Source of the DNA: an uncultured delta proteobacterium
GTDB taxonomy: Bacteria; Desulfobacterota; Desulfobacteria; Desulfobacterales; Desulfosalsimonadaceae
Direction: 5' to 3'
Length of the DNA stretch: 64,000 nucleotides
NCBI GenBank assembly: GCA_963826785.1
Contig: CAWGYD010000006.1
Span: 1,024,001-1,088,000, forward strand
A program made the translations under genes and the position numbers. The notes under the pieces were generated by a model. It did no database searches, had not been told where the DNA came from, and worked only from the letters and a program-made list of their open reading frames with translations. Of this stretch, positions 1 to 64,000 are shown one piece after another. How positions within the stretch are numbered: the first letter of the stretch is position 1; each line of letters opens with the position of its first letter.

Positions 1-302
1 TATCCTGGCAAATGGCGGCCGATTTTGCCAATGTGTTCCAGAAGTTCATTCACCCCAGGCAGCATTACTGCTTCGGAGAAGATGAGGGCATCTATGACGA
101 AATCCGGAAACTGGGATATAAGCACATGGGCGAGTCCATGGCCATGGTGTTTCCCAAAGACATCATTTTCATCGACCGCGCGTTCAGCGGCCATTTCGGA
201 AATCTAAACCGTTTAAACGCCTGCGCCAACTGGCGCAAAATCCTGCTGGATCATCTTTCCAGCGCCTTTCCGGGGGAGGAGATCCTGCGGGAACCCCTGT
301 GA
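1..302 (+). CDS. C-terminal part of probable ABC1/AarF/UbiB-family kinase (5'-truncated by window edge)
   Basis: Open frame from the edge; FPKDIIFIDRAFSGHFGNLNRLNACANWR resembles the C-terminal segment of ABC1/COQ8-type kinases; catalytic motifs lie outside the window. Confidence 0.55.
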   Translation, partial: SWQMAADFANVFQKFIHPRQHYCFGEDEGIYDEIRKLGYKHMGESMAMVFPKDIIFIDRAFSGHFGNLNRLNACANWRKILLDHLSSAFPGEEILREPL

Positions 303-334
303 TTCATCCGGAAATTTCTTCGTCCTGATACATC

Positions 335-377
335 AATGGGCGCAGCAGGAATCCCCGCTGCGCCCATTTCATTTTTA
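335..377. terminator. Intrinsic terminator-like hairpin between convergent genes
   Basis: 12-bp perfect stem AATGGGCGCAGC / GCTGCGCCCATT followed by TCATTTTT. Confidence 0.7.
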
Positions 378-416
378 CAGTTCCAAAATCTTCCGGCTTT
401 CGTCCCGAAAAACAGC

Positions 417-1034
417 TCATCGGACAGTAAACGTGGTGGTTCGCGTCGCGTTTGCGGTATCCCCCTTGATGTCATAGGTCACCGTGTATTCCCCCGGGGC
501 TGCCGTGGAGGGGAGTTTGATGGGAATCGTTGACGTATAGGTTCCGCCTGTATGCTGAACCGACACTTCCGGATTGGCGACGATCTGGTTATTGTGTTCG
601 ACCTTTCGCAGTTCCGTGATGGGCACGGACTGGTCCGCTATGGGCGTCAACAGGGCATAGGTGACCTTCAGATCAACGGTATTTCCGGGGCTGATCTGCT
701 GAGGGGTGGCGGAAACATTTTCAATGGACAGCTGGGTTCCGCTGGCCGGCTCATAATCATAATTTGAAATGGTCTGTTCCCGGTTTCTGCGCTGGTCATA
801 GGCGTAATTGCCGATAGCGCCTCCCACCAGCGCCCCCAGAAGCGCACCCACCACCGGATGATTGCCGATGGCCTCACCGGCGGCCGCGCCGGTGGCCGCA
901 CCGACGCCGGCACCGACCGCAGCTCCCCTATGCTCTTCGGGAATATATTGACACCCGGTCAACGCGAAAATGAACAATACGGTCAATGCCACTGCGATGA
1001 TGTTTTTTCTTCTGCTTATCCTTCTGCTTATCAT
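417..1034 (-). CDS. Glycine-zipper lipoprotein with C-terminal beta-rich (Ig-like) domain
   Basis: Signal peptide with lipobox LTGC; GAAVGAGVGAATGAAAG...GALLGALVGGAIG glycine zipper. Confidence 0.8.
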   Translation of the reverse strand: MISRRISRRKNIIAVALTVLFIFALTGCQYIPEEHRGAAVGAGVGAATGAAAGEAIGNHPVVGALLGALVGGAIGNYAYDQRRNREQTISNYDYEPASGTQLSIENVSATPQQISPGNTVDLKVTYALLTPIADQSVPITELRKVEHNNQIVANPEVSVQHTGGTYTSTIPIKLPSTAAPGEYTVTYDIKGDTANATRTTTFTVR

Positions 1035-1453
1035 GGGCTCTTCCTTCCGTTTGAAGTTGACGGAAACTTCCGTGCTGAAAATTTTAATACCCGGATCACC
1101 TCGGGAAAACGATGCTGCCGAAGGTATTCTCCTGATGAGTCAAAATAGAATGGGAAGCGCGACAAGGAAATGAGGTCTATTCTGTATTATCTGTTTCATG
1201 TGCCCGTATTTTATTGATGCAGAGGATATACGGATGGACTCGCCTGAACGATTTTACAACATCAGGGGTTAAAATCGCGACTATCGAATCCGAATTTCAT
1301 TGATTTTTAATTTCAAACTAGCATAACATCGCTGATTTCATATTTCGGAGAATTTGGCTGAAATTTGCCGATTCAGGTATTTTTTATCCGAAAACTTATG
1401 TGCGGGTGAATTGCGGATCGAAATATCACATCTTCAATGATGAGGTGCTTCCC

Positions 1454-2026
1454 ATGAATTCAATCAAAGTCAAGGACATCATGGTCCCGCTGGCGGATTA
1501 TGCCGCGGTCTCCCAGGATGCGGACCTCTACCAGGCCCTGTGTGCGCTGAAAGAAGCGCATGTGAAGTTTCGCCAAAGCCCCTACCTGCATCGGGCCGTG
1601 CTGGTTTTTGATGACAAAAAGCGGGTCGTGGGCAAACTGGGGATGCTGGATGTGATCCTGGGTCTGGAACCCGGGTACAAGGATGTCGACCTGGAGAAAT
1701 TTGCAAGCCTCGGGTATGGGGAGCACTTCACCAGATCCGCCTTGGAGAAATACCGCCTTTGGCAGAAACCATTAGACGATCTCTGCCATAAGGCCTCCCG
1801 TATCCGGGTGAAAAATATCATGAACGCCCCTTCCAAAGGTGAATTCGTGGGTCAGGACGCAGGCCTGGACGAGGCCATGCACCAGTTTGTCATCGGCCGT
1901 CATCAGTCTCTGCTGGTGATGGATCATCATAAGGAGATCGTGGGGATTCTGCGACTGACCGACGTGTTCAATGAGATCTGCAGCGCCATGGAGGCGTGCC
2001 GCCGCGATACGGATGAACAGAGCTGA
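1454..2026 (+). CDS. CBS-domain pair protein
   Basis: KVKDIMVP...VVGKLGMLDV and RVKNIMNAP...IVGILRLTDVF CBS repeats; GAGG RBS upstream of ATG 1454. Confidence 0.85.
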   Translation: MNSIKVKDIMVPLADYAAVSQDADLYQALCALKEAHVKFRQSPYLHRAVLVFDDKKRVVGKLGMLDVILGLEPGYKDVDLEKFASLGYGEHFTRSALEKYRLWQKPLDDLCHKASRIRVKNIMNAPSKGEFVGQDAGLDEAMHQFVIGRHQSLLVMDHHKEIVGILRLTDVFNEICSAMEACRRDTDEQS

Positions 2027-2088
2027 ACATACGAGTTTTTGAATATTTTTAGTTTTGTTACCAAGTTGTTACATCAAGGGAGATCGGA

Positions 2089-3570
2089 ATGGAAGCAAAC
2101 AGCAACGGCACACCGCAGGCCATCAACTGGAGTCGCCTCATCTTCATGTCAATCGGGGTTCTGCTATTTGCAGTGGTCTATTACTCGCCTTCATGGCCGG
2201 ATGCGGTGGACCCCCTGGGGGCGCATTTCGCCTTGAGCCGCGAAGGAAAGGGCGCACTGGCCCTGTTCCTGTGGGCGGGCACCTGGTGGGTGTTCGAGGT
2301 GGTCCCCATCGGCATCACCAGCCTGGTGATCGGCGCCATGCAGGCCCTGTTCCTGATCCGGCCGGCCAAGGAAGCGTTCAAGGATTTCATGGACCCGTCG
2401 GTCATGTTTATCTTTGCATCGGTGGTCATCGGGATGGTGTTCACCAAAACCGGCCTGACCCGGCGCCTGGCCTATAAAATGCTCTCCATCGTGGGGGAAA
2501 AGACCAGCCGCATCTACCTGGGATGCTTCGTGGTGACCGCCGCACTCACCCACCTGATGGCCCACACGGCCGTGGCCGCCACCATTTTTCCGCTGCTGGT
2601 CTCCATTTACGCGCTTTACAGCGAGGATGACGAGCCCTCCAACTTCGGTAAGGGGCTTTTTATGGGCATGGCCTACGTGGCCGGTGCCGGCAGCATCATC
2701 ACCCTGCTGGGCGCGGCCCGGGGGGCGGTGGCCATCGGGTTCTTCAACCAGATCGTGGGGAGAAACGTCTCCTTTTTCGAGCTGTCCTATTTCATGGCGC
2801 CGGTGGGCTGGCTGATGGTGTTCATCCTGTGGGGCTATTTCCTGCTGGTCCTGCCGCCGGAAAAAAAGGTCATCCCGGGACTGCGGGAGCGGGCAAAGCG
2901 CCTGTCCGCGGAACTGGGCGGCTTCACCCGGGGGGAGGTCATCGCCATGGTCATCGTGTTTTCGGTCATCCTGATCATGAGCCTGCGATCGTTTGTCCCC
3001 GCCCTGGCGCCGTTTGACAAAACCGCCATCATCCTGGTCTCCACCATCCTGTTTTATGTGTTCGGCATTTTAGACATCCAGGACCTGGAGGAGATCCCCT
3101 GGAACATCATCCTCCTGTTCGGCGGGGCCATGAGCATCGGCTTCTGCCTGTGGGAAACCGGCGCCGCCAAATGGATGGCCATCAACTGGCTGACCCTGTT
3201 TCAGAAAGCCCACTGGTTCATCTTCGTCATGAGCATCTCCTTTTTCGTGCTGATGATGACCAACTTCATCATGAATGTGGCGGCCATCGCCATATCGCTC
3301 CCCGTGGCGCTGGTGATCGCGCCTTACCTGGGGGTATCGCCGGAGGTCATTTTCTATGCCTCCCTGGTGGTGGCCGGCATGCCCTTTCTGCTGCTGGTGG
3401 GCGCGGCGCCCAACGCCATCGCCTATACCTCCAGGCAGTTTACCCCCGGGGAATTTTTCAAGTATGGCCTTCCCGCCAGCCTCATCCTGCTGGTGGTGCT
3501 GGGATTTACCATTCTGGTGATCTGGCCGATGATGGGCATGCCCATAACCATCGCACCGACCATCGGGTGA
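2089..3570 (+). CDS. DASS/SLC13 family anion (sulfate/dicarboxylate):cation symporter
   Basis: Multi-TM 493 aa; EVVPIGITSL, MAHTAVAA, IPWNIILLFGGAMSIG, PNAIAY motifs. Confidence 0.9.
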   Translation: MEANSNGTPQAINWSRLIFMSIGVLLFAVVYYSPSWPDAVDPLGAHFALSREGKGALALFLWAGTWWVFEVVPIGITSLVIGAMQALFLIRPAKEAFKDFMDPSVMFIFASVVIGMVFTKTGLTRRLAYKMLSIVGEKTSRIYLGCFVVTAALTHLMAHTAVAATIFPLLVSIYALYSEDDEPSNFGKGLFMGMAYVAGAGSIITLLGAARGAVAIGFFNQIVGRNVSFFELSYFMAPVGWLMVFILWGYFLLVLPPEKKVIPGLRERAKRLSAELGGFTRGEVIAMVIVFSVILIMSLRSFVPALAPFDKTAIILVSTILFYVFGILDIQDLEEIPWNIILLFGGAMSIGFCLWETGAAKWMAINWLTLFQKAHWFIFVMSISFFVLMMTNFIMNVAAIAISLPVALVIAPYLGVSPEVIFYASLVVAGMPFLLLVGAAPNAIAYTSRQFTPGEFFKYGLPASLILLVVLGFTILVIWPMMGMPITIAPTIG

Positions 3571-3703
3571 AAAAGAGAGTTGGACGGATATTAATGTATG
3601 TGAATGCGGCCGGAAGCCGGACATATTGGAATTTTCGACAGGAAAACCGCCGGGTCGGCGGCAATGCGGTCTGATACATATAAAATAGAGAGGAGGCCCT
3701 CCC

Positions 3704-4135
3704 ATGGTCACCACGGTCCTGTTGGTCGATGATGAAGCACCATTTGTCGAAACCCTGAGCAAGCGGCTGGCCAAGCGTGAACTTAAAGTCCTGACCGCCC
3801 TGGGCGGAAAGCAGGCGCTGGACGCGCTGGACGCGAACAAAAAGGTGGATGTCGTTATCCTGGACGTGAAAATGCCCGAGATGGATGGAATTGAAGCTTT
3901 GAAGGAAATCAAGAAACGCCATCCCCTGGTGGAGGTGATCATGCTCACCGGCCATGCCACCGTGGAATCGGCCATCGAAGGGATGCGGCTGGGGGCGTAC
4001 GACTACCTGATGAAGCCCTGCGAGATGGATGTGCTCATCGGAAAAATCAACGCGGCCAAAAGCAAGAAAAGGACCCATGAAGAAAAAATCATGGAAGCAG
4101 AGGCTTTCAAGATTTCCATGCGCCGGGGCGATTGA
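3704..4135 (+). CDS. Stand-alone response regulator receiver protein
   Basis: LLVDDE, VILDVKMPEMDG, MLTGHA, YLMKP; AGGAGG RBS. Confidence 0.92.
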   Translation: MVTTVLLVDDEAPFVETLSKRLAKRELKVLTALGGKQALDALDANKKVDVVILDVKMPEMDGIEALKEIKKRHPLVEVIMLTGHATVESAIEGMRLGAYDYLMKPCEMDVLIGKINAAKSKKRTHEEKIMEAEAFKISMRRGD

Positions 4136-4179
4136 TCTCAATTATTGATCTGATCTTTTGCGCCGGAAAATCCGATAAT

Positions 4180-4626
4180 CTATCTGCCCTTCCTGAACAC
4201 CGCGTGAGGCGATGAGATCAGTTCCTTCATCTTCGCCTCGGTAATCTTTTCCTCGTGTCTTTTTTTCCGTACATAGGCCTCGTTGATCTTGGCGATGAGT
4301 TCATCCGTCTCACACGGTTTGATCAGGTAATCCATCGCCCCAAGCTTCATCCCTTCGATGGCCGATTCCACGGTGGCCTGCCCGCTGAGCATCACCACTT
4401 CGGTCAGGGGTTTGATCTTTTTGATTTCCCGAAGCGCTTCGATGCCGCTCATGCCGGGCATGGCCACATCCAGGATCACCACGTCGATATGGGAATGACT
4501 GATCTTTTCCACCGCATCATGGCCGTTGAAGCAGACGTGGACATCATAGTCCCGGATGGACAGCCGCTCCCCCAGGGTCTGGGCAAAACTTTGTTCGTCG
4601 TCGACGATCAGGATTTTCGGTATCAT
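4180..4626 (-). CDS. Stand-alone response regulator receiver protein (paralog of 3704-4135)
   Basis: LIVDDE, VILDVAMPGMSG, MLSGQA, YLIKP. Confidence 0.92.
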   Translation of the reverse strand: MIPKILIVDDEQSFAQTLGERLSIRDYDVHVCFNGHDAVEKISHSHIDVVILDVAMPGMSGIEALREIKKIKPLTEVVMLSGQATVESAIEGMKLGAMDYLIKPCETDELIAKINEAYVRKKRHEEKITEAKMKELISSPHAVFRKGR

Positions 4627-4898
4627 GGCAAAAATTCCCTTTTTTGACGTTTATGACCGCCATTCTTCCGTTCTCATTCAAATATAAGTGTTTTCTTCGG
4701 GAAAACCAGTGGTTGCCCGCAGGCATAGCTTCTTCATGCGTCAGGCCCGATCCTTCACCCGGGGCTTGATAATTCTTGGCAGATATCATACCCATAGATT
4801 CCTTGATCCGTTGTTGAATGGATCGGCCGGCACGGCGCTGTCAGGATGATAACAGATTGTGCCGATCATGTTGTTTTAATTGGAATGTATTTTCCCTG

Positions 4899-7800
4899 AT
4901 GGGACGTTTCATCATAAAATTTCTTGCTGCTTTCGCCCTTTTTCTGTCAGCGTTGATCCTCCTGGCGGTGATCGGGGTCCATGTTTACCTGAAAACCGAT
5001 CAGGCAGGGCGATGGATCAAAGAGAAGGTCAACGCGTCCATTCCCGGGCATATCGAATGGGATCAGGTCGATATCTCCCTGCTGAAGGGAAAACTGGATG
5101 TAAAAGATGCCATGATCGAGGATCCGGAGGGCCAACCGGTCATTGCCGCACAGCGGCTTTTTATCGATATTAGTCTTCTGGGGATGTTCGGCGGAAATCT
5201 CACCATTGAATCCGCGCAGCTGGCGCATCCCCGGGTGCTGCTGGAAACCGACCGGGAGGGGCGGCTCAATCTGGCCCGGGCCTTTTCGGCGCCCGGCCGC
5301 AAAACCCCTGCGCCGGAAACCCGGTCCGAATTTCCATTCAACATCTTCGTTGACGATCTTGAGATCACCGACGGGACCTTCAAATACCAGGCCGAGCCCA
5401 ATGCTTCCGGCCAGGCACCGCAGTTTGTCGTTCTGGAGCAGATTGATCTGCGCATCGGGCATGCCGATCTGGCGGGCCGGACCGGCCGGATCGATGCGGC
5501 CGTCAAGGCCGGTGCTTTTAAGATGGCCGGTATGGAAACCCGCCTGGAGCAGTTTGAATTTAAAACCGAACTGGACCGGGGCCGCCTGGAGCCGATTTTG
5601 CTCAATATCCGCACCACCGGACCCAACCTTAAACTCACCGGCTCGGTGTCCAGCGTATTTGATCAGCCCTTCCTGAATGTCGATCTCGATCTTGCCGCCG
5701 ATCTGGACCTGGTTCAAAAACTTTTTGCCCCCAGCACCCGTTTGCCGGTCCCATCCGGGTCAGGCTTGCCCTGTCGGGTGATCCGAACAATCCAAAAGCG
5801 CAACTGGATGCCGATTACGGCGGCGGCAGCCTGGCGGGCGTTTTGCTTGCCGGCGCGAAGTTAAACGCCCGCATGGAGGACCGTGCACTTCAAATCGACA
5901 GCCTGGATGTGGACACCGGCCGGGGGGATGTGCGCGCCGCCGGCCGCATCGACCTGAAATCGGCCTTTTCCCGGGGGCTGCTGGGCGGGTCAGTGGACGT
6001 GGAAAAGATCGCCTATGATCTTGATTTGAACAGCGTTTCTCTATCTCTGGAAAGCATCCCCTGGATCGCCGGTATCCTTTCCGGGCAGATCAGCGGCACA
6101 TTGAAGTTTACCGGCACCGGTGTTTCTCCGGGCACCTTGTCCGCCCAAGCCGCAGCGGATCTGGCCTCCCCGGATTTTGCCATCAGCGGCGCGCTTTCGC
6201 CCACCGGCGTGGGGCTATCCGGCAGTGCCCGCATGGCCGGCGGCACCATTACCGCCGCCCCCCTGATAATCGCCGTCAGCGGATCTTCCGCATCCATCGA
6301 TGGTGATTATCACCTCTTCGGCAATGCGCTGGATGCGGGTCTGATCATTGACAGCCCCAACCTGGCCCAGATCCTGGAACCCTTTGGCGTGAAAGCCGCC
6401 TCCGGGCCCTCGAAACTGACCGGCAAGGTCAAAGGGCCGGTGATGAACCTGGCCGCAGACGCCGAAGTGGAATCGAAAAATCTGTCCTACCGGAACTGGA
6501 GTGCCGGCGACACCCGGGCTGCGCTTAGACTGCTGCCCTCGGGCAGTCTGGTGATCGAGCGGCTCAGCATCGAAAATCACGGGTCGCGCCTGGATGCTGC
6601 CGGCACTATTCACCTGTTTGACCACAGTTTTGCCCGTTTCAATGGCGACCTGCCCGCCGACCTGACGGTCGAGGCGTTGCAGCTTGACCCCGGTGATTTC
6701 ATCTCCGGCTTAAACACCCAGGGAAATGTCAGCGGAGAACTGCGGGTGACCCGGAGCCTGACGGCTCCGGATGCAAAAATCTCCCTTACCGGCAAAGACC
6801 TGGGATACCATGGCGCCCGGATCGGCGAGGTGACGGCAAGGGCCGCCCTTTCAGGCGGAAAGGTCCGCCTGGAGCGCATCGATATTCAAAACAAGCAGTC
6901 CCGGCTGAGCCTGTCCGGCGCCGTGGATCTTTTTGAACCCGGCACGCTTACCCTCAAAGGGTCGCCGTCCACGGACCTTGAACTAAACGGCAGCACCATT
7001 GAAATCGGCAATTTTACGGATGCGGCCGCAGGAAGCCTTTCCCTGGAAGGCCGCTTTACGGGATCACCCGGCACGCTTTCGGGCAAACTGGAGTTGTCCG
7101 GTGAAAATATTTTCGCCGCCGGGCACCCGATGGGAAATCTTACCGGCAGCATCCGGCTTCAAGATGGTACGCTCCTGTTTGCTCCCGTCATGCTTAAAAA
7201 CAAAGATTCGGATATCACACTTTCCGGCAGCGTGGCCCTGCTGGCGCCCGGGACGCTGGGCCTGAAGGAAAATCCCGGGCTGGACCTGTCCTTGTCGGCA
7301 AAATCAATCCAACTGGGCGATTTTGATGATGCACTTTCCGGCCGGATCGTAATCGACGCAAAGATCAGTGGAACCGGGTCCGGCCTGAAGGGATATCTCA
7401 ATGTGGCCGGGCAGGATATCGATACCGGCGTGCAGCGGTTTAATCGCATCCAGGTGGGCAGCCGCCTGGAGGGGCGAAAGATTTACCTGGAACCGGCGAT
7501 GCTCGAGCTGGCGCCGGGTAACCAGGTGCAGGCCCGGGGATGGATTTCACTGGACCGGGAGTATGATTTTCGCATCACCTCCGATCCCATCGGAGCGGAC
7601 AAAATCGCCGTGCTTGAAAAAGCCGGCCTTTCCGGCGGCACGCTGAAGCTGGAGATAACCGGAAACGGCAGCCTCGAAAACCCCGCCGGTTCCGGATCGC
7701 TTCAACTCAATGCCCCGGTCATGGCCGGGCGGTCCGTCCCGGATGTTCATCTGACGGCAGCGCTTAAAAATCAGGTACTCGACCTTAATGCGGATGCGGG

Positions 7801-9494
7801 GTTCAATCTGAGTGCCCGATACCATCTGGATTCGCAACAATTTAAAGCCAGCGCGGGCTTTACCGGAACCGACCTTTCGCCTTATTTCGGGCTGGCGGGT
7901 CTGGCCGATCTGGACGGCCGGCTCACCGGCAAGATGGAGGTTTCCGGGCAGGCTTTTTCCCTGAGACAGTCCACGGCCCACCTGTCCATCGCTGACCTGA
8001 TGATCCGAGACGGTCAAACCGAACTGATTCAGGCGAGAGATTTTGTCGTTGATTTGGAAAACGGCCAATATCATATTCCAAAAGAGCGCATTGCCCTGCT
8101 GGGAGAAGGATTTCTGGCCATCAGCGGCAGCGGCAGTCTGTCCGGTAATCTTGATTTTGCCGCTGACGGGGCCATCCCCGTGAGGGTGGCCACCGCTTTT
8201 TTCCCGGATATCGAAAATCCCTCCGGCCGTATCGATCTGTCGGCCGCGCTGTCCGGTACGGTGGATGACCCCCGGTTTTACGTCCGGACCACCTTGAACG
8301 ATATCGGCATGACCCTGCCGGTGTTGATGCAGCGGCTCCACCAGGTCAACGGCAGGATAGACATCGATGATGGATCCATCCGATTCGACCAGGTGACCGG
8401 CAAACTCGACACCGGGGAACTCGACATCAACGGTGCCATCTTTTTAAAAAATCTCCAGCCGGTCAATGCCGACGTGCGCATCGATGCCCGGGCGCTGCCT
8501 TTGGAGATTCCCGGGACGCTGGAACTGCAGACCAGCGCCGGAATCACCCTGAAGGGATCGGCGGCAGACGCGGTGATCGGAGGGTAAAATAACGGTTCTG
8601 GAAGGAACTTATTACCGGGATGTCAACCTGAGCCTGATTGGCGCCTTAAGCGAAATCGGACAGCGGCAGCGTCAGGTGCAGCCTCGGCAGGAAACGGTTT
8701 TCATTGATGCCCCATTTGTCCGCAACCTCAAACTGGATGTGGCCATCGGGTACCGCAGCCCATTGGTGGTGGACAATAACCTGGCGCTGCTGAACTTAAA
8801 ACCCGAACTGCGACTGGGTGGCACCCTGGCCCGGCCGTTGATCAACGGGCGGGCGGAGGTTTCCCAGGGAACAATCACCTATCGCGATACGGAATTTACC
8901 GTAAAAAAAGGGGTGGTCGATTTCGTGAATCCTTACCGGATCGAACCCAGCCTCGATATCCGGGCGGTATCCGTGATCCGTGAATACAACATTCTTTTGA
9001 CCATATCGGGAACGCCGGCCAATCTCGATTTCAAACTCAGTTCCGACCCTTTTCTGGAGGATGCCGACATCCTGTCGCTTCTGCTGCTGGGAAAAACCAC
9101 TGCCGAATTCGGCCAGGGGGGCTCAGCGGGCCGTTCCCCCGAGGAAATGCTGGCCAACCTGGTGGCCGGCCGCCTGGCCAGGGACATCGAAAAGACAACG
9201 GGGCTGGAAGTAGCGGTGGAATACGGGGGGGCGGCAGAGACACAGAGCCCCATCGGGACCAACGGGGAGAATACCGGCAGCGGCGCGGCCAGCGGAGAAA
9301 ACGTCAAGGTATCCGTGGGAAAGGAACTGTCCAGGCGTCTGGCGGTCAAATACGGGGTGGAGCGAAAAAGCGGAGAGGTGGTCCAGGAGCGCACCGCCAT
9401 CTACAAACTTCTGGAGAACCTTTCCGTCAACGCATTCCAGGATACCGAAGGGACCTTCGGGGGGGAACTCAACTTCCGGCTGGAATTCCGATGA
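4899..9494 (+). CDS. tamB: Translocation/assembly module TamB (AsmA-like), interrupted by two apparent frameshifts (~5730, ~8580)
   Basis: N-terminal TM anchor, Gly-rich repetitive beta segments, TamB-like C-terminus ending GELNFRLEFR; ORFs 4818-5864, 5843-8587 and 8676-9494 join when one C is added at ~5730 and one G removed at ~8580. Confidence 0.85.
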
Positions 9495-9566
9495 TTTGCA
9501 GCGGTAAGGCCCCCAGCTGAATTGCAGGCAGGTAAAAACTATGGGATTGAGACGAAGGGGTAACCA

Positions 9567-12368
9567 GTGACAGGCTTTCGGCCGGTATTCTGCTTGGCGA
9601 TTTTCCTTTTATTTCTCGGGGCTGTCCTTTTTCCGCCCGCTGGCCTTTCCGCCGGGCCGGTGGTTGAAAAGATCCGGATTGAAATCGTGAACCCGCCGGA
9701 CCATGCCCCAATTCGATGGGAAAAAATCGCCCGGGCGCTGATATTTTTAAAAGAAGGCGAACCTTTTTCCGATTCTTTGTTTTCCCAGTCCATACAGTCC
9801 CTTCAGAATTCCTCCATTTTTGAAAAAATCGACGTGCCGGATCCAAAAGGGTCTGAAAATGCCATAACCCTGGTATTTTACCTCACCCCGTTTCCCCGGA
9901 TCAAGGAAATCGCCGTCAGCGGCGGGTTTCCCCTGCTGGAAAAGGAAATCCGAAACGCGCTGACCATTGAAACCGGCGATCCCTTCTCCCCTGAAACAAT
10001 GGCCGCTCAGAAGCGCTACATCATCGATCTTTACAGAAAAGAGGGATACATCGATCCTGAGATCGATCTGAAAGCGAATCAGGACCCGAAAGACGGCACT
10101 GTGATCATTCACATGGATATCCACCGGGGCCGCTATTACCGTATCGATGACGTCGAATTTACCGGAAACGATGCATTTTCGGATCTGCGGCTGAAAATCC
10201 CGCTGATCACCTGGCAGTCTTCCCTGCTGTTCGGCGGCCCCTCGCGGCTGGTTGCCGACGATCTGAAGAAAGACCGGCAGACCCTGCTCAATTTATACCG
10301 GAAACACCATTACAGCGATGTGGAAATCAAGACCAGTGTCGACAAAGACCCGGCTTCGGGAAAGGCGAATATCCGATTTATCATTGATGAAGGCCCCCTC
10401 TATGAAGTGGAGATGAACGGAAATGAATTTTTCTGGGATTTTACCCTGAAGAAGGACCTTGAAATTTTCAGCCGGGGAAACGCAAATGATTTCGGGCTGC
10501 GCAAAAGCATCCGCAATATCGAAAAACGCTACCGGGATGCCGGGTTTTTAGATGCAAAAGTCGATATGGAAGATGAACCGGCATTTGACAAGGGCAACCC
10601 GGTCCGCAGAATCCGGCTCAATATCAGACAAGGCCCCCGCTATCGGGTCAGGCGCGTTGCCATCAACGGCAACCACGCATTTACCGGGGCAAAAATAAAA
10701 AAGCAGATGCTCACCGCCCCCTCCGGTTGGACTGGCGGCGGGGTCTATGTGCCGGACATATTGAGCGAAGACATTGCAGCCATCACCACGCTGTATCGGC
10801 AAAACGGATATGTAAATGCGGACATTGCTCCGGTGGTTAAGCGTAAGAATTTGCCTGAATCGAAATCGGTCAGCGTGGATATTCTTCTGAAGATCGTGGA
10901 AGGCCCGCAGACCCGGGTCTCGGATGTGACGGTCAACGGGTTGCAGATGGTGGGCGCAGAAGATGCCCGCAGGATGCTGGAACTGCCGTCCGGCACGCCC
11001 TTTGAGCCCGATCGGGTGCAGGAAAGCCGCACCCGGCTGGCCAAAAACATTTCCGAGCGGGGATATCCCTATGTTTCAGTGGATTACAAGATCGACATGA
11101 GCCCGGACCAGACCCGGGCCGATATCGTCTTTACGGTCCGGGAGGGCCCCTATGTGGAGATGGGTGATGCCTTCTTTATCGGCAATTTCAAGACCCGAAG
11201 GCAAACCCTGGCCGAGGAGATGACCCTCCTGCCGGGCCAGCCGTTTTCGCTGGAGAAGATGCTGGCTTCCGAGCGGAATATCCGGGATATCAATGCCCTG
11301 GAATCGGTGCAGTTCCAGGCCGTGGGGCTTTCGGAAAAGGCCGACCGGGTGAGTCTGCTGGCACAAGTAAATGAGAAAAAACCGTATTATCTGCAGTTTA
11401 CCACTGGATATGATACCTGGCGCCAGTTTTATATCAACACGGCGGTAGGGGATATCAATTTCCTGGGCCTGAACAAGGAGGTCAAGGCCAGCCTGGAATG
11501 GAGCCAGATCGGCTATCTGGCCCAGCTGGGGATCACGGAACCCCGGCTGCTGGGAAGCCGTATTTCCGCCACCAGTACGGTTTTTGCCGAAGAATCCGAG
11601 GAAATCAACCAGAATTTCGGGGTGCGCACCCTCGGCGCATCCGCCGGTTTTTCCCGCAGCTTTTCCGATCATCTGGACGGGGCCCTGACGTTTCGCTACG
11701 AAAATCGTGAACAGTACCGCATCGACAATTCGCCGATTCCGCCCGACGATGCCGACCTCTATGATCCCCGTTCCATCCTGGTGACCACGCCGGGCATCGT
11801 CTATACCAGCACGGATTCATTTATTCAGCCCACCCGGGGCATCTATTCCGCTTTTTCGGTGGATATCTCCAAGGGCGTAAAAAATTCTCTGGATGATTTT
11901 CTCAAGTACCGATGGGAAAACCGCTGCTACCTGACGCCCTTGAAGCGGTTTACCATCGCCCTGCGGACCCGGGTCGGCTATATCGATCCTTTCGGCCCGG
12001 AAAGCAATATCCCCGAAGACCAGCTGTTCTTCCTGGGGGGCACCACCGACGTCCGGGGATTTGCGGAAAACCAACTCCGGTTCGATGCCGACGGTGATCC
12101 GGTGGGCGGCCGGACCTCCCTGATGGGAAGCGTGGAGTTCCGTTTCGACCTCGGGATGAATTTCGAACTGGTCGCCTTCTATGACACCGGAGCCATCCGC
12201 GACCCCCTGGTCGATGCGGGTTCAGATGAATGGCGGGCGGGCACGGGCGGAGGACTGCGCTACATCACCCCCATCGGCCCCGTGGGCCTGCTGTACGGCT
12301 GGAAAGTGGACCGGAAGGAAAATGAAAGCCCCGGTGCCTGGCATTTCAACATCGGGTATACGTTTTAG
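9567..12368 (+). CDS. bamA: Omp85-family outer membrane assembly factor (BamA/TamA-like) with about seven POTRA repeats
   Basis: Signal peptide; repeated POTRA-type segments ending (E/Q)GP; FFLGGTTDVRGF motif; YITPIGP; terminal WHFNIGYTF beta-signal. Confidence 0.85.
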   Translation: MTGFRPVFCLAIFLLFLGAVLFPPAGLSAGPVVEKIRIEIVNPPDHAPIRWEKIARALIFLKEGEPFSDSLFSQSIQSLQNSSIFEKIDVPDPKGSENAITLVFYLTPFPRIKEIAVSGGFPLLEKEIRNALTIETGDPFSPETMAAQKRYIIDLYRKEGYIDPEIDLKANQDPKDGTVIIHMDIHRGRYYRIDDVEFTGNDAFSDLRLKIPLITWQSSLLFGGPSRLVADDLKKDRQTLLNLYRKHHYSDVEIKTSVDKDPASGKANIRFIIDEGPLYEVEMNGNEFFWDFTLKKDLEIFSRGNANDFGLRKSIRNIEKRYRDAGFLDAKVDMEDEPAFDKGNPVRRIRLNIRQGPRYRVRRVAINGNHAFTGAKIKKQMLTAPSGWTGGGVYVPDILSEDIAAITTLYRQNGYVNADIAPVVKRKNLPESKSVSVDILLKIVEGPQTRVSDVTVNGLQMVGAEDARRMLELPSGTPFEPDRVQESRTRLAKNISERGYPYVSVDYKIDMSPDQTRADIVFTVREGPYVEMGDAFFIGNFKTRRQTLAEEMTLLPGQPFSLEKMLASERNIRDINALESVQFQAVGLSEKADRVSLLAQVNEKKPYYLQFTTGYDTWRQFYINTAVGDINFLGLNKEVKASLEWSQIGYLAQLGITEPRLLGSRISATSTVFAEESEEINQNFGVRTLGASAGFSRSFSDHLDGALTFRYENREQYRIDNSPIPPDDADLYDPRSILVTTPGIVYTSTDSFIQPTRGIYSAFSVDISKGVKNSLDDFLKYRWENRCYLTPLKRFTIALRTRVGYIDPFGPESNIPEDQLFFLGGTTDVRGFAENQLRFDADGDPVGGRTSLMGSVEFRFDLGMNFELVAFYDTGAIRDPLVDAGSDEWRAGTGGGLRYITPIGPVGLLYGWKVDRKENESPGAWHFNIGYTF

Positions 12369-12372
12369 CAGG

Positions 12373-12393
12373 TGTCGCGGATCAGCCGCGACA
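12373..12393. terminator. Hairpin just after Omp85 stop codon
   Basis: TGTCGCGG-ATCAG-CCGCGACA perfect 8-bp stem; no clear U-tract on + strand. Confidence 0.45.
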
Positions 12394-12407
12394 GTGGAAA
12401 AAGATAT

Positions 12408-12495
12408 AATGGAATATTGGAATATTGGAATGATGGAATGATGGGGTTTTAGCCGATCTGGTTTACCCAATTTTCCAATTTTCCATTATTCCATT
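12408..12495. repeat. Inverted array of 8-nt units (GGAATATT/GGAATGAT ... TTTTCCAA/TATTCCAT)
   Basis: Four tandem GGAAT-containing octamers facing three to four complementary units. Confidence 0.75.
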
Positions 12496-12498
12496 GTT

Positions 12499-13491
12499 TT
12501 ATTCTCCCCTTTTGCTCAGGGCCTCGGCAAAGGCGAATGCCTGCCGGGTGAGTTCTGCCGGTATCAGTTCGGTCCGCATCTGTCCGGTTAGTTCCGGCAT
12601 GGCAAACCACTGCCCGGATGCGGTCATCACCACCTCCAGCCGTCCGTCATCTGCAGACACTGCGCCGCAGCCGGAGGCCCAGAAGAGCATCCGCTTGTCG
12701 ATGCGGCCCATGACCCGTTCCCCCCGGCCGAAAAATACCACTTTTTCATGGATGCCGACGTTGCGGTGCAGGGTGTATTTCAGGCGGACGGATACTCCGC
12801 CGTTTGCGGCTTTAAAGAACCCGGCCCATCCCATGGTTTCATCGAGCACCGCAAAATGGACCATGGGGTGAAACCCGCCGTTTTGGTGAAACCGCAGGAT
12901 GGTCTGTCCATCTTCCGGGTCAAATCCCGCAAAGGCGCATACCATGGGGCCATGGGGGGTATTATCCCAGAAATGAAAGCGCCGCTTGAGCCCCGGATGG
13001 ATTCGCTCCGCACCGCACACAAAACAGTTCCGGTAATGGGGAAGGGGGGTAAGCGCCCCCTGGAGTTTTGAAACGGAATCCGGGATATATGAGGCCGCCG
13101 AATCATCCTTTGCGGCATCGGATCCGGACCAATCGCCTGCGGGGATGATCTCGCCGGTGATATAGGGCATGGCCGCCCCCATGACGGAGATTTGACCGGT
13201 GATTTTGGCGCCGTCGGTTTCGACCACGACGTCGACTTCATCGTTCATGCGGGCTTCGGCTCCGCCCATGCGGAAGCTGCAGTGCAGGGGATAGGCCATT
13301 TCCGTCCCGTTTGAATCCGCATGGAGCCGCTGACCCAGTTCTAAAATCGCCCCCATGCCGATACCGCCGTGGGGAATGCCCACCCATCCCTCTTTTTTCG
13401 AATCCATCCGGAAATGCGCGCAGATCCGGTTTTTCTGTTTTTTGATACGTGAACCTTCGAATAAAAAGGCATGGACGAAATCGTCTGCCAT
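12499..13491 (-). CDS. Double hotdog-fold thioesterase-like protein (PaaI-related)
   Basis: IPHGGIGMG in N-half; CFVCG and AVLDETMGWA in C-half. Confidence 0.7.
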   Translation of the reverse strand: MADDFVHAFLFEGSRIKKQKNRICAHFRMDSKKEGWVGIPHGGIGMGAILELGQRLHADSNGTEMAYPLHCSFRMGGAEARMNDEVDVVVETDGAKITGQISVMGAAMPYITGEIIPAGDWSGSDAAKDDSAASYIPDSVSKLQGALTPLPHYRNCFVCGAERIHPGLKRRFHFWDNTPHGPMVCAFAGFDPEDGQTILRFHQNGGFHPMVHFAVLDETMGWAGFFKAANGGVSVRLKYTLHRNVGIHEKVVFFGRGERVMGRIDKRMLFWASGCGAVSADDGRLEVVMTASGQWFAMPELTGQMRTELIPAELTRQAFAFAEALSKRGE

Positions 13492-13722
13492 GGCATCCTC
13501 CTTGGGAAAAGACTCCCAAACTGTTGACCCGCATGAGAATTCGGCAAAGATTACCCCATGCGTTTATCGATGTAAAAGGAAAATTTCAATACTCAGATGC
13601 ATGAACGCATGCATCGAAAAATCCGTTTCCGGGATTCAAAAACAGCCGTGACAAAAAGGGGTGCATGTGCTAACCGATTTCTGTTGAGCGAAATATTGTA
13701 AATAAAAATCAAGTGACCAGAC

Positions 13723-14169
13723 ATGAAAACACAGCTGCAACAGCCCTGCAGGGCAAATCATATCATCTTGAAAATCTTTATCTTTCTGGCAGTTGCCGGA
13801 CTTTATCTCTGCCCAAAAACCGATGCCGCCGAAGCGCCCAAGTCCAGCCTGAAGCTGGATAAAGCCGCCATGTGCGAAGGGATTGCCGATTTTGCGCCCG
13901 TCAATCCGGGCATCGCCTTTTCCGTGACCGTGGGCAAGCTCATCTGCTACACCCAGTTTTCAGGCATCGAAGGGGATACCAGCGTGCTGCACAAATGGTA
14001 TCGCCGGGATGAACTGGTGACCACCAAGATATTGATGCTAAAATCCCCCCGCTGGTCCACTTACAGCAGCATCCAGCTGCGGGAATCCGACCGGGGCCCC
14101 TGGCGGGTGGACATCGTGGATGCGGATAACCGGGTGCTCGACGTACTGCGGTTTTCCGTGACGGAATAG
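13723..14169 (+). CDS. Exported DUF2914-like protein
   Basis: Signal/TM; CYT...HKWYR...RWSTYSSI...GPWRVDIVDADNRVL pattern. Confidence 0.75.
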   Translation: MKTQLQQPCRANHIILKIFIFLAVAGLYLCPKTDAAEAPKSSLKLDKAAMCEGIADFAPVNPGIAFSVTVGKLICYTQFSGIEGDTSVLHKWYRRDELVTTKILMLKSPRWSTYSSIQLRESDRGPWRVDIVDADNRVLDVLRFSVTE

Positions 14170-14173
14170 GAAA

Positions 14174-15604
14174 ATGGCATTCGAAACGCTGACCGGCATC
14201 ATCCGCTGGCAGGATGTGGTGGATATCCTGCTCAACAGCTATATCCTGTTTCGCCTTTATGTGCTGTTTCGCGGCACCCGGGCCATCCGGGTGGTCGGGG
14301 GGCTGGCCCTGCTGTGGGTGTTTCAGCGGGTCGCCGCTGAAATGGGGCTGATCGTCACCAGCTGGGTCATGCAGGGCATCATCGCGGTGGCGGCGCTGAT
14401 CATCATCATCGTATTTCGGAATGAAATCAGCAATGTGCTCCAGGCCCGGAACTGGCGGGCCATTCTGTGGGGCTTTCCCCGGAAAACGGCCAACACCCCC
14501 ATGGACATTATCACGGAAAGCGTCCATGAGCTGTCCCGCAGACGGATCGGCGCCCTGATCGTCCTGCCCGGAAAGGAAAACCTGGGTGAGATGGTGACCG
14601 GCGGCATCGAGTGGCAGGGGTTGATTTCAAAAGAGATGCTCCTGTCCATATTCTGGCAGGGCAATCCGGTCCATGACGGCGCCATTCTGGTGGAGGGGCG
14701 CCGAATCGCCCGGGTCGGCACCATCCTTCCTTTGAGCCAGCGAAAAGACCTGCCCCAGCGGTTCGGAACCCGTCACCGGGCGGCCATCGGACTGGCCCAG
14801 GAGACGGACGCCATGGTAATCGCGGTATCCGAGGAAACCGGCGGCGTGACCGTTGCCCGGGGAGACGACATCATCGATATCCGGGACAACCGCATGCTGT
14901 TAAATGAACTCCGGCAGCACCTGGGGATCGAATCCGGCAAAGCAGAAGGCATCCGGCGCGAAACCCTGGAACTGTCCGCGGTGGCCATGTTGTGCGTCAT
15001 CTGCATCACCGCGGTGTGGTTCAGTTTCAGCAAGGGGATGCAGACCCTGACCACCATCGAGGTGCCGGTGGAATTTACGAACCGGAACGTGAATTTAAAT
15101 ATCTTCGATACATCGGCCAGCACGGTCGATCTGTATCTTTCCGGGTCGGGGGCTCTGATCAAAACCCTTCAGCCGGCCCAGCTGAAGGTGGCCATCGATC
15201 TGAGCAAGGCGGCCATCGGAGAAAATACCTTCAATTTAAATGGCCATAACGTGGTGCTTCCCCCCGGCGTGCGGTTGAATCGCATCGAACCCGCATCTCT
15301 GAGGGTGACGCTGGACCAGACGGCAACCAAGAAGATTCCCATTCAGGTCAACTGGACGGGAAAAATCCCCGAAGGGCTGATCCTGGAAAGTGCGGTGATT
15401 TCCCCGTCCCAGATCAAGGTGACGGGCGCCAGTCAGCTTCTCAAAAGAACCGCCACTCTCTACACCGAACCGATCCAGTTGGATAAGCTGACCCAGTCCT
15501 GCCGCATTACCGCCAGGCTGGTCCTGGAATCCGCCTCCCTGCAGGTCAGCGAAGACCGCGTGGAGGTGCGCTGCACCATCGGAAAACGCGCCCCGGTCCC
15601 TTGA
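14174..15604 (+). CDS. cdaA: Diadenylate cyclase CdaA fused to a TM helix and YbbR/CdaR-type domains
   Basis: Three N-terminal TMs; DisA_N motifs PVHDGA and GTRHRAAIG, VSEETG; then TM and VPVEF..., IEPASLRVTLD, ISPSQIKVTG, TEPIQL YbbR-like segments. Confidence 0.88.
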   Translation: MAFETLTGIIRWQDVVDILLNSYILFRLYVLFRGTRAIRVVGGLALLWVFQRVAAEMGLIVTSWVMQGIIAVAALIIIIVFRNEISNVLQARNWRAILWGFPRKTANTPMDIITESVHELSRRRIGALIVLPGKENLGEMVTGGIEWQGLISKEMLLSIFWQGNPVHDGAILVEGRRIARVGTILPLSQRKDLPQRFGTRHRAAIGLAQETDAMVIAVSEETGGVTVARGDDIIDIRDNRMLLNELRQHLGIESGKAEGIRRETLELSAVAMLCVICITAVWFSFSKGMQTLTTIEVPVEFTNRNVNLNIFDTSASTVDLYLSGSGALIKTLQPAQLKVAIDLSKAAIGENTFNLNGHNVVLPPGVRLNRIEPASLRVTLDQTATKKIPIQVNWTGKIPEGLILESAVISPSQIKVTGASQLLKRTATLYTEPIQLDKLTQSCRITARLVLESASLQVSEDRVEVRCTIGKRAPVP

Positions 15605-15632
15605 TCTTGCTCTTTTAGCTTTTCGTTATATG

Positions 15633-18248
15633 TTAAGCCGCCGATACGGCGCGCGGATCGATTTCAACGGTTTGAAACGTGATTTCCCCGTCCCTGGCAT
15701 CGGCCTCCACCCGGCTGTCCTCCGGAATCGCGCCTTTGAGGATCTCCATGGAAAGCGGATTCTCGATGTATTGCTGGATGGTCCGCTTCAACGGACGGGC
15801 GCCGAAGACCGGGTCGAACCCTTTTTCCGCCAGCAGGTCTTTTGCCGCATCCGAGAGCACCAGTTCGATGTTTCTGTCCGCCAGTCGTTTCTGCAGACGG
15901 GTAAACTGAATGTCCACGATCTGCCGGATCTGGGTGTGGGTCAGGTTGTGAAAAATGATGGTCTCGTCGATCCGGTTGAGAAACTCCGGCTTGAAATTGG
16001 CCCGCAGGGCCTGCATCACCAGGGTTTCCATCTCATCGCGCCGCGATTCCTGATATTCCTGGATCAGATGGCTCCCGACATTTGAGGTCATGATGATCAG
16101 GGAATTCTTGAAATCGACTGTTTTTCCCTGCCCGTCGGTCAGCCGTCCGTCATCCAGGATCTGCAGCAGGGCATTGAATACGTCCGGGTGCGCCTTTTCG
16201 ATCTCGTCAAAGAGCACTACGGAATAGGGCCGCCGGCGGACCGATTCGGTGAGGTAACCGCCTTCCTCATATCCCACGTACCCCGGGGGGGCGCCGATGA
16301 GCCTGGACACCGAATGTTTTTCCATGTACTCGGACATGTCCACCCGGATCACCGCCTGTTCATTGTCATAGAGAAACTCGGCCAACGCCTTGGCCAGTTC
16401 TGTTTTTCCCACCCCGGTGGGGCCCATGAAGATAAACGATCCAATGGGGCGATTGGGGTCCTGGAGGCCTGAACGGGCGCGCCGGACCGCGTTTGACACC
16501 GCGCGGACCGCTTCTTCCTGACCGATGATCCGACGCTTGAGGCGGTCTTCCATGTGCACCAGCTTTTCCCGTTCGCCTTCCAGCATCTTGTTGACCGGAA
16601 TGCCCGTCCACTTGGACACGATCTCGGCGATATCCTCTGCATCCACCTCCTCCCGCAGCATCTTGCGGGCTTTCTGGAGATCGGCCATTTTGGCCCCTGC
16701 CTCGTCCAGCTGTTTTTTAAGCTCATTTCGCCGGCCATAGCGCAGTTCGGCCACCTTTTCGAGATTGCCTTCCCGCTCGGCCTGCTGCTCCTGTATGCCG
16801 ACCTGGTCCAGCTGGGTCTTGATGGCCCGGATGGTGCCGAGGATCTCCTTTTCCTGCTGCCAATGGGCATTCATCCGATTGAAATCTTCCTTGAGCGATC
16901 CCAGTTCCCGCTCCAGCTTCTCCAGTCGATCGACACAGGCGCCATCCGTTTCTTTTTTCAAGGCCTCGCGCTCGATCTCCAGCTGGGTGATCTTGCGCTG
17001 AATCTCATCGATTTCCGTCGGCTTGGAGTCAATTTCGATGCGCAGCCGCGAGGCGCACTCATCGATCAGATCGATGGCCTTGTCCGGCAGGAACCGGTCG
17101 GTGATGTATCTCTCGGACAGCGTGGCCGCGGCCACGATGGCCGAATCCTTTATTTTCACCCCGTGATGGACCTCGTATTTTGATTTCAGCCCCCGCAGGA
17201 TGGAGATGGTGTCCTCCACGGTGGGTTCTGACGTCATTACCGGTTGAAACCGCCTTTCCAGGGCCGCATCCTTTTCGATGTACTTGCGGTACTCGGTGAT
17301 GGTGGTGGCCCCGATGCACCTCAGGGTTCCCCGGGCCAGTCCGGGCTTGAGCATGTTGGAGGCGTCCAGCGACCCCTGGGCCGCACCCGCCCCCACCAGG
17401 GTGTGCAGTTCGTCAATGAACAGGATGATCCTGCCTTCGGCCTTTTCCACTTCCTTGACCACCGCCTTCAAGCGGTCTTCAAACTCCCCCCGGTATTTGG
17501 CGCCGGCTACCAGTGAACCCATATCCAAAACGGCCAGTTTGCGGTTCTTGAGTGATTCGGATACATCGCCTTCCACGATGCGCTGGGCCAGTCCTTCCAC
17601 GATGGCCGTCTTGCCCACCCCGGGTTCGCCGATGAGCACCGGGTTGTTCTTGGTGCGGCGAGACAGCACCTGGGCAATCCGGCGGATCTCTTCATCACGG
17701 CCGATGACCGGATCGAGCTTTCCCAGTCGGGCCAGTTCGGTCAGGTCCCGGGTATATTTTTCCATGGCCTGGTATTTGTCCTCGGGGTTCTGGTCCGTGA
17801 TGGTCTGGTTGCCGCGGATTTCCATCAGCACCTTTAAAATGGATTCCCGGCCGAGCCCCGGCTGCTGGAATATCTTTGAGATATCGCCGCTTTTTTCGCT
17901 GGCCAGCGCCAGGAAAATATGCTCTATGCTGACGTACTGGTCCTTCATCTGGTCGGCTTCTTCGAATGCCTTTTCCAGCACCTTCTTGGTGCGGGAAGAA
18001 AGATAGGCATCCCCGGCAAATCCCTCCACCCGCGGCAGTCTGTCCACTGCCGCCCTGATCTGGCGGCTGATTTCATCGGCAGAAACACCGATTTTGCGGA
18101 AAATGGCCGTTACGATGCCATCGGGTTCCTCAAGCATGATCTGAAGCAGGTGCTCCGGCTCGATCTGCTGGTGATGCTTGCGCGAAGCAGCCGCCTGGGC
18201 ATTCTGAATCAGTTCCTGGGATTTGATGGTAAACTTGTCAAAACGCAT
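15633..18248 (-). CDS. clpB: ATP-dependent chaperone ClpB
   Basis: 871 aa; GEPGVGKT and GPTGVGKT Walker [21 protein letters not shown], long middle coiled coil; AGGAGG RBS. Confidence 0.98.
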
Positions 18249-18321
18249 GCTTCCTCCTTTTATGCGTCAGACGGCCGGATCTGGTTTTACAGCCGTCTGA
18301 ACCTTGTTTTCAGTCGGATTT

Positions 18322-18349
18322 AAAATAACCATATCTGCTGTATTGTCAA
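18322..18349 (-). promoter_or_regulatory. Putative sigma70-type promoter for clpB
   Basis: Minus strand TTGACA-16nt-TATTTT about 75 nt upstream of start. Confidence 0.45.
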
Positions 18350-18440
18350 TATGATCAGGTATTAAAATGGGACGGCCGTGTCGGGTTGGAATGATAAGCC
18401 GGCACATCGCCTCAGCAGCGGCCCGGACGGACCGGCCCTT

Positions 18441-18470
18441 TTTTAATTGACCTGAACCGGTCAATTAAAA
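18441..18470. promoter_or_regulatory. Perfect operator-like palindrome between divergent clpB and HD gene
   Basis: TTTTAATTGACC-6nt-GGTCAATTAAAA. Confidence 0.55.
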
Positions 18471-18653
18471 TAGAATAAAATATATCAGTGGGTCATTTTT
18501 TTAAAAAACCAGTATGGCAAGATGGGGCGGACCCGCTGATTCAGAGGCGGGCCAGTCACTCTTTCATCTCAAGCGCCGGTAACATCCGATACACGCCAGC
18601 CAAATCCCGGAACCGATAATGTCCGCCGGAACCGGCAGCCTCAGGGGAATGCG

Positions 18654-19577
18654 ATGAGAAAAAAAAATGACATCAAACTCTATGACCTGATTGAGACGCA
18701 TGATCCCCAGGAGGTCTGGAAAGAAATCGTCACCATTCTTTCCCTGCTTGAGTCCAACATGATTAAAGAGCGCCTGCAATCCGTGTATGAGGACATCATC
18801 CGGCTCTTCAACGGGGATTATCCCGGATACCGGGCTTCCAATACCAAGTATCATAACCTGGAACACACCATCATGGTTACCCTGGCCACTGCCCGACTCA
18901 TCCACGGGGCCATCAAGGGCGGCCACAAATTCCATGTCGAAAATATCCTTCTGGGCCTTCTTGCCGCCCTTTACCATGATTCGGGTCTGATCCAGACCGA
19001 ATTTGACCGCAAGGGAACCGGGGCGAAATACACCATCGGCCATGAGAAGCGCAGTATCGATTTCATGCGGGAAAACCTGGCCCGCAAGGATTTCTCAGAA
19101 AGACAGACGGAGGATTGTGCACAATTGATCAAGTGCACGAACTTGAACATCGACATTGCCGAAATTATCTTTAGATCAAAAGAGTTGGAAACACTGGGCA
19201 AGATTGTGGGTTCAGCCGATTTGCTGGCCCAGATGGCGGATCGGCACTATCTGGAAAAACTCATTCTCCTGTTCAAGGAGTTTGAGGAAGCTGGAATCCC
19301 GGGCGTTGCGTCCGAAGAAGAACTGCTTGAAAAGACTGAAGGCTTCTATAAAAACGTGGCCCGGAAGCGATTAAACCGGGACCTGGACAACATCGCCGCT
19401 CATATGACGCATCATTTCAAATACCGGTGGGACATCGACCGGGACCTGTACATCGAATCCATCAAGAATAACATCAGCTATCTCAAATCCATGCTGGAAA
19501 ACGGGCAGAAACCCCCGTCTTTTTACCGCCGCTATCTGAACCGGGGCGGATTCTTCAAGTTCATCAAGGAAAAATGA
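18654..19577 (+). CDS. HD-domain metal-dependent phosphohydrolase (PDE-like YHNxxH motif)
   Basis: YHNLEH, ALYHDSG, GHEKRS, SADLLAQMAD. Confidence 0.85.
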   Translation: MRKKNDIKLYDLIETHDPQEVWKEIVTILSLLESNMIKERLQSVYEDIIRLFNGDYPGYRASNTKYHNLEHTIMVTLATARLIHGAIKGGHKFHVENILLGLLAALYHDSGLIQTEFDRKGTGAKYTIGHEKRSIDFMRENLARKDFSERQTEDCAQLIKCTNLNIDIAEIIFRSKELETLGKIVGSADLLAQMADRHYLEKLILLFKEFEEAGIPGVASEEELLEKTEGFYKNVARKRLNRDLDNIAAHMTHHFKYRWDIDRDLYIESIKNNISYLKSMLENGQKPPSFYRRYLNRGGFFKFIKEK

Positions 19578-19706
19578 TCCTCGGGGGATTTTAGCCGATC
19601 CCTGTTTTTTTGAGGGTTTGACATGCAAATTGATCCGTGTCATGTTCCGACAGATAACGGAACGCCCCTCGTAATTTCCCGTCTTTTTTAACCGGCTGTT
19701 GAAAAC

Positions 19707-21400
19707 GTGCTGCAGAAGCCCACTACACAAACACCCCCGGCCACACCTGTCTTTCAATGCCTGAAGGCGCTCGCCCGGGAAAAAAATATGACCCGAAAGG
19801 AGTCTGTCACGGACCATCAGGGAGGCTGCCCTTTCCGGCTGCCCTTTCCCGGAATTGCTGATTCGCAGGGGGATTGCAAAACATGAAATCCTGAAATGCC
19901 TTTCCAGTCATTATCATCTGCCGACAGCGGAATATGACGAATCGATTTGCCCGGACCCGGCTATTTTTCGATCCATCGACCTGGAAAAATTAAAGCGGCG
20001 GTTATGGTTTCCGCTTTCGGTCACCGGAGATTCCGCCCATGTGCTTCTATACAATCCACAGGATGGCGCCCTCTGCCAGGAAATTACCGAAACATTAGAG
20101 CCGAAAACAGATCCGGTTTTCGGTGGCGCTTCCATCCGATATCATCCGATTTATTGAAAACCAGCAGGACGTCAATCCCGGTTTTCCGCCATGGGCCAGC
20201 CGGGTCTCCCTTGCCGGGCTTCGGGCCCGGCTTGCCGAAAACCGCACGACGCTGGCTCATTATCGAACTTCGATGGCCAAAGGCAGAACCGGTTTATCCT
20301 TCATCCGGACCGGAATTTCGTTTATTTCCATCGGCCTGGTGCTTTTCAGAATTTTTGGCATCGATTACTTCAACCTACTGGAGGCGGCCCTTGTCCTGGC
20401 CGGACTGGGCATGTCCATTGACGGACTGATCTGGTATTTGCCGGTGCGGGGGGCGGGAAAGCGTCTTTCCGATTACCCGGCGACGGATCCGACCTTCGGA
20501 TCGACGACCCTGGAACTCGGACCCGGGAAAACCGTAGCGGGACTCACCCGCACGCCCCCGATCGCGGGAGCGGAGCAGCTCCGCAGAAACTGGAACATGC
20601 TTTCGCCGGTCATGAAGCGCCGATTCCTGGCCATCGACCGAACCGACCTGGCAGACAACCGCACCTTGCTTGCCTACTACCGCACGGTAATGGCCCGTGC
20701 CCGAACGGGATTGGCGTTCGCCCGCACGGGGATTTCGTATATCGGGTTGGGAATTTTGCTCCTTCGACAATTTTCCGCCGGGCCCTGGAGCATCCTGGAT
20801 GGCATTCTCATTCTTCTGGGCGTTGCCATGAGCATGGAGGGATTTAACTGGTACCTCAGGGGTTTGAACGCCGGGAAGGCCAGCTTGAAAACCATCAAGA
20901 AGGCCACCGGGAGCGTTTCCATATGGGATTTCATGTTCAATCCGTTGCGCAGGGATGCCTGCTCCGACGGCGCCGACGACCTCCCTTCTGCATTCTGCAT
21001 CGACTGCTCCTGGGCGCCGGGGATATGGGGGACCACGGGCCTCGCCCTGGAACGGACCCTGCTTGCCGAAAGGCGCAATCTGAAGGCACAGCTTCGCACG
21101 GTCATGGCGCGGTCCAGAACCGGAATGGCATTTGTTCGGACGGGGGTCAGCATTTTTTCGGTGGGCATAGGGCTCCTGCTGTATTTCGGTACGGCCAATC
21201 CGTTCTGGACCGGTTTTGAGCTGATCCTGGCGGGGATCGGGTTGTTTTTCATTGCCGACGGCTTGTACTGGCATATCCCGGCCGAGAAGATCCGCAATGC
21301 GTTCCCGTATTGTTACGGGGATATGGAAATAATGATTCCGGATTATGCCCGGCCCGCTTCCTCCTGGAAAAAGATCGTGCTGGATAATGAATATATCTGA
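19707..21400 (+). CDS. MshEN/T2SSE_N-like domain fused to three DUF202-type membrane repeats (apparent frameshifts ~19803 and ~20107; start uncertain)
   Basis: ELLIRRGIAKHEILKCLSSHYHLPTAEYD...WFPL...LYNP N-domain; three R-heptad ladders ending RTG, each followed by two hydrophobic helices ending (D/E)GxxW. Confidence 0.75.
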
Positions 21401-22623
21401 CAGGGACATGGGGCGTGAAATGCAAAAGTTTCAATCCCTGATCGATACCGGGCAGCTGAGGGCCGAAGATCTCAGCGACGCCTGTGATGCCGCGGATGGC
21501 CGGAATATCTCGGTTGAGAAAATCCTTCGGTCCGAATACGGCATTGCGCGCCGCAAACTGCTGGAGGCGCTGGCCTCTTATTTTGATTGCGGATGGGTGG
21601 AATACGATGAACGGCTGCCGGTCCCGTTTGAACTGCTGGCCGGTCTGGACCGGGAGCCGCTTTATGCCCAGAAATGGTTTCCGGCCATAAAGGAGGGGAA
21701 TACCGTGATCATTGCCGCTGTGGACCCAAAAGACATCGAAATGATCGCTGCCGTAAAAAAACTGATCCCGGCCCCGCTGCATGAATTCCGGGTGGCGCTT
21801 GATGAAGACGTCTGCGCATTCATCGCCGATTTTTTAAATTCCGCTCCGGACCACCTGATCGGCAATGAGCGGACCGGCCTTGCCTTCTGGCGAAACACCA
21901 TGAGCCGCTGGCGCACGCGCCTGGCTTCCTACCGAACCGACTTCACCATGGCCAAAACCCGATTGAGCCTTCTGCGGGGCGGACTGGGATTGATTATTAT
22001 CGGCGGGACCATTCTGCGCATGCGGCCGGACAATCGCGCGCTATGCTGCTGGATGATGATCGCTGCGGGCCTGGGCGTGGTGATTTACGGGCTGATGGGT
22101 TATTACCGGATCAGAAGATCAGCGCCCGCCCCGCCCCGCCATCAGACCATGGTGGAAGTAACGGGAGCGACGCTTTATTTTTTTGAAAATTTCCAGTTCG
22201 TCGAGAACCGTCCCCGGGTTTCTCCTTCGAAGAAAGACCATGCTGGCCCGCATCGCCGATAACATTTCCAGCAATTGCGTTCGGATCGATTCGTCCTTCG
22301 ACCAGAAGGACCGTTCACGGCTGTCCCACGAGCGGACCTCAATGGCCGCCCAGCGCACCATTTTAAGCGCTTACCGAACCATGTACGCCCGTGCCCGGAT
22401 CGGTCTCGCATTTATTCGGACCGGCGTTGCCTTCGTCAGTATCGGCCTGGGTTTGATCGGGTATTTTGGTTTCAATCTGATGACCGTATTTGACGGACTC
22501 CTGATTTTGGCAGGCCTGGCCATGGTGATTGACGGGGTGGTCTGGTACTGGCCGGTGCGCAAGGAACAGCACGAGGCCTCTCTTTGTGCCATTATGCAGC
22601 CCGATTGCGCCCTGAAGGAATAA
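21387..22623 (+). CDS. Paralogous MshEN/T2SSE_N-like domain fused to two DUF202-type repeats (apparent frameshift ~22235)
   Basis: SLIDTGQL...LLEALASYFDCGWVEYD...WFP...IAAVDP N-domain; two R-heptad ladders with TM pairs; start overlaps upstream stop. Confidence 0.78.
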
Positions 22624-22630
22624 AACAATC

Positions 22631-24079
22631 ATGAAAATCGTCTACAAAATTCATTTCATCAATGCGTGCGCCGTTATCCTGATTGCTCTGATCGGTTTTT
22701 ACGCCTACCGGAATCTGGACCTGGTATCGACTAATCTGCGCTTCATGGAAATAGCGGATGATCTGAACGCCTCTTTTCTCGAAGCACGGCTGGATGAAAA
22801 AAATTATCTCCTGTACAATGACAAGAGCGCCCTCCAGCAGCTTCGAGAACGGCTGGCAAATAGCCTTAAGATGATGGATTCGGTTAAACCCGACATCATT
22901 CGGGCCACCGGCAGTGACAATTTCGAACAGCTCAAGGCGAGCATCGCCGATTATCTCAAGTTGATCAAGATGATCGAGATCCATCCGAGCGTCAATCCGG
23001 CCATGCACAACCAAATTCGTGAGACGGGCCATGTTCTGCGGGAATTTTCAAAACACCTCATCAGCCGGGAGCGAAAGGAAACGCATGAAATCATAGCGGG
23101 TTCCAAAAAGGAGCTTTTCACATCGCTATCCGTGATGCTCCTGTCCGCCATTACCATCGGGTATCTGTTTTTTTTCAATATTTCATCCTCGCTGAACAAG
23201 ATCAAAAAAGCCGCCCGGTTCATCTCCGATGGAAAGTATTACGAAGTGGAAAAAGTTGAAATCCCAAAAGATGAGGTCGGATCGGTTCTGCAGGCCATCA
23301 ATTTCATGTCCCGGGAACTGCAGACCCGGGAGGCGCAGATCATCCAGGCCAAAAAGCTGGCTTCACTGGGCATTCTCACGGCCGGCGTCGCGCATGAACT
23401 GGGCAATCCCCTAAACAACATTTCCATGATCGCCCAGACCTACCTGGAGCATTATGACACGCTGAGCGTAAAGGACCGGTTTGACTTCATGCAGATGATC
23501 GAGGATGAGTCGGACCGGATCAAGGATATCGTGACCAATCTTTTGGACTTTTCCAAACCGAAAAAACAGGATTCCAGACAAATCGATATCGATGAAGTCA
23601 TCCATAGAAGTCTCAAGCTGGTTCAGAACATGATTGATATCAGCAATATCGATGTCCAGACGAACCTCCAGGCGGGGATTCCGCCCCTGATGATAGACGA
23701 GAACCGGATCATAGAGGTCATGGTCAACCTGATCACCAACTCCATGCACGCCACCCCGCCCGGTGGAAAGCTGACCCTTGCGACCCAGTGGAAAGATCAG
23801 GCCGAAATGATGGAAATCCTGGTGACCGATACAGGCAACGGGATACCGGCGGAGATTTTGCCGCACCTGTTCGATCCGTTTTTCAGCACCAAGGGGACCA
23901 GCGGGACCGGACTGGGGCTTTTCGTCAGTTACGGCATCATCAAAAATCATGGTGGAACCATCATTGTCAGCAGCGAAGTCGGCGTCGGCACGACATTTGC
24001 CATAACCCTTCCGGTGGGGCGCACCACCGGACAGGAAGGGCAAGTCAAAAAAACGCGTTCACCGGAAAAAAGGAGTTGA
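22631..24079 (+). CDS. Membrane sensor histidine kinase (periplasmic domain, HAMP, HisKA, HATPase)
   Basis: Two TMs; GVAHELGNPL H-box; NLITNS, DTGNGI, FDPFFSTK, GTGLGL. Confidence 0.93.
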   Translation: MKIVYKIHFINACAVILIALIGFYAYRNLDLVSTNLRFMEIADDLNASFLEARLDEKNYLLYNDKSALQQLRERLANSLKMMDSVKPDIIRATGSDNFEQLKASIADYLKLIKMIEIHPSVNPAMHNQIRETGHVLREFSKHLISRERKETHEIIAGSKKELFTSLSVMLLSAITIGYLFFFNISSSLNKIKKAARFISDGKYYEVEKVEIPKDEVGSVLQAINFMSRELQTREAQIIQAKKLASLGILTAGVAHELGNPLNNISMIAQTYLEHYDTLSVKDRFDFMQMIEDESDRIKDIVTNLLDFSKPKKQDSRQIDIDEVIHRSLKLVQNMIDISNIDVQTNLQAGIPPLMIDENRIIEVMVNLITNSMHATPPGGKLTLATQWKDQAEMMEILVTDTGNGIPAEILPHLFDPFFSTKGTSGTGLGLFVSYGIIKNHGGTIIVSSEVGVGTTFAITLPVGRTTGQEGQVKKTRSPEKRS

Positions 24080-24113
24080 TCTTTCTGCTCCAAAGAAATG
24101 GAAAGGATCGAAA

Positions 24114-24473
24114 ATGAACCGGAAAATAATGGTCATCGATGATGAATATGTGATCGGGAAAATGCTGAGGATCCATTTTGAAAAGGATGGTTTCGTGGTG
24201 GAGAGTTTTCTCAGTGCGGAGCCGGCATTGGCCCGTCTCAAGGAGGAAAAATTCGATCTGGTCATCACCGATCTGAAGATGAAGGGGATCGACGGCATGG
24301 AAGTGCTGCGAACCGTCAGATCGGAACTGCCGGGGACCAAAGTCATCATGATCACCGCCTTTGCGTGCCTGGATGCTGCCGTTGAGGCATTTCGCGGACA
24401 GGTGGACGATTTTTTCCCCAAACCGGTCAAGGTCAAGGATCTCAAGGCCCGGATCGAGCAGCTGCTGGCCTGA
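24114..24473 (+). CDS. Single-domain response regulator
   Basis: VIDDE, ITDLKMKGIDG, MITAF, FPKP. Confidence 0.92.
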   Translation: MNRKIMVIDDEYVIGKMLRIHFEKDGFVVESFLSAEPALARLKEEKFDLVITDLKMKGIDGMEVLRTVRSELPGTKVIMITAFACLDAAVEAFRGQVDDFFPKPVKVKDLKARIEQLLA

Positions 24474-24508
24474 TGATCGCCAATCTTCCGGGCAAAAGCC
24501 GCACCCTT

Positions 24509-25000
24509 TCAGCACCATTCATGGAATACAGGTCCGTTCCTCAGGCTTTCATAAAGGGCGATGCCAACGGCTGTGGAAAGGTTGAGGCTTCGAATTTCCT
24601 TTCTGATGGGGATGTGGTAGGTGGAGGCCCGGCCGAAGGTTTGCACATACCAGGCCGGAAGACCTTCTGTTTCCGATCCGAAGATCAGAAACAGCCGGTT
24701 GCGGGAAGGAAGTTTCCAGACGGGCGAGGCGCCGGTTTTGGTAAACAGCGCGACCTCGTCTGCAATGATCCTGAAATGATCTTTTAAGGTTGAAAAATCG
24801 TTCCAGACGGTCAGGTTGACCCGGGGCCAGTAATCGAGCCCCGCTCGTTTGACCATCTTGTCGTCTATGGAAAAACCCAGCGGCTTGATCAGGTGCAGAA
24901 AAGCGCCGGCGCCCAGGCAGCTTCTGCCGATGTTTCCGGTGTTCCAGTGGATTTCGGGGGCAACCAGCACCACATGGCGTTCAATGGGGGAACAAGCCAT
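24509..25000 (-). CDS. trmL: tRNA (cytidine/uridine(34)-2'-O)-methyltransferase
   Basis: PEIHWNTGNIGRSC, KRAGLDYW, FGSETEGLP, RSLNLS. Confidence 0.92.
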   Translation of the reverse strand: MACSPIERHVVLVAPEIHWNTGNIGRSCLGAGAFLHLIKPLGFSIDDKMVKRAGLDYWPRVNLTVWNDFSTLKDHFRIIADEVALFTKTGASPVWKLPSRNRLFLIFGSETEGLPAWYVQTFGRASTYHIPIRKEIRSLNLSTAVGIALYESLRNGPVFHEWC

Positions 25001-25006
25001 AAAGGA

Positions 25007-25576
25007 TCAGAATGCCCGGGGCTTGCAGATGATTTCCCTGATCTTGAGGTCGAACATGCTGGACTGGTGGGCGGGTTTGATGACCAGCGCCGTGTCCGCC
25101 CCCTTGGCGGTTCCGCCGATGGCGATGATATCGTTTCCGGAAAGCGCCCCCGCGTCTGCGGCCATAATGGTAATCTCCACCGCCACCTTCGTCCCCTGGC
25201 CGAACAGGCGCAAGGTGTCGGCGATCAGCAGAACCGGGTAACTGCCGGTGTATTTTTTGGCGATGGAGCGTTCCACGCCGGAAAGCGCATGGGTGGCCTC
25301 CACCACCTTCACCCCTTCTTCTTCCAGGTCCTTTCGCACGTCCGCCTTCATGGCCCCCTGAAATGGCTCCTTGAACCCGCAATGATAGGTGACGGTGGTG
25401 ATCTTGAACCCCTTGAACACCTCCAGCGCCTTGTAGGCGGTTTCTCCCGAGGCGGAGGCGATCACGACCTCATTGATGCCGATTTCCTTTGCCCGGTCGC
25501 AGGCGAGTTCAAGCGTTTGTTGCGTGTTGATTTTGCCGGGTTCTTCAAAAATGGTGAACAGTTTTTTCATGCTCAT
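25007..25576 (-). CDS. Pyruvate kinase C-terminal alpha/beta-domain-like protein (MTH1675-type)
   Basis: PGKINT, VIASASGETA, VTYHCGF, LRLFGQGTKVAVEI..MAADAG, GGTAKGADTA, EIICKP. Confidence 0.85.
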   Translation of the reverse strand: MSMKKLFTIFEEPGKINTQQTLELACDRAKEIGINEVVIASASGETAYKALEVFKGFKITTVTYHCGFKEPFQGAMKADVRKDLEEEGVKVVEATHALSGVERSIAKKYTGSYPVLLIADTLRLFGQGTKVAVEITIMAADAGALSGNDIIAIGGTAKGADTALVIKPAHQSSMFDLKIREIICKPRAF

Positions 25577-25845
25577 GCCTGACTCCGATTTTTTGTCCGG
25601 GGAAAAATATTATCAGCAGAAACAGCCGATTGAAGTTCACAAATGATCGATTGGTGCCTGAAAAACTCAGCCGGTAAACCCCCGCGCAAACCACAAATCA
25701 CAAAAATCGGAATCGACGGGAGGCTGAACGTCACTCAATATCATATTTACAGATCATATGGACAAATATTATATTGTTACCATGGAATCCGTCAAGATGA
25801 AACGTGGATTCCAAATTTCAGGATTTGAAAGGATTTTGACCGAAG

Positions 25846-26691
25846 ATGATCGTGGATGTTCATACCCATATTTTCCCGCCGTCCATATGCCGGGACCGGC
25901 AGGCGTGTTTTGAAGGAGAGGAAGCGTTTCGACTTTTATATGATTCACCCCGGTCGAGACTGGTTGATGCCGAAAACCTGATCGCCGCCATGGATGCCCA
26001 AGGGGTGGATGTATCCGTGACGTTTGGATTTCCATGGAAGGATGCAAAACGATTCAAGCTCCACAATGATTATGTTCTGGAATCGGCGGCCCGATTTCCG
26101 GATCGTCTCATCGGCATGTGCTGCATGGATGCGGCCGCACCCCAGGCAGCCGCGGAAGTGGAGCGGTGCCTCGATGCGGGACTTTCCGGTGCGGGGGAAC
26201 TGGCCTTCTATGAGGGCGGCATCGACGAAGAAGCCATCCGGCGGCTGGAGCCGATCATGCGCCTTTGCGAAGACCGCGGCGCACCGGTGATGATCCACAC
26301 CAATGAACCGGTGGGACATCTGTATCCGGGAAAGACGGAAAATACCCTGGCCCAGATATACGCCCTTTGCTCCGTTTTTCCGGGAAACAAAATCATCCTG
26401 GCGCACTGGGGCGGCGGAATCTTTTTCTACCGGCTGCTCAAGAAGGAGGTCCGGGAAAAGCTGGCCAATGTCTATTACGACACGGCGGCCTCCCCCTTTC
26501 TGTACGGCCCGGAAATTTATCCGGTGGCCATCGCCGCCGCAGGCGCCGACAGGATTCTTTTGGGAACGGATTATCCCCTGATCGGGCCGAAGCGCTATTT
26601 TGCGGATCTTGAATCCGCCGGAATCACAGATGAGAATAGAACCTTGATCTGCGGCCAGAATGCATCGGCGCTGTTTGGCCTTATCCGATAG
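25846..26691 (+). CDS. Amidohydrolase_2 family metallohydrolase
   Basis: DVHTH, MIHTNEP, AHWGGG, YDTAASP, GTDYP. Confidence 0.9.
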   Translation: MIVDVHTHIFPPSICRDRQACFEGEEAFRLLYDSPRSRLVDAENLIAAMDAQGVDVSVTFGFPWKDAKRFKLHNDYVLESAARFPDRLIGMCCMDAAAPQAAAEVERCLDAGLSGAGELAFYEGGIDEEAIRRLEPIMRLCEDRGAPVMIHTNEPVGHLYPGKTENTLAQIYALCSVFPGNKIILAHWGGGIFFYRLLKKEVREKLANVYYDTAASPFLYGPEIYPVAIAAAGADRILLGTDYPLIGPKRYFADLESAGITDENRTLICGQNASALFGLIR

Positions 26692-26701
26692 GTGAATTTT
26701 G

Positions 26702-27487
26702 ATGATGAGCAATTGCAGTGATGATCAAACAGGCTCGATTTACCGGGATTTGCGCCGGATGGCGTCTGAGATCGCATCGACGTATCCGCGCCTTGATTTT
26801 TATCCGGATCATGAAGAACAGGTGAGCGTTTCATCAGAATTCTTTGATTCGGATGAAATGGTGCGCGGGCTGCGGGAAGTGGTGGCCGGAAAAATCGAGG
26901 ACGATTTCGGCCACGGCATGGCACATGCGGACAAGGTGGCCCTGGACGCGGGCGTTCTGGTCATGATCGAATCGGGATGCACGTCGCTGAACGGAAATGA
27001 GATGCGCCATCAGGTCCGCCTGGCCCAGTGTGCGGGGCTCCTGCATGATATTGTCCGAAAAGAGGAGCACCATGCCCGGAAGGGGGCCGAAGCGGCGAAA
27101 GTGGTCTTGGCATCATTTTCACTGGCGGGTCCGGATGTGGAAGATATCTGCCTGGCCATTAAAAATCACGAGGCCTTTTCCGCCAATGACAAAAGCGCCA
27201 CCCGGCGGGGAGCGCTTTTGTCAGATTGCCTCTATGATTCGGACAAATTCCGGTTCGGCCCTGAAAACTTTACGAAGACGGTCTGGGACATGGTGGCCTT
27301 TGCCCATATCCCCTTGGGCCGGTTTATGAGCCTGTATCCGAGAGGAATGTCTTTTTTGAAAAAAATCAGGCAAACATTTCGCACCGAAACCGGCAGGGCG
27401 TACGGCCCTCAGTTCATCGACCAGGGGCTTGCCATCGGTGAGGATTTATACCGCTATATCCGCATGACCTACAAGGATATCCTGTAG
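26702..27487 (+). CDS. HD-domain protein
   Basis: GHGMAHA, LLHDI, HARKGA, NHEAF, LYDSDKF. Confidence 0.85.
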   Translation: MMSNCSDDQTGSIYRDLRRMASEIASTYPRLDFYPDHEEQVSVSSEFFDSDEMVRGLREVVAGKIEDDFGHGMAHADKVALDAGVLVMIESGCTSLNGNEMRHQVRLAQCAGLLHDIVRKEEHHARKGAEAAKVVLASFSLAGPDVEDICLAIKNHEAFSANDKSATRRGALLSDCLYDSDKFRFGPENFTKTVWDMVAFAHIPLGRFMSLYPRGMSFLKKIRQTFRTETGRAYGPQFIDQGLAIGEDLYRYIRMTYKDIL

Positions 27488-27532
27488 GGAGGGTGCGGCC
27501 GGCTTTGATTTTCGTTTTTTTAATCTTGTTTT

Positions 27533-27817
27533 TCAGGCCGCGGATATGCCGGTCTGCCGGCGTTTGGCCGAAAGAATCGGCGTATTGAACACCAGCGCGG
27601 AGCAGTTGTCCGAGCGTTGAATATCTAAAAGAATCGATTCCCGGTCGATCTCGAAATACCTGGAAATAACCTCCACCAGGTCCTGCTGGAGATTGATCAG
27701 CATGTCATCTTTGACCTCCAGCTTGTCGTAAACCAGGGCGAATTTGAGCCTCTTTTTGGCAATATCCTTGCTGTCGGGCTTGTTCAGCAGTTTTTTCAGC
27801 ATTGTGTTGAAATTCAT
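27533..27817 (-). CDS. minE: Cell division topological specificity factor MinE
   Basis: SKDIAKKRLK...DLVEVISRYFEID; follows minD with 4-nt overlap. Confidence 0.93.
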   Translation of the reverse strand: MNFNTMLKKLLNKPDSKDIAKKRLKFALVYDKLEVKDDMLINLQQDLVEVISRYFEIDRESILLDIQRSDNCSALVFNTPILSAKRRQTGISAA

Positions 27818-28626
27818 CTGGCATCCTTATTTTTTCGGCTGAATTTGAAGCCCAGTTTTTTCCAGATACTGTTCGGCTTCATGGGATTTTCAATGGGCAG
27901 GTCGGGATGCCCGTCCAGCCGCAGGGCGATCCGCTGCAGGGCCATTCCCGCTTTGGATTCTTTCTGCATCACCAGCGGAGCTCCTGTATTGCTGGAAACG
28001 ACCACTTTTTCATCCATTTCAACCAGGCCCAGAAGATCGATGGACAGGACATCCACCACGTCTTCGTGGCTCAGCATGTCACCGTTTTCAACCATTCTGG
28101 GAACGATCCGGTTGACGATCAGCTTGGGCGTGATGGAACGCGCATACAGAAGCCCGATCACCCGGTCGGCATCCCGGACCGAGGAGACTTCCGGGGTGCA
28201 GATCACCACCGCCTCATCCGCCGCGGCAATGGAATTTTTAAACCCCTGTTCGATCCCCGCCGGGCAGTCCAGAAGGGTAAAGTCATATTCTTTTTTAAAC
28301 CGGGAGGCCAGCCACTCCATGTTTTCGGGGCGGATGGCATCCTTGTCGTCGCTCTGGGATGCGGGAATCAGGAAAAGGTTGTCGATGCGGCGGTCCTTGA
28401 TGGCGGCCTGCTTCAGCTTGCATTTCCCCTTGATCACGTCCACGATATTGAAAACGATGCGGTTTTCCAACCCCATGACCACATCCAGGTTTCTCAAGCC
28501 GATATCCATGTCCACCACGGCCACCCGCTTCCCCTGCAATGCCAGCGCCGCACCGAGGGAGGCGGTAACGGTGGTTTTGCCGACCCCTCCCTTGCCTGAA
28601 GTTATAACGATGATTTTACCATCCAC
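27814..28626 (-). CDS. minD: Septum site-determining ATPase MinD
   Basis: TSGKGGVGKTT, DIGLRNLD, DCPAGIEQGF, PEVSSVRDADR. Confidence 0.97.
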   Translation of the reverse strand: MDGKIIVITSGKGGVGKTTVTASLGAALALQGKRVAVVDMDIGLRNLDVVMGLENRIVFNIVDVIKGKCKLKQAAIKDRRIDNLFLIPASQSDDKDAIRPENMEWLASRFKKEYDFTLLDCPAGIEQGFKNSIAAADEAVVICTPEVSSVRDADRVIGLLYARSITPKLIVNRIVPRMVENGDMLSHEDVVDVLSIDLLGLVEMDEKVVVSSNTGAPLVMQKESKAGMALQRIALRLDGHPDLPIENPMKPNSIWKKLGFKFSRKNKDAR

Positions 28627-28676
28627 ACGACACCTCTATGCCTAAAATAGGTTGGGTTGTACGAATCAAAACGGAG

Positions 28677-29363
28677 TTAACGGACTTCCGGCCAAGCCAG
28701 GCGCTTGAACGGGTTGGCCTTGATGTAATCATCCACGACAATGGCATTGCCTTCGATGAATGCAAATTCGGGCGACTTGCCGGTTGATCCGGGAACGCCG
28801 GCCGCCACGAAACCGCCGATCTGGATCTGGGTGGGCTTGAACTCAAGGGCCATGATGATGGCCTCTTCATTGTCCGGCTGGCCCGCCGACGCTTTTCCCT
28901 GGAGGCTGCCCAGGATGATGATGTCACCCCCGGCGGTCACTTCGGCGCCGGGGTTTAAATCTCCCATGATCAGCAGGTGCCTGCGGGCGTTGATCTTCTG
29001 ACCGGACCGGACCCGGCCGGCCACCATCAGGACATCGCTTCTGTAATGGTGCCAGGAGTTGCCCATGTCCTGCTGCCGAATCCGGTTTTTGTTCACCGGA
29101 CGATTTTTGGCCAGCGGTTTGGAAACATGCCCCACCTGAAATCGGGTTTTTAGAAACTCGCCCAGGGTCTCGATCAGGCGGTCGCAATCTTCATGCTCCC
29201 CCGGGTCCAGGATGACCCGCGCGTTGATGGCCAGGTGCTTGAGGCGTTCGAACGGTTTGACCAGGGCTTCCTGGAGCCGTTCCACCGGCAATGTGGGGTC
29301 AATGGTGACCAGGAGGCTGTCACCCACGCCTTTCAATTTCACGGGGAAGTCATTTTCAGTCAT
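28677..29363 (-). CDS. minC: Septum site-determining protein MinC
   Basis: RVRSGQ, GDLNPGAEVTAGGDIIILGSLQGKASAG beta-helix; first gene of minCDE. Confidence 0.9.
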   Translation of the reverse strand: MTENDFPVKLKGVGDSLLVTIDPTLPVERLQEALVKPFERLKHLAINARVILDPGEHEDCDRLIETLGEFLKTRFQVGHVSKPLAKNRPVNKNRIRQQDMGNSWHHYRSDVLMVAGRVRSGQKINARRHLLIMGDLNPGAEVTAGGDIIILGSLQGKASAGQPDNEEAIIMALEFKPTQIQIGGFVAAGVPGSTGKSPEFAFIEGNAIVVDDYIKANPFKRLAWPEVR

Positions 29364-29488
29364 ATTGGGAGGATGCCATTATCATCAGGTGAAAATCATA
29401 TATTTAGTATTCTTGTATATTAAAAATACTATATATATGTCAAGGAAAGAAAAGAAAGGATATTCAAAATATGCGCAGGTGAAACGGG

Positions 29489-31186
29489 CTAAAGCCGGCC
29501 CCTCCGGAGAATGGCCGACAGCAGCCATAACCCGAACAAAGCGGCCAGAAACAGGCAGATCAGGCCGAAAAACGAGATCTGGCCCCAAAGGGGAGGCGTT
29601 TTGGCGGCGATGAGCAGGGAGGCGCCGATGATCAGGGCGGCAATCATGATGGCCATGGCGATACGGTTGCCGATCCGGTTATGGGTGCGATGGACTTTAT
29701 CCATTACCTTTTCATCCACTTTCACGGACAGCTGACCATTCCGGATAATCCGTGAAATCTCCAGCATGTCGGCGGGGAAATGTTTGGCAAAATCCACCAG
29801 GTCCCCCGAGAGCGCATAGAAGTCGCCGGCCAGCCGCTGGGGCTTGATCCGGTCGACCTTGATCTGACGGATGAACGGAGTGGCCTGTTCGATCATGTCA
29901 AAATCCGGATCGAGCTGACGGGCGATCCCCTCGATGGTGGCCAGGGCCTTCATCATCAGGAAAATATCGGGCGGGATCCGCAGCCGGAAGCGGGAGACCA
30001 GCTGCAGCAGATCCTGCAGAAGCTGCCCGATATTGAGGTCTTTCAAAGCCTTGTAGAAGTGTTTGCCGATAAAGGCCGCCACTTCCTTTTCCAGAAGCCG
30101 GGTATCGGGCCGGGCATCCCAGAAGGTGATCTTGAGCAGCTGACGGGTGACAATCAGGGCATTCTGCTGGATCACGCTGTCGATGAGATCGACAAACGCT
30201 TCCCGGGACTTCTGGTCCACGGCCCCCACCATGCCGAAATCGAGCATGGCGATGACCTGGTTGGCCATGATGTAAACATTGCCCGAATGCGGGTCCGCGT
30301 GGAAAAATCCATGATCGAAAATCTGCTTCAGCAGGATGTCCGCCCCCCTCCGGGTGATCAGTCGTTTGTCGATCCGGGCCCGGTCCAGAGACGTGATATC
30401 GGAGACCTTGATGCCGTAAATGAATTCCATGCTCAGCACCCGGCGGCTGGTCAGCGCACGGTATACTTTCGGAATGTGGAGAGTGGGTTCGTCGGCAAAA
30501 TCCGAGGAAAAGCGCTCCATGTGATCCGCCTCGATATTGTAATCGAGTTCCCGGGCAATGGTCCGGGCGAATTCTTCCACGATCTGAACCGGTCGAATAA
30601 ATGAGAATTCTTCGATTTTTCCTTCCACCATGGAAGCCAGATGATACATGATGCCGATATCCACCCCCACCTGGCGCTGCAGCCCGGGCCGCTGAACCTT
30701 GACCGCCGCTTCCCGCCCGTCCCGAAGCCGGGCCTTGTGGACCTGGCCGATGGATGCGGAGGCCAGGGGGACTTCTTCAAAGTGGTCATACAGGTCCGAC
30801 AGGCGCCTGCCAAATTCGGACTCCACGATCGATTTTACTTCCGTAAACGAAAAGGGCGGGACCTGGTCCTGGAGTTTGGCCAGCTCGTTGATGAGCTCCA
30901 CGGAAACCAGATCGGGGCGCATGGAAAGCGCCTGTCCCAGTTTGATAAATGTCGGGCCCAGCTCTTCCAGGGCCATCCGGACCCGCTCGAACCGGGAGTG
31001 GCGGTTGAGAAAGGAACGGCGCCGTGCCGACAGCAGTTTTACCAGGGGGGCGATGTAGCGGGTAAGGTGAAGTGCGCTCAGCACATCTTCGAAGCCGTAC
31101 TTGATCAGGATCGCCAGAATCTGTCGGTAGCGGGCGTAATGGCGGTAGGTGATCCCCGCAGCACTGATTTGGCGAATGCTCCACAT
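29489..31186 (-). CDS. AarF/ABC1/UbiB family kinase with C-terminal TMs
   Basis: LGPTFIKLGQ, ASASIGQVH, VKVQRP, FFHADPHSGN, LDFGMVG. Confidence 0.92.
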   Translation of the reverse strand: MWSIRQISAAGITYRHYARYRQILAILIKYGFEDVLSALHLTRYIAPLVKLLSARRRSFLNRHSRFERVRMALEELGPTFIKLGQALSMRPDLVSVELINELAKLQDQVPPFSFTEVKSIVESEFGRRLSDLYDHFEEVPLASASIGQVHKARLRDGREAAVKVQRPGLQRQVGVDIGIMYHLASMVEGKIEEFSFIRPVQIVEEFARTIARELDYNIEADHMERFSSDFADEPTLHIPKVYRALTSRRVLSMEFIYGIKVSDITSLDRARIDKRLITRRGADILLKQIFDHGFFHADPHSGNVYIMANQVIAMLDFGMVGAVDQKSREAFVDLIDSVIQQNALIVTRQLLKITFWDARPDTRLLEKEVAAFIGKHFYKALKDLNIGQLLQDLLQLVSRFRLRIPPDIFLMMKALATIEGIARQLDPDFDMIEQATPFIRQIKVDRIKPQRLAGDFYALSGDLVDFAKHFPADMLEISRIIRNGQLSVKVDEKVMDKVHRTHNRIGNRIAMAIMIAALIIGASLLIAAKTPPLWGQISFFGLICLFLAALFGLWLLSAILRRGRL

Positions 31187-31400
31187 GTGATCAGATGACC
31201 TCTTGAATGTCATTGCCGACTTGCTGTTTCCCAATCCCGGTAAATAGGGCCCACCGGGAAGGGTATGCGATCAAATCAAAAAGTAATTGAATCTTGCGGA
31301 CCGATCACTCCGGATGCAAAATCACATAGGCCTGACCATCCCGTAATCTGTTGAAATAAATTAAAAGTCTAAATCTCCTGCCAGTCAATCATTTCGCAAT

Positions 31401-31452
31401 CTTCGTGTCCTTCATGGAAAAGACAATGGCTTTGCACACGAAGGACACGAAG
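31401..31452. repeat. Inverted repeat CTTCGTGTCCTTCATG ... CACGAAGGACACGAAG
   Basis: 16-nt arms with one mismatch, downstream of acyl-CoA dehydrogenase. Confidence 0.7.
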
Positions 31453-31486
31453 GTGAAAATTTGATTTTTAAATCGTCATTTGTTCA

Positions 31487-33334
31487 TCAGGCGCCGAAGG
31501 CGGCATCGACCATTTCAACGGCGGCGCCGTTGGTGCGGGAAATGGAATCGAATTTGCCCATGGTGATCGGAATTTGGGACATGATGAAAAATTCCGCAGT
31601 TTTGACCTGGCCATAATAATAGGCGGCATCCTTGTTTTTCTCGGCTTTTTCCGCCATCGCTTTGGGGTCGTCGCCCCCGGCGAGTTTCTCCAGCTTGGGG
31701 TAGGCCACAGCGGCCCGCCACAGCAGCATCCACGCCGTGGTCAGGTCGCCGGTGACCTCCAGGAAGGGGTGGGCGAAGGCAAAGGCCTTGAGCACATCCG
31801 ACATGGCGGTTTTTGCCAGGTACATGGCGGTTTCCGTCAGTCTGGACAATGCGGCGTCAAACGCATCGGCGCTTTCCTTTAATCCCGGGATCTGCCGGGC
31901 TTCTTCCACGGTCTTCTGCATGAGGGCCAGGTAGTCGAGGAAGGGTTTTCCCTTTTTCATCCCCAGTTTCCGGCCCAGCAGGTCCATGGCCTGGATGCCG
32001 TTGGTTCCCTCGTAGATCATGAATATCCGGCAGTCCCTCAGCAGCTGCTCCACCGGGTATTCCTTGGTGTACCCGTACCCGCCGTAGATCTGGACCCCGT
32101 GGCTGGTGACTTCCCAGGCCTTGTCCGTGATGTATCCCTTGATCAGGGGGGTCAGAATGGCGGTGAGATCCTCGTATTTTTCCTTTTCCGCCTCGCTTTG
32201 GGCGAGCCCTTCCATGTCATGGCAGTATCCGCCGTAATAGATCAGGCTGCGCATCCCTTCCACGTAGGCCTTCATGAGCATCAACTGGCGGCGGACGTCC
32301 GGGTGCTGAATTATGGGGACCGAGGGGGCATTGGCATCCTTGCCCGTCAGGAGGTGCTTGCCCTGGATCCGCTCCCGGGCATAATTAAGCGAATAGGCGT
32401 AGGAGGCGGAAGCCGTGGCAAACCCCTGGAGTCCCACCAGCTGCCGGGCTTCGTTCATCATCAGGAACATGGCGCTCATCCCCTTGTTTTCCTGGCCGAT
32501 CAGGGTGCCGATGCATTTTCCCTTGCTTCCCATGGTCAGGGTGCAGGTGGCGTTGCCGTGAAGCCCCATCTTTTCCTCGATGCCGGTGCAGACCACATCA
32601 TTGAATTCCCCCAGGCTGCCGTCGTCGTTGACCCGGTATTTGGGCACCAGGAAAAGGGAGATCCCCTTGGTGCCGGCGGGTGCGCCCTCGATGCGGGCCA
32701 GCACCGGATGGACAATGTTTTCCACCATGTCGTGCTCGCCGCCGGAGATGAAGATTTTGGTGCCGGTGATGGAATAGGTGCCGTCATCGTTTTTCACTGC
32801 GGTCGATTCCAGCGCGCCCACATCCGATCCGGCGTTGGCTTCGGTCAGCAGCATGGTTCCGGCCCATTCGCCGCTGTAGATCTTTTTCAGAAACAGCTTT
32901 TTCTGATGATCGGTGCCCAGGATCTCGATCATCTTGGCCGCCCCGTGGGTCAGGCCGTGGTAGAGCATGAAGGCGGGGTTGGCGCCGAAAAAATATTCAT
33001 TTGCCGCAAGCGACACGGTCTTGGGCATGCCCTGGCCGCCCCACTCGGGATCATCGATCATGGCCAGCCATTCTCCATCCCGGTAGACCTTGAACACCTT
33101 GTGGTACTCTTCCGGGACCCGCACCGTGCCGTTGTCGAATTCGCACCCCTTGTCGCTCAGGGCCTGGGTGGGCAGGATTTCCTTGATGGCCAGGTTGCGT
33201 GCTTCGGATACGATCATATCCACGGTTTTTTTATTGAATTCGGCAAACTTTTCATGCTTTGCCAGTTCTTCCACCTTCAATTGTTCATGCAGAACAAAAT
33301 CAACGTCCCGCCGGTCAGCGATCAGATGTGCCAT
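31487..33334 (-). CDS. Acyl-CoA dehydrogenase (long, ~600-aa type)
   Basis: GTMLLTEANAGSDVG, GTKIFISGGEHD, EEKMGLHGNATC, YGGYGY, IYEGTNGIQA. Confidence 0.95.
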   Translation of the reverse strand: MAHLIADRRDVDFVLHEQLKVEELAKHEKFAEFNKKTVDMIVSEARNLAIKEILPTQALSDKGCEFDNGTVRVPEEYHKVFKVYRDGEWLAMIDDPEWGGQGMPKTVSLAANEYFFGANPAFMLYHGLTHGAAKMIEILGTDHQKKLFLKKIYSGEWAGTMLLTEANAGSDVGALESTAVKNDDGTYSITGTKIFISGGEHDMVENIVHPVLARIEGAPAGTKGISLFLVPKYRVNDDGSLGEFNDVVCTGIEEKMGLHGNATCTLTMGSKGKCIGTLIGQENKGMSAMFLMMNEARQLVGLQGFATASASYAYSLNYARERIQGKHLLTGKDANAPSVPIIQHPDVRRQLMLMKAYVEGMRSLIYYGGYCHDMEGLAQSEAEKEKYEDLTAILTPLIKGYITDKAWEVTSHGVQIYGGYGYTKEYPVEQLLRDCRIFMIYEGTNGIQAMDLLGRKLGMKKGKPFLDYLALMQKTVEEARQIPGLKESADAFDAALSRLTETAMYLAKTAMSDVLKAFAFAHPFLEVTGDLTTAWMLLWRAAVAYPKLEKLAGGDDPKAMAEKAEKNKDAAYYYGQVKTAEFFIMSQIPITMGKFDSISRTNGAAVEMVDAAFGA

Positions 33335-33581
33335 AATGATCTTTCTCCTTTTTCAAGATAAAATATAATCAACGAATGTGTGCGATGGTTTCAGGTGTCC
33401 GATATGCTGGCCAAATGTTTAGAATAATCGTTGTTTAAAGTCAAGGCTATTGGCGGGGCGGGGGACGGCTGATAAGGGCTTTAAAATAAAAAATTTCTCC
33501 CGCCGGGGTACCGCGATGGACTGCCGGATCATCGAAATGAATGCGCCCGGCGCCCCGGCGGGAGAATATAACGGGTTTTGG

Positions 33582-34436
33582 CTACTTTTTCAGCCAGCCG
33601 CCGACTTCCTCGGACTGATACTGGTCCTGCTGTACACCCAGCTTGACATTGATGACCAGCCCTTTGTGCTTCTGGGTTTCAGGCGTCTGGTTCAGCTTGT
33701 CGTGAAGTTCACGGGAAGCGCCGGCCAGTTTGAGCATGTGACTCAATGCGGGTTCAAGCATTGCCGATGTTTCGATCCGGCCGGCTTCCAGCCGGGGGGA
33801 TAGGCCGTTTTCAGCCACATTTTCAGCCATATGGGCAAGTTGCTTCATCTGGGTCATGGAAAAATCCATGATCTGCCATCCCTTCATATCGTCTTTCTGG
33901 AATACCCAGGCATCCCGGATGCTCTGCAGGGTCTGGGTGTACTTGAAGGCCACAATCTGCTGAAGCTGCTCGACAAAATTTTCCGGCAGTTCATTTTCTT
34001 CTCCGGGCAGCCCGGATGCCTGTTCCGGGGTGAGCTTGTCCAGGGTTTTCTGAAATTTGCGGGCATGGATTTCCGATTCCCAGGATTCGCGCTGAAGCAC
34101 CCGCCGGATATGCGGGTCCGATACCTTTTCCGCCTCTTCAAGATAATGGGGAATCAGGTTCTGTTCATAAGCCACATAGGATTTGAAGATGGATTCCCGG
34201 CTGGTGGGGTCAAAGGGGTAAGGGGCCGGAGTGAAGTCGATCTCTCCGCCCAGGGATCCGATGACCATGCCCAGCCAGTGCATGTGCCACATTTCTTCCC
34301 GGGCCCGGGAAAGGAGGCCGGCGCCCAGTGGGGTATCTTCGCCTTCCAGGTAGCTGTGGGCCAAATATCGAAGAATAGCGGCGTGTTCATCCGCCAGGTC
34401 GCGGTTTAACATATCGATGAGCTGCTGTTGTTCCAT
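33582..34436 (-). CDS. Tandem ferritin-like (bacterioferritin-related) protein
   Basis: Domain 1: DEHAAILRY, EEMWH, YEQ, ESEIH diiron-type ligands; domain 2 similar spacing but degenerate; GAGGAGGG RBS before ATG 34436. Confidence 0.75.
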   Translation of the reverse strand: MEQQQLIDMLNRDLADEHAAILRYLAHSYLEGEDTPLGAGLLSRAREEMWHMHWLGMVIGSLGGEIDFTPAPYPFDPTSRESIFKSYVAYEQNLIPHYLEEAEKVSDPHIRRVLQRESWESEIHARKFQKTLDKLTPEQASGLPGEENELPENFVEQLQQIVAFKYTQTLQSIRDAWVFQKDDMKGWQIMDFSMTQMKQLAHMAENVAENGLSPRLEAGRIETSAMLEPALSHMLKLAGASRELHDKLNQTPETQKHKGLVINVKLGVQQDQYQSEEVGGWLKK

Positions 34437-34502
34437 TTTCCCCTCCTCTTTCAGGTATCTTGGCAATTCAATCCAAACAGTAATTCCGGTTCAAGTTCAG
34501 GC

Positions 34503-34542
34503 AAAATAAAAACGCCGGAAACCACATGGTGATTATCCGGCG
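34503..34542 (-). terminator. Intrinsic terminator after secreted protein gene
   Basis: CGCCGGA...TCCGGCG stem followed on minus strand by TTTTTATTTT. Confidence 0.65.
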
Positions 34543-34565
34543 CAATTGGAAAATTAAAAATAAGG

Positions 34566-35243
34566 TCAGGGGGATACGACTGCTTTCGTAAAATCCACCC
34601 AGTATCCTTTGTTGGCTCCGTCCAGGGACAGGGAGAAGGCAAAGGAAGAACCCGACCCGTCACCATTCGGGTCAGCGGTAATCGTCCTGTATCCCAGGTC
34701 CATGCCGTGCCCGTTGTACTCCGGTGTGTTGTCATTGGAATCGTCGATGGTTCCGCTGAAGCTGTTGAAAGTGGCGGTAATGGGTCCACTGACCTGATCC
34801 GCCCCGAAGGTGATCGATTTTAACACCCGGTTTGCCGGGTCATCGATGTTTTCAAAAACGGCCTTCATGAAAAACCCTTCGGCATGCAGGTCTTCATCGG
34901 GATTGTTCAGGTTTCCACCGATCTGGATGCCCGTCCAGTCCTCATCCCATCCAAAGGAAGAAGGGATTGGATCCTTATAGTTGTATTCGTCATGATACCC
35001 CATTTTTAGCGAATCGATGGTGGTATAGGTGTCCGCGTAGATATTGAACCAGGCATTGGTCTGGGTCAGTCCGCCGCCCAGATCTTCGATGGTAAAATTT
35101 GAAAACCCTTCCGCGTATATTGCCGAAAGCTCACTGTCGTCCATTGTTTGAAGTTCGGCCGAGGCGATCCCGGGGATGAGCAACATGCAAATGGTGGCGG
35201 CGATTACGGCTGCCATGTTCCTGCTGGTCATATCATACTCCAT
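34566..35243 (-). CDS. Secreted acidic beta-rich protein with DUF6160/FilA-like N-terminal motif
   Basis: Signal peptide ending IASA; ELQTMDDSELSAIYAEG motif; Asp/Asn/Gly-rich remainder. Confidence 0.6.
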   Translation of the reverse strand: MEYDMTSRNMAAVIAATICMLLIPGIASAELQTMDDSELSAIYAEGFSNFTIEDLGGGLTQTNAWFNIYADTYTTIDSLKMGYHDEYNYKDPIPSSFGWDEDWTGIQIGGNLNNPDEDLHAEGFFMKAVFENIDDPANRVLKSITFGADQVSGPITATFNSFSGTIDDSNDNTPEYNGHGMDLGYRTITADPNGDGSGSSFAFSLSLDGANKGYWVDFTKAVVSP

Positions 35244-35460
35244 GCAAAAATAAGTGCTTTACGGTGTTTCCGGCCCTGAACAATGTTCAGGCGCCATTAA
35301 GCACGCCTTTGATTTTCATTTACTGATAATATCATCAAAACAGGCTGTCAAGTCAATAGAAATTAAAAATCAAAAATTCAATGGGATGAGATCGTAAAAA
35401 ACTTGCCCGTGCGCATGTGAAGGGATAAGATGCCATTAAAAACGATGGAAAGGAAATTGG

Positions 35461-36333
35461 GTGGTGACTGCCAGGAACAGACGCATCGGCCTCTATATCA
35501 AGCAGGATCCGGAAGCGCTGGAGAAAGCGGAAGAATTTGCGGGCTGGCTGGGAGAAAAGGGCATCGAGGTGGTTCGGATGCAGTCCTATTCCCCGGAAAC
35601 CGAGCAGCAGGCCGGCATCAGCCAGTATGAGGCCGCCCCGCCGGATCTTTTCTGCGTTTTCGTGCTGGGCGGGGACGGGACCTTTCTAAGCGCCTCCCGC
35701 TGGATCGGCAAAAATCCCATCCCCATCATCGGGGTGAAATTCGGCCAGATCGGATTTCTGGCGGAAACCGCCGTGGAGGATCTGTTTTCGATGGCCGGGA
35801 AGATTCTGGAAAATGACTTTTCCGTGGAAAATCGATTCCGGCTCCAGGTCGAAGTCATGCGGAAAGACGAGCGCGTCACCACGGAGACGGTGCTCAACGA
35901 GGTGGTGATCAACAAGGGAGCGCTGGCCCGGCTGGCCCAGATCGAAACCTACATCGATGACCACCACCTGACCACCTATAAAAGCGACGGCCTGATCGTG
36001 GCCACGCCCACCGGTTCCACCGCCTATTCCCTGGCCGCCGGCGGGCCGGTGATCCATCCGGAAGTGCAGGGGATCATCATCACCCCCATCTGCCCCTTTG
36101 CCCTGACCAACCGGCCCATGATCATCCCCAATACCGCCCGCATCACCATCAAACTCGGGGAAAAGGCTTCCGATATCTTCGTGACCTTCGACGGCCAGGA
36201 GGGATTCGAGATCGATCCGGACCATACCATCGTCATCACCCGAAGCCCGCACCCCGTCATGATGATTTCCCAGCCGGATAAATCCTATTTCGATGTGCTG
36301 AAAGCAAAACTCAGGTGGAGCGGCCGCTTCTGA
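35461..36333 (+). CDS. nadK: NAD(+) kinase
   Basis: LGGDGTFL, LNE, DGLIVATPTGSTAYSLAAGGP, DGQ, KLRW. Confidence 0.96.
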   Translation: MVTARNRRIGLYIKQDPEALEKAEEFAGWLGEKGIEVVRMQSYSPETEQQAGISQYEAAPPDLFCVFVLGGDGTFLSASRWIGKNPIPIIGVKFGQIGFLAETAVEDLFSMAGKILENDFSVENRFRLQVEVMRKDERVTTETVLNEVVINKGALARLAQIETYIDDHHLTTYKSDGLIVATPTGSTAYSLAAGGPVIHPEVQGIIITPICPFALTNRPMIIPNTARITIKLGEKASDIFVTFDGQEGFEIDPDHTIVITRSPHPVMMISQPDKSYFDVLKAKLRWSGRF

Positions 36334-36355
36334 TATTTCAATCAGGGCAACTGTA

Positions 36356-37480
36356 TCAGGTTCCCTTAGGTGGAAGCATCAAAGCCGCCCCCAGTTTTTT
36401 CAGCCGGATGTCCGTCACCCGTGAGGCAATCCTGGCGGCTGCGGCAATATCGGCATTCATTTGTTTAATTTCGGGATTCTGGCGGATCTGACGGGTTTCC
36501 AGCAGTGCATCGAGCCGATCCTGAAATTCCTGTACCAGTTTTCGGAAGGACAGGGTCGCTGCGACCACTTCAGTTTCCCCGTCCTGTTCAATCCGCTCCG
36601 CCGCAGACAAGGCAATGAGTTTTAAGACACCAACATCGGCGCACATCCGTCCAAGCGCCAGCAGCAGTTCGTCATCGGCCCCGGTTTGCCGGGTGCGGAT
36701 GTCGCGGGCAAGGGCCTGTACCTGAAAAGCCGATGCCCCGGCGAATATCCCCGCCATCAGGGTGTCTTCAATGGTTCTGAGCGGCAGCACCATGGTTTCA
36801 AAGGCGCTCCCCATTTCCCCGAGCACCTGGCCCGGGCCGGCCGGGCATTCTTCCAGCGAGATTTCCCCGTGGGGGCAGGGCCTCAGAAAGGGCAGTTCCA
36901 TGGGATCGGCGACAGTCAGCCCCGGTGTTTCCCGGGGGATCAGAAAAGCGGTAAACCGCTTCCGGCCGGGGTCGGTCTTTGTCACCGCGATCACGATGAA
37001 CAGGTCGGCCATGGGGCCGTTGGTGAGATAGGTCTTGGTGCCGGACAGCCGGTACCCGTCATCATCTGGGCGGGCGAAGGTGGACAGGTGCTTGGGATGC
37101 GCTCCGGTTTCCGGCTCGGAAACGGCAAAGCATGCGGTCATTTTACCGGAGGCCAGTTCCGGCAGCCAGGCCCTTTTCTGGTCCGGCGTGCCGAACTTGC
37201 CGATAAACCAGCGGGCCACCAGTTCATGCATCATAAACGACAGGGCGATTCCCAGGTTGCCGCCGTGTTCGGCCAGTGCCATGCCGGCTGTGGAAATATC
37301 CCTGCTGTTTCCCCCTTTGCCGCCGTATGCCGGATCGATGCCCATACCGAACAAACCGCTTTTTGCCATCTGCTCCCGCAACCCCGGTGGAAACTCGATA
37401 AGGTCGTGCAGCCGCTCCCGCCCGGCAATGTGCTCGGCGGCAAACCGCGCATGTGCATTCAACACGTCATTTTTTGCCAT
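36356..37480 (-). CDS. Acyl-CoA dehydrogenase family protein (divergent)
   Basis: FGTPDQKRAWLP, FAVSEPETGA, GTKTYLTNGP. Confidence 0.82.
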   Translation of the reverse strand: MAKNDVLNAHARFAAEHIAGRERLHDLIEFPPGLREQMAKSGLFGMGIDPAYGGKGGNSRDISTAGMALAEHGGNLGIALSFMMHELVARWFIGKFGTPDQKRAWLPELASGKMTACFAVSEPETGAHPKHLSTFARPDDDGYRLSGTKTYLTNGPMADLFIVIAVTKTDPGRKRFTAFLIPRETPGLTVADPMELPFLRPCPHGEISLEECPAGPGQVLGEMGSAFETMVLPLRTIEDTLMAGIFAGASAFQVQALARDIRTRQTGADDELLLALGRMCADVGVLKLIALSAAERIEQDGETEVVAATLSFRKLVQEFQDRLDALLETRQIRQNPEIKQMNADIAAAARIASRVTDIRLKKLGAALMLPPKGT

Positions 37481-37579
37481 TTATCCGTCCTGTTGGAAAA
37501 AGGGGATCAGCCAGGTTTGTTTTTTCTGAATTATTTCCCCATAATTTATAGCAGATCGATTCGATTTTAAAAGTTTGAA

Positions 37580-38464
37580 ATGGAGGCGGGTATGGCTGCA
37601 GTGAGGCGCAAAGAAGTCGCCCTGGAACAAAACAGGCTCTCTTTGTTAACGGCGGGGCCGGAAACCGGCCTGCCGGTGGTGCTGATTCACGGAATTCCGG
37701 CCGGTGCCGAATTGTGGCGGGATGTGATCTCCCGGCTGGGGGATGCGGGATTTCTGGCCATGGCGCCGGACCTTCCGGGTTACGGTGAAACTCGGATTGC
37801 AGACGGCGGGGACTATTCCCTTGCCGGTGCCGCCGCCCTGCTCGCCGCATGGCTGGACGCGCAGGAAATCAGGCCCGTGTGGCTCATCTCCCATGACATC
37901 GGCGGGGGAGTGGCCGAAATCCTTTCCGTGCATCACCCGTCCCGGGTTTCCCATCTGACCTTTTCCAATGCCATCGTGGGGGATTCCTGGCCGGTCACCC
38001 CCATTAAACTGTTTCGCCTGATTGCCGGCATGGGCGCCTACAATCCCCTGGCGGCCAGCGGCTGGCTGCGGGTCGATCCGTATTTCAAGTGGCAGCTCAA
38101 AAAGACGCTGGCCCATCCGGAAAAGCTCAAGGAAAAGGATTTCCTGCCGCGCATATTCTTCGATACCAAAATGACCGATCCGGCCGGGCGCGCCGCCTTT
38201 GTGCGCCATCTGGGCGCCTTGTCCAACGCCCAGACGCTGGCCGTTGAACCCGAACTGAAGCAGCTGACCCTGCCCACCCTGCTCCTGTGGGGCATGAAAG
38301 ATCCGTTTCAGTCTTGGACAGGCCCGGGCAAGCGCCTGGCCGCCCATTTCAACCACGCCCATGTGAAGCTGCTGGAAGATGCCGGACATTTCCTGATGCT
38401 GGACGATCCTGAAACCTATGCCGCGGCCCTGATCGACTGGTATGGAGAAACGGTGGCCGGGTAG
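37580..38464 (+). CDS. Alpha/beta hydrolase with Asp nucleophile (epoxide hydrolase/haloalkane dehalogenase-like)
   Basis: HGIP, PDLPGYG, SHDIGG, LWGMKDP, AGHF. Confidence 0.88.
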   Translation: MEAGMAAVRRKEVALEQNRLSLLTAGPETGLPVVLIHGIPAGAELWRDVISRLGDAGFLAMAPDLPGYGETRIADGGDYSLAGAAALLAAWLDAQEIRPVWLISHDIGGGVAEILSVHHPSRVSHLTFSNAIVGDSWPVTPIKLFRLIAGMGAYNPLAASGWLRVDPYFKWQLKKTLAHPEKLKEKDFLPRIFFDTKMTDPAGRAAFVRHLGALSNAQTLAVEPELKQLTLPTLLLWGMKDPFQSWTGPGKRLAAHFNHAHVKLLEDAGHFLMLDDPETYAAALIDWYGETVAG

Positions 38465-38492
38465 CACAAGAGATGTTCTTTTCACGCCGCTT

Positions 38493-39918
38493 CTACGGGA
38501 GGGCCGCCATCACCTCGCTGACAAACTTCTCATCGTCCCAGGCCCCCCGGTCGGAGCAGTTGCCCAGCCGCACCAGCACCAGCTTCTCGGAAGGAATGAT
38601 CATCACCCGTTGCTCCTGGAATCCCTCCGCGGAAAACGCATCCCGGGGAATAGCCGGCCGGCGCCGGCTCCGGGGATCGCTCGAGGTGCCCGCATTGAGC
38701 CAGAACAGCGCGCCGTATTCGCCCTGGGGCGCCGGCGGCGTGGGGGTGGTGGTATATTTCACCCATCCTTCCGGCAGCACCCGCTCCCGACTCCACATGC
38801 CGTCATTCAAATAGAGCAGTCCGAACCGTGCCCAGTCCCGCGGGGTGGCAAACACATAGGAGGAACCCACGATGGTGCCCGGATGGGTCGGGCTCGAATA
38901 CGGCCGAATGCATCCCGATCCGGTCGAACAGCGCGCTTTTCATGAACTGATAATAATGTTCATATTCCGTCTCGGCGGCGGACCGGACAATGCGCGAGAT
39001 GATGTTGGCGGTGCCGCTGGAATAATTAAACCGGGTCCCCGGTTCGGCGGCAAGCGGTTTTTTCGCTGCATAGGCGGCGAAATCGTAGCTGTCGTAAAAC
39101 ATCTCCACCGCATCTGAAAACGGCTCATAGGCTTCTTCAAATTCAAGCCCGCTGCTCATCCGCATCAGCTGGTCCAGGGTAATCAACCGCCGTGGGTCAT
39201 CGGGATTTTGCCATTCCGGGACCGGGGCCGGAGCGTACAGATCGAGTTTTCCCTGCCGGACCAGGATGCCCACCAGCGCATTGACCACGCTTTTGCTCAT
39301 GGACCAACCCAGCAGGGGGGTGTCCGGGGTGATTCCCGGGGCATATCGCTCCGCAATCAGCTTGCCGTCATAGACGATCACCACCGCCCGGGTTTTCCTG
39401 GGATGGTCGGGTCCGGTCTCCGCGAAGGCATTATCCAAGGCGGCATCGAGCCTGGCTTTATCCACACCGGCCGGAAGTTTCTCCGCCGCACCCGCATTTC
39501 CTGCTGGCCAGAAAAGGGCAGCCGGGTCAATTTTTGATGCTTTTTCGCCATTTGTCTTCATGAATTGCTGCTGCCGCAGCGCGGCCTCGGTGGTGCCCTG
39601 GACAACGGTGCACCCGCAGCCTTTGCGGTAAATGGCGGTGGTGCCGACGATCCCCAGGGCCGTGGCGGTGACGCTTTTTTGCTTCATGTCCACCGAATAG
39701 CCGGTGAGCGCAAAGAGCGGGTGAACCGGGGCAATATCTTCCGAAAACACTTTGGCCGCCGGCCGGCCGGCTATAAACACATTGGAGCACAAGGTCTTGG
39801 CCACATGCCCGGTGCCGATGGGCAGGGTATTGGACAGGTACCAGGCGACTACAGCCGAAAGCAGCAATACGGCCCCGGCAAGGATTGTAAGAACATATTT
39901 GCGCCGCGTTGACATCAC
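38493..39918 (-). CDS. Serine hydrolase (beta-lactamase class C/esterase family), apparent frameshift ~38879
   Basis: N-terminal TM; GWSMSKS (SxxK), FNYSSG; ORFs 38803-39918 and 38493-38870 join as PSGTIVGSS when one G is removed. Confidence 0.85.
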
Positions 39919-39999
39919 ATGATTCCTTGATTACACCATCCATGATGGAGATGCGCGTTAAGCTTTTTTTCCCAATAGTTTTGCGATAAAAAATGCTTG

Positions 40000-40455
40000 T
40001 TACGATTTTGCCAGCTTTGATTGTAAAAAAGAGGCCAACCCTTCCGCATCATCGGTCCCCACAAGAACGCGCTTTTTGCCCATCTCGATCCATACGCATT
40101 CAAAACCGCCGATATTCCAGAGCCACCCCTTCCGGGTCAGGTGGATGCCCCACCCGGAAAGCAAATGCGTGCGCCCCTTTCCGACGGCGGTGATTTTCGC
40201 ATAGGGGATTGATTTTTTGAAAAGCGGAATCGGCCCGAACCGGACCAGGAGATGGTCGCCTTCATCACGGACGGCCAGGTGGCCGAATATGAAGGACAAA
40301 ACCATGCAGCCGATGGCGGCGGCCGTGAATACGGTCATGTGCGGCGTACCCCGGGTAAAAAATGCACTGCCCAGGAAAACCGCCGCCAGGGCAAGGAAAA
40401 TCGGCCGGATGATTCCTTTCTGAATGTGGCTGTACTCGGTCCCGGTCTGTTTCAT
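40000..40455 (-). CDS. Small membrane protein (two TMs plus soluble domain)
   Basis: YSHIQKG, two hydrophobic segments, GWGIH, WLWNIGG, VGTDD. Confidence 0.65.
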   Translation of the reverse strand: MKQTGTEYSHIQKGIIRPIFLALAAVFLGSAFFTRGTPHMTVFTAAAIGCMVLSFIFGHLAVRDEGDHLLVRFGPIPLFKKSIPYAKITAVGKGRTHLLSGWGIHLTRKGWLWNIGGFECVWIEMGKKRVLVGTDDAEGLASFLQSKLAKS

Positions 40456-40491
40456 GACGGGCTGGCACCTCATCGAAACCCGTTTGGAATG

Positions 40492-40884
40492 TTATTTGAA
40501 TCCCCGCACCCTGGCGGCCAACGCCGGGGCAAACAGCATGAACAGCAGGCCAAATCCCATAAAGCCGCCCTCGGCCGGGTTGTAGTCGGAAAGGATGCGC
40601 TCCGGCGCATACCCGAGGGCCGCCCCCAGGCCAAACTCAAAGATGACGATCAACACCACCCACAAAAGCCCCACCCTGAGCTGCTCCCCGAATGTTTTGG
40701 CCCCGATCCAGCGGATGCAGGCCCAGGCAATGACAAAAATAATGGCTGATCCGATGAGTACACCCACCTGACGCGCCGGCTTGTCACCGACCACGGGTGC
40801 AATGAACAGCTGCCGGATGGTCCCATGAACCGATTCGGCCGCGATGATGAACAGCCATGCGGCAAATGCCTTTGGCCAACTCAT
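40492..40884 (-). CDS. Small four-TM hypothetical membrane protein
   Basis: AESVHGTIRQLF, FEFGLG, YNPAEG with hydrophobic helices. Confidence 0.7.
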   Translation of the reverse strand: MSWPKAFAAWLFIIAAESVHGTIRQLFIAPVVGDKPARQVGVLIGSAIIFVIAWACIRWIGAKTFGEQLRVGLLWVVLIVIFEFGLGAALGYAPERILSDYNPAEGGFMGFGLLFMLFAPALAARVRGFK

Positions 40885-40925
40885 GGGTGACTTCCTGGAG
40901 CCAAGGGGTTGACTATCCGATATAA

Positions 40926-41213
40926 TTATTTACCGCAGCATTTTTTATGCTTTTTGCCGCTGCCGCACGGACAGGGATCGTTGCGCCCCACGCTTTTTTC
41001 CGCAGTCTTTGTTTTTTGCGGATTGCGCAGAATGTCTAAATCCGTAATGTCTTCGGGTTTATCCGGTTCCAGTTTGATCTCATATTTCCAGCCGTTTTCT
41101 TTAAATGCAGCTTCAAGTTCCCTGACCCGTTCTTCCGTCTGCACGTTGACGACGGCAGGGTTTTTTGCAGTGCCCAGTTTGGCGCTTTTCTTGCCGTCAA
41201 ATACTTTTTCCAT
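40926..41213 (-). CDS. SEC-C motif (zinc-binding) protein
   Basis: C-terminal [39 protein letters not shown]-part. Confidence 0.88.
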
Positions 41214-41308
41214 ATTTTCACCTGTATTGTGAGATGATGATCCATTCAAACCCATGTTATTCCTGCTGCCGCTGACGCTTCTGCGGTGCGGCAAAAGGTT
41301 TGCTCGGG

Positions 41309-41824
41309 TTATTTCTGCTTTACCCAGATTAACGCTTCAGTTTTATACCCCAGTGCCTTTGCGCTTTTTTGAAATTTTTCTTTCAGCTCATCACTGACAG
41401 TCGGAGTGCGCGACAAAAGCCAGAGATACGATTTGTTCGGCCCCGAAACAAAAGCATACTGATAATTATTTTTATCTAATTCAAATATTACATATGAACC
41501 ATAGAAAGGGCCGAAAAAAGAGACCTTCAAGTAGCCTTCATCGGGTTCGCGAACAAAATATGCCTTACCGACAACTTCCTTCCACTTGTTCTCTTTAACG
41601 GAAAATCCACGATTCTTCACCCGCACGCCGCCATCTTCACGAATCGAATACTCCGCCGATACCTGTTCAAGATTTCGCTCAAATGAATGGTCCAATCTTG
41701 CAATCTCGTACCATTTGCCCAGGTATTTTTCGAGCTCAAATCCTTTAACCGGCTCAATGTTTTTGGGGTATCCCAGACATCCGGCCAAAAGCAACGATAC
41801 CATACAAACAATTCGTTTCTTCAT
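41309..41824 (-). CDS. blc: Bacterial lipocalin (outer membrane lipoprotein Blc)
   Basis: Lipobox [42 protein letters not shown]. Confidence 0.95.
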
Positions 41825-41839
41825 GTTGTTTTCCCCGAG

Positions 41840-41918
41840 GCTGAACGCCGTGCTCTCCTGCCGGGGGGCGTGATGCGAAGCGGCGCAAACCCCGTTCAGG
41901 AGAAGCTGCTGGTTAGAT
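41840..41918 (-). mobile_element. Integron attC recombination site
   Basis: Minus strand ATCTAAC-5nt-GCTTCTCC...GGAGAGC-5nt-GTTCAGC with imperfect palindromic core, directly upstream of blc start. Confidence 0.78.
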
Positions 41919-42274
41919 GTCCCTTCTATCTCCTTGTCTGGTGCAACTGCCGGTGGACAGGAAAGAGAATGGCCCTCGATATCGCATTTCCGGACATGCC
42001 TTCGCATGAGCAAATTTTGAGCGCCGCTTCCATTCACCTTAACTAAAATTTCCATAAATTCAAAGCGGTATTCATGATGGCGTGGATTTTTGAAGTTGTT
42101 TTTGCCCGGTTCATCAATTTTTCGGCATTGGCAGATTTCAAAGGCGTTGGGTGAATCCGTGCCATTCGGGTGGAAGGGTAATTGGACCGGTACGCGGGTT
42201 TTTGTGTTATATTTGCGACGGTTTCCGGAGGTGAACGGGGGCTGCATGATTCTACTATGGGGCATGTCTGCCTT

Positions 42275-42988
42275 TTACGGGGTGGGCAACGGAGCATCTG
42301 AATTTGAATATACGGTGAACTGGTGGCTCCAGAAATCGAAATTCTGTAATTTCGTAAAAATTCCGGTTTGTTCTATGCTTCGGCCATTTTCCGGATTGCA
42401 ATAGATGATCAGGACTTTCCGGGGATGATTTCGAAGGGAGGCGGCGATATTAAAAAGAACTTTTTTCAGGATGGTCTCGTCGAATGGATTGAACATGAAG
42501 AAAACATTTTCATCCGGGTTGATGGCGTAATTGCTGACATCCTCTTCTATGATCCGGCAATCATATCCAGATCCTGCGCGCCTTTTGTATACCTCTTTAT
42601 TTTTATTAGCGATTTCACACAATTCATGGGCAAATTCGATGCCCCGGATTTCCTTGAAGCCGAACTCCGAGGCGACCAGCAGGATCCTGCCTTTGCCGCA
42701 TCCGAAATCGACCAGTACGCTCTGCTCCGGAAGCATCGGCCGGATGGCGCGAAACAGTTTCCGGAGAGGGACTACCCGGGTGGGCTGATACCGGGCGCCT
42801 CTTTCCCGGTTGTTGCCGGCAATGGTCAGATCGGACAGTTCAGATGGGCTGCACGTGTCAACCCCGTGTCTGAAGTCGAACAGGTGATCGGCCATCAGCA
42901 CTTTCAATTTGAGCGCAGTTGTCCTCAATCCCTGGTGCCGGAGTGAATTGCCGATCCTTTTTGACAGGCTGGTTTTGCTCGATTCCAT
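42275..42988 (-). CDS. Class I SAM-dependent methyltransferase
   Basis: YQPT, VDFGCGKGR, GIEFA, FFMFNPF, IIYCNP. Confidence 0.88.
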   Translation of the reverse strand: MESSKTSLSKRIGNSLRHQGLRTTALKLKVLMADHLFDFRHGVDTCSPSELSDLTIAGNNRERGARYQPTRVVPLRKLFRAIRPMLPEQSVLVDFGCGKGRILLVASEFGFKEIRGIEFAHELCEIANKNKEVYKRRAGSGYDCRIIEEDVSNYAINPDENVFFMFNPFDETILKKVLFNIAASLRNHPRKVLIIYCNPENGRSIEQTGIFTKLQNFDFWSHQFTVYSNSDAPLPTP

Positions 42989-43327
42989 TTGCCGCTGCCC
43001 GCTGTTTTGATGCCGTCGCTAAAAAATGCCCAAGGGTACAGGCAAATACCGGCGGTTTGCCCGGTAACGATCCCCCTTGATCGCCCCCTGAACCCCTTCA
43101 CACCATAATTCCTGCCGCCGGCCGCATCAATCCAAGTGCCCCGGCGTCCGGGCTTAATGCTTGCATTACTTAGGGTTTTTCAATATCATGCAAAAGAATT
43201 TGTGGCCCAAAAATGCAGATTCGGGTTTCCTTTGATAAATCGCCATCAATTTAAAGGTGACATGCCGCCCCCCTTTTTTGCCCCTGTCGCATCGGCGCAA
43301 CCTTTTGGTTTTTCATGAGAGGATAAG

Positions 43328-44206
43328 ATGTCGCACTATGGATTGCAGCCCGGCAAACCGCAGTTGAGGAAAATTTCATTTCCCCATTATCTTGTCCATT
43401 TATTATACAGCTTTATCGAGCCCAAAATCATTTTAAAGCTGGTGGACAAATTGCTTGACAATAAATGGCTGACCTCCACGGGGTGGGGGAAGAAGGTGAT
43501 GCTGGGCATCGCCAGAATGTCTACGGACCTGCCCCACGGAATCGTCATCACCACGCAGGGGGCCGAGAACGTGGTCGATTACCTGGACGCGCTGGAAGGC
43601 CCGGACACCGGCCGGTTCGCCCTGGGGCCGTGCCTGTGCCAGCTGGCCACCTGCAAGTGGGAGGAGCCGCTCATCAAGGATATCCAGTTCCTGTACGCAA
43701 AGGACATGTTCATGCGGCTGAAGCTGGGGTACAAGGTGGTTTCCGCCGAAGAGGTGAAGGCCCTGCTCAGGCGTTGCCACGCGGTTGGGTATGTGCATGC
43801 CCTGGAAATGTGCCGGCAGTCGGGCAAGTGGGTGTTTTGCATCTGCAATTGCGAGCCCCGGGTCTGCGCGCCGACCCGGGTGTTCCTGCTGACCGGCGAG
43901 ATGATGTACAGGGGGCCGGAAATCTGTGCAGGGGATCAAGATGCCTGCCTGGGAGCCGAGGCCTGCGGAAAGTGCATTAAAAGGTGCATCTTCGGCGCAA
44001 ACCGGAGCGAGGGGGGAAAATCAGTGGTGGACGTTAAAAAATGCATGGGATGCGGCCTGTGCGTGGCCACCTGCCCGGGCGGGGCCAGAACCATGGCGGC
44101 CCGGCACGATTATGCCCATCAGCACCAGGTGCCGGCGGAAATGGTGCTTAAAAATCCGGCCGGGGAGGGCGGCTTGGGGGGGACAGCGTCTCATGGGGAA
44201 TTTTAA
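43328..44206 (+). CDS. 4Fe-4S dicluster domain-containing protein
   Basis: PCLCQ, CICNCEPRVC, CLGAEACGKCIKRC and CMGCGLCVATCP. Confidence 0.85.
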   Translation: MSHYGLQPGKPQLRKISFPHYLVHLLYSFIEPKIILKLVDKLLDNKWLTSTGWGKKVMLGIARMSTDLPHGIVITTQGAENVVDYLDALEGPDTGRFALGPCLCQLATCKWEEPLIKDIQFLYAKDMFMRLKLGYKVVSAEEVKALLRRCHAVGYVHALEMCRQSGKWVFCICNCEPRVCAPTRVFLLTGEMMYRGPEICAGDQDACLGAEACGKCIKRCIFGANRSEGGKSVVDVKKCMGCGLCVATCPGGARTMAARHDYAHQHQVPAEMVLKNPAGEGGLGGTASHGEF

Positions 44207-44209
44207 TAT

Positions 44210-44299
44210 AAGTCCCCTTTGGAAAATGAGGACTTGGGGGGATTTTGACGCGCCGGGGTCTTAAATCCCCCCCCGCCCCCCTTTGAAAAAAAGGGGGGG
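44210..44299. repeat. REP-like double-palindrome element, copy 1
   Basis: AAGTCCCCTTTGGAAAATGAGGACTTGGGGGGAT ... ATCCCCCCCCGCCCCCCTTTGAAAAAAAGGGGGGG; similar to 49716-49801. Confidence 0.8.
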
Positions 44300-44342
44300 C
44301 CAAAAAAAAGTGACGCCAAAACGCTGCCGGAGTTATCCGGGT

Positions 44343-44987
44343 TCAACGGCTGCGGTGATAGACGATTCTGTATTCGGGAACCGCCGGCACATCGAGGCTT
44401 GCCAGCCGTCCGCCCGTATAGTCGCAGATAAACGCCCTGTCCGGATTGGATGCCAGGTGGATGACCAGTCTTGCCGGGCCGACATCGCCCAGGACGGAAT
44501 TTAGATCCAGTTTCCCGTTTTCATCCGTGGCCGCGGTCAAAGATATGTTCTTTTTTTTATTCTGGATCACCAGGGGGACATCTGCCGCCGGTTCCGGCGC
44601 GCCGCATGCCAGCACCTTTCCGGTTTCAATATCTGCGAGGGGTTCGGTTTTTTTGCTGTTATCGGCGATGGCATTGGCATTTAACAGATCGATCAGCCCC
44701 AGCCCGAAAAACGGCATCTCCAGCATGGCCGGGCCGTACCCGATTTCCGTCTTCTTGGTGACCTTGTAAGCCGTGGCCATTTCATTGCACTGTGGCGTCC
44801 GGGTCAGCAGAATCGTGTTGTCCATGATCTGGTAGCCATAGGTGTAGTGGCTGAACGGGCCTGTTTTGATGTCGCCCTTCACGATTTCCGACCGGGCGGG
44901 GTTCAGCAGGGTCAGCGTGGTGGCGCAGCCAGAAACCGAAATGGCCAGTAAAATCATCAATGCGACCTGGGTTACGTGCTTTTTCAT
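44343..44987 (-). CDS. Hypothetical lipoprotein
   Basis: Signal peptide with lipobox VSGC; AAGGA RBS; sigma-54 site upstream. Confidence 0.75.
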   Translation of the reverse strand: MKKHVTQVALMILLAISVSGCATTLTLLNPARSEIVKGDIKTGPFSHYTYGYQIMDNTILLTRTPQCNEMATAYKVTKKTEIGYGPAMLEMPFFGLGLIDLLNANAIADNSKKTEPLADIETGKVLACGAPEPAADVPLVIQNKKKNISLTAATDENGKLDLNSVLGDVGPARLVIHLASNPDRAFICDYTGGRLASLDVPAVPEYRIVYHRSR

Positions 44988-45053
44988 GGTGCCATCCTTT
45001 CCTTGTGAATCCTATTTTTCAATTGGCGGTATTTTGTTTTGTGCAAATAAGGA

Positions 45054-45071
45054 TTGCCAGAACCATGCCAA
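45054..45071 (-). promoter_or_regulatory. Putative sigma-54 (-24/-12) promoter for the lipoprotein gene
   Basis: Minus strand TTGGCATGGTTCTGGCAA (GG-N10-GC), divergent from a sigma-54 activator gene. Confidence 0.6.
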
Positions 45072-45263
45072 CTTTTTTTATCTATAATTACAAGTATTTG
45101 AAATCTTGTTGGGTTTTTTGGTTGCGCCATGGGGTAAAAAAAATTATCCTATTGTGTAATATGCGAGGAAATTACCCATTAGCGTAATCTTGGCCGCGGC
45201 AATTTGCATTCAGCCGGAAAAGGGGGATAATTTGATGATCCGGGCATTCAAGGGGGAACGGGC

Positions 45264-46814
45264 ATGACCGTGGACAAAAATGCGTTTTTCCGCCAGGCGG
45301 CCATCCGCATCTGCGGCAGCTTGAACATAGAAACCGCCCTGCAGAATTGCTTTCAATATTTATCGAAGCACCTGCCGCTGGATGCCATCGGTCTCTACCT
45401 CTATGATCCGGGCCTCAATGTGGTCCACCGGGTGGCGCGGTGCAGCCACGATGATGAGCGGATCGGCTCGGTTTCCTCCCTTCCGGTGGGAAGCAAGGAT
45501 CTATGGTCGGCCCTGTGGGAGGACCTGACGGAGATCCGGATTATCAACCGGCCCGGGGAAAGCCCGGCCATTGCCGAGGCGGCCCGGATGAACGGAATCG
45601 GCCTGGACATCTCGCTCATGGTGCTGCGCCTGCAGCTGGAAGGGCAGCGGGTGGGATTGTTGTCGCTCAAGGCGAAAGGAAACGACCGGTACGAAGAGGA
45701 GCACGCAAAACTTGCGCTTCTGCTCAACGAACCGTTTGCCATCGCCATGACCAATGCCTTGAAGCACCAGGAACTGTCCCGCCTCAAGGACATGCTGGCC
45801 GAGGACAACCGGTACCTGCGAAGCGAGATTCAGAATCTGTCGGGTTCGGCCATCATCGGGGCGGACCTGGGGCTGCGCCATGTGATGGAAATGGTCCGCC
45901 AGGTGGCGGCCCTGGACAGCCCGGTGCTGCTGCTGGGCGAAACCGGGGTGGGAAAAGGCCTGATCGCCCATGCCATCCACTATGCTTCGCTCCGGAAAAA
46001 CGGGCCCTTCGTGATGGTCAACTGCGGCGCCATCGTGGATAGTTTGATCGACAGCGAACTGTTCGGCCACGAAAAAGGGGCGTTCACCGGCGCGGCGTCC
46101 CGGAAGAAAGGCCGGTTCGAGCGGGCGGAGAAGGGGACCATCTTTTTAGATGAAATCGGGGAACTGCCGCCCCAGGCCCAGGTGCGGCTGCTGCATGTGC
46201 TGCAGGAAAAACGCCTGGAGCGGGTGGGCGGCATATCGCCCATCGAGGTGGATGTCCGGATTATTTCCGCCACCCACCGCAACCTGCAGGAGATGATCCG
46301 CGCCGGCGGGTTCAGGGAGGATCTCTGGTTTCGCCTGAATGTGTTTCCCATTCATATTCCGCCGCTGCGCCAGCGCCGGGAGGATATTCCCCTCCTGACG
46401 CGCTTTTTCATCGACCAGAAGGCGGCGGACCTGAAGATGGGCGCCATCCCGGCCCCGGCCCCGGACGCCCTGGCGCAGCTGACCGCCTATGACTGGCCCG
46501 GCAATGTCCGGGAACTGGAGAACCTGGTGGAGCGGGCACTGATCCGGCACAAACAGGGGCCGCTGCAGTTTGACGACCTGATGCCGGAAAGCCGGGATGC
46601 GGCAAAAATGCCGGTGCCGGACCGGACGGATGATCAACTGCCCACGCTGGACGAGGTCAACGCCCGGCATGTCCGGCAGGCCCTCGATGCCTGCGGCGGC
46701 AAGATCCATGGCCCGGGCGGCGCAGCCGAAATGCTGGGCATCCATCCCAATACCCTGCGAAAAAGAATGGACAAGCTCGGAATTCAATATCGGAAAAACA
46801 AGCGCAAGCGCTAA
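45264..46814 (+). CDS. Sigma-54-dependent transcriptional activator (GAF-AAA+-HTH, FhlA/NifA-like)
   Basis: [50 protein letters not shown]. Confidence 0.95.
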   Translation: MTVDKNAFFRQAAIRICGSLNIETALQNCFQYLSKHLPLDAIGLYLYDPGLNVVHRVARCSHDDERIGSVSSLPVGSKDLWSALWEDLTEIRIINRPGESPAIAEAARMNGIGLDISLMVLRLQLEGQRVGLLSLKAKGNDRYEEEHAKLALLLNEPFAIAMTNALKHQELSRLKDMLAEDNRYLRSEIQNLSGSAIIGADLGLRHVMEMVRQVAALDSPVLLLGETGVGKGLIAHAIHYASLRKNGPFVMVNCGAIVDSLIDSELFGHEKGAFTGAASRKKGRFERAEKGTIFLDEIGELPPQAQVRLLHVLQEKRLERVGGISPIEVDVRIISATHRNLQEMIRAGGFREDLWFRLNVFPIHIPPLRQRREDIPLLTRFFIDQKAADLKMGAIPAPAPDALAQLTAYDWPGNVRELENLVERALIRHKQGPLQFDDLMPESRDAAKMPVPDRTDDQLPTLDEVNARHVRQALDACGGKIHGPGGAAEMLGIHPNTLRKRMDKLGIQYRKNKRKR

Positions 46815-46873
46815 ACGCAATTTTTCTCAATGCCAATGTTTTTTGCAGCAAAGATCCTTTTAGAATAGTCCTG

Positions 46874-46929
46874 TGGCAGAACCTCTTATTGTTCCCCCCT
46901 CGAGGGGGGCGAAGGGGGGTGTTCTGCCA
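46874..46929. repeat. REP-like poly-C/poly-G palindrome upstream of serA
   Basis: TGGCAGAAC...TTCCCCCCTCGAGGGGGGCGAAGGGGGGT-GTTCTGCCA. Confidence 0.7.
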
Positions 46930-47013
46930 AAACGGCCAATAACTCCCGTTCTTCTGCTGAAGAAAATAAATCTCGGCAGCACCTGATCCAAATGGAAACG
47001 AAAGGAAATCCCT

Positions 47014-48606
47014 ATGTACCGGATACTGATCCGCGACAACATGTCTCCCGTGGCGAAAGAAATCCTGGAGGCAACCGGCAATATCGAAGTGGTGGTGGAC
47101 AGCGACAAGGCGGCCGATGATCCGGAGGTCCTGGCCCAAAAAATTGGGCAATTCGACGGCCTGGCCATCCGGAGCAGCACCCGGGTGACCCAATCCGTTC
47201 TGGATGCCGCACCCCGTCTGAAGGTCGTGGCCCGGGCCGGCATGGGCGTGGACAATGTCGATGTGGATGCGGCCACCGTGGCCGGGGTGGTGGTGATGAA
47301 CGCGCCGGGGGGAAACGCCGTCACCACCGCCGAACACGCCATCTCCATGATGATGGCCCTGGCCCGGAACCTGCCCCAGGCCACCGCGTCCATGCGGGCG
47401 GGCAAATGGGAAAAAAAGGCGCTCACCGGGGTGGAGATCGCCGGAAAAACCCTGGGGGTGGTGGGGCTGGGCCGGATCGGCCGCATCGTGGCGGACCGGG
47501 GGCTGGGATTGAAGATGAGCGTGATTGCCGCAGATCCCTACATCAGCCGCGAGGCGGCGGAAAAGCTCAACATCTCCCTGGTTTCCTTCGAAGAGATCCT
47601 TTCCCGGTCCGATTTCATATCGCTTCACGTTCCCCGGCTGAAGGAAACCATGAACATGATCGATGCCGCGGCACTGGCGAAGATGAAAAAGGGGGTGCGG
47701 ATCATCAACTGTTCCCGGGGGGAAGTGATCGACCTTGCTGCCCTCTATGATGCGCTTGAAAGCGGGCAGGCGGGGGGGGCGGCACTGGACGTGTTTCCCA
47801 CGGAGCCGCCCGATGCCGCGCTGAAAATCCTGCAGCATCCCCGTGTCATCCTTTCCCCGCACCTGGGGGCCAGCACGGGGGAAGCCCAGGAGAACGTGGC
47901 CAGAATGATCGCCGAACAGATGGCGGCCTTCCTGATCAGCGGCGTGATCACCAACGCGGTGAACTTTCCGTCGGTGTCCATGGAGGAGATGGCGCGTCTG
48001 CGGCCTTACCTGGACCTGTCCGAAAAAATGGGGTCGCTGATGGGGCAGCTCATCCGTGCCCCCCATGACATTGCGGTCAATTACAGCGGGGATATCACCA
48101 CCCTGGCCACCAAGCCGGTGACCCACGCCCTGCTCAAGGGGCTGCTGGAATCATTTACGGATCAGCCGGTCAATTATGTCAACGCCCGGGCCATGGCCGC
48201 GGAAAAGGGGATCGGCATCCATGAAACCGTCACCCAGCAGGAAAGCAGCTTCTCCAGCCTGATCCGGCTCAGACTGGAGCATACCAGCGAACAGCCCAAG
48301 GAGATCTGGGGAACCCTCTATGAGAGAAAATACCCGCGCCTGGTGCGGATCGGGGACGTGTACCTGGACGCCATTCCCGAAGGGCACATGATCGTCATCG
48401 AGAATCACGATCAGCCCGGCGTGATCGGCAACGTGGGCACCACCCTGGGAAAACACAACGTGAATATCGGGCGGTTTCAGCTGGGCCGCCGGGCGGACCG
48501 GGCCGTCTGCCTGGTCAACATCGATACCCCGGCCGATGAAGCGGTGCTGGAAGAAATCCGCCGACTGCCCAACATGATCTCGGTCAGGCAGGTGCTGCTG
48601 GATTGA
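47014..48606 (+). CDS. serA: D-3-phosphoglycerate dehydrogenase (type I, with C-terminal ACT domain)
   Basis: RAGMGVDNVD, GLGRIG, INCSRG, PHLGASTGEAQ, NHDQPGVIG. Confidence 0.96.
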   Translation: MYRILIRDNMSPVAKEILEATGNIEVVVDSDKAADDPEVLAQKIGQFDGLAIRSSTRVTQSVLDAAPRLKVVARAGMGVDNVDVDAATVAGVVVMNAPGGNAVTTAEHAISMMMALARNLPQATASMRAGKWEKKALTGVEIAGKTLGVVGLGRIGRIVADRGLGLKMSVIAADPYISREAAEKLNISLVSFEEILSRSDFISLHVPRLKETMNMIDAAALAKMKKGVRIINCSRGEVIDLAALYDALESGQAGGAALDVFPTEPPDAALKILQHPRVILSPHLGASTGEAQENVARMIAEQMAAFLISGVITNAVNFPSVSMEEMARLRPYLDLSEKMGSLMGQLIRAPHDIAVNYSGDITTLATKPVTHALLKGLLESFTDQPVNYVNARAMAAEKGIGIHETVTQQESSFSSLIRLRLEHTSEQPKEIWGTLYERKYPRLVRIGDVYLDAIPEGHMIVIENHDQPGVIGNVGTTLGKHNVNIGRFQLGRRADRAVCLVNIDTPADEAVLEEIRRLPNMISVRQVLLD

Positions 48607-48646
48607 TCACTTGATCCGATCCCATGGAGAGGGGAGAACGCAGGTC

Positions 48647-48800
48647 GAACACCCCCCTTGGTCCCCCCTCGCAGGGGGGAATAAAAAAAGGAGTCCCCCC
48701 CTCGCTGGGGGGGTAAAAAAGAGTTCCCCCTCGAGGGGAGAATTTGATCGTAATTTCAAGTCCTAATCCCCCTTTAAGGGGGGAATTAAAGGGGGGTGTA
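48647..48800. repeat. Cluster of four REP-like poly-C/poly-G hairpins
   Basis: Three tandem TCCCCC(C)TCG..GGGG units with ~31-nt period plus an inverted unit ending GGGGGGTGT. Confidence 0.8.
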
Positions 48801-48963
48801 CCGGCGGCGGCCGTTACGATCCGAAAGTTTCTTCCTGCAAAAACGCCGCGCGGTGAGGCGGGGGGCTTCCGGGGAAGTTCAATCGGTGCCGGGATCGCAA
48901 ATATCGCGCGGTATTTACGATATCGATCCCGACGCCGATTCGATGCGTGTTCTTGTTTGTGTG

Positions 48964-49524
48964 TTATTTTTGCTCAGGACCGAAGGAGCGGATGAAGAGA
49001 TCGCGGAGGGCCTGCCGGCCTTCATCGGAGAGGTTGCGGGTTCCGGTGCCGGCAAATGTTTCGGAGGTGATCACCGGGGTGTTTTCCACCCATTTACTGT
49101 TCTGCCAGGAATACCAGGCTTTTTTTTCCTGATCATAGACGTTCAATGGCCGATTGAAGAGCTTGGCCAGTTCGACGCCCCAGCCGGTTCCGCCTTTGAC
49201 GGTATTGTCTGACTGTATCCAGCCGACTGCAATGACATGGTAGCCGCTGTTGACCATGTGGAAAAGGGACTGGATGACTCTTCGGATCTTGTCCGTTTTG
49301 GAGTAGGTCCGGTTCATCCGTTTGGACACGATTTCCATGCTCACATCACCCTTTTGCAGTTCTTCCTGGGTCAGAATCTTGACACCCCGGGTGCGTTCGG
49401 CGGTATGCCCTTCGAATGAAAAATTGACTTCGTCTATTTGCCATTCCTCGGCAAGTTTACCAAATTCCGCCTCAGCACCTTTGTGGCCGCCGCTGTAGAG
49501 TGTAATCTTTGAAATGTCTGTCAT
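48964..49524 (-). CDS. Conserved hypothetical protein, probable SLOG-superfamily nucleotide-binding fold
   Basis: LYSGGHKGAE, KGGTGWGVELA, FAGTGTR Gly-rich motifs; AGGAG RBS. Confidence 0.6.
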   Translation of the reverse strand: MTDISKITLYSGGHKGAEAEFGKLAEEWQIDEVNFSFEGHTAERTRGVKILTQEELQKGDVSMEIVSKRMNRTYSKTDKIRRVIQSLFHMVNSGYHVIAVGWIQSDNTVKGGTGWGVELAKLFNRPLNVYDQEKKAWYSWQNSKWVENTPVITSETFAGTGTRNLSDEGRQALRDLFIRSFGPEQK

Positions 49525-49562
49525 TTGAATCTCCTGGGTTATAAGGAATTTTGCGGTCAGGC

Positions 49563-49596
49563 AAAAAAAAACACCCCGACGCGATTCGTCAGGGTG
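49563..49596 (-). terminator. Intrinsic terminator-like structure in the leader of the 48964-49524 gene
   Basis: Minus strand CACCCTGACG-AATCG-CGTCGGGGTG followed by nine T. Confidence 0.65.
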
Positions 49597-49715
49597 ATCG
49601 GCTATAATAATTCATTTCTTCAAAATTGCAACCCTGCCCGGTGAATTTTTTATCGGCTGACCCGAAAAAATCCGGTAAAGAACCCGGATTCAGTTCTTTT
49701 TCGAATTCCGGATTC

Positions 49716-49801
49716 AAAGTCCCCCTTTGGAAAAGGAGGATTTAGGGGGATTTGGCGCCTCCCGGGAGAAATCCCCCCCGCCCCCCTTTTCAAAAGGGGG
49801 G
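49716..49801. repeat. REP-like double-palindrome element, copy 2
   Basis: AAAGTCCCCCTTTGGAAAAGGAGGATTTAGGGGGAT ... ATCCCCCCCGCCCCCCTTTTCAAAAGGGGGG. Confidence 0.8.
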
Positions 49802-49932
49802 AGAAAAACGATGACTGGATTTTTCGGGATAACCAGATTGCATTTTTTTATTTCATTTCAAAATGATACCCTATAATTTGAAAACGATTTTACGTTGACT
49901 GGGCGATAACCTTTGCGGTTAAAGGAGGGGGC

Positions 49933-51715
49933 ATGAACCATTTAGTAGACGTATTGAAAGATCGCTGTGGCGCGGATGCGCATAAAACGGCGTTCCTGGT
50001 CAAACAAAACGGGCGGTGGGAACCCGTTGACTGGGAGCAGGTCGATGTCTGCTCCGACCGGGTTGCCGCCGCGCTGCTGGCCGCCGGCCTGAAAAAGGGG
50101 GAGAGCGTCTGCATCCTGGCCAATACCCGGCTGGAATGGACCCTTTGCGACCTCGGCGTCGCCAAGGCCGGGGGCGTCAGCATCGGGATTTACCAGACCC
50201 TCTCCGGCGAGCAGGCGGCCTATATCCTCAAGGATTCGGAAGCCAGGTTCCTGTTTGTGGAAAACGCCCGGCAGGCGGAAAAAATCCGGCCGCATCTTCC
50301 CGATCTTCCCCGTCTGCAGCTAATGATCCTGTTTGACGGCAATGGAGATGGAAACGGCGGCACGACCCTGGATGCCTTCATGCGGCAGGGGGAAGATGCG
50401 CTGGCCGCAGACCCCGGCTGTGTCGAGGCGGCGGTTTCGGCCATCGGGCCCGATGATGTGGCCCTGATCATTTACACATCGGGGACCACCGGACCACCCA
50501 AGGGGGCGCAGCTGACCCACAGGAATTTTCTGGCGGAACTGAGGGCCACCGATCAGATCGATCCTGAGAACGTGGGCGATGTGATGATGTTTTTTCTCCC
50601 CCTGTCCCACGTGGGGGAGCGCATCGCGCAGTACATGCGCATCCGGCGGGGGATTACCGGTGCTTATGTGAAGGATATCACCAAAATCCTCGACGACATC
50701 AAAGAGATCCGGCCCACGTTTTTCGGCAGCGTCCCCCGGATATTCGAAAAGGCCTACGCCAGGATCCGCTCCCAGGTGGCCGCGGCCCCGCCCGTAAAGC
50801 AGAAGCTGTTTGCCTGGGCCGAGCACACGGGAAGGGCGGCCAGCCGGCATATCCAGCAAAAAAAGGCCATGCCGGTCAGCCTGAAAATTCAATACCGGCT
50901 TGCCGACAAGCTGGTGCTGTCGAAAATCCGGGACCTGTTCGGCGGCCGGGTCCGCTATTTCCTGTCGTCGGCCGCCCCGATTTCAGTGGAGATCCTGGAA
51001 TTTTTTCACGCCTGCGGCATGACCATCCTGGAAGGCTACGGACAGACCGAGGTCTCCTGCTTCTGCACCTTTGCACGCCGGATGCATGGCGGTTCGGCTC
51101 CGTGGGGCAGGCGCTTCCCGGTGTTACCCTCAAGATTGCCGATGACGGGGAAATCATGGTGAAAGGTGATATCGTGTTTGCCGGCTATCACAATCAGCCG
51201 GAACTTACCGCGAAAACCCTGACCGAAGACGGCTGGATCCGCACCGGCGACCTGGGTAGAATCGACGACGAGGGATATTTGTGGATCACCGGCCGCAAGA
51301 AGGACATCATCATCACCTCCGGCGGAAAGAACGTCACCCCTTCCAATATCGAGCATCTCATCATGAGCCATCCCCTGATCGAACATGCCATGGTCCACGG
51401 CGACCGGCGAAAATATCTCACCGCCCTGATTTCACTGTCTCCGGAGAACCTGAAGGAATGGGCGGATTCCCGGGGTCACCAGGGGCTCGACCACACGGCC
51501 ATGACAAGCTTCCCGCGGTCATGGCGGAGGTGCAGAAGGCGGTGGATGAAGCCAACCAACACCTGGCCAAATTTGAGACCGTCAAGAAATTCGTCATTCT
51601 CCCCAGGCCATTTGACATTGAAACCGGGGAGTTGACTCCCACCATGAAGGTGCGCCGCCGGGAGGTGGAGCAGAAATATATGGGGCTGCTGGACGCCCTG
51701 TATGCCGAAAATTGA
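49933..51715 (+). CDS. Long-chain fatty acid-CoA ligase (AMP-binding), two apparent frameshifts (~51070, ~51506)
   Basis: YTSGTTGPPKG, EGYGQTE, RTGDLG, GRKKDIIITSGGKN, GELTPTMKVRR distributed over three overlapping ORFs. Confidence 0.9.
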
Positions 51716-51941
51716 TTTTTCTGAAAGACTTGATTTATAAAAAACTTACGTGTAGGGTAGGCCTCTTGTGCCCGTTTTTGCGACATCATGCGATAGCGCT
51801 GAGCGGGCGGCAAAAGGGTGAAAAACAGGTCTTTCGCCAATTCGCCGGGATGGATTGCAGGCATTTCGCTTTCCGGGCGTTTTCGGCGGCATTGATGAGG
51901 CCTTTTTTTGCATAAGCGTGAGTCCCGGATGTAAGTTTTTT

Positions 51942-53286
51942 ATGCCAGAAAAAATTGTCATTATCGATGATGAACCGATAGCGCTCAAGCAGCTGCGGCG
52001 AATTTTTGAAAAAGAAGGCCATCAGGTATCCGCCTACAGTGATCCCTTGCGGGCGCTGCAGCAGATCGAGGAGTCGCCCTGCGATCTGGTCATCAGCGAT
52101 ATTAAAATGCCCTCCATGAGCGGGCTTGATCTGATGGTCCGCGTAAAAGCCCTGTTTCCCGATATTGAAGTCATCCTGATCACGGGGCACGCATCCCTGG
52201 ATGGCGCGGTGGAAGCGACCAAGGAGGGGGCCTTTCATTACCTGCAGAAGCCGTTTACCCCGGATCAGCTCCGGAAGCTGGCCGGAGAAGCCCTGGAAAG
52301 GCGGCGGGTGCGGCTGACGGCTGCCGAAGCGTCCGAATCCAATATCAAAGGCATCCCCGTCATCATCGGAAAGAGCAGCCGGATCCGGGAAGTCGTGGCC
52401 GTCATCGACCAGGTCGCCCCCACGGACTGCAATGTCATGATCTCCGGAGAATCCGGAACGGGCAAGGAACTGGCCGCCCGGGCCATCCACGCCGGCAGCC
52501 CCCGGGCGAAAAAGCCGTTTATCGCCTTTAACTGCGGGGCCTTCAGTGAAGCCCTGCTGGACAATGAGCTGTTCGGCCATGAAAAAGGGGCCTATACCGG
52601 CGCAGACAGCGACAGCCGCGGTCTGCTGGAAGCCGCCGACGGGGGGACCCTCTTCCTGGATGAAATCGGGGAGATGCCCCATGCCATGCAGGTCAAGCTG
52701 CTTCGGGTGCTGCAGGAAGGGGAACTGATCCGGGTGGGCGGACGCAAGACCGTTCCCGTGAATGTCCGGGTGGTTTCCGCCACGGCCAAAGACATCAAGG
52801 TCGAGGTCAGGGAAGGCGCCTTTCGAAAGGACTCTGTTTTACCGCATCAATGTGGTCAATATCCACATGCCGCCGCTGAGGGCGCGCCAGGAGGATATTC
52901 CGCTGCTGGCCTATCATGTGTTAAACCGCATCAAGGCCCGCAGCGGCCGGAAAATCGATGCGATTTCCGACCGGGCCATGGAATTGCTGGTCAACTACGC
53001 CTTTCCCGGAAATGTCCGGGAATTGGAGAATATCCTGGAGCGCGCGGTGGCGGTCAGCCGGGAAGACGCCATCCGGGTCTGTGATCTCCCCCCGGACCTG
53101 GTGGAACTGGAACTGCAGGAATACAAGCGCCCGGATGACCATTTGATGACGCTGGCGGAAATGGAAGAAGATTACATTGCTCATCTGCTCAGGATTACCG
53201 GCGGGGTCCGCAGCCGGACGGCTGAAATTCTGGGTATCGACCGGGCGTCCCTGTGGCGCAAAATGAAAAAATATCACCTGCAATAA
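51942..53286 (+). CDS. NtrC-family sigma-54 response regulator, apparent frameshift ~52833
   Basis: Receiver [31 protein letters not shown]; continues [18 protein letters not shown] and HTH in second frame. Confidence 0.92.
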
Positions 53287-53478
53287 AACTGTTTGTCCTT
53301 CGCAACACGGCTGTTCGCATCTGCAACAAATCGATCCCCTCAAGGTTTTACCTCACAGCCGGAACCCCGGTGCTTTTCTTCCTGTTGCATTCTGAAACCC
53401 CTTTTGCATTTTCTCTTATCAGGAAATGATCAATCTATTCCTGTAATTTCAAATAGGTTATATCTATAAATATACTAT

Positions 53479-53494
53479 TGGCACGTATCTTGTA
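53479..53494 (+). promoter_or_regulatory. Sigma-54 promoter for the USP-SLC13 operon
   Basis: TGGCACGTATCTTGTA, near-consensus -24/-12, AT-rich upstream, directly after an NtrC-family gene. Confidence 0.75.
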
Positions 53495-53521
53495 ATCATT
53501 CAGGGCCGGAGGTTGTCGGTT

Positions 53522-53968
53522 ATGTCCCGAAATATTCTGGTTGTTTTTGAAAATGAAGAGGTCTTTCCCGAGGCGCTGGTGTACGCGCGTGAGTTCGCCC
53601 TGCGCATCGACGCCCGGGCCACCCTGCTGATGCTGGTGCCCATGGTATTTGCCGGTCGGACCGTTTTGGGGCCGCGGCGCAATGACCTGAAGAAAATTGA
53701 AAACCGCAACGGCAAAATTCTCTCTGAATGCTCCCAGAGCTTAATCGCCAGCGGCATCGAGGTGAGTTCGGCCCTCAAGATCGGCGATCCGGCGGAAGAA
53801 CTGATCAAATTCCTGGCCGACCGGCCGCCGTTTCAGGCCATTATCTGGGGGAGCGGCCAGGATCTGCCGTCCCGGGGGATCGCCGCCGGCCGGCACTGGA
53901 TCGGCCGGGTGGCCGGCAGCCTGGAATGCCCGCTGCTGACCGTTTCCCGGAAAGGGAGTGAGACTTAA
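53522..53968 (+). CDS. Universal stress protein (USP)-like
   Basis: NILVVF, ALVYAREFA, IGDPAEELI, VAGSLECPLLTV; GGAGG RBS. Confidence 0.8.
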   Translation: MSRNILVVFENEEVFPEALVYAREFALRIDARATLLMLVPMVFAGRTVLGPRRNDLKKIENRNGKILSECSQSLIASGIEVSSALKIGDPAEELIKFLADRPPFQAIIWGSGQDLPSRGIAAGRHWIGRVAGSLECPLLTVSRKGSET

Positions 53969-54050
53969 AAATTAAGGTCAGGCGTCGGGGGCCGGACATC
54001 TCCGGACCCGGAGCCGATTCGTTATGAAACAATAATTGGACGGAGAGTGT

Positions 54051-55871
54051 ATGCAACCATTAACCCCAGACATGATCCTGGTCATGATCATGATCGGAGT
54101 AGCGATTTTTCTCTTTATCGTGGAATGGGTGCGGGTGGATGTGGTGGCCATTCTGATGATGGTATCCCTTCCGCTGCTTCACCTGGTGACGCCCAAAGAG
54201 GCCTTCGTCGGTCTGAGCAGCAACGCGGTGGTGTCGATCATTGCAGTCATCATCATCGGTGCGGGACTGGACCGGACCGGCGTGATCAACAAGCTGGTGG
54301 CCCCCGTTCTGAAGATCGCGGGCAACAGCCCCTCGCGGATCATCACGGCCATCTCCGTGACCGTGGCCTTCATCTCCAGCTTCATGCAGAATATCGGCGC
54401 GGCCGCCCTGTTTCTGCCGGCCATACAGCGGGTCAGCAAAATCCAGAAAATCCCGTTGAGCCGCCTGCTGATGCCGGTGGGTTTTTCCGCTATTCTCGGC
54501 GGGACCGTAACCCTGGTGGGTTCGAGCCCCCTCATTCTGTTAAACGATCTGCTGGTGCCGTTCAAGCTAAAGCCCTTCGGCCTGTTCGATGTCACCCTCA
54601 TCGGCCTGGCCCTGGTGGCCAGCGGTATCTGCTGCTTCATTTTCCTGGGGCGGTTCATCCTTCCCCAGGGAGAGGAGGCCGGCGCCCGGGAAAAAGAGGA
54701 TGTGACGGCGATGGCCAATCCCGGGGCCTCCCCGGAAGAATCACAGGATTTCTGCGAGTTGGCCACCCCCGGTGATTTCGACCATTATCGGGATCCCATC
54801 ACCATCTCCGACCTCCAGCGCCGCTACCTGGTCAATGTGGTGGCATTGACGGAGCCGCCGGATTTCCATGTCATATCGCCTTCTCCGGACATAGAGGTGC
54901 GTTCGGGCATCGATCTGGCGGTCTGCGGAACCCGGGCCGACGTGGAGCGGATGGCCGCATCCGAGGGGATGACCCTGAAAGAACTGCCCGAAACCTTCAA
55001 GACGCCTTTAGACAGCAGCCAGTCCGGCACCGTGGAGGCGGTGATCGCGCCCCGGTCCCGGTTTGCCGGCCGGTCTCTGCAGGATATCAATTTGCAGGAG
55101 CGCTACCGGGTCACCCCCATGAGCATCTATCGCCAGGAAGAGACCTACCGGGCCAAGATCGACGATCTTACCCTCCAGGTGGGGGATGTGGTCAATCTGT
55201 TCGGGACCTGGAAGCGGCTCAAGGACCTGCAGCAGGATGGCGGTCTTTTGTTTTCCATCCCGTCGGATATGGAATACATGCGGCCGGAAAAGGCCTTGTA
55301 TGCCGGCGGCTGGCTGGCCATCGCCCTGTTGATGATCATGGTATTCAAGGTACAGTTGTCCGTGTCCCTCATGACCGGGGCACTGGGGATGGTCATCACC
55401 CGGGTGCTCACCATCGACGAGGCCTACCAGTCGGTGGACTGGCGGACCATTTTTCTCCTGGCCGGCCTGATTCCGCTGGGCATCGCCACGGAAAAAACCG
55501 GCACCGCCGCCTGGATCGCCGGCAGTATTTTGAGCATCATCGGTACGGTTTCCCCCATTGTCCTGCTGGCGGTGATCGGGGTGCTCTCCACCCTGTTCAC
55601 CCTGGTGATTTCCAATGTGGGGGCCACGGTCCTGCTGGTGCCCCTGGTCGTCAACATGGCCATCGCCGCCCATGCAGATCCCCGGATGGCGGCACTGGTG
55701 GTGGGGCTGGCCACCAGCAACTCCTTCGTGCTCCCCACCCACCAGGTCAATGCCCTCTACATGGGGCCGGGCCGTTACCGCACCATCGACTTCATCAAGG
55801 CCGGCAGCCTGGTGAGCATCGTCTTTCTGGTGGTGATGATCCTGATGATCAGCCTGGTGTATGGTGTGTAA
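54051..55871 (+). CDS. SLC13/DASS (CitMHS-like) permease with central TrkA-C (RCK_C) domains
   Basis: RVDVVA, FMQNIGA, LVGSSP, soluble insert EAVIAPRSRFAGRSL..LQVGD, VDWRTIFLLAG, PTHQVN. Confidence 0.92.
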   Translation: MQPLTPDMILVMIMIGVAIFLFIVEWVRVDVVAILMMVSLPLLHLVTPKEAFVGLSSNAVVSIIAVIIIGAGLDRTGVINKLVAPVLKIAGNSPSRIITAISVTVAFISSFMQNIGAAALFLPAIQRVSKIQKIPLSRLLMPVGFSAILGGTVTLVGSSPLILLNDLLVPFKLKPFGLFDVTLIGLALVASGICCFIFLGRFILPQGEEAGAREKEDVTAMANPGASPEESQDFCELATPGDFDHYRDPITISDLQRRYLVNVVALTEPPDFHVISPSPDIEVRSGIDLAVCGTRADVERMAASEGMTLKELPETFKTPLDSSQSGTVEAVIAPRSRFAGRSLQDINLQERYRVTPMSIYRQEETYRAKIDDLTLQVGDVVNLFGTWKRLKDLQQDGGLLFSIPSDMEYMRPEKALYAGGWLAIALLMIMVFKVQLSVSLMTGALGMVITRVLTIDEAYQSVDWRTIFLLAGLIPLGIATEKTGTAAWIAGSILSIIGTVSPIVLLAVIGVLSTLFTLVISNVGATVLLVPLVVNMAIAAHADPRMAALVVGLATSNSFVLPTHQVNALYMGPGRYRTIDFIKAGSLVSIVFLVVMILMISLVYGV

Positions 55872-55923
55872 ATAGATGATCAAATATTAACCCTGAACCT
55901 GCTTTAGAAAAGGAAAACGGAAA

Positions 55924-56742
55924 ATGGCAATTATCACCATCTCCCGAGGCTCGTTTTCCATGGGAAAAGTGGTGGCGGAGCAGGTGGCCGAACGGCTCGG
56001 CTACGCATTGGTCAGCCGGGAAGTTATCTTAGACGCCAGTGAACGCTACAATATTCCCGAAATCAAGCTGTCCCGGGCCATTCATGACGCGCCGGGAATC
56101 CTGGAGCGCTACCGCCACAAGTCCCAGTCCTATGTCGCCTACATCCGGTCCGCCCTGATGGAGCGGGTATTGACGGACAACGTGGTGTATCACGGCCTGG
56201 CGGGACACCTGCTGCTCAAGGGCGTACCCCATGTGCTCAAGGTGCGGATCACGTCGGACATGGAGCGGCGGGTGAAAAACGAGGTGGACCGGGAAAGGAT
56301 CACGGAGCAGGAAGCCTATGCCGTCATCGGAGAAGATGACCGGCAGCGCCGCAAATGGACCAAGAATCTTTATGGCGTGGATCCCTGGGACAGCTCCCTC
56401 TATGACCTGGTGATCCGGATCGAGAAGCTGAGCCTGGAAGAAGTGGTGGATGTCATCTGCCGCGCGGCCGCAAGCGAGGCGTTCAAGGCATCGGCGGAAG
56501 ACCTGCGCAAGACCCGGGACCTGGCGCTGGCCTGCCGGGTCAAGGCCATGCTGGTGGACGATTTCCCCCATATCGGGGTCACCAGTGATTATGGAAATGT
56601 GCTGATCTATTCGAAGAGCCGGGATCACGGACACGGTCCGGATCGGCTGCTCCGGCGGATGGACGATATCCGGAGCCGCATCGACGGGATTTACAATCTG
56701 GAAGTGCATGCCGGCAGCGCGTTTCCCCAGGATGCCGTTTAG
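55924..56742 (+). CDS. Cytidylate kinase-like family protein
   Basis: ITISRGSFSMGKVVA, VVYHGLAGH, DPWDSSLYDLVI. Confidence 0.88.
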   Translation: MAIITISRGSFSMGKVVAEQVAERLGYALVSREVILDASERYNIPEIKLSRAIHDAPGILERYRHKSQSYVAYIRSALMERVLTDNVVYHGLAGHLLLKGVPHVLKVRITSDMERRVKNEVDRERITEQEAYAVIGEDDRQRRKWTKNLYGVDPWDSSLYDLVIRIEKLSLEEVVDVICRAAASEAFKASAEDLRKTRDLALACRVKAMLVDDFPHIGVTSDYGNVLIYSKSRDHGHGPDRLLRRMDDIRSRIDGIYNLEVHAGSAFPQDAV

Positions 56743-56772
56743 GGCGGGTTTACGGTAAAAAAGGAGGTTCAT

Positions 56773-57600
56773 ATGTCGATTGTGATTGTTTCTTCAGATT
56801 CCAGGAAGACGGAAGCGGAAATATCGGAAAAGATCGCAGCCAAACTCGATTACCAGGTACTGGGTCCGGAATTTTTGTCCGATATTGCCTCCAGATACCA
56901 GCTGGACGCGGGTAAGCTGGGAGAAGCGCTGGAAAAAAAGCCATCCTTCTTCAGCAGAAAATCGCTTCACCGCTGGCAATATCACCTCTCCTGCATCGAA
57001 GCACAGGTGCTGGACCGGCTGGGAGCGGACAAAATGGTCTGCTGGGGGCTTGCGGCGCATCTTTATGTCCTGGGGGTTTCACATGCGCTGAAGGTCCGGA
57101 TCATCTCGGGGCATGACACCCGGGTGAAGGCCCTCATGGCGGAAAAGGGCGTCGGTGAGCCCCGGGCGGTCAAAATGCTGGCCCGCCAGACCCGTGATCG
57201 GAAGAACTGGTCTACGGCGGCCTTTGAACTGGATGAGATCGATCCTTCGCAGTACGACCTGGTGATCAATCTCGACCAGATCGATCAGCAGGAGGCCGTC
57301 AAGACCATCATCGATGCCGTGGGATACCCCAGATTCAGGCCCATGACCTACTCGATTAAATGCTTGACGAACCGGACGCTGGCCGCCAGAGTAAGGGCAG
57401 TGCTGCTCAAAACCATGAGTGATGTCCGGGTAAAAGCCAGGGACGGCACAGTGGTGGTGACCACCAAGGCCATGAAACGGGAAAAGCGGAAGAAGGCGGC
57501 CGCCATCAAGGAACTGGCCGGCGGCATCGAAGGCGTCAGCTATGTGGAAGTCCACCTGATCAAGGACATATTCGGTGAAGCGGCCCAGAGTTTCCGTTGA
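56773..57600 (+). CDS. Cytidylate kinase-like family protein (degenerate P-loop) with BON-like C-terminus
   Basis: Paralog of upstream gene; GLAAH, DPSQYDLVI, VKARDGTVVV...IEGVSYVEV. Confidence 0.82.
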   Translation: MSIVIVSSDSRKTEAEISEKIAAKLDYQVLGPEFLSDIASRYQLDAGKLGEALEKKPSFFSRKSLHRWQYHLSCIEAQVLDRLGADKMVCWGLAAHLYVLGVSHALKVRIISGHDTRVKALMAEKGVGEPRAVKMLARQTRDRKNWSTAAFELDEIDPSQYDLVINLDQIDQQEAVKTIIDAVGYPRFRPMTYSIKCLTNRTLAARVRAVLLKTMSDVRVKARDGTVVVTTKAMKREKRKKAAAIKELAGGIEGVSYVEVHLIKDIFGEAAQSFR

Positions 57601-57724
57601 TTCCATTTTGCATTCAAGCGCTACCTGCGTTGGCTGCGTTCGTCGGCGCCTTAACGTACGTTGGGTACGCCTTCGTCACCTCCTCCTTGCCGCCTTGGTA
57701 TCATCTTGAATGCAAAATGGAATC
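57599..57724. mobile_element. 126-bp MITE/REPIN-like element with perfect 20-bp terminal inverted repeats
   Basis: GATTCCATTTTGCATTCAAG ... CTTGAATGCAAAATGGAATC with internal CGTAC/GTACG hairpin. Confidence 0.7.
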
Positions 57725-57756
57725 GCAACCCCCTAATGCTTGATAAGGAGCCTAAC

Positions 57757-58173
57757 ATGGAAAATAAACTCGAAATTCTGCTGCTCGATGACGAGCCCAT
57801 CGTGGGCAGGCGGCTTAAACCGGCCCTGACCAAGATCGGGTGCAATGTGGAGGTTTTTGAAAATCCAAAGGAAGCCGTTTCCCGCATCAACGAAAAAGAG
57901 TTCGATATCGTGGTGACCGATATCCGGATGGATGAAATGGACGGCATCCAGGTGCTGGAGCATGTCCGGCAGAAATGGCCCCGCACCAAGGTGATCATCA
58001 TCACCGGTTATGCCATGATGTCGCTGGCCCGGGAAGCCATGGACAAAGGCGCCTATGATTTTATCGCCAAGCCGTTCAAGCCCGATGACCTGCGCCAGAT
58101 GATCGCCGAAGCGGCCAAGGCCCTGGGTTCGCCCATCGATTTTACCCCGGCGGCCGATGCCGGCAGTGCGTAA
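57757..58173 (+). CDS. Single-domain response regulator
   Basis: LLDDE, VTDIRMDEMDG, ITGYA, IAKPF; AAGGAG RBS. Confidence 0.92.
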   Translation: MENKLEILLLDDEPIVGRRLKPALTKIGCNVEVFENPKEAVSRINEKEFDIVVTDIRMDEMDGIQVLEHVRQKWPRTKVIIITGYAMMSLAREAMDKGAYDFIAKPFKPDDLRQMIAEAAKALGSPIDFTPAADAGSA

Positions 58174-58263
58174 GGGTTTTTGATTCGTGCGCCTAACCGT
58201 ACACGTGATTCCCACCGGCACCCTTTGAGCCGTCCGCCGGTCCGGGACAAGAGCAGGATACCT

Positions 58264-59829
58264 ATGAAGAAGAATACGGCCGATCCGAAAGAATCAGGCG
58301 GTCCGCGATGGGAAATGCAGGATGTCCGCGAGCACATGGAAATCATCCAGGAAGCCCGCCGGGCGCTGCTGAACCGGAAACACTTCAGCGTCCGGAACCA
58401 CATCTACGTCGCCTTCATCCTGGTGTTTCTCTTTGCCGTGGGCGTGGCCGGCATACTGATCTTCAACATCTATCAGATTCAACAGCGCCTGGAATTTCTG
58501 GAATTCGTCAATGATTTTACCTCGGAGATCCAGCAGGCCCGGCGGTATGAGAAGAATTTTTTCCTCTATGGCACCAACATCGATGATGCCATCGAAAATA
58601 TCCACCTGGCCCAGGCCATCTTCTCACTCAATGCAGACCAGTTTTCCGAGATCATGGGGCCCTCCCTGCAGCAATCCCTTCTTTCCCGGATCGAAGCCTA
58701 TGAACGATTGCTGAGTCAGCTGGCCGACATCAAGAAGCGCCATCCCGACCGGCTGGCGGATACCGAATACATGGAAAACATCGAAACGGAAATCCGCCTG
58801 TACGGAAAATCCATTTCCGATTCAGCCCAGGGGTTGATGAAAATGGAAAAAAGCGCCCTGACCCGGACCCTGACCCGGTCGAGGGATATCCATTTCTATT
58901 CGCTGGTGGTGCTGCTGGTCATTCTGGCGGCGAACGCGTATCTGCTGGGCACGCGGATATATACGACACTGAAGCGCTTTTCCAACTATGCCCAGCGGAT
59001 CGCCGCGGGCGATTTCACCCCCATCACCCCCCAGCGGCGGTACCGGGACGAATTCACCTATCTCGCCCTGGCCATCAACGAAATGATCAAGGAAATCGAC
59101 AACCGCGAGGCCGCCCTCATCCAGACGCACAAGATGCGGGCCGTGGGGACCCTGACCGCCGGTGTGGCCCATGAACTGAACAATCCGTTAAACAACATCA
59201 TGCTGACCATTCATATGCTCATGGAAGACTACAAGACGCTTTCGGATGCCGAGCGCCTGGACATGCTCAAGGATGCCGCGGATGAAACCGGCCGGGCCAA
59301 AAAAATCATCAGCAATCTGCTGGATTTCGCCCGGGAGAGCACCTCCACCATGGAGACCCTGGACCTGTCCAAGCTGCTGAGGGATACCATGGCCCTGGTG
59401 GAAAACCAGATCCGTTTTTCGGGCATCGCTATCGAGCTTCAGACCACCGATAGTCTGCCGAACATCCATGGCGACGGCCAGAAACTCCAGCAGGTTTTTT
59501 TGAACCTGATCTTAAATGCCGTGGATGCCTCTTCCAAGGGGGGCAAGGTCCAGATTATGGCGCTTCCCGGGGACAAACCCGATTATGTCCGGGTCAAGAT
59601 CATCGATTACGGCAGCGGCATTCCCAAGCATATCCTCTCCTCGATTTTCGACCCCTTTTTCACCACCAAGGAAAAGGGGAAGGGCACCGGCCTGGGGCTC
59701 AGCGTATCCCAGGGCATCGTTGCCAAGCACGGCGGCCAGATCCTGGTGAGCAGCGAAGAAAACAGCGGTTCGAGTTTCACCGTCGTCCTGCCGGTCACCA
59801 CATTCCCCAAGAATATCCCCGGGCTGTAA
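58264..59829 (+). CDS. Membrane sensor histidine kinase (HAMP, HisKA, HATPase)
   Basis: Two TMs; ARRYEKNF periplasmic motif; GVAHELNNPL; NLILNA, DYGSGI, GTGLGL; exact start uncertain. Confidence 0.92.
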   Translation: MKKNTADPKESGGPRWEMQDVREHMEIIQEARRALLNRKHFSVRNHIYVAFILVFLFAVGVAGILIFNIYQIQQRLEFLEFVNDFTSEIQQARRYEKNFFLYGTNIDDAIENIHLAQAIFSLNADQFSEIMGPSLQQSLLSRIEAYERLLSQLADIKKRHPDRLADTEYMENIETEIRLYGKSISDSAQGLMKMEKSALTRTLTRSRDIHFYSLVVLLVILAANAYLLGTRIYTTLKRFSNYAQRIAAGDFTPITPQRRYRDEFTYLALAINEMIKEIDNREAALIQTHKMRAVGTLTAGVAHELNNPLNNIMLTIHMLMEDYKTLSDAERLDMLKDAADETGRAKKIISNLLDFARESTSTMETLDLSKLLRDTMALVENQIRFSGIAIELQTTDSLPNIHGDGQKLQQVFLNLILNAVDASSKGGKVQIMALPGDKPDYVRVKIIDYGSGIPKHILSSIFDPFFTTKEKGKGTGLGLSVSQGIVAKHGGQILVSSEENSGSSFTVVLPVTTFPKNIPGL

Positions 59830-60008
59830 AAAGCAGCCAACGCCGTCCGTCTTTCCTGTATTTCCCGGCAGGCCATGCTTATGTATTTTATGCAAGGCCG
59901 AAATTTGTGGACTTGCCGCGACCCTTCAGTATACTTTTGGGGAAAAGCGCTGGTGAAGGCCTTAGCGAAGAATTCGGACATTTAACCATCTTGCCGGTAT
60001 CTTGATCC

Positions 60009-61832
60009 ATGAACTGCCCCCGATGCAAAATTCCCGTCAAAGCGCATTACCGGTTCTGTCCGAGCTGCGGCTCCGATCTGGATGCCGCATCCGGGCGGGG
60101 ACGGATGAGATCGGCCTTTTTGATAGTATTGGTGGCCGCAGCAGGCCTTTTGTTTTATGTCCATCGATTCGACCGGGTGACGCCGCGCACTGGCGAGCCT
60201 GCCAACGGCGGCACCATTGCGGCTCCGATCGCACAAAGCGATGCGATCAGCCCACCCGCCCAATCCGTTGATGCGCAGCCGCCGGTCGCTCCCCGGCAGG
60301 GGATCATTTCCATTTATGACATTTCCGGCGGGCTGCTGGCCCGGCTGCCTGCCGCGGTATCCGGGGGCGGGTGGGTGGCGCTGCCCGCAAAAACATGCGT
60401 GGGCGGGTTTAGCTGGACCTTTGCGCCGCCGGGCGAAGCCGGAGGGGACATCATCGGCGGTGTTCTCGGGGATGACGACGAGGTGGGGGTCTGGCAGCTC
60501 AATCGCATGGACCGGTTTTTCGGCCCGCCCCTGGTCCCCGCCGACCTCGATGCCCCCCTGCAGTGGATCTCCCTTGTGTCCTCAAAGACGGCTGAAATTA
60601 AACATCCGGTCGTGCTTTCCCAACATCAGAATGCCGCCCGGCTGGTTCTGCCCGAAGCCGTGGATGAACCCGGGGTGTTCATGCAGAACGGAACGCTGGC
60701 GGGATGGACATTTGAAGACCCGGCGCGGGGGTATGCCTGGACCGGCCTGGATGAGGACGAACTGGTGATGGAGATGACGGTGACGGATTTTTATCGGCTC
60801 TCCTTTGAAGACAGCCGGGAGGAGCAATTCATCCGCGCCCGCGCCGTTTCGGAAAGCCAGCCGGTTCAGCAGTTGAACGCATTTGCCGCCGGTTTTCTCA
60901 AAAAGCCCCGGCTGTCTGCCAAAGACACGCCGCCGCAGTGGACCGCCGAGGCCGCCATTTTGCAGATGCGCGACCTGATCACCCGGCTGGTGGAAGAGGA
61001 CTGGCCCCGGGATGTGTTTGCCGTTCTGGACGCAAAAGTCCTTGCCGGAACCGGTGACGAGGCGTTTATCGAAGATGTGCTCACTCTGGTGAGCCGAACC
61101 CGCGGCGCGGACCCAGCGCTTTTAATGCTGGCCGATGTGCTGGCGGACGGCCGAAGCCTTTCTTCGGGGCAGACGGATAAGCTGAAATCGTTTCAGCGGG
61201 AATTATTTCTGCAATGGCTGAACCAGTTGTATGCGGCCGGACAGTTCCAGGCCGGGTGGACGGCTTACGGCCGGGCTGCGGATATCTTCACCGATGACCC
61301 GGATATAGGCATTCTTGGCATCCGCCTGGCCCTGGCTCTGGGTGACTGGGCAATGGCCGAGCGGCTGGTGAATGCCCGCGCGTACCCCGAAGCGTTTTCC
61401 GGACCGCTGCGGGATGCCCGGACCCGCATCGAGGAGCTGAAAGCCCCCCGCAAAGCCATCGCCATCCGGTTCGCCCCCGGTTCTTCCCGGGTGCCGGCGG
61501 ATGCGGTCATTGACGATCGCCTGCCCCTGTCCTTCGTGGTGGATACCGGCGCCACAATGGTGACCATCCCCACCCAGGCCGCAGTTCGCCTGGGATACGA
61601 TGTGAATGCCGCCCCCATGCAGACCCTGATGACCGCCGGGGGAATGGTCCGCGCTCCGAAGATCATCCTGGATTCCATCAGCGTGGGCGGATGGGTGGAA
61701 TACCGGGTGCCCGCGGTGGTGCTCGACCTGCCGGATAAATCGGATATCGGCCTTCTGGGGCTTAATTTCCTCAACCGTTTCCGCATGGATTTGAACAGCA
61801 GGGAAGGCATGCTGGTTCTTCATCCCAAATGA
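60009..61832 (+). CDS. Zinc-ribbon/TM-anchored protein with C-terminal retropepsin-like (clan AA) aspartic protease
   Basis: CPRC...FCPSCG, TM helix, helical middle region, FVVDTGATMV and GLLGLNFL. Confidence 0.8.
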   Translation: MNCPRCKIPVKAHYRFCPSCGSDLDAASGRGRMRSAFLIVLVAAAGLLFYVHRFDRVTPRTGEPANGGTIAAPIAQSDAISPPAQSVDAQPPVAPRQGIISIYDISGGLLARLPAAVSGGGWVALPAKTCVGGFSWTFAPPGEAGGDIIGGVLGDDDEVGVWQLNRMDRFFGPPLVPADLDAPLQWISLVSSKTAEIKHPVVLSQHQNAARLVLPEAVDEPGVFMQNGTLAGWTFEDPARGYAWTGLDEDELVMEMTVTDFYRLSFEDSREEQFIRARAVSESQPVQQLNAFAAGFLKKPRLSAKDTPPQWTAEAAILQMRDLITRLVEEDWPRDVFAVLDAKVLAGTGDEAFIEDVLTLVSRTRGADPALLMLADVLADGRSLSSGQTDKLKSFQRELFLQWLNQLYAAGQFQAGWTAYGRAADIFTDDPDIGILGIRLALALGDWAMAERLVNARAYPEAFSGPLRDARTRIEELKAPRKAIAIRFAPGSSRVPADAVIDDRLPLSFVVDTGATMVTIPTQAAVRLGYDVNAAPMQTLMTAGGMVRAPKIILDSISVGGWVEYRVPAVVLDLPDKSDIGLLGLNFLNRFRMDLNSREGMLVLHPK

Positions 61833-62090
61833 CTAAAAACCATAGATTTGTGCACGCAAACATACCCGCGCCCGTGCATGTGCGCGAAAAAGAAGGCCGG
61901 ATCAAAACCCCAACATCATCAAGTCACATGCTGCATTCCTGCATGCACCAGTAAAATGCTTTTCGAGCGGATCCGCCGGCCCTTATTCATGGATCTTGTG
62001 GAAATGCTCAGGCTGTGATAAGCCCCTGAAGAAATGCTTAATCAACCATCACAATGGAAATTATCGGGATCGGTTATGAAAGAGGGGACA

Positions 62091-63725
62091 ATGAAGCGCT
62101 TCATCGAGGAATATGCGGGGGAGAAATTCGACCTGGTGGTGGTGGGCGGCGGCATCACCGGTGCGGCGGTGGCTTACGATGCCTCCAGCCGGGGCCTGAG
62201 CGTCGCCCTGGTCGAAAAAAACGATTACGGATGGGCCACCTCGGCGGCTACTTCAAAGCTGATTCACGGCGGCCTGCGCTACCTGCAGAACCTGGAATTC
62301 GGACTCGTGAGAGAATCCCTTCGGGAGCGCCGGATCCTGGAAAACATCGCCCCCAACCTGGTTTATCCCATCGAGTTTCTGGTCCCGGGGTACGGCGACG
62401 CCAGACGCAACCGGTGGATACTGAGGGCCGGCCTGACCCTGTATGATATCCTCTCCTTCGATCGGAAAATGACCTGGGACAAGAGCCAGCAGATCCCGCA
62501 CCATAAATGGGTGACCCGGGAGGACGTGACCCGGATGGAGCCCCAGGTCCGCACAGAGGGGCTTACCGGCGGGTCCATCTACTACGACTGCCAGAGCATC
62601 AATTCGGAGCGCCTGACCCTGGCGTTCATCAAATCGGCTCTTAGAAACGGCGCCCGGGCGGCAAATCATGCCCGGGTGGTCAAATTTCTGACGGCGGATG
62701 ACCACCGCATCACCGGGGTGCGGGTGGAGGATATGCTCACCGGTAAAATGGCCGAGATTTCCGCAAAACTGGTGATCAACTGCGGCGGCCCCTGGGCCGA
62801 TATCATCCGGAACCTGGCGGACCCCTCGGGGCAATCCAGGCATAAGATCACCCGGTCGGAGGGCATTCACATTCTCACCCGAAAATTTGAGACGCAAAAA
62901 GCGGTGGTCATGTGGACCCCCGCCGGACGCCATTTTTTCACCATCCCCTGGCGGGGAATGCAGCTGATCGGGACCACCGACCGGGAGTATGTGGGCAATC
63001 CCGATGAATACCGCGTCAGCCGGGAGAGCATTGAAGGATTGATCAAAGACACCAACGATTCCATCGGAGATGGAGATCTCACCTATGATGATGTGGTGTT
63101 CGCCTATGGCGGACTGCGGCCGCTGGTGGATAAGCAGACCGAGGGAACTTATGAATCTTCACGCAAATACGAGATCTATGACAATGCATCCGATGGTTTT
63201 GACGGGCTGATCACCGTGGAAGGGGGCAAATATACCACCAGCCGCCATCTGGCCCAAAGCGTTGTGGACATGGTGGAGAAAAAGCTGGGCCGGCCGGTAT
63301 CGGCGAAACCGGGGACGGACCGGCGCTACCTCGCCGGGTGCGACATCACGGATATGCCTACGTTCATGGCGGACCTGAGATCCGCATACAACAAATTCGA
63401 TGACGCCACGATCGAATTCATGGCCCGCAACTACGGCACGGAGGCGGCCGCCGTATTGCAGCTGGCCCTGCAGGGTGCGGATCTTGCCCGGGTGGTCACC
63501 CCGGACGGGCAGCTCCTGGCCGCCGTGGTATATGCCATCCGGATGGAATCAGCGGCGACCCTTTCCGATATCCTGTTTCGCAGAACCGCCATCGGGACCA
63601 TCGGACACCCGGGGCAGAAAATTCTGGAGGCGGTGGGCCGCACGGCCGCTATGGAATTGAATTGGGATGAGAAAAGACTTGCGGCTGAACTGGATACGGC
63701 AGCCGACCGGCTGACGCTGCCGTAA
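62091..63725 (+). CDS. glpD: Glycerol-3-phosphate dehydrogenase/oxidase (FAD-dependent)
   Basis: VGGGITGA, SKLIHGGLRYL, IGTTD, YGGLRPL, GGKYTT, RRT. Confidence 0.92.
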   Translation: MKRFIEEYAGEKFDLVVVGGGITGAAVAYDASSRGLSVALVEKNDYGWATSAATSKLIHGGLRYLQNLEFGLVRESLRERRILENIAPNLVYPIEFLVPGYGDARRNRWILRAGLTLYDILSFDRKMTWDKSQQIPHHKWVTREDVTRMEPQVRTEGLTGGSIYYDCQSINSERLTLAFIKSALRNGARAANHARVVKFLTADDHRITGVRVEDMLTGKMAEISAKLVINCGGPWADIIRNLADPSGQSRHKITRSEGIHILTRKFETQKAVVMWTPAGRHFFTIPWRGMQLIGTTDREYVGNPDEYRVSRESIEGLIKDTNDSIGDGDLTYDDVVFAYGGLRPLVDKQTEGTYESSRKYEIYDNASDGFDGLITVEGGKYTTSRHLAQSVVDMVEKKLGRPVSAKPGTDRRYLAGCDITDMPTFMADLRSAYNKFDDATIEFMARNYGTEAAAVLQLALQGADLARVVTPDGQLLAAVVYAIRMESAATLSDILFRRTAIGTIGHPGQKILEAVGRTAAMELNWDEKRLAAELDTAADRLTLP

Positions 63726-63799
63726 TGATCTTTTGAGAAAGGCTTTCTATCGGAAAAGTGACCGGGCCGCGCCATGAATGCGGGGGCGCTTCAATGGCG

Positions 63800-64000
63800 T
63801 TATTCATCGGTTTTCAGTTGGTCAAGGAATTTTTCCCCGTCTTCGATGCTGGTGACATTTTCAGCATGGTATCCCAGATCGGAGGAGACATTGTCGAATT
63901 GAATATGGGCAATGGCCCCGGTTTTCCGGCGGACCCGAACCACCCCGGACATGCCGGTATCCAAAAGCGTTTTTTGTGCCTTGCGGACATAGTCCTCAAA
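63800..64000 (-). CDS. C-terminal end of hypothetical protein (5'-truncated by window edge)
   Basis: Open frame FEDYVRKAQKTLLDTG...EKFLDQLKTDE* not listed in ORF track because its start is outside the window. Confidence 0.55.
   Translation of the reverse strand, partial: FEDYVRKAQKTLLDTGMSGVVRVRRKTGAIAHIQFDNVSSDLGYHAENVTSIEDGEKFLDQLKTDE

Follow-up and report, generated by a model that had tools for sequence, protein, structure and literature searches.

Two adjacent genes, referred to here as A and B, encode five membrane hairpins between them on the plus strand of the 64,000-nucleotide stretch of DNA that was analysed (the window), three in A and two in B, each preceded by a ladder of basic residues spaced seven apart. 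This division into three and two units is kept across the related loci, and profile comparison establishes the units as homologues of the pore helix of the VTC complex, Vtc1 TM1. The reading favoured here is an anion pore of pseudo-pentameric form, built from A and B at 1:1, with a cytoplasmic tube lined by Arg; a receiver would gate it through the MshEN-like domains, and its cargo would be a small multivalent oxyanion. Taken as a whole, this reading falls somewhat short of an even chance, while the arrangement of the five units of A and B in one ring, taken alone, is probable.

Gene A (19707..21400, plus strand) encodes about 563 aa across two +1 frameshifts and consists of an MshEN-like domain followed by three Arg-ladder DUF202 hairpins. 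Its GTG at 19707 lines up with the point where the closest relative, P0002, begins. The Pfam MshEN (T2SSE_N) match lies at 19951..20106 on the same strand, in frame 19825 (E 4e-6). The units were delimited by profile matches, all on the plus strand: A1 spans 20198..20449, with a six-ring Arg ladder at 20201-20314 and a TM1/TM2 hairpin, A2 spans 20615..20860 (ladder 20618-20731), and A3 spans 21026..21283 (ladder 21032-21145, its first ring being Thr). Gene B (21387..22623, plus strand) encodes about 411 aa across one +1 frameshift and contains an MshEN-like domain (Pfam MshEN match at 21609..21833, plus strand, frame 21345, E 3.9e-7) and two hairpins of the same kind, again found by profile matches on the plus strand, B1 at 21864..22109 (ladder 21870-21983) and B2 at 22309..22560 (ladder 22312-22425). 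The start of B at 21387 overlaps the stop of A by 14 nt, an overlap also present in 35 of 59 related loci.

MshEN and DUF202 are the only domains that Pfam finds in A and B. The membrane frame of A (20123-21397) matches DUF202 three times (E 2.9e-17), both pieces of the interrupted gene B give weak DUF202 matches (E 8.5e-4 and 0.025), and the DUF202 profile (PF02656) exceeds its gathering score at 63.3 bits over three stretches of A and at 32.8 bits in an intact B. All five units of the window were also recovered by the family profile A4 (E 2.8e-35 to 3.8e-19). An initial annotation of this DNA had described two overlapping genes, each with a soluble N-domain and three or two membrane repeats, and had assigned the repeats to DUF202; Pfam and profile A4 agree on the layout, and the PF02656 scores bear out the assignment. 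The five basic ladders that it quoted are all present on the plus strand. The three pieces contain 10, 4 and 3 runs of basic residues at seven-residue spacing (at least five of six positions), whereas shuffled sequences average 0.02, 0.04 and 0.002, and the ladders are not due to chance, since none of 2000 shuffles reached the observed counts. Intact relatives of A show 68-72% identity across the membrane part. Among 8000 scored candidates there were 922 A-type matches at E<=0.001, and the best 120 of these 922 comprise 116 proteins with the N-domain and three units and four without the N-domain.

The three single-base indels that had been proposed for this copy were each placed as one extra base by tblastn against intact relatives (561-563 aa for A, 407 aa for B), near 19805 and 20107 in A and near 22233 in B. 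The two genes of the window may have decayed recently into a pseudogene, the alternative being an intact operon that was misassembled; this question concerns this genome's copy and has no effect on the family. Three breaks in 2.9 kb exceed the rate in the other genes of the assembly tested against relatives, 5 of 50 of which (~64 kb) were broken. In addition, conserved columns are changed at 11 of 163 and 11 of 114 positions in the window copies, and as many changes or more are seen in just 5 of 105 and 1 of 33 relatives held out for comparison. However, the assembly carries frameshift errors, as the five broken genes elsewhere indicate, four of them with +1 breaks, and all three breaks in A and B are likewise +1. 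The long frames of A and B have no internal stop, every ladder position is kept, and the branches of A (0.40) and B (0.39) are as long as that of the kinase downstream (0.37), which is intact. The one public DNA run that matched (share 0.06) supplied two 151-base pieces, neither lying over any break, and no RNA run was listed. On this evidence, decay of the window copy is possible but doubtful.

In AlphaFold2 models (pLDDT 81.6 and pTM 0.74 for an intact A, 84.3 and 0.81 for the membrane part of A), one unit consists of an unbroken helix of 52-57 residues, which joins the ladder to TM1, followed by TM2. The two transmembrane segments per unit noted at the outset are thus retained, but the ladder is not a separate element followed by two hydrophobic helices, being continuous with the first of them. 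Because each of the five units is a hairpin, A and B together contribute 10 transmembrane segments. At the six ring positions, Arg or Lys occurs in nearly every one of the 120-131 copies available per unit, and 29 of the 30 ladder positions are close to invariant for Arg; the exceptions are the Thr in the first ring of A3 and the last ring of A2, B1 and B2, which varies in 8-9 copies each. Each of the five units retains its own sequence signature, and the underlying heptad, L-A-x-x-R-T-x, is conserved at L/M (84%), A/S (98%), R (96%) and T/N/S (95%). Positions g, a, d and e are the core positions of helical barrels. The heptad falls on these positions, which would place Ala and Arg in the lumen, and the Arg pattern fits such a location. 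The five ladders hold about 43 basic and 11 acidic residues, and the lumen positions of the transmembrane part are small residues.

A unit profile built from the five units and eight single-unit relatives returned Vtc1 as its four best PDB matches (E 0.0023-0.0046). Ring -7 aligns to R31 of Vtc1, and ring -14 consequently falls on K24. VTC is a pentamer (10.1101/2023.01.27.525886) in which K24 and R31 form the pore rings and M42 the hydrophobic constriction (10.1101/2023.01.27.525886; PMC9911596). Counted on the Vtc1 sequence, M42 corresponds to unit position +4, where all five units have mostly Ser, Ala or Gly. The relation of the repeats to the Vtc membrane domain, which the initial annotation had already drawn, is therefore substantiated by the top PDB matches and by the register of R31, and the near-invariant rings, the barrel-like heptad and the small residues at the constriction position all speak for a pore. 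Fold searches of the A models (Foldseek, VIA) gave no VTC chain among the matches listed, which does not count as evidence to the contrary, as helical bundles reach Z 7-10 in such searches as a matter of course; the best match of the A membrane model (Z 9.8) was to designed helical proteins.

The number and order of units were followed through three GTDB genome scans, started from A, from B and from a distant A clade and ranked by similarity. The best 80 of 231, 257 and 126 confirmed loci yielded 225 loci, 129 after duplicate removal, of which 116 were uncut by contig ends; a single-protein query against genome contigs gave no matches, and alignment queries were needed. A three-unit and a two-unit gene were kept in 116/116 uncut loci (best 80 per scan), down to about 40-45% identity: 109 contain exactly A,B, five contain A,A,B with the second A upstream, and two have one unit split by a frameshift. 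The order A1 A2 A3 B1 B2 is never permuted in the 129 distinct loci (best 80 per scan), and none of the 13 cut by contig ends contradicts it. The expectation of a conserved 3+2 count in homologous loci is thus borne out, and neither freely varying counts nor single genes were found among the 116. The pair occurs in Desulfobacterales, Syntrophobacterales, Desulfovibrionaceae, Desulfobulbaceae and Nitrospirota records. In an unranked sample of 301 genomes from the class, seven are carriers, all with exactly five units in the locus.

It has to be weighed whether A and B form another oligomer (e.g., A2B2 or homo-oligomers) or a scaffold rather than a single ring, the 3+2 count being inherited history. 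Kin share gene order, the loci were ranked by similarity, and five loci carry two A genes per B. The singleton protein P0126, an A with only two units, points the same way and counts against the pore as well; its units 1 and 2 have collapsed at a shared word, through an assembly fault or through a genuine deletion. This alternative is nevertheless quite unlikely, considering that the 116 uncut loci hold no other count over the identity range covered, that no 4- or 5-unit chain appears among the best 150 of 1450 matches (1.84 billion representatives), that each unit keeps its own signature and that VTC itself is pentameric (10.1101/2023.01.27.525886). A weak search for longer relatives of B (714-2035 aa) returned none at E<=0.001. 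The distances of A and B correlate with each other at rho 0.91-0.93, above those of either with the kinase (0.64-0.70) or with a dikinase-like neighbour (0.74-0.79), the A and B trees ranging from 0.59 to 0.79 against kinase, dikinase or TauE. Because kin share history, this agreement supports the single ring without proving it. The covariation analysis of A with B (105 pairs, ~62 effective) gave noise, with scattered top pairs and no positive-control signal, and weighs neither for nor against the ring.

In a fold comparison, the N-domain of a relative aligns with MshEN 5htl_B (Z 13.3, rmsd 3.3, 138 aligned) and 2d28_C (Z 13.1), and together with the Pfam matches this upholds the earlier description of the N-domains as MshEN-like. 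Similarity to MshEN/GSPII domains, seen here by Pfam, by PDB sequence and by fold, would be expected of a channel gated by c-di-GMP. However, the c-di-GMP motif of MshEN, RLGxx(LVI)(LVI)xxG(LVI)(LVI)xxxxLxxxLxxQ (PMC5013675), is present in 0/57 A and 0/57 B proteins, where even RLGxxL occurs in none, and the nucleotide-binding helical subdomain is wholly missing from the B proteins of Desulfovibrionaceae. The MshEN-like domains of A and B have lost the motif, gating by c-di-GMP is extremely improbable, and the domain probably serves for docking. Neither this motif loss nor the kinase and lone receiver downstream had been remarked upon in the initial annotation.

These two downstream genes are intact and lie on the plus strand. 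The first (22631..24079) is a membrane histidine kinase (TM-sensor-TM, HAMP, HisKA, HATPase) of a subfamily that travels with A and B, and the second (24114..24473) is a stand-alone receiver identified by Pfam, a CheY-like REC domain without an output domain. Among the 116 loci with room (best 80 per scan), the kinase directly follows B in 106, lies elsewhere in the locus in three and was not found in seven; it follows B in distant clades too, and a lone receiver follows the kinase in related loci. The conserved core is therefore four genes, namely A, B, the kinase and the lone receiver. A match to the sensor half of the kinase at E<=1e-29 occurs in only eight of the 300 other class genomes, the next score dropping to 1e-17, and these eight are all six A/B carriers and two genomes in which the kinase adjoins TauE genes. 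Outside the core, TIGR02186 and universal stress proteins are frequent neighbours, and the upstream HD-domain gene of the window is not among the recurring ones. No Rfam riboswitch was found in the window or in four related loci, and scans for promoter, terminator and sigma-54 patterns stayed at chance level. An 872-aa protein in one related locus (L125), which appeared to be a fusion of B with the kinase, was rejected, its apparent fusion arising from a frameshift inside unit B2.

According to the mechanism proposed here, A and B would assemble 1:1 in the inner membrane, the five DUF202 hairpins closing a VTC-like ring. On the cytoplasmic side, the five long helices would run on for about 35 residues and form a five-stranded helical barrel with alternating Ala and Arg rings in its lumen; the result would be a positive tube above a pore lined by small residues, which may conduct or hold multivalent anions. 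The co-encoded kinase would phosphorylate the lone receiver, which would then dock on the MshEN-like domains and gate the pore. Conduction, receiver gating and the class of cargo are inferred, as is the ring itself. The position of the kinase and the way its subfamily tracks A/B carriers are consistent with this mechanism, while the seven loci in which the kinase was not found and the two genomes that have the kinase subfamily without A/B speak against it. Four single-unit ladder-DUF202 proteins are fused to a receiver, which points to control of the pore, and all of them adjoin a dikinase-like gene (4/4). Many of the genomes of the class also have plain single-unit DUF202 members.

The same kinase could instead read the ring. 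In a non-conducting anion sensor or co-receptor, an anion held in the Arg tube would control the adjacent kinase, making the ring the input and not the output. The kinase start lies only a few bases past the B stop (22623/22631), the gene order B-kinase recurs as described, the kinase subfamily tracks A/B, and the excess of basic over acidic ladder residues could trap an anion instead of passing it. Against this, the kinase already possesses an extracytoplasmic sensor region and is also found where A/B are absent, the sole B-kinase fusion seen is the frameshift artefact, the receiver fusions favour pore control, and the transmembrane lumen positions are small residues. A sensor is accordingly rather unlikely.

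Regarding the cargo of the proposed pore, a small oxyanion of sulfate reducers, i.e., sulfite, thiosulfate, sulfate, phosphate or pyrophosphate, would be the most likely. Judged by dsrA, which is over the cut-off in 45 of 51 carriers, the carriers are mostly dissimilatory sulfur bacteria; however, both the presence of dsrA and the lack of PPK1 are a lineage background and not specific to carriers. The flanks offer a further parallel. A Desulfovibrio cluster (DVU0251-0245 / Dde_0597-0605) combines TauE, a HAMP kinase, a lone receiver and a dikinase-like gene with PPDK_N and a mobile domain; its mutants resist nitrate, and a leaky transporter for the uptake of thiosulfate was proposed by the authors (PMC4001038). 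Many A/B flanks resemble this cluster, a likeness resting on the domain annotation given in that paper and not on alignment: in loci with long flanks (best 80 per scan), TauE occurs in 25/74 and the dikinase-like gene, ATP-grasp (PPDK_N) plus phospho-His with the catalytic His motif kept in 12 of 12 sequences inspected, in 40/74. Yet TauE and the dikinase-like gene are lacking in many related loci, and in the window both are absent beside A and B, occurring together elsewhere in this genome (locus L218). Two further observations weigh against a pore for small oxyanions: 19 of 22 measured single-unit ladder-DUF202 proteins have 5-20 unbroken Arg rings, which are hard to reconcile with a small ion, and E. 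coli YidH gave no D-alanine export in a reported transport assay (PMC10299036).

Long ladders would suit a polymer, and a conduit for polyphosphate or another polyanion was what the initial annotation had in mind; it would be fed by an unknown or unlinked polymerase. The homology and ring register with Vtc1, the six rings over ~50 Å with up to 20 rings in relatives, and pstS/C/B-like genes beside the module in 3 of 80 related loci (labels assigned by eye) fit such a conduit. However, carriers are not enriched in PPK1, which was found in 7 of 50 of them compared with 31 of 301 genomes sampled from the class, and PPK1, PPK2 and the VTC domain (PF09359) were not found in this genome, which is 88% complete. 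The observation that no polyphosphate polymerase domain is encoded here stands, as A and B contain only MshEN and DUF202 and no polymerase family is among their recurring neighbours. Polyphosphate as the cargo is thus weakened, and a polyanion conduit is unlikely. A bolder variant would make the Arg tube and the dikinase-like neighbour a bacterial counterpart of VTC, switched by a phosphorelay, in which PPi/polyP is made or an anion phosphorylated and the product threaded through a five-helix tube of 5-20 rings; this is a long shot. The lineages that it concerns mostly have no PPK1.

Searches for papers covering both MshEN and DUF202 found none, and among the papers listed on DUF202 with polyphosphate, and on DUF202 or YidH, none concerns the A/B pair by title and abstract; the ESM Atlas contains automatic "DUF202/MshEN" clusters only. 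No bacterial DUF202 protein with a demonstrated function or transport role was found in the portions of the literature searched. In eukaryotes, DUF202 supplies the pore of the polyphosphate translocase. A form with two chains, five units and 29 Arg that hardly vary has its stoichiometry defined by the genes and presents an obvious target for mutation, and a cultured carrier exists, Solidesulfovibrio alcoholivorans DSM 5433 (L259). If sulfur oxyanions or phosphate are conducted under receiver control, A and B would represent an undescribed channel family of sulfate reducers and cable bacteria and, if the proposal is true, a model for the origin of the VTC pore. They may also account for the regulatory target of the kinase-receiver-dikinase modules that are widespread in these bacteria.

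Among known systems, the membrane domain of VTC (Vtc1 x3, Vtc3, Vtc4; PDB 8i6v, 7ytj, 9umg) is the closest, with the homologous TM1/TM2, five units by gene count and basic rings seven apart, two of which are in register with K24 and R31. VTC, however, is built from five chains with three transmembrane helices per unit, two basic rings and a constriction of M42/L716/L640, whereas A and B are two chains (3+2) of hairpins without TM3, with six rings that reach into the cytoplasm and small residues at the constriction; in place of the TTM polymerase (PF09359) and SPX they have MshEN-like domains and a two-component system. The small YidH/DUF202 membrane proteins share the ERTxLAxxRT-type motif, and the JGI annotation is YidH, but A and B differ in having several units with extended ladders, in their fusion to MshEN-like domains and in being obligately paired. 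The MshEN/GSPII domains of MshE, PilB, PilF and XpsE have the same fold, whereas those of A and B come without the c-di-GMP motif and without an ATPase. The table of the Desulfovibrio nitrate cluster (PMC4001038) contains no DUF202 pair, and in the window only the kinase and receiver stand alongside A and B. A and B are members of the DUF202 family, neither a VTC complex, having no polymerase, SPX or TM3, nor a c-di-GMP receptor, and they probably work like the VTC membrane domain.

Besides the paired arrangement, related loci carry variants of the A/B module. Two tandem paralogs of gene A, which encodes three Arg-ladder DUF202 units, lie ahead of a single two-unit gene B in L066, L074, L087, L103 and L126, suggesting that the three-unit subunits are exchangeable. 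In L051, L052 and L054, a divergent kinase and receiver are found upstream of A, followed by genes labelled by eye as pstS/C/B-like. Three loci possess a plain YidH-like DUF202 gene downstream (L058:9225-9632, L065:17212-17610 and L094:17166-17618), preceded by a glycosyltransferase-like gene. A B-kinase fusion at L125:9586-12204 was rejected as only apparent, being produced by a frameshift within unit B2. In the source genome, G000, five other genes are frameshifted (C1:148648, C5:112978, C6:822620, C6:843582 and C6:983365); one extra base is the cause in four of these five, suggesting a systematic assembly error.

Directly upstream of A/B, on the same strand, lies an HD-domain gene (window 18654-19577), which is not among the recurring neighbours in related loci. 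The window also encodes a DUF2914 protein and, next after it, a diadenylate cyclase of the CdaA type that is fused to YbbR domains (13723-15604). On the minus strand, 25007-25576 encodes a protein made up of the pyruvate kinase C-terminal domain (PK_C) alone. Elsewhere in G000, a separate cluster (L218, G000:C1:556000-564200) comprises TauE, TIGR02186, dikinase-like, receiver, USP and kinase genes. Two plain DUF202 genes are located at G000:C1:114892-115098 and G000:C6:796833-797015 (L001); the open frame of the latter is short, and this gene could be truncated.

The four-gene module (A, B, membrane histidine kinase and receiver) is carried by L259, L257, L256 and L262, among them a cultured strain, Solidesulfovibrio alcoholivorans DSM 5433 (L259), and cable bacteria (Ca. 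Electronema, L262). The MshEN-like domains are shortened in the Desulfovibrionaceae copies.

Ladder-DUF202 units also occur with a C-terminal receiver domain (L041:7795-8877, L042:8838-9926, L043:8052-9158 and L044:7786-8910), and a dikinase-like gene adjoins all four fusions. Single-unit DUF202 proteins (L045:1182-2111, L046:7040-7846, L047:6945-7691, L048:6104-6814, P0180, P0190 and P0207) possess Arg heptad ladders that run without a break through 5-20 rings and, if five-fold, would form Arg tubes as long as ~200 Å.
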